From an uncultured ANME-2 cluster archaeon (lineage in GTDB: Archaea; Halobacteriota; Methanosarcinia; Methanosarcinales; Methanogasteraceae), in NCBI GenBank assembly GCA_965195165.1, contig CBDAFH010000090.1:1-29691 (forward strand): a DNA stretch of 29,691 nt. Reading direction: 5' to 3'. Below are positions 1-29,691 of the stretch, piece after piece. A program made the translations under genes and the position numbers. The notes beneath the pieces were generated by a model. That model was not told the DNA's origin, did not search any database, and saw only the letters and a program-made list of their open reading frames with translations. Every line of letters starts with the position of its first letter. The stretch's first letter is position 1.

Positions 1-14
1 GGCATTTTGACCAT
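1..14 (-). CDS. Start of a divergently transcribed gene running off the left edge (MVKMP...)
   Basis: On the minus strand, ATG GTC AAA ATG CC is preceded by a GGTGA Shine-Dalgarno-like motif and a TTTATA box (plus-strand ggtataaag, 46-54). Only 4 codons are visible. Confidence 0.35.
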
Positions 15-162
15 ATCAATCACCATCTTCGACTCTAACCGCCGTGGTATAAAGGTTTGTGTAGGGGGTTGTCGAGGGGTGTTGTGGGTTGTCAGGTTAA
101 TCGGTCTTCGGGCAGGGGCGATGCCACAACATCCGAAACCAATAACTTCGCGGCAGGATGAT

Positions 163-1095
163 ATGAACGTGATGCAACTGGAAAGCCCCATCATACATGC
201 AGAGGTTGATTCCGGGATGAGCGTTGACGATCTTGTCCACGCACTCGGAGGATGCGGATTTGGCGCGGGAAGACTCGCGCAGGCGTGTGACATATACGAA
301 GAGATGCTCAGAGACGACGCCACAACGAAGTTCTTCGGGCTCGCTGGCGCGATGGTTCCTGCGGGGATGCGGAATATCGTATCGGGTCTGATTCGTGACG
401 GGCACATCGATGTCCTTGTCTCGACAGGCGCAAACCTCGTGCATGACATCATCGAATCGCTCGGGCTCTCGCATTACAAGGGCAGCGATGTCGCTGACGA
501 CGATGCACTCTATCGCGAGCAGATCGACCGGATATATGACGTGTACGTGCCAGAACTTCACTTTACCAGCTTGGAAGAGCATCTGCTCCGCGTCTTTCAG
601 GATATGGATGACCAGATCTCGATTCGGGAGATGCTGTCCGGGATCGGCAAGTCATTAGATGACCCCAATTCGATTCTGAGGGCAGCTTACGAGTGCGACG
701 TTCCCATATTCTGCCCTGCTATTCAGGACTCGATGATCGGGCTACATGCGTGGCTATACCGGCAGACAAACCGGTTAAATGTCGATGTATTTGCAGATGT
801 CCATGAGTTCCTCGATATCTGCTTCGATGCCGAGCGGTCGGGTGCTCTCTTCATCGGAGGTGGTGTTCCGAAGAATTTTATCCTGCAGGGAACGCTCATG
901 ACATCGAAGGGTTTTGACTATGCGATCCAGTTGACGACCGACCGCCCCGAATCAGGCGGACTTTCCGGCGCAACGCTTTCTGAAGCGAAATCGTGGGGAA
1001 AGGTCAAGGAGGACGCAAAGGCGGTCACTGTATATGCGGATGCAACCATAGCGCTGCCAATTCTCGTTGCTGCGGTGCGGAGCAGGCTTGCGTGA
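163..1095 (+). CDS. dys: Deoxyhypusine synthase (aIF5A hypusination)
   Basis: Motifs FFGLAGAMVPAGMR, STGANLVHD, IGGGVPKNF, QLTTDRPESGGLSGATLSEAKSWGK (active-site Lys) and YADATIALP. The start is uncertain (ATG at 121, 163 or 172); the ORF-track start at 7 is too far upstream. Confidence 0.92.
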   Translation: MNVMQLESPIIHAEVDSGMSVDDLVHALGGCGFGAGRLAQACDIYEEMLRDDATTKFFGLAGAMVPAGMRNIVSGLIRDGHIDVLVSTGANLVHDIIESLGLSHYKGSDVADDDALYREQIDRIYDVYVPELHFTSLEEHLLRVFQDMDDQISIREMLSGIGKSLDDPNSILRAAYECDVPIFCPAIQDSMIGLHAWLYRQTNRLNVDVFADVHEFLDICFDAERSGALFIGGGVPKNFILQGTLMTSKGFDYAIQLTTDRPESGGLSGATLSEAKSWGKVKEDAKAVTVYADATIALPILVAAVRSRLA

Positions 1096-1164
1096 TATAT
1101 AGCTGCGCCACAAATCACTTCTTTGTGGTACATTATTTATAGTACACTCTCAAGTATAATACTT

Positions 1165-2541
1165 ATGAGTGTATTCATAGATCGAGAACGAGAATTATCA
1201 CTCCTCAACAAAAGGTTTGGCAGCAACAGAGCTGAGTTTGTCATAATCTACGGCAGGCGAAGAATCGGAAAAAGCGAACTCATAGACCAATTCATAAAAA
1301 ATAACGGCATCCGGCTTCTTGCGCGGGAAGAGTCAAAGACCCTCCAGCTGCGGACATTTGCAGAAAAACTTGGAGACTTCTTTGGCGACGAACTCCTGAG
1401 AAAGACGGAATTCACAGGATGGGACGGATTCTTCGAGTATCTGTACAGAAAATCCGATGAGCGGATAATCATAGCCATCGATGAGTTTCCATACCTTATC
1501 AAAGAAGATCCTGCGATTCCCTCCATTCTACAGGATTACTGGGACAACAAGCTCAAAGAAACAAAACTCTTCCTGATACTCTGCGGTTCAAGCATCTCGA
1601 TGATGGAATCGAAGGTGATGGGTTACAAAAGTCCGCTTTATGGAAGAAGAACCGGGCAACTGCTCCTCAAGCAGATCCCATTTATACACATACTGGATTA
1701 TATCGGACGCTTTGAGCAAGCGGTAGAGTTTTATTCAGTCTTTGGGGGGACGCCTGCTTATATTATAGAGACTGACCCTGAAAAGGACGTTTTTACGAAT
1801 ATAGAAGATACTATTCTGAGAGAAGACTCGTTTCTGTACAGGGACGTTGAATTTGTGTTGAGGCAAGAATTAACAGAACCCAGATATTATTTTTCAATTC
1901 TCCACTCGATCGCAAAAGGCAATCACAGAATCGGACTCATCGCCAATGATACGGGTTTGAGCGTGAGTATAGTGAACAAGTACTTATCAGTCTTAAGTGA
2001 CTTACAACTTGTCTACCGCATGTTACCTGTAACCGAAAGCTACAAAAGCAGAAAAGGAATGCATTTTCTCGCGGACAACATGTTTGATTTCTGGTTCAGG
2101 TTTGTATATCCCGACATGGAGGAGATAGAGAAGGGAAAAGGGGCAATGGTTTCCCAAAACATAAAGCCACGGTTTAACCAGTACGTTGGTAGACACTTTG
2201 AGACCATAGTTCAGGAGATTCTTGAGGTTCTGAATGAGCGAGAACTTTTGCCTTTCCGGTTTACCAGAGTCGGGAAGTGGTGGCACAAGGAAGAAGAGAT
2301 CGATGTCGTAGCTTTAAACGAAAAAATTAAGAGTACAATCTTTTGCGAGTGTAAATGGAGTGATGATGTCAATGCTACTAAAATTATTAGGAAACTCCGG
2401 GAAAAGGCGCGGTTCGTCCCGGTCGAAAGCGAGAAGGAATATTATATGATCTTTGCGAAGAGCTTTCGGAAGAGAATAGACGAAGAGGATGTTATCCTGT
2501 ATGATCTTGAGGATATGAAACGGCTGCTTATGGCGCAATAG
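1165..2541 (+). CDS. Archaeal AAA-family ATPase with winged-helix region and C-terminal DUF234/PD-(D/E)xK-like domain
   Basis: MSVFIDRERE start, Walker A GRRRIGKS, Walker B IAIDEF, SPLYGRRTG, GGTPAY, and C-terminal WW..EEIDVVA...FCECKW. Confidence 0.88.
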   Translation: MSVFIDRERELSLLNKRFGSNRAEFVIIYGRRRIGKSELIDQFIKNNGIRLLAREESKTLQLRTFAEKLGDFFGDELLRKTEFTGWDGFFEYLYRKSDERIIIAIDEFPYLIKEDPAIPSILQDYWDNKLKETKLFLILCGSSISMMESKVMGYKSPLYGRRTGQLLLKQIPFIHILDYIGRFEQAVEFYSVFGGTPAYIIETDPEKDVFTNIEDTILREDSFLYRDVEFVLRQELTEPRYYFSILHSIAKGNHRIGLIANDTGLSVSIVNKYLSVLSDLQLVYRMLPVTESYKSRKGMHFLADNMFDFWFRFVYPDMEEIEKGKGAMVSQNIKPRFNQYVGRHFETIVQEILEVLNERELLPFRFTRVGKWWHKEEEIDVVALNEKIKSTIFCECKWSDDVNATKIIRKLREKARFVPVESEKEYYMIFAKSFRKRIDEEDVILYDLEDMKRLLMAQ

Positions 2542-2712
2542 AGTTTGCGGAAGGACGGGGGGTGTTGTGCTGCCAGAGGTCAAATCTGTGAGACTCTTTA
2601 TTATTTTCTGGGAACGTCAGATTATCTTATGCAAGCACAACTGCCGACTGCGGTGCGGTGCGGAGCGGGGTTGTGTGGCGCAATCGTGCCCGGAAGAACA
2701 GAAGCCACGACG

Positions 2713-2721
2713 TATTAAATA
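2713..2721 (+). promoter_or_regulatory. TATA box of the truncated cofG copy
   Basis: TATTAAATA lies 33 nt before the ATG. The same motif and spacing occur at 7994 before intact cofG. Confidence 0.6.
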
Positions 2722-3144
2722 GCACCACGCCAAATTTGCACAATCATGCGTTTGCCAGACTTTATCACATTCTCCGGAAACGTCTTCCTGCCGATCACAA
2801 ACGTATGCAGGAACCAGTGCAGGTACTGCGGGTTCAGGCGCGATCCAGCGCATCCCGAAGCGAACCTGATGACCGCAAGCGAAGTTACGAAGATACTCGA
2901 TGCGGGCAAGCGGGCAGGATGCACCGAAGCCCTCTTCACGTTTGGGGAAATGCCAGAAGAGCATCCACAATTCAGGGAATGGATCGAGGATATCGGATAC
3001 TCAAGCGTAATCGATTATCTGATCGATCTCTGCGAGATTGCGATCGATTACGAGCTGCTTCCGCACAGCAATCCGGGTGTGATGGATTCCCATGATATCA
3101 GACGGCTAAAGCCGATTAATGCGAGCGGGGGGCTGATGGCAGAG
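2713..3144 (+). repeat. Direct repeat copy 1A: cofG TATA box plus first 133 codons
   Basis: Ungapped match to 7994-8425 at offset 5281. About 38 mismatches in 399 coding nt by manual count (about 90%). Confidence 0.97.
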
Positions 3145-3168
3145 TCTACACGTTCAATGAGATTGTGA
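2746..3168 (+). pseudogene. cofG: 3'-truncated duplicate of cofG (133 cofG-derived codons plus 7 unrelated residues)
   Basis: Keeps the CRNQCRYC radical-SAM motif. Homology to 8027-9028 stops at about 3144. Confidence 0.92.
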
Positions 3169-3239
3169 CAGGCGATCCCAACCACGGCGGTGCGGTCAAT
3201 GTAACAGTGTGGTGATCGCTCTTTAGAGAGAAGTCCGCG

Positions 3240-3395
3240 GCGAATGGCTGGAAATACGGGTGGGAGTGGGGGGAGTATACGGTCAGAATAGATACGACAA
3301 ATCCTGAAGTACCGGTGGTATTATCGTCAACGCATCCGGATACGGGTGTTGATGGGCTGATGGACAAAAGGTTTAAATTAGATGTGTATGCGTGA
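3240..3395 (+). pseudogene. Remnant of an Ig-like surface-protein gene
   Basis: A startless frame reads WGEYTVRIDTTNPEVPVVLSSTHPD, resembling the DTTxP...SSTHP linker of Ig-like surface domains. Confidence 0.4.
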
Positions 3396-3427
3396 CTAAA
3401 TGCTACAAAAAGAAGAGGGCGAATAAC

Positions 3428-4702
3428 ATGAATAGCAGAACCATAATAGTGATATTGTCCGCAGTGGTGATCGCTGCGGTATTATCCGGATGCGTTGAAG
3501 AGTTATCGGATCACGGAATTGAAACGGTAGATCCGACACCGCAACTGAATGCGACACCGAGTGCAACGCCCATATCAAAGGCAACGCCAAGTCCGTTACA
3601 GATACTCACTCCAGAAGCAACACTGCCGAGATCTAATATGGCATTGAGCAATTATCCAAAACTGTTTGGGAAGGATGGGATAATCGTAATCGGAGAGAAT
3701 GCTAACAAAACTCTTGAATACTGGGGAAGAACATCTCCTCGGTACCCACATCTTACATGGATGATTAGAGGTTCCGAGACAATAGCCAAAAACTTGTACA
3801 ACATCACAGGGAATACCCCTGTGATTAAAACTGATGCAGAGCTTACAGAGCGCGATAGAACAGAGTGCAACCTAATCCTTCTCGGAAATCCGCTTCAAGT
3901 ATCGGTTGAAGGACGTCCTCCTGATGCCAATACTGTAATCACTGAAATATACGAATCAAATCCCCCTATGAAAAGGGTGACACGCAATTACCCGGGACGG
4001 TGGAAAGGAGTATTGGAACTTTTTAAAAACCCATGGAATCCGGAAAAGCACATATTAATCGTTTCCGGAAGTGAAGATCGTGGAATAAAGGCTGCGCTTG
4101 CAAAGTTAGAAGGGATCCATGAGATAAACGAAACCTGCATTATTGTAGAGTGTGAGAGCGAACAAAAAGAGATTCACCATGAGATTGACACAACACCGGC
4201 ATTGGCAGGATTATTAGAACCTTATATTTCTAACATAACGATGGAGGACATCGGTTTTGAAGTCACGAAAACAAAGGAGGTACGTTCCTTGAATAGTATT
4301 GGTAAACCAAATGTTCCTTTTCTAATTAAACACTTTAAAATCCCAGGAAATTCATACGTAGGGTTGGTAAACGTTACTTTTAAGAATCCTGTTGAAATTA
4401 ACAATATATTTATAAAACCTGTACAACCAGCGGTGATGGGCAGTGCTGATGATTATCACTGGTTAAATTACACACCACCACCCTATACGATCGACAACGA
4501 AACATACGCATCGCATGAATTATATCCTGGAGAAGAATATAAATATTGGCCCAGTACTGATGATAGGATTCAAGAAGGTGAAGTATTGGTTCACATCTTC
4601 CCTATTCAGTACATCCCGGCGGATCGGAGGATCATCGCATACAAAAATGCAACAATTTCAATATTTTATCGTGTGCCTGTGCCGGAGGACGACTATTCAT
4701 GA
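3428..4702 (+). CDS. Lipoprotein with Pro/Thr linker, S-layer-like alpha/beta domain and C-terminal peptidase-C25 (gingipain) propeptide-like domain
   Basis: Lipobox LSGC follows a hydrophobic helix, then a TPxxTP linker and NLILLGNP...NPWNPEKHILIVSGSEDRG. The C-terminal GKPNVP..KIP...PVQP...YASHELYPG...IFPIQYIP matches the propeptide-C25 pattern. ATGA overlap with the next gene; TTTAAATT box at about 3372. Confidence 0.7.
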   Translation: MNSRTIIVILSAVVIAAVLSGCVEELSDHGIETVDPTPQLNATPSATPISKATPSPLQILTPEATLPRSNMALSNYPKLFGKDGIIVIGENANKTLEYWGRTSPRYPHLTWMIRGSETIAKNLYNITGNTPVIKTDAELTERDRTECNLILLGNPLQVSVEGRPPDANTVITEIYESNPPMKRVTRNYPGRWKGVLELFKNPWNPEKHILIVSGSEDRGIKAALAKLEGIHEINETCIIVECESEQKEIHHEIDTTPALAGLLEPYISNITMEDIGFEVTKTKEVRSLNSIGKPNVPFLIKHFKIPGNSYVGLVNVTFKNPVEINNIFIKPVQPAVMGSADDYHWLNYTPPPYTIDNETYASHELYPGEEYKYWPSTDDRIQEGEVLVHIFPIQYIPADRRIIAYKNATISIFYRVPVPEDDYS

Positions 4703-5757
4703 GAAATATGACGGGTTTAATCACAGCGATCACAGCCCTTGTTTTATTACTCAGTACTGGCATAAGTGTAGCAGAGGATTGCGAGTGCATTATCATAACG
4801 CACCCGGATTTCGTTAGTGAGTGTGAAATACTGGCTGATTGGAAAACCAATACTGGAATCTCCACAAGAGTCGCTGATACGACATGGATAAATAATAATT
4901 TTGCAGGATTTGACGGTAATGACCTTCAGGCAAAGATTAAGGATTATATATACGATAGCCATGATCTGGATGATACAATGTATGTGATCCTCGCTGGCGA
5001 TGTTGATCGCGTGCCGACGAGATATGCATACGTGGATGATAGCAATCAAGGAGATGGAAAATACGTGCCATGCGATCTATATTATGCTGATGTCATCTTC
5101 CATGACGGTATGGGCACTCCCTCTCACTGGGATCCAAATGGCGATGGGTTATACGGTGCAATGGGTCCTGATTTGGCGGTCAATGATACGCCTGATATGA
5201 GACCTGATGTGTCTATAGGAAGACTCCCGGCCAGCAGTAAAGCCGAGCTAAACACGTTGATAGACAAGATAGTAAAATATGAAATCAATGCATACGATCC
5301 CGACTGGGTTAAAAAAACAACACTGATCGCAGATGATGGATGTTTTAGTGATTTCGAAGATTTTAAAGATCAAACAGAGCAGTATTTTACAGACTGGGGC
5401 GTTCCGCCATCTGATATTCAAAAGTTATACGGAACTTCCTGTACTGCAGAGAATGTACAGGATGCGCTAAATGAAGGGCGAAGATTTGTGAATTATGCAG
5501 GTCATGGAGGGTTAAAAAGCTGGTCCTGCCCAGGATATACGAATGCAGATGCCGCCTCCTTAACCAATGGCGAAAAAACACCGATAATCGCAGCAAAGGC
5601 ATGCTATACCGCAGGCTTTGACATGCCAGAAGGCACAGGTGGCATTGACCCATCACCGCAGCCAATAGACGATGAATGTATCGGCGAGACGTTCTTGTTA
5701 AACCCGAATGGGGGGGGGAATAACCTATCTGGGTGCAACCAGGGTCTCGTACCATGA
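4699..5757 (+). CDS. Gingipain-like peptidase C25, N-terminal part (signal peptide plus catalytic domain), cut short by a frameshift
   Basis: Sec signal peptide, YVILAGD, CDLYYAD, PDVSIGRLP, NYAGHG (catalytic His), ACYTAGFD (catalytic Cys) and IGETFLLNPNGGG. The frame is lost at the G9 tract. Confidence 0.88.
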   Translation: MRNMTGLITAITALVLLLSTGISVAEDCECIIITHPDFVSECEILADWKTNTGISTRVADTTWINNNFAGFDGNDLQAKIKDYIYDSHDLDDTMYVILAGDVDRVPTRYAYVDDSNQGDGKYVPCDLYYADVIFHDGMGTPSHWDPNGDGLYGAMGPDLAVNDTPDMRPDVSIGRLPASSKAELNTLIDKIVKYEINAYDPDWVKKTTLIADDGCFSDFEDFKDQTEQYFTDWGVPPSDIQKLYGTSCTAENVQDALNEGRRFVNYAGHGGLKSWSCPGYTNADAASLTNGEKTPIIAAKACYTAGFDMPEGTGGIDPSPQPIDDECIGETFLLNPNGGGNNLSGCNQGLVP

Positions 5758-7882
5758 CGTGGACGAACTTTCAGGCTTGATTGACAAAATGTTCTGGGAA
5801 GCAATCGATGATTACGATACAGTTGGAGAGTGCTGGAAATACGCTATTAAGAAAGAAGCAGGTAGAGATGATCCGGATATCAAGTCGAGAAAAGTCCTCA
5901 CCACATACGTCCTTTTAGGCGACCCAACACTGAGAATCCGTGGTCGGCTATACGAGGAGTGGTCAATGCTGAACCACGACCCACAGAGATCAGGACGCTC
6001 AGCCCTGAAAGGCGACCTATCAGGAACCATGCACTACACCACAATACTCGACAGCGACAAAGTCACATATCCCGCAGTAGCTGACATCGATGGCGACGGA
6101 AAGCAAGAGATCGTTATATCAAACGAGGACGCGATCCGTGCATTTGAAGGAAACGGCGATCATATCTGGACATACAGGGGGATTACGGCTGCGAAAAACA
6201 CGCCCACAATAGGCGATGTGGACGGTGACGGAGAGCAAGAAGTCGTGGTAGAAACCCACGATTCCAAACTCTACATCCTCGATGCCGCATCCGGAGATTA
6301 TGAGTGGGACTACACCGCAGCTGATATCGTTGTCTCGCCTCCGATCGTTGCGGACATCGATGGCGACGGAAAGAAAGAGATCGTATTTGGGGATGGTTAT
6401 TATCTTTCCGAGGACAGACACATCTATGCGCTGAATGGGGATACAAGAGACGAGTTATGGAAGGTCACACCAGGTGGTCATAACATCTGGCAGGCGATGG
6501 CAGATGTGGATGGTGACGGAAAGCAGGAGATAATCGGCGTAAATGGAGATGGGGTATTTGCATTGAATGCAGAGAGTGGATCGGTGCTCTGGCAGAAGGA
6601 ATATAGAAACGCAGTTTGTCTGCCAGCGATCGCCGATCTCGATAACGATGGTGAACTGGAGATAGCATTTGGGACATGGTATTATGAGGGTTTTGGCGGC
6701 ATCAATCGGTCGTATGTGATTGATGCTGCAACCGGGGAGCTGGAATGGTATTACGATCTCGATGATTGGCCCGGACAGAGTTCGACAGGCGATGTGGATG
6801 GCGATGGTGTGCTTGAGGTCGTATTTAACACGCTCAATCAGGACATCTACTGTCTCGATCGCTATGACATGTGGGTTTATCCTCGCGATGGAAATGGGGC
6901 GGCGAGGGCTAATCATTACATCATCTCTGCTGTCGCGATTGCTGATGTAGATAACGATAACAATTTAGAGATAATCGTTGGATCGACCGAAGGTTATCTC
7001 GATATCTTCAGTGGCAGTGGCTCTCTGGAGAGGAGGTATAATCTCGGAGGAATAGTAGAAAACCCTGCGATTGGAGATGTGGATGATGACGGCAAGGCAG
7101 AGATCGTCGTAAAGAACGGCATCATTGGCTCGCGGTCTTCGTCATTGGGAGATGGCGGTGGTGTGATTTATGCTGAAACTTCGCCCCCGAAAGCTAATAG
7201 TGGCGTGATCCATGCAAAAACCGAAATTTTCAAGCCCGACAATCACTCTTCGCCCCCGAAAACCAGCAGCGGGGTGATCTGGTACAATCACGTGCCTATC
7301 GTTATGAATGCGTCGGTTAATGCTGCAGATATTCTTACAACTACCGTTCATGCTTCTGATTTCGAGTCAAATGCCGTACTGGTCTTAAGCGGTCCGGATC
7401 CGGATCTTGTGATGGCTACATCTGATATCTCATTCGATCCGGTTTCTCCAACCACAGCGGATATCGTTACGATAACTGCCACTGTTCACAACCAAAGAGA
7501 TGATTCATTCACGAACAAACCATTCAAAGTCTCCTTTTATGATGAAGAGAATCTAATCGGAGATGATTTGATTGTGGAGTCGATACCACCCGTTGGAGAT
7601 GTAAATGCGAGTGTTGAGTGGCATTATCCAGGCACTGGAATGCATAACATATCCGTGATCGTGGATTCCGGGTATTCGATACCAGAGACGGATGATGCCA
7701 ATAATGAGGCAGAAAAGGAAGTTGTCGTTGTTCCGGCAGCCATCCATACGGTGGACGCGGTGCTTGCCCTTCAAATGGCTACTGGTAGTATTCCTGCCGA
7801 TCCGGCAGCGGATGTGAACTCAGATGGAGCGGTTACCTCACTTGATGCGCTTTTGATATTACAATACTGCAAAACACAATAG
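5708..7882 (+). CDS. C-terminal part of the same protease: end of the C25 domain, 8 FG-GAP/PQQ-like beta-propeller repeats, CARDB domain, dockerin-like tail
   Basis: ITYLGATR..Y and YVLLGDPTL (C25 end); WSMLNHDPQRSG; eight (A/G)D(I/V/L)DxDGxxEI repeats; PDLVMATSDISF...VDSGYSIPETDDANN (CARDB); DVNSDGAVTSLDALLILQ (dockerin). The joined product would be about 1060 aa. Confidence 0.85.
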   Translation: MGGGITYLGATRVSYHDVDELSGLIDKMFWEAIDDYDTVGECWKYAIKKEAGRDDPDIKSRKVLTTYVLLGDPTLRIRGRLYEEWSMLNHDPQRSGRSALKGDLSGTMHYTTILDSDKVTYPAVADIDGDGKQEIVISNEDAIRAFEGNGDHIWTYRGITAAKNTPTIGDVDGDGEQEVVVETHDSKLYILDAASGDYEWDYTAADIVVSPPIVADIDGDGKKEIVFGDGYYLSEDRHIYALNGDTRDELWKVTPGGHNIWQAMADVDGDGKQEIIGVNGDGVFALNAESGSVLWQKEYRNAVCLPAIADLDNDGELEIAFGTWYYEGFGGINRSYVIDAATGELEWYYDLDDWPGQSSTGDVDGDGVLEVVFNTLNQDIYCLDRYDMWVYPRDGNGAARANHYIISAVAIADVDNDNNLEIIVGSTEGYLDIFSGSGSLERRYNLGGIVENPAIGDVDDDGKAEIVVKNGIIGSRSSSLGDGGGVIYAETSPPKANSGVIHAKTEIFKPDNHSSPPKTSSGVIWYNHVPIVMNASVNAADILTTTVHASDFESNAVLVLSGPDPDLVMATSDISFDPVSPTTADIVTITATVHNQRDDSFTNKPFKVSFYDEENLIGDDLIVESIPPVGDVNASVEWHYPGTGMHNISVIVDSGYSIPETDDANNEAEKEVVVVPAAIHTVDAVLALQMATGSIPADPAADVNSDGAVTSLDALLILQYCKTQ
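5710..5718 (+). repeat. G9 homopolymer at the frameshift point
   Basis: AAC CCG AAT GGGGGGGGG AAT AAC. With 8 G the frame reads NPNGGGITYLGATRVSY and joins the downstream ORF. Confidence 0.95.
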
Positions 7883-7993
7883 GAGAGGTTTTTAGGGCTG
7901 ATGAGTTGATCACACGGCGGCTCTGGTGTGAATCTCCCCGTTTTTCAACCGGGATTGTGGCTGCCCGTGGTGAATGTGAACCACAACAATCGC

Positions 7994-8425
7994 TATTAAA
8001 TACCACCGCGCCAAATTCACATCATCATGCTCTTGCCAGACGCTGTCACATTCTCCAGAAACGTCTTCTTGCCGATCACAAATGTCTGCAGGAACCAGTG
8101 CAAATACTGCGGATTCAGGCGCGATCCAGCGCACCCCGAAGCGAACCTGATGGCTGCGGAGGAGGTGGCGAAGATACTCGATGCAGGCAAGCGGGCAGGA
8201 TGCACCGAAGCCCTCTTCACGTTTGGGGAAATGCCAGAAGAGCATCCACAATTCAGGGAATGGATCGGGAATATTGGATACTCAAGCATAATCGATTATC
8301 TGATCGATCTCTGCGAGATTGCGATCGATTACGGGCTGCTTCCGCACAGTAATCCGGGTGTGATGGATTCCCGTGATATCAGACGGCTAAAGCCACTTAA
8401 TGCAAGCATGGGGCTGATGCTCGAG
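7994..8425 (+). repeat. Direct repeat copy 1B (TATA box plus 5' end of intact cofG)
   Basis: Partner of 2713-3144. Confidence 0.97.
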
Positions 8426-9028
8426 ACGACCGCAGCCATCCCTGCGCATGAAGGGTCTGCCGGCAAGATTCCTTCCGAACGTATCAGGACAATCGAGAAC
8501 GCTGGAAAGTTAAGGGTGCCGTTTACTACAGGACTTCTGATAGGGGTTGGCGAGAGCAAGGAAGACCGCATGCAGTCACTTTCAACGATTGCGGATCTGC
8601 ACATCCGGTACCGGCACATACAGGAGGTGATCATCCAGCCGTTCGCGCCAAAACCGGGAACCGGGATGGCGGATTCTCCTGAGCCGACACATCAGGAGAT
8701 GATGGAGACGGTATCGCTGGCACGAAGGATTCTGCCTGATGATGTTGCGATACAGGTGCCGCCGAACCTCACCGGGTTTTATGACCTGATCAGGTGCGGA
8801 GCATCAGATCTTGGCGGGATTTCGCCTTACACCATCGACTGGATCAATCCGGAGGCGAAGTGGCCCCAGATATCCGAACTGGCAGGGAAACTCGGGGGAA
8901 TCCGCCTCAGGGAACGCCTCCCGATCTATCCGCAGTATATACACGACCGCTGGTATGAGCGCGGTTCGAGACTCGCAGACCTGATCGAACAGTATGCAGA
9001 CGAGGAGGGGTACAGGGATGAAAAATGA
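8027..9028 (+). CDS. cofG: FO synthase subunit CofG (F420 biosynthesis, radical SAM)
   Basis: [94 protein letters not shown]. Confidence 0.95.
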   Translation: [333 protein letters not shown]

Positions 9029-10190
9029 CGCTGACGTTCTCGTGATCGGGGCAAGCCCGGCAGGCATAAGCGCAGCACTTGCTGCTTCTGCGCAGGATAT
9101 CGATGTGACATTGATTGAGCAAAAACGCGGCATCGGCGATCCTCCGCATCCGGCAAACACGTTCTTCCAGGGGATGTTTGACAAAACAAGCGAGGTCGTC
9201 CATTCAGAGTATGTGATCCGGGAGATGATCGGCGCCGAGATCGTATCGCCAAGCGGTAGCAGGATCGTTGTCGATGCGCCCGGATACATCATCGACCGGA
9301 GAAAATTCGATGAATACCATGTCAGGGAGTTGATAGAGCAGAACGTGGATATCCACACAGGTGTTACCGCTCATAACATCATCAAAAAGGATAAAAAGAT
9401 CCAGACCAGCACCTCTGACCGGACATTCACGTCAGAGATCGTGATAATCGCAGACGGCATCTCTTCTAAGTTATCTGCGCTTGCCGGGCTGCATCCGACA
9501 AAGTATCCGCACGATATCGCATGGGCGGTCGAAGCAGAGGTGGAAGCGGACGGAATCGGAGAACCCGACTTTTTCGAGTACCATGTCGGGAGCATCGCTC
9601 CTGGCTGGAAAGCGACATACTCGCCGTGCGGCGGCGATCGTGCGAATCTCGGGGTGTTTGTGCGGAGGCACGGACAGGACGTCTCGAGATTCTTTGACCT
9701 GTGGCTGGAGCGATTCAAGAAACAGAAGAACATATCCGATCTGCAGATCATCAGGAAGTATACGGGCGGCGATCCGATCGCAACCATCCCGAACAGAATC
9801 GTATCTGCAGGAATTATGGTCACAGGCGGCGCAGCAGGGCAGTCAGGCATCGGTTACGGGATGCATGCAGGCGAGATCTGCGGATCGGTGGCGGCAAAGG
9901 CGATAACGCAAGCGTCGACGCCGAAGGCGTTATCAGAATACCCGCGCCTCTGGGGGAAGGAATTTGGAAGTGAGTACCGGCTCGGGCGATCTGCCCTCGA
10001 AGCCCTGCGGAAGATGGATGATAAGGAGATCGATCGGCTGGTTGGCTTGTTTGCTGGCGAGGATGTGGGGCAGATCACTGGAACCGGCTCGCCGACCTCA
10101 AAGGCATTTCGTGTCATGCGGTTTATGCTGCGAAGAAAGCCAGTCTCCGCGCTTTCGTGCCTGCCGTCCCTTATCAGGGCGGGAATCTGA
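9018..10190 (+). CDS. Geranylgeranyl-reductase-family FAD-dependent oxidoreductase (divergent)
   Basis: N-terminal DVLVIGASPAG dinucleotide-binding motif, IDRRKFD, IIIADG..S, and overall GGR/DGGR layout. Overlaps the cofG end by 11 nt. Confidence 0.75.
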   Translation: MKNDADVLVIGASPAGISAALAASAQDIDVTLIEQKRGIGDPPHPANTFFQGMFDKTSEVVHSEYVIREMIGAEIVSPSGSRIVVDAPGYIIDRRKFDEYHVRELIEQNVDIHTGVTAHNIIKKDKKIQTSTSDRTFTSEIVIIADGISSKLSALAGLHPTKYPHDIAWAVEAEVEADGIGEPDFFEYHVGSIAPGWKATYSPCGGDRANLGVFVRRHGQDVSRFFDLWLERFKKQKNISDLQIIRKYTGGDPIATIPNRIVSAGIMVTGGAAGQSGIGYGMHAGEICGSVAAKAITQASTPKALSEYPRLWGKEFGSEYRLGRSALEALRKMDDKEIDRLVGLFAGEDVGQITGTGSPTSKAFRVMRFMLRRKPVSALSCLPSLIRAGI

Positions 10191-10288
10191 CTCTTCTGAA
10201 AGTAAACCACACAAAAACACCGCAGAACACAACAGTTAATTTAACGTACATGCATACTGTATAATCTTGAAGAGAGGTAGCAGGTCAC

Positions 10289-11446
10289 ATGCCCACGAAG
10301 AAGGACTATTATGAGATCATCGGGATCCCTAAGGACGCTGATGAGAAGGATATCAAGAAAGCATACCGAAAACTGGCGATGCAGTATCATCCTGACAGAA
10401 ATAAAGAGCCAGAAGCAGAAGATAAGTTTAAAGAGATCTCGGAGGCTTATGGTGTGCTGTCTGATCCTGAAAAGCGGAAACAGTACGATCGGTTCGGGCA
10501 TGCCGGCATCGATTCGCAGTACACACAGGAAGACATCTTCGGGAGCATCAACTTCGAAGACATCTTCAGAGGGTTTGGTGGCGGTGGTGCAGGCGGGAGC
10601 GGAAGCATCTTCGAGACTTTCTTTGGCGGGGGCGGTGTACGACGGGGTCCGGAGCGTGGTTCGGATCTGAGGTATGACCTGCGCATATCGCTTGAGGATG
10701 CTGCAACAGGCATCGAGAAGAAGGCAGACGTGATGCGCACGGAAACGTGCGACGTCTGCAAAGGAACTGGCGCAAAACCCGGCACAACTTCGAAGACGTG
10801 TACGTACTGCCACGGCACCGGGCAGATCAGTCAGGCGAGGCGTACGCCATTTGGGCAGTTCATCACAGCATCCCCATGCCCACACTGTAGCGGCGCAGGC
10901 AAGATCATCGAATCCCCGTGCAGTTCCTGCAACGGCAGAGGCAGGGTACGCCGCCCCAGGACGCTCTCGATCCATGTTCCAGCTGGTATCGGGTCGGGAG
11001 ACCGGATACCCCACCGGGGTGAAGGAGAGGCAGGGACGAGAGGCGGCCCCCCCGGAGACCTGTACATCTTCGCGCATATCGATCCGCATCCGGTATTCAA
11101 GCGTGACGGGAATGACATCCTGTATGAACTGCCGATCCGCTTCACGCAGGCTGCACTCGGCGACGAGGTTCTGGTTCCGACACTGCACGGCGACGTGCGG
11201 ATGAAGATTCCCGCAGGCACCCAGTCCGGTTCGACCCTCCGTCTGCGCGGCAAAGGGATGCCAAAACTCCACGGGCTCGGGAAAGGAGACCAGCTCGTGA
11301 AAGTCGGTGTCGTTGTTCCAACACACCTCTCTGCACGAGAACAGGAACTGCTCACAGAACTACAGAAGATCGAGGATAAAAACCCTTCAAAAGGTGGAAA
11401 GAAGCACAAGGGGATATTTGAAAAGGTGAAGGACGCATTCGTATGA
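10289..11446 (+). CDS. dnaJ: Chaperone DnaJ
   Basis: J domain with HPD, G/F-rich region, four CxxCxGxG repeats, and C-terminal substrate-binding domain. Confidence 0.97.
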
Positions 11447-11554
11447 ATTAGATCGTCCGGGTCTGCCGCGGGTGGGGAAATCGGTGGATTAGTATAACTT
11501 TTTCCCGCGTGTCGGGGGCTGCCCGAGTCGCTCCATGAAAATCTATTAGTAACC

Positions 11555-12010
11555 ATGAACGATCATCAAAGGATGGCAGTGGATTATGCAAAGATTAGTG
11601 TAGCCGAGATTATGACACGGGACGTTGTGACCGTCATCGAGGAGACCACAATCGATGATCTACTGGAGCTGTTCAGGAAGCATCACTACCACAGCTACCC
11701 GGTCGTAACAAAAATCGGTGAACTCTCTGGAATCATCAGCGAGGATATCGTTCTGGAGATCCTGCTGTTTGACCGGATACCTGCGTCAGGACATACACAT
11801 CTATCAGCAGTCCGGTCGCTTGGCGATGATGCAAGCGGGATCATGATGCCCTATCCGGTAACCGTCTCCCCGGGTACCAGTCTATCCGAAACCGCTGACC
11901 TGATGCTCAGGCATCGTGTCGACCGCATCTGCGTGGTCGATTCCGGAAAACTCATCGGCATTCTATCAAAAAGGGACATCGTCAATGAGATATGCAAACG
12001 AAGAGACTGA
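11555..12010 (+). CDS. CBS-domain pair protein
   Basis: IMTRDVVTV...YPVV...GIIS and IMMPYPVTVSP...RICVVD.GKLIGILSKRDI. Confidence 0.88.
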   Translation: MNDHQRMAVDYAKISVAEIMTRDVVTVIEETTIDDLLELFRKHHYHSYPVVTKIGELSGIISEDIVLEILLFDRIPASGHTHLSAVRSLGDDASGIMMPYPVTVSPGTSLSETADLMLRHRVDRICVVDSGKLIGILSKRDIVNEICKRRD

Positions 12011-12013
12011 AAC

Positions 12014-13204
12014 ATGCACGCACTACTGGCGCTCCTCCTGATCCTATTTCTGGCGAAGGTATTCGGGGAACTGGTCGAACGGGCAGGTTTTCCGAGCATC
12101 CTTGGCGAGATCGTTGCAGGCATCGTCTTCGGACTGTTCTTCCTGCGTCCTGACAACGAGGCGCTGCTATTCTTCAGCGAACTCGGCGCCATATTCCTAT
12201 TGTTCACTGCCGGATACAAGGAGATCAATCTGCGGGAACTGAAGACGGCATCGAAGATGGCGCTGATCCCGACCCTATCGCAGGTGCTGGTTGCATTCGG
12301 CTTTGGGTTTCTGCTCGGCGCCATATTCGATTTCTCACAGATGGCACGTCTCTTCATAGGGGTTGCATTCAGCATAACCAGCATCGGCGTGTCGGTAAGG
12401 ACACTGATCGATCTCGACTATCTCTCAAAGAAGATCGGATCGACGATGCTTGCATCTGCAATCCTTGATGACCTCATCGGAATTTTCATGCTCTCGGTGG
12501 TGATCTCCATAGCTGCCAACCAGCAGATACCAGCAGGCATGGAGATACTGGTCATAGCAGGCAAGATGCTCGGCTTCATAGCCGTCATGGCAGTCCTCGG
12601 GCGTGTGGTCTTTCCGGTGCTGTTTACGTACATACACCGGATGCGCGTGAAGGAGTCGATCTTTGCGTTTGTGGTCATGATCGCTCTATTCTCTGCATAC
12701 CTTGCCGAGGCATTCGGCCTACATGCGGTGATCGGGGCATTCATCGGCGGGGCATGTCTGTCGAGTGTGCCGCTCGCAAAGATCGAGGATGTGCAGAGCA
12801 AGGTTTCCGGCATCGCTTACGGGATATTCATACCGATCTTCTTTGCGTTCATCGGGCTATCTGTCGATCCGGCTGCGATACAGGCGGCAGGACTGTTCGC
12901 ACTCCTCGTAATCGTGATGGCACTTTTCGGAAAACTGATCGGAGGATTCATCGGATCGAGGATCGCTGGTTTCGACTCCTATGACAGTCTGATCTTCGGT
13001 GTCGGTGTGATGCCGAGGGCAGGCATCGAACTCGTGGTGATATCGGCTGGCAGGAGTATGGGCATCATCGGGGACGAGATCTTCTCTGCGATCGTCCTGA
13101 TGGTTGCGGTCTCGGTTATCGTCTCTCCTGTGCTGCTTAAATTCGCAATCGGGCTTGCGGAGCGGCGCATCACCCCGGAACCCACAAACACACAGCCACG
13201 GTAG
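12014..13204 (+). CDS. Cation:proton antiporter (CPA2 / Na+/H+ exchanger family)
   Basis: About 12 hydrophobic segments; PSILGEIVAG, SITSIGVSVRTL, AILDDLIG, FIPIFF..IG, GVMPRAG. Confidence 0.9.
   Translation: MHALLALLLILFLAKVFGELVERAGFPSILGEIVAGIVFGLFFLRPDNEALLFFSELGAIFLLFTAGYKEINLRELKTASKMALIPTLSQVLVAFGFGFLLGAIFDFSQMARLFIGVAFSITSIGVSVRTLIDLDYLSKKIGSTMLASAILDDLIGIFMLSVVISIAANQQIPAGMEILVIAGKMLGFIAVMAVLGRVVFPVLFTYIHRMRVKESIFAFVVMIALFSAYLAEAFGLHAVIGAFIGGACLSSVPLAKIEDVQSKVSGIAYGIFIPIFFAFIGLSVDPAAIQAAGLFALLVIVMALFGKLIGGFIGSRIAGFDSYDSLIFGVGVMPRAGIELVVISAGRSMGIIGDEIFSAIVLMVAVSVIVSPVLLKFAIGLAERRITPEPTNTQPR
13111..13186 (+). repeat. Direct repeat copy 2A: antiporter 3' end and spoIIM-like 3' end junction
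   Basis: 76 bp with 8 mismatches to 14502-14577, ungapped. Confidence 0.95.
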
Positions 13205-13255
13205 ACACTCGGGCATCCACCTCTGAAAAAATAAGAACCGGGCGACGACTTACCT

Positions 13256-13306
13256 GCCGCCGCCCTTCTATAATTTTCGCGCCTATTCCGCCCGAAGCAG
13301 ACTTGG
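13256..13306 (-). repeat. Non-coding repeat copy C with BRE/TATA-like core
   Basis: GCCGCCC(TCC)TTCTATAATTTT(C/T)GCGCCTATTCCGC...CCGAAGC(A/G)GACT is shared with 14447-14506. The minus strand reads GCG(A/C)AAA(A)TTATAGAA. Confidence 0.8.
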
Positions 13307-13314
13307 GTCCAGCG

Positions 13315-13424
13315 CTCTAACCTGCTCGACAAACTCAGTAACCGTCTCCCGAAACTTGGGCCCCTCACTTGCAGAGACCCATTCAAGATGCACGCGTCCC
13401 TCGAGTCCGAGAAGCTTATTCGGT
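13315..13424 (-). other. Degenerate attC-like site at the 3' end of the DUF2806 cassette
   Basis: Minus strand: ACCGAAT overlaps the stop codon, followed by imperfect palindromes (CTTCTCGGAC / GTCGAGCAG) and GTTAGAG. AAC is changed to AAT and the spacer geometry is non-canonical. Confidence 0.4.
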
Positions 13425-14280
13425 ACTGTCTTTTGGTAAGTGATTCTTCCATTTGTCCTTCACATAATCCATAAAGCCATCAACCGGTTCACCTCCACAA
13501 ATCGGAGCTAACTCTTGTCCAATTTTAGTCAGCAAAACCTTGCCAATGTTAAGATTATTATCTGTTTCTTTCGCGAACGATAGTTCAAGAACCTGATCAT
13601 AGTATGATACAGAGATCTTCTGTGACCGACATTCTGTGGCAAACCCTAAGTTATTGAACTTAATTAATCCTATACTATCAAGATGACTGAGAGAGTCAAA
13701 ATTGATTTCCTTATTGTTATAGATGTCTGCTTGGTAATCAAAAACCAATGGTTTAACAACGTTTTCGATCATCCATCCAAACCCACACAAATCGCTGAAG
13801 AGTTTTGCTTCGGATTTGTCAAGGTCAGACAGAAAGTTCACAGTCCTCTTGGAATATGTCCCGGGAACATTAGCCTCTCCAGAAAGCACTCTGGACCAGA
13901 GATTTTGCATTTCATCATCAGAAACAATACGGCACTTATCGAAGAAATTGGTGATCCAGTCATCATCCATTTGTGATGGGTCTCCTGTATCGTCAAGTTG
14001 TGGAAGTGCTTTCGATATAATATTTTCCATATTGCTTTGGCGTTTTGCTTCTTCCTCAACAAAGCGGTGCATAGTCCGGCGACGTAAATCAGTAATCTGT
14101 AATCTGTATTTCAGACTCAGCCTTTATCAGATCAGCCTCTGCTTCCGCCTTTGCGACTCTCGTAATCTGCCAAGGTTCAAAAATTGCGCCTACTGCACCA
14201 GATACTTTCTTGAGGAGCGTGTCAACAGGTTTTGACAGATTGCCTAAATTCACAAGTGATATGGATTTGTCTTCAGACAT
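13416..14280 (-). pseudogene. DUF2806-family gene frameshifted by a 7-bp tandem duplication
   Basis: MSEDKSISLVNLGNLSKPVDTLLKKVSGAVG...AKAEAEA continues into RFVEEEAKRQ...DDDWITNFFDKCRIVSDDEMQNLWSRVLSGE. Removing one TAATCTG copy (14093-14106) gives IQITDLRRRTMHRF and a 285-aa ORF. Confidence 0.85.
14093..14106 (+). repeat. 7-bp tandem duplication TAATCTG x2
   Basis: Seen directly; it causes the DUF2806 frameshift. Confidence 0.95.
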
Positions 14281-14307
14281 ATTTTTCAATTCCTTGGGGT
14301 TTTGATT

Positions 14308-14405
14308 ACCGAACGACCGCGAGATAAGGTTCAGAAATGCTCGCATAATCGTGCCGTGGGGCATGTATTATACGGCAATCTGAAGCTCCATTGAGAATGT
14401 TAGGC
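14308..14405 (-). other. attC-like site upstream of the DUF2806 gene
   Basis: Minus strand: perfect RYYYAAC (GCCTAAC), a long imperfect stem (TTCAGA-T-TGC-CGTATAAT / ATTATGCG-A-GCA-TT-TCTGAA), then GTTCGGT, 27 nt before the ATG. L-box pairing is poor. Confidence 0.5.
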
Positions 14406-14446
14406 GGCGTGTAGCTTTAACTTGCCGCACAGCGGCGGCGAAAAAG

Positions 14447-14506
14447 GTCGCCGCCCTCCTTCTATAATTTTTGCGCCTATTCCGCCACAACCCGAAGCGG
14501 ACTCGG
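14447..14506 (-). repeat. Non-coding repeat copy D with BRE/TATA-like core
   Basis: Partner of 13256-13306; fused directly to repeat 2B. Confidence 0.8.
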
Positions 14507-14577
14507 TTGTCGCCTCTACTGTGCTGCTTAAATTCGCAATCGGGCTTGCGGCGCGGCGCGTCATCCCAGAATCCACA
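14502..14577 (+). repeat. Direct repeat copy 2B
   Basis: Reads VLLKFAIGLAARRVIPEST in the antiporter frame and supplies the spoIIM-like stop codon on the minus strand. Confidence 0.95.
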
Positions 14578-15118
14578 GCAAGGCAGGTGTGATGAACGTC
14601 TCAATCACGGCTGCGACGAACAGGAGTGGGAGAATCCATCTGAAATAGAAGGATATTGACCATTTAAGCGTGGATAGGATCTCTTCAGTGGATATCTTGC
14701 CGCTTATCCGGAGCAGCACCATCATCCCAATACGCGTCCCGAGAGCAGCGCTTAAGAGGACCATCGGAAGTTCGATTATGCCGTGCGGCAGGATCGCGGC
14801 TGCAACATACAGGGGACCATTTAGGCGTGCGGACTCGCACATAACGATGCCGAGAATGTATCCGTTAAACACGATGAACATGATCGGGACGATCACGAGT
14901 ACCCCAAGTACGATTGCAAGAAAACTCTTGAACGCATTGTTCAGGAATATGACAAATGAAATCAGAATCGGGTCCAGATCCATGATCCAGCCGAGTTCGC
15001 CGGATAGTTCCTGCATAACCATTGCAGATTCATACGGATTCGAGTCCGCATACAGGTATCCGGATACCACCGAGACCAGAAAGATCGCCGTTACAAGTAC
15101 TGCACACTTCTTAAGCAT
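14561..15118 (-). CDS. SpoIIM/DUF95-family membrane protein
   Basis: IFLNN....F, FNGYILG, ILPHGIIELP, AAVIETFITP. Confidence 0.88.
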   Translation of the reverse strand: MLKKCAVLVTAIFLVSVVSGYLYADSNPYESAMVMQELSGELGWIMDLDPILISFVIFLNNAFKSFLAIVLGVLVIVPIMFIVFNGYILGIVMCESARLNGPLYVAAAILPHGIIELPMVLLSAALGTRIGMMVLLRISGKISTEEILSTLKWSISFYFRWILPLLFVAAVIETFITPALLWILG

Positions 15119-15122
15119 CCTA

Positions 15123-15950
15123 TCACGCCCCAAAGAGGATCAGGATCGTGTTCCTGCATCCCGGAGCTAATCCTAGCACAAGAACCACGAGTTTCAGCAG
15201 ATCCAAGAGTTCGGTTTCATCAAACTCGCTATCGATTAGATAGAGCATTGGAATTAACAGGAGCAGTTTGAGTGGATACATCACAGCACCGGAGCCTGTG
15301 AGATCGATTAAGTAATTCTCAACCACGTGCTTACCAGAATAACCCGTAAGAACGTCGATGGCAACTGTTGTTGAGGATGCGTCAAGCAGATGCGCTCCAA
15401 GAATTGCTATGTTAAACCTGCCGCGCAAAAATTCGATCTTTGCGAACCCCGCGCCCACATAGATCGATGCGGTGATTAACACAGTGAGCGCCACTATGAG
15501 CAGTGCTTCCAGAGGATGCGCAATGCCTTCATTCCAGAGCAGCACACCGATATTCAAGGACGTAAGACCAAGTCCGATGGCGGCGAATGATATGTAGTAT
15601 CGCTCTTTATAAATACGAAGCGATAGTATAAGCGATAGCATCGTAATGGCGAACACAACAAAATATATATTTGGGGTTATTAGGATGTATTTGAGCGGGG
15701 GGGCAAAGATATCGGCATCCACGAGAACGCGAAGACTCGATCCGAACATGACGTAGCAGACTACCCCTATTACAAAACTCTGGTCGATCGTAACACCCAA
15801 ACGTTTGAAAACGTTAAGCGAATGGAGGGCATAGACACAGAGAACAAGCACCATCGCCCACGTGAGGGTGTTTACTATGTTGTACCCGGAATCGGTCACG
15901 ATCGGATCCACGTAATGCGTGGTTATGAATTCCTGTATCTCTGACAGCAT
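15123..15950 (-). CDS. DUF63-family archaeal membrane protein
   Basis: YVDPIV.DSGYNIVNTLTWA, GSSLRVLVDA, ITPNIYF, HLLDASST, KHVV, LGLAPG.RN. The start at 15950 is inferred. Confidence 0.85.
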   Translation of the reverse strand: MLSEIQEFITTHYVDPIVTDSGYNIVNTLTWAMVLVLCVYALHSLNVFKRLGVTIDQSFVIGVVCYVMFGSSLRVLVDADIFAPPLKYILITPNIYFVVFAITMLSLILSLRIYKERYYISFAAIGLGLTSLNIGVLLWNEGIAHPLEALLIVALTVLITASIYVGAGFAKIEFLRGRFNIAILGAHLLDASSTTVAIDVLTGYSGKHVVENYLIDLTGSGAVMYPLKLLLLIPMLYLIDSEFDETELLDLLKLVVLVLGLAPGCRNTILILFGA

Positions 15951-15988
15951 GGTGCTTGGCTCCGTTATCGTAGAATTAGATATGCGGT

Positions 15989-16294
15989 ATGGGGGATAAA
16001 GCGATTGGTGTGCCTGCAATAAATGTCCGGTCGAAACGTCCGAGAGACGTCTTGAATGAGATCAAGTGGCGCGGCTACCAGATGCACGAATGCACGATCT
16101 ACTACCTGCACAGGGGTGCGCCCGATGACACCCGGATCGTCAGGGGCTCTGATATCACACGTCTTGGCAATTCGTTCTTCACGCTCGAAAACAGCTCCAG
16201 CATCCCGTACCACCGGATACGGAGGATCGAGTACGGGGGCGAGGTCGTCTACCAGAAGGGGCAGGGGCAGGGGCAGGATGAATCCGTCCAATAA
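15989..16294 (+). CDS. DUF504 / MJ1316-like RNA-end-recognition domain protein
   Basis: PRDVLNEIKW, YLHRGAP, IPYHRI. The start is uncertain. Confidence 0.8.
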   Translation: MGDKAIGVPAINVRSKRPRDVLNEIKWRGYQMHECTIYYLHRGAPDDTRIVRGSDITRLGNSFFTLENSSSIPYHRIRRIEYGGEVVYQKGQGQGQDESVQ

Positions 16295-16343
16295 GGTTAA
16301 TACGATACGGATCACAGTGATATGAGGTACTTGGGGGTAAACG

Positions 16344-17228
16344 ATGAAGAAAGACTTAAAAATGACAAAGGGAACCATGTTAATTCTGATCCTGGTCCTT
16401 GTATCCTCTGTGGTTCTGGGGATCGGGATTAAAGACCGGTTATCGCAGCAGGGCGGGGATGGTAACTACGTAGCCCCGACTCCCACGCCGGAAAGTGCGT
16501 CGGTCTGGGACGTCTTCGATGAGGGTGTGCCGGATGCTGGCAACGAATCTGGCGAGCAGGATATGGGTGAAAATGAGTCGCTGCCATCAGCAGAACCTGA
16601 ACTTGAGCCGACCAGCAACCGCGCCGAACCGGAAACCGAGCCTGCGATACTCGATAGCGATCTTATATGGTTAGATGATCTGTACGCGAGCTGCTATGAT
16701 CGTGAAACCGATCTCTGGCTCGTCTATGAGGCGCGTGTCGGCGAGGGGATGGGGGTATTCGGTGATCGGACCGTATACCGTTACGATGCCGCAGACTCGC
16801 GCTGGGAATCGTTTGCAAGCAAGTCACCTGATGAAATCTGGATGATCAAGAGCCAGATCATACAGTCAGGTGATATGCTGTATCTGTCCCAGTGGAATAA
16901 CACAACATGGGTTAAGCATTCGAAGGAGGGATCTACGCTCGAACTCGGCAGCGGTCGGGTATGGTTTAATGATGACGGAGCAGATTGTTACGATGGCTTG
17001 CGCACGATCGACTCATCGATATCAGTAGGGGATGGTCGTTTCTCGTGCACGGTAAACGGCGGCACCCCACCGATCACATACAACTGGAGAGCTGGAGCAG
17101 GCAGGCAGACCGGGGATGCAAGTTCGTTTGAGCCGGAACTCGCGAATGGAACACATAGCATCACGCTTGTTGTCACGGATGCAAGCGGCAGGACAGCTAC
17201 GGATACCGTGGAAGCGAAGATCACCTGA
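16344..17228 (+). CDS. Exported or membrane-anchored hypothetical protein with acidic Pro-rich linker and C-terminal PKD-like domain
   Basis: N-terminal hydrophobic helix, PTPTPE/EPE linker, and C-terminal GGTPPITYNW...GTHSITLVVTDASG.TATDTV. Confidence 0.65.
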   Translation: MKKDLKMTKGTMLILILVLVSSVVLGIGIKDRLSQQGGDGNYVAPTPTPESASVWDVFDEGVPDAGNESGEQDMGENESLPSAEPELEPTSNRAEPETEPAILDSDLIWLDDLYASCYDRETDLWLVYEARVGEGMGVFGDRTVYRYDAADSRWESFASKSPDEIWMIKSQIIQSGDMLYLSQWNNTTWVKHSKEGSTLELGSGRVWFNDDGADCYDGLRTIDSSISVGDGRFSCTVNGGTPPITYNWRAGAGRQTGDASSFEPELANGTHSITLVVTDASGRTATDTVEAKIT

Positions 17229-24509: not shown

Positions 24510-25745
24510 TCACTCTTTCTCAGCCACCAGAATAACCGTAGAATATGTAAAAAGCAGTCTCCCAGCATCATCAAAGCGAACCCTGAGACCGGTTTTATCA
24601 TCCTCGATCGAATCAGCCATCATGCGCCGGACCTCTCTGGCGATCTCCTCACCGGGATCTGCGATCTTTACCCACTCATCGAGATAGAAGTCAGCATCCC
24701 AGTTTCTCGCATGAATAACCTTGAGCCCCGCATCCTGAAGCACCCCAACCAGTTCTGGCTCTGAATACAGGCGAACATGTGACGGATCACGGAGTTGCTC
24801 GATTCTGTTGTGGTATTCACCCTTTGCGGCATCCTCTGAAGAGAGTCCGTCCACGAGCACGATCTTCCCGCCGGTTTTGCAGACGCGAGCCATCTCTGAT
24901 ACCGCCTTTTCCGGATCTGTGAAATGGTGGAATGCGAACCTGCATGATACGATATCGAACGACCCGTCCTCAAATCCGAGCGATTCCGCATCCATTACCC
25001 TGAAATCTACATTATCAAGACCCCGCTCTCTCTGTATGCCCTCAGCAACCAGAAGCATATCCCGGGTCATGTCGCAGCCGATGACGTTATATTCAGAAAC
25101 CCGTTTTGCGAACTCAAACGCAAGAAATCCATTCCCTGTCGCCACATCAAGCACCTTGTCAGACGCCCTGGGCGCGGTCAGGTCAACGATCAGGTTCAGG
25201 TGTTCCTTGTCCGAGAGGATGCTGCTCTTCGAATACGCGCCCGACCGCCTGCCGAACCGCTCCTTTGCCGACTGTTTCTTGCGGTGCGCGACGAGACCGC
25301 CATCCATCAGGATCTCGAGCAGGAAATCCGGCATCTTCGTACCAGTGTACTCGAAACCTCCTGCGGTTACCGTGCCGTCTTCGATATCGATCTCAACCAC
25401 GTCCCCTTCTTTGCAGGGAACCATCGTTCCGGTCTCGATCAATGGAAGCCCGATGTTTATGGAATTTCGAAAGAAGATGCGCGCAAAGGATGCCGCCACA
25501 ACGCACCCAACGCCTGCATGTTTGATCGCGAGCACTGCTTGCTCTCTCGATGAGCCGCATCCAAAATTCATGCCGGCGACGATGATATCGCCGCGCCCAA
25601 CATTCCCTGCAAATCCGGGATCGATACCCTCGAGCACGTGATCGGCAAATACCTGCATGTCGGTGGTGCGCAGGTATTTGCCGGGGATTATCGCATCGGT
25701 ATCGATGTCATCCCCGAATATCCATGCCTTTCCTTTTATCTTCAC
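24510..25745 (-). CDS. Fusion: homoaconitase/isopropylmalate-isomerase small subunit (AksE/LeuD type, YLRT loop) plus UbiE-like class I SAM methyltransferase, 411 aa
   Basis: GTG start overlaps the upstream [51 protein letters not shown] and GGLV run without a stop into [32 protein letters not shown] and [13 protein letters not shown]. Confidence 0.85.
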
Positions 25746-26524
25746 TTCAGAACGACCAGTGGATGATGTTTTCCTTTCCCAACTGGCTTCTCTTTGTGTG
25801 GCGCTCTTACGATCTCGGTGTACTTGTCCATCTCTTCCGTGCCTTTTACGAAGACTGCATTGAAGTACTTCGTGGTTCTCGGATCCATTCCAAGCAATCC
25901 GAAGTGCAGCGCGAGTTCGACTATGAACCAGTACATCGCCCACAGGTGAACTGTGCGCACAAATCCGATCGGGGACATGTTGAACCATGTAGAGATGTAT
26001 CCAATGTAAGTGAAGATCACAGGTTCAATATACGTATGCCAGAACGCATACTCAGGAGCGTACATGATAACTCCGGTTGCCACGACCAGGACTATAGCGA
26101 TGTTCTCTGGTATCACCAGCAGCTTGATTGCCGGGTGCAGCTTGTTTTTGTAGTGTCCGGACTCTTGGTCGACGACGACGTATCGCGGATACTCCGCCTT
26201 GCCAAAGAGACTGAGAATCATATTCTTCAACTGGATCGCATCAGGTATGAAGAAGATCTCCGAAAGGAGATGCCCGCTCGTAAGCAGGTTATAGATGGTG
26301 AATATCCAGACTGCTATGATGAATATGAGCGCGGCGAACATGTGGAACAAGCGCACGTTCTCATACGGGATGAGATGCCACGCATCCATCGTACACATAT
26401 TGAACTGCTTTGCCATGTACCAGCCGGTGATTATAAGGGTTACACATGAAAATAGGTGGAATGCATGCGCACGCATGCTTTTTGGGTCATATCGTTCGGT
26501 TATCAAACCATTGCTCTGTGACAT
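25742..26524 (-). CDS. Di-heme cytochrome b of the hydrogenase/formate-dehydrogenase (VhtC/FdnI-like) family
   Basis: ERY....RAHAFH, RLFHM, KLHP..KLL, ATG..MY, RTVHLW and ELALHFG give four TM helices with ligand His residues. RBS GAGGAGG. Confidence 0.75.
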
Positions 26525-26543
26525 GTAATGCCTCCTCTGCCGC

Positions 26544-26599
26544 ATATCGCGGCGGCATTGCGATATACGAACCGATCACTTTTAAATGTTACGGTTCGT
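26544..26599 (-). promoter_or_regulatory. Cytochrome b promoter with two adjacent inverted repeats
   Basis: ACGAACCG-N17-CGGTTCGT encloses TTTTAAA; next to it lies ATATCGC-N9-GCGATAT, just upstream of the RBS. Confidence 0.5.
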
Positions 26600-26628
26600 G
26601 TCGTGGCTGGGCAGTAGTGCTGGCAGGG

Positions 26629-27978
26629 CTATGCGGTGCCCGAATTTCCTTTTACGTAATCCACACCCTCCCGCAGATACCCAATCGCTTCTTCGATCCT
26701 GCCTGGTTCTTCGAACCCGTAAGATAGCCGCATCTGCCTTCTCCCGACCTCTGCCATACTGCCCGCCGGATGGACGCAGAACTCACCGGGAAGATAGAGC
26801 ACCCGCGGCTTTTTCTCGTCGGGGGAGCCGTCGATACTATGATCTCCCGTCGTCCTTGAGAGGAACCTGTGGAGTGGCGAGCCCTCACCGGTCATGATCC
26901 CTTCTTCGAATGTCAGGTAGTAGTAAAATCCAGCCCTGCCGCCTCGGATGTCCACAATAAAGTCCCCGATCGCCTCATCGATCCATCTCCTGACCGCGAC
27001 CGCCCGTTCCCGGTACCCAGCCCTGACCTTCCGGATCTGGTCGTTTATGTGGTGATCCATGATGTAGCTTGCGATCTCCTGCGTGATGAGCGGCGCACTG
27101 AACCCCACATCGTTCGTCCGCTGAACCATCGCACGCATGAACGCGCCCGGGGATCCGGTCATGTAACCGATCCGAAGCGCGGGCGCGAGTACCTTTGAGA
27201 GCGTCCCCACCTCGTAAACGATTCCGAGATCGTCGTAGAGAAATCCTGATTCGGGCGCTTCTGCAAGAGGATCGTGTATCATGTCCTCATAAGCCTTGTC
27301 AAATATTATCGGAATCTTTCTGTTTAGATCGCGGGACAGTTCTGTCACGATCCGGACCAGTTCTCTCCTGCGATCGTTTGAGAGGATCGTGCTTGTCGGG
27401 TTGTTAACCGTTACGATATAGACGAATCTGACCTCCTGCCTTGCCTCGCCGAGTTCTTCGATCGATTTCCGCAGCAGATCGGTTCTTATACCATACTCAT
27501 CCTCAGGAACTGCTAAAAGATGAAAACCAGACCTTTCAAGGAGATTGCAGTAGATGTAATAGATCGGGTCGGTTGTTATCACGATACCCGGCTTTACGAG
27601 ATGCGATACCCCATCGAGCAGACTTGTTGCGCCATTCGGACCGATTATGATCTCCTTTGATCCCAGTATCTCTTCATCCATACCACCGATCCTGTTATCA
27701 AGATGATACCGCCTGATCGACTCGATTAAGTTCACAGATCCCTTTGAGCCGCCGTAGTTGAGTGCCGCCCTGTACTTCTCAGGATGGGCGAGAACCTCCC
27801 TCTGCGCTTCTTCGATCAATCTCCGGGGTATCGTCCTCTCATTCACGTACCCCACCCCGAGATTGATGTCGATGCCGTCCCTGAACTCGAGAGCGAAGTC
27901 TGTCATCATCCGGTTGACAGGCGAGGGCGTGGATGAGGCGTACCCGTACTTGGATAATGAGATTTCATCCAGTTTCAT
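26629..27978 (-). CDS. PLP-dependent aminotransferase, class I/II (MocR/Aro8/2-aminoadipate-transaminase-like)
   Basis: INLGVG, LNYG..KG, NNPT, DKAY, GTLSKVLAPALRIG (PLP Lys), MRLSYG. Start is ATG 27978 or GTG 27981. Confidence 0.88.
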   Translation of the reverse strand: MKLDEISLSKYGYASSTPSPVNRMMTDFALEFRDGIDINLGVGYVNERTIPRRLIEEAQREVLAHPEKYRAALNYGGSKGSVNLIESIRRYHLDNRIGGMDEEILGSKEIIIGPNGATSLLDGVSHLVKPGIVITTDPIYYIYCNLLERSGFHLLAVPEDEYGIRTDLLRKSIEELGEARQEVRFVYIVTVNNPTSTILSNDRRRELVRIVTELSRDLNRKIPIIFDKAYEDMIHDPLAEAPESGFLYDDLGIVYEVGTLSKVLAPALRIGYMTGSPGAFMRAMVQRTNDVGFSAPLITQEIASYIMDHHINDQIRKVRAGYRERAVAVRRWIDEAIGDFIVDIRGGRAGFYYYLTFEEGIMTGEGSPLHRFLSRTTGDHSIDGSPDEKKPRVLYLPGEFCVHPAGSMAEVGRRQMRLSYGFEEPGRIEEAIGYLREGVDYVKGNSGTA

Positions 27979-28095
27979 CACTTCTTACGGGGCGTTATCA
28001 TTATTTGAACTTTGCCGACCAGAACTGAAGACATCAATGAATCGAAAGGATTATGTACGCCGAGAACAGTGATTGGGTAAAAATGGAGACTGACA

Positions 28096-28968
28096 ATGAA
28101 AAGATGGCAGCGTGATTATGGATTAGCAATGAGGATGTTCTTGACGATGTTCCTGCTCTTTGTAGTGTACATCGTATTCATAGGGGTATTATCCTACCTT
28201 GGGTTACCCCTCATCACGATCGTTATTTTCGCAGGAGTCATGCTCTTCGCACAGTACTACTACTCGGATAAGATGGTGCTGTACAGCACAGGCGCCCGCG
28301 TCGTGACCGAAAGCGAAGAGCCGGGGTTGCACGAGATCGTCTCGAGACTGTGCATCGAGGCGGACCTGCCAAAGCCGGGGGTTGCAGTCGTTAATAGTAG
28401 TATTCCAAATGCCTTTGCAACCGGCAGAAGCCCAAAGAAAGCAGTGGTCGCGGTCACCACAGCACTCATGCAGAAACTCGACCGGAATGAGGTATCTGCT
28501 GTGCTTGCGCATGAACTGACGCACGTGAAGAACCGGGACGTGATGGTTCTGACCATCGCGAGTTTCTTCTCAACGATTGCATTTTTCCTTGTCAGGTACC
28601 TGATATTCTTTGCCGGGGACAGGCGCGGAGGCGGTCAGATCATGCTTGCATGGGTCGCATCGATTGCAGTGTGGCTCGTCAGTTATCTCCTGATACGTGC
28701 ACTCTCCCGATACCGGGAATTCGCTGCAGATCGCGGAGCTGCCATAATCACTGGTCATCCGTCCCATCTCGTGAGCGCGCTTATGAAGATCAGCGGTTCA
28801 ATGGATCGGGTGCCGACTGAGGACCTCAGGAAAGCGGAAGGCATGAACGCATTCTATATCATACCGATATCCAAGAGTTCGATAATGGCACTCTTCTCCA
28901 CGCATCCCCCGCTTAAGAAGAGAGTTGCTGCACTCGAGAAGATCTCCAGAGAGATGGAACTGGCATGA
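28096..28968 (+). CDS. htpX: Membrane zinc metalloprotease HtpX (M48)
   Basis: PNAFATGR, AVLAHELTH (HExxH), SRYREFAADRG, LVSALMKI, FSTHP....R...L. Confidence 0.95.
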   Translation: MKRWQRDYGLAMRMFLTMFLLFVVYIVFIGVLSYLGLPLITIVIFAGVMLFAQYYYSDKMVLYSTGARVVTESEEPGLHEIVSRLCIEADLPKPGVAVVNSSIPNAFATGRSPKKAVVAVTTALMQKLDRNEVSAVLAHELTHVKNRDVMVLTIASFFSTIAFFLVRYLIFFAGDRRGGGQIMLAWVASIAVWLVSYLLIRALSRYREFAADRGAAIITGHPSHLVSALMKISGSMDRVPTEDLRKAEGMNAFYIIPISKSSIMALFSTHPPLKKRVAALEKISREMELA

Positions 28969-29546
28969 AACTATTTGATACGCTGCTCGGAAGAACAACG
29001 CTTAAGAAACCGAAGATAGAGGCATTGTTTGCACTTTCAACCGCATACATATCGTTAGAGGCGCTCGGCTTCAAACCAACCGGCATATCCGGAATCTGCT
29101 TTAAGCCGATCGAATCATCGCGGTTTTCGGAACTGGAGAACTATCTTAGGGAACTTTTAAGGCTCAGCGCCTCTGAAACCGGGACTATGTGCCAGTTCCA
29201 GACGGACGAGTACAACTACAACTGGGTCATCTTAAACGACGAGGACTTCGAGGACCTTGTCACCACCACGCACCTGATAAGCGAGACGATCATCGAACAT
29301 GACTTCGAGGAACGACTTCTCTGCTCGGTTTTTTCCTTTGGGGACGTGTATTTGATTTATAGCTACAAAGAGGGGACGTTCTATCCGTTTGCTCCGCTGG
29401 CTGACAGGAAAAGGGATAGTAATCTCGAATTCAGGTTGAGGTCGGCGATGGAAGGCGAACTTCCGATCGAAAAGGATATGGAGAAGTGGCATCCGCTCTG
29501 GGAAATTCCGTTTCAGGGACGCGTTTTAAACGCTATGAAACGATAA
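28965..29546 (+). CDS. PspAB-like conserved protein coupled to htpX
   Basis: LLGRT..K.P....LFAL, GICFKP, DEYNY.W, DFEDLV...H, LLC.VF.F, YLIY.YK.GTFYPFAP, ELPIE.D..KW.PLW. ATGA overlap with htpX. Confidence 0.7.
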   Translation: MKLFDTLLGRTTLKKPKIEALFALSTAYISLEALGFKPTGISGICFKPIESSRFSELENYLRELLRLSASETGTMCQFQTDEYNYNWVILNDEDFEDLVTTTHLISETIIEHDFEERLLCSVFSFGDVYLIYSYKEGTFYPFAPLADRKRDSNLEFRLRSAMEGELPIEKDMEKWHPLWEIPFQGRVLNAMKR

Positions 29547-29622
29547 CATCTGACCCCACCCTGTCGATCCACGGTTGATGCTACTCCCGCTGTCAAGGAA
29601 GTTTATAGTAAAATAGGTAGAC

Positions 29623-29645
29623 ATGAAAGCAGAGACCACTGTAAA
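29623..29645 (+). CDS. Start of a further gene, truncated by the contig end (MKAETTV...)
   Basis: ATG follows AGGTAG and a TTTATAGT box. Only 7 codons precede the adapter. Confidence 0.35.
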
Positions 29646-29691
29646 AGATCGGAAGAGCGTCGTGTAGGGAAAGAGTGTAGATCTCGGTGGT
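29646..29691 (+). other. Illumina TruSeq adapter read-through (artefact)
   Basis: AGATCGGAAGAGCGTCGTGTAGGGAAAGAGTGTAGATCTCGGTGGT is the standard adapter sequence. Confidence 0.99.

Follow-up and report, generated by a model that had tools for sequence, protein, structure and literature searches.

A homoaconitase small subunit fused in frame to a class I SAM methyltransferase is conserved across the ANME-2c family

In archaea of the ANME-2c family, the small subunit of homoaconitase (HacB/AksE) runs on, in a single reading frame, into a complete class I SAM-dependent methyltransferase. We followed this gene from one copy in the window (the whole 29,691-nt stretch of DNA analysed here) to its relatives, and the fusion proves genuine, with selection preserving it: it has a single origin, it is conserved under purifying selection, each half is orthologous to a separately encoded protein of related archaea, and the methyltransferase half has a phyletic pattern of its own. 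On the explanation that we prefer, to which we give a probability of roughly 60%, one polypeptide carries two activities that are chemically independent of each other; a rearrangement and the loss of a stop would have joined them, once, in the ANME-2c ancestor, and the fusion has stayed in place ever since.

The gene reads on the minus strand from a GTG at 25745 to a TGA at 24510–24512, through 411 codons without an internal stop (Table 1). An in-frame fusion had been proposed by a sequence-only reading of the window, and this proposal is borne out, with both domains complete within the one 411-aa frame and the junction peptide quoted in that reading found at aa 149–165. A longer version of the frame, 492 aa, starts from an ATG within the preceding gene; the GTG at 25745 is the start used in the sequence-only reading.

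Table 1. Positions in the window of the fused gene, its parts and the gene upstream of it
Feature	Positions	Strand	Details and evidence
Whole fused ORF, HacB small subunit followed by class I SAM methyltransferase	24510..25745	(-)	411 aa + stop
GTG start codon	25743..25745	(-)	Overlaps the TGA stop (25742-25744) of the upstream cytochrome b gene as GTGA
HacB/LeuD (aconitase swivel) domain, aa 1-158	25272..25745	(-)	TIGR02087, HacB2_Meth, PDB 3vba and 2pkp, Foldseek
Specificity loop Y24-L25-R26-T27	25665..25676	(-)	PDB alignment to MJ1271 and MJ1277
Junction, aa 151-172	25230..25295	(-)	HacB C-terminal helix straight into methyltransferase N-terminal helix; flexible linker absent
Class I SAM methyltransferase domain with C-terminal lid, YcgJ/BH2331-like, aa 159-411	24513..25271	(-)	Pfam, NCBIfam, PDB, Foldseek
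SAM-binding motif, aa 198-206	25128..25154	(-)	Sequence and conservation
Upstream VhtC/McoA-like cytochrome b gene, 267 aa	25742..26545	(-)	Context, outside the fused protein

First, the same architecture recurs in independent data. When we searched 5.8 billion proteins with a word index, more than 60 clusters with both domains came back, about 410 aa long and at 74–93% identity; they derive from independent ENA, JGI, NCBI and Logan assemblies, and some are named Candidatus Methanogaster (ANME-2c). A six-frame search of related genomes gave a continuous match over aa 1–410/411 in four genera of the window's family, which is ANME-2c (Candidatus Methanogaster and relatives). We aligned the ORFs of 22 species genomes from these four genera; every one is a single frame free of stops, and the junction is nearly invariant, including (Q/E)SAK(E/D)RFG. 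In one genus of the family, a hairpin in the LeuD domain is longer by an insert of 17–20 aa. The fusion forms one tblastn segment in 23 of 24 named ANME-2c contigs, the exception (G009) being a degraded partial copy of aa 102–411, interrupted by stops and a frameshift, whose surroundings also differ, with neither the cytochrome b gene nor EF-2 nearby. Apart from this copy and one cut by a contig end (G005), the family copies are open frames of at least 411 aa. Short database entries fit the same picture: the contig DNA behind a 235-aa protein carries an intact single frame, so that this entry reflects a choice in gene calling, and the other short entries are cut by contig ends.

Second, the frame has been held open over a long divergence. 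Junction codons vary at synonymous sites between the 22 species genomes, so that recent inheritance alone does not explain the open frame, which has been maintained. Pairwise dN/dS is 0.06–0.14 in the LeuD half, 0.09–0.25 in the methyltransferase half and 0.09–0.38 across the junction, and dS between the family genera is about 1 or above. That the gene is an artefact or is decaying, through a sequencing or assembly error or a recent stop loss that left one half non-functional, therefore has a negligible probability: the degraded G009 copy is the one observation in its favour, but that copy sits in a different context, and such an account has to contend with the independent assemblies, with dN/dS well under 1 in both halves and with intact catalytic motifs. 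The sequence-only reading had raised the prospect of a private fusion caused by a lost stop, with split relatives. We found instead that the fusion is fixed across the whole family, with both halves under purifying selection and no split alleles found within the ANME-2c clade.

Beyond the family, an exhaustive HMMER search of 1.84 billion representative proteins returned one fused representative, and no independent LeuD–methyltransferase fusion appeared among the 150 best matches. The long hits that we inspected were tandem methyltransferases, a methyltransferase joined to a glyoxalase, or LeuD joined to DUF429 or to an M20 fragment.

An AlphaFold2 model computed from an alignment of 69 sequences, both fused proteins and single-domain relatives, has a mean pLDDT of 95.5 and a pTM of 0.86, with no segment under pLDDT 70. 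At the junction, a helix over residues 151–166 is followed by one over 168–172 at a pLDDT of about 89, so that in the model a single helix bridges the domains, which suggests that the two are held in a fixed relative orientation.

The HacB half is a complete small subunit. Residues 5–158 match TIGR02087 (LEUD_arch) at 213–216 bits, where the cut-off is 108.95, and the match extends over all 157 profile positions; the PDB matches are 3vba (1.4e-46) and 2pkp (2.1e-44), and Foldseek gives TM scores of 0.87–0.92, normalised to the target, against 3vba, 1v7l and 2pkp. The GSSRE motif, as GCGSSREQA, is kept in all 22 orthologues. MJ1271 of Methanocaldococcus jannaschii (HacB/AksE, 2PKP), a homoaconitase small subunit, has the same fold and length as aa 1–158, with 51% identity in the Foldseek alignment, and shares the GSSRE motif; whereas MJ1271 stops soon after its GGL..KK helix, in the fusion that helix runs on into the methyltransferase of 250 aa.

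What kind of small subunit this is can be read from a short loop. It aligns to YLRT of MJ1271, at the same residue numbers, and the corresponding position in MJ1277 (3vba), the small subunit of isopropylmalate/citramalate isomerase, reads YLVY. In work on MJ1271, Arg-Thr (YLRT) reportedly marked the homoaconitase loop, rather than Val-Tyr (YLVY). The loop is YLRT in 21 of the 22 fused orthologues and YLHT in the remaining one. Family models are less discriminating: the fused protein falls under the NCBIfam equivalog cut-offs, with 201–204 bits for HacB2_Meth and 174–179 for HacB_Meth (230 in both cases), as does, by a small margin, an unfused sister-family orthologue at 222 bits. The overall score is also slightly higher to MJ1277 than to MJ1271; our assignment to HacB follows from the loop and from operon orthology, not from global similarity.

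The window's genome, an ANME-2c metagenome-assembled genome (MAG) that is 78% complete, encodes small and large subunits of this enzyme family, three of each, and has three Iso_dh genes. The fused copy is the only YLRT type among the three small subunits; the one adjacent to a large subunit has YLVT and the third has YKYD. The NCBIfam equivalog models did not separate these three paralogues, but the loop and operon orthology did. In other families of the order, the closest match to the fused LeuD half is a free protein of 160–170 aa with 62–75% identity, and its loop is YLRT wherever the loop was read. In most sister-family genomes this free hacB comes first in a cluster of three genes, followed by a DUF7714 gene, whose product matches the XcbA family at E 3e-23, below the family cut-off, and by a dehydrogenase gene whose best specific matches are AksF models. 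Loop and operon orthologues together make the fused domain the orthologue of the hacB of this coenzyme B operon, in keeping with the homoaconitase (YLRT) type named by the sequence-only reading. Other Methanosarcinales thus hold an unfused HacB orthologue in a hacB/XcbA-like/aksF operon, whereas in ANME-2c the operon is dissolved: a cytochrome b gene now precedes hacB, and DUF7714 is encoded at another place, with an AAA_18 P-loop gene after it. The fused copy is the only one of the hacB-operon type found in ANME-2c genomes, and from the dependence of these archaea on methyl-coenzyme M reductase (MCR) we infer that its HacB half must be functional and is catalytically competent.

The second half is a complete class I SAM methyltransferase. 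Residues from about 195 to 300 match Methyltransf_11/25/31 at 86–88 bits (cut-offs 21–27), and homology to whole methyltransferases reaches aa 411. Motif I, VLDVATGNG, is conserved in all fused orthologues, and its D, A, T, G and G are invariant in the free-standing ones too. The PDB matches are 1xxl (2.5e-36) and 1vl5 (8.9e-30), that is, YcgJ of Bacillus subtilis (1XXL/2GLU) and BH2331 of Bacillus halodurans (1VL5); Foldseek aligns the domain to both with TM scores of 0.90–0.92, normalised to the target, and 30–32% identity. Both have the Rossmann core and C-terminal lid seen in the fusion but are bacterial and free-standing, and no reported function for either was found in the literature searched. 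The next structural neighbours, at a distance, are lidded small-molecule methyltransferases. The ESM Atlas returned generic methyltransferase clusters only.

Several named families were tried for this domain and set aside. BLASTP against E. coli K-12 Tam gave E = 0.89, over the SAM motif only, and no trans-aconitate methyltransferase chain is named among the 36 PDB hits with E <= 1e-5. Scores for BioC (TIGR02072, 58–60 bits, cut-off 184.95), UbiE/MenG (TIGR01934, 84–86 bits, cut-off 158.35) and ArsM (PRK11873, 59–60 bits, cut-off 263) all lie far below threshold. ArsM arsenite methyltransferases require several conserved cysteines; the orthologue alignment has one invariant cysteine only.

For the METHYLTRANSFERASE half, the nearest relatives are free-standing proteins of 252–260 aa with 43–54% identity over the full length, carried by Candidatus Methanovorans and related Methanosarcinaceae MAGs (ANME-3), by Methanoperedens (ANME-2d) and by Methanocomedens (ANME-2a). 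A few methyltransferases of Chloroflexota come next, at 42–44% identity. The N-termini of the free-standing orthologues align at aa 158–160 or thereabouts of the fusion, which means that a whole enzyme has been joined to the end of HacB essentially without a linker. Across fused and free methyltransferases, 33 alignment columns are invariant. Their tree has one clade per lineage, with the fused sequences in a single clade (support 99) whose stem branch, 0.26, is the shortest, the stems of the other lineages being 0.41 or more. Shared invariant residues and a short stem indicate that the fused domain has most likely retained the free enzymes' activity; for a new function arising after the fusion there is no sign.

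The distribution of this methyltransferase sets it apart from the gene to which it is joined. We counted orthologues at E <= 1e-45 in 284 species genomes of the order, with groups named through matching contig coordinates, and found them in 25 of 26 genomes of the ANME-2c family, 15 of 20 of the family that holds Methanocomedens, 35 of 53 Methanoperedenaceae (the Methanoperedens family), the one genome of a single-genome family and none of the 6 of one further family. Methanosarcinaceae have an orthologue in 12 of 177 genomes: 9 of 10 from the genus Methanovorans and all 3 from an uncultured genus of Zodletone-spring MAGs, with none in the 164 genomes of other genera, even though these have the same hacB operon. 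Within the order the methyltransferase tracks anaerobic methanotrophy and not coenzyme B synthesis, although, the lineages being related, few independent evolutionary events stand behind this pattern. Nor do the free genes keep company with coenzyme B genes. In the ANME-2a, 2d and 3 loci examined, none lies near hacB, hacA or aksF; their neighbours are an aldehyde:ferredoxin oxidoreductase gene in ANME-3, a heavy-metal P-type ATPase gene in Methanoperedens and MsrA in the ANME-2a family. No hacB–methyltransferase neighbourhood exists in relatives, the two genes being unlinked in every sister family.

These observations bear on the function that the fusion itself brings to mind. Tam and yeast Tmt1, class I SAM methyltransferases that act on by-products of aconitase-family enzymes, methyl-esterify trans-aconitate and 3-isopropylmalate, and the tethered domain might likewise act on a homoaconitase-related tricarboxylate, for example by esterifying inhibitory trans-(homo)aconitates, as metabolite repair or masking for coenzyme B synthesis. 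We regard this as doubtful. It would fit a fusion that is conserved and selected, whose junction is rigid and whose two domains are modelled confidently, and the invariant Arg and His residues of the lid (R111, H115, H116, R161 and H165 of the methyltransferase alignment) would suit an anionic substrate. Tam and Tmt1 themselves, however, are not fused to an aconitase-family subunit, and the domain bears no specific sequence relation to them; the Tam- or BioC-type function suggested by the sequence-only reading finds no backing in the scores above. The absence of the orthologue from the other Methanosarcinaceae that have the hacB operon places the methyltransferase outside the coenzyme B gene set, the free gene never adjoins hacB, hacA or aksF, and the fused domain has not undergone accelerated change. 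Methylation of a trans-homoaconitate-type inhibitor or of an elongation intermediate, and with it a step or repair role in coenzyme B synthesis, was thus the part of the sequence-only reading that went unsupported; what speaks for a role on homoaconitate-type compounds is the fusion itself.

A broader form of this idea is unlikely: that the coupling is real, and that the methyltransferase, kept rigidly next to the swivel domain of homoaconitase, methylates either a side product of the (homo)aconitate type or a precursor of coenzyme B, with the free orthologues of ANME-2a, 2d and 3 doing likewise. If so, coenzyme B metabolism would include a step of damage control or modification peculiar to those archaea in which methyl-coenzyme M reductase runs oxidatively.

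The gene upstream offers a different context. It encodes a cytochrome b-like protein of 267 aa (DUF4405 with a weak Ni_hydr_CYTB match) and is the only such gene found in the window's genome. It directly precedes the fusion, with a (G/T)TGA overlap, in 22 of 22 family genomes examined, and it is directly upstream at every family locus that reaches that far. A VhtC-like cytochrome b has been described as specific to ANME-2a/b/c and highly transcribed, including in ANME-2c; ANME-2a/b have a multihaem cytochrome after it, which in ANME-2c is found elsewhere (Chadwick et al. 2022, PMC9012536). This suggests that in ANME-2c the hacB–methyltransferase gene occupies the position behind the McoA-like cytochrome b. 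We read the fusion as translationally coupled to the VhtC-like cytochrome b gene.

Taken further, such an arrangement could mean that the domain is an ANME-specific respiratory or electron-transfer methyltransferase and that the fusion serves to co-express it and hacB with the VhtC-like (McoA-like) cytochrome b; a membrane carrier would be one candidate substrate, a stress compound met in the sulfidic, metal-rich habitat another. The overlap with the cytochrome b gene in every genome examined, the conserved neighbourhood, the restriction of both the methyltransferase and this highly transcribed cytochrome b to ANME lineages, and the redox and stress genes beside the free orthologues all accord with this. 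Yet those neighbours vary by lineage and outside ANME-2c none of them is a cytochrome b, and the domain scores low against UbiE/MenG and ArsM and has a single invariant cysteine. Moreover, methanophenazine is not known to have a methyl group from SAM. We consider a respiratory role quite unlikely.

A protein substrate for the domain in place of a small molecule, be it HacA, HacB itself or MCR, is very improbable. One methylation of MCR, the S-methylcysteine of Methanosarcina, is installed by McmA. The attraction of a protein substrate is that ANME-2 MCRs carry seven post-translational modifications including N1-methylhistidine, for which the source names no installing enzyme; the same source describes N1-methylhistidine as a conserved MCR modification and reports S-methylcysteine in methanogen MCRs too (PMC12413448). 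The methyltransferase studied here, by contrast, is restricted to ANME lineages, and its orthologue is absent from the large Methanosarcinaceae genera; on this distribution, the role of McmA or another MCR-modifying role is unlikely. The structural neighbours that follow YcgJ and BH2331 are methyltransferases that act on small molecules.

We return to the explanation that we prefer, in which the two halves do separate work. The N-terminal half would be the cell's homoaconitase small subunit, pairing with a separately encoded large subunit to serve the 2-oxoacid elongation that builds the side chain of coenzyme B. The C-terminal half would be a SAM-dependent methyltransferase of the YcgJ/BH2331 type, active on a small molecule, whose free-standing orthologues are probably an accessory gene of ANME lineages 2a, 2c, 2d and 3. 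The fusion has one origin, in the ANME-2c ancestor, where the ancestral hacB/XcbA-like/aksF operon would have been broken up, with hacB landing between the VhtC-like cytochrome b gene and the methyltransferase gene; the hacB stop would then have been lost, and the product, with its rigid helical junction, has been retained from that time on. The fusion would thus provide co-expression and not two steps of one pathway.

The case for independence of the two activities comes from distribution and context, and there are observations on the other side. A fusion held through synonymous saturation, with a rigid and invariant junction and a high pTM, is also what would be expected of cooperating domains. 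Further, the swivel domain of aconitase-type enzymes lines the active-site cleft, so a methyltransferase tethered to it would sit near the substrate or product channel, which counts against independence.

Pure cultures of ANME-2c archaea, which consume much of the methane in marine seeps, cannot be obtained, and gene content is therefore the main way into their biochemistry. Both domains of the protein come from known families; neither a paper describing a HacB–methyltransferase fusion, nor this architecture, its restriction to one family or the ANME-linked distribution of the methyltransferase was found in the literature searched. Database names for such proteins ('methanogen homoaconitase small subunit', 'methyltransferase domain-containing protein', 'hypothetical protein') cover half of the fusion or nothing. 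The fusion gives ANME-2c a clade-defining domain architecture for its only HacB-type subunit, the product of an essential cofactor gene, and the methyltransferase is a gene that, within the order, tracks the lineages of methanotrophy rather than methanogenesis; such genes are rare. Were the two halves coupled in function, the fusion would hint at an unrecognised step around coenzyme B; even if they are not, anaerobic methanotrophs would have in the methyltransferase a candidate accessory enzyme and marker.

The fusion directly follows a gene for a VhtC/McoA-like cytochrome b, whose TGA overlaps the fusion start codon in all 22 of the ANME-2c genomes examined. This cytochrome b gene was the only Ni_hydr_CYTB-like gene found in the window's genome, and in ANME-2a/b a multihaem cytochrome has been reported to come after the equivalent gene (PMC9012536). 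Further upstream lies an aminotransferase gene, the position of which is kept within the window's genus; none was seen upstream of the cytochrome b gene in other genera, for which short loci were compared.

Coordinates of features at the fusion and at related loci
Feature	Location	Strand	Remark
VhtC/McoA-like cytochrome b gene	window 25742-26545	-	
Class I/II aminotransferase, 450 aa	window 26629-27981	-	upstream of the cytochrome b gene, same strand
Degraded partial fusion copy	L032 = L095, 3032-3962		ANME-2c genome G009, contig C3
hacB(YLRT) / DUF7714 / AksF-like dehydrogenase cluster	L042, 4084-6421	+	sister family

In three ANME-2c loci of one genus, g3 (L029, L030 and L031), the LeuD domain of the fusion carries an acidic, glycine-rich insert of 17–20 aa in a β-hairpin, placed between ...VR(V)... 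and ...(E/R)EY(T/A/S)GTKMP (alignment columns ~140–160). In the ANME-2c genome G009, the copy spans only aa 102–411 and contains three stops and a frameshift; its neighbourhood differs, with the cytochrome b and EF-2 genes absent nearby, and an intact copy was not found in this genome, which is 84% complete. Separately, the ANME-2c fusion is present at 92% identity at L073 (QMOR01000132.1), a contig that is filed as 'Bacteroidetes bacterium isolate B8_G4' and is probably a mis-binned archaeal contig.

The sister families retain a cluster of hacB(YLRT), DUF7714 and an AksF-like dehydrogenase (loci L042, L043, L046, L047, L049, L050, L052–L054 and L056). DUF7714 matches the XcbA family with an E-value of 3e-23, a hit that falls short of that family's cut-off, and among 14 control genomes it was found in Methanosarcina acetivorans only. 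In ANME-2c, the DUF7714 gene is separated from hacB and aksF (L061–L069, and L057 and L058 in the window's genome, where the gene is divided between the ends of two contigs, C86 and C75), and in most of the ANME-2c loci examined the next gene after it encodes an AAA_18 P-loop protein of 174–191 aa.

The free-standing methyltransferase has several kinds of neighbour. In three Methanoperedens genomes (L033, L034 and L036) it adjoins a heavy-metal P-type ATPase of 916–921 aa with three HMA domains; at the Methanoperedens loci L108, L114, L118 and L138 its neighbours are other genes. In ANME-3 (Methanovorans; L096, L100, L101 and L104, about 3974-6560), the next gene after the methyltransferase, on the same strand, encodes an aldehyde:ferredoxin oxidoreductase with both AFOR_N and AFOR_C, and at three of these four loci the two reading frames overlap.
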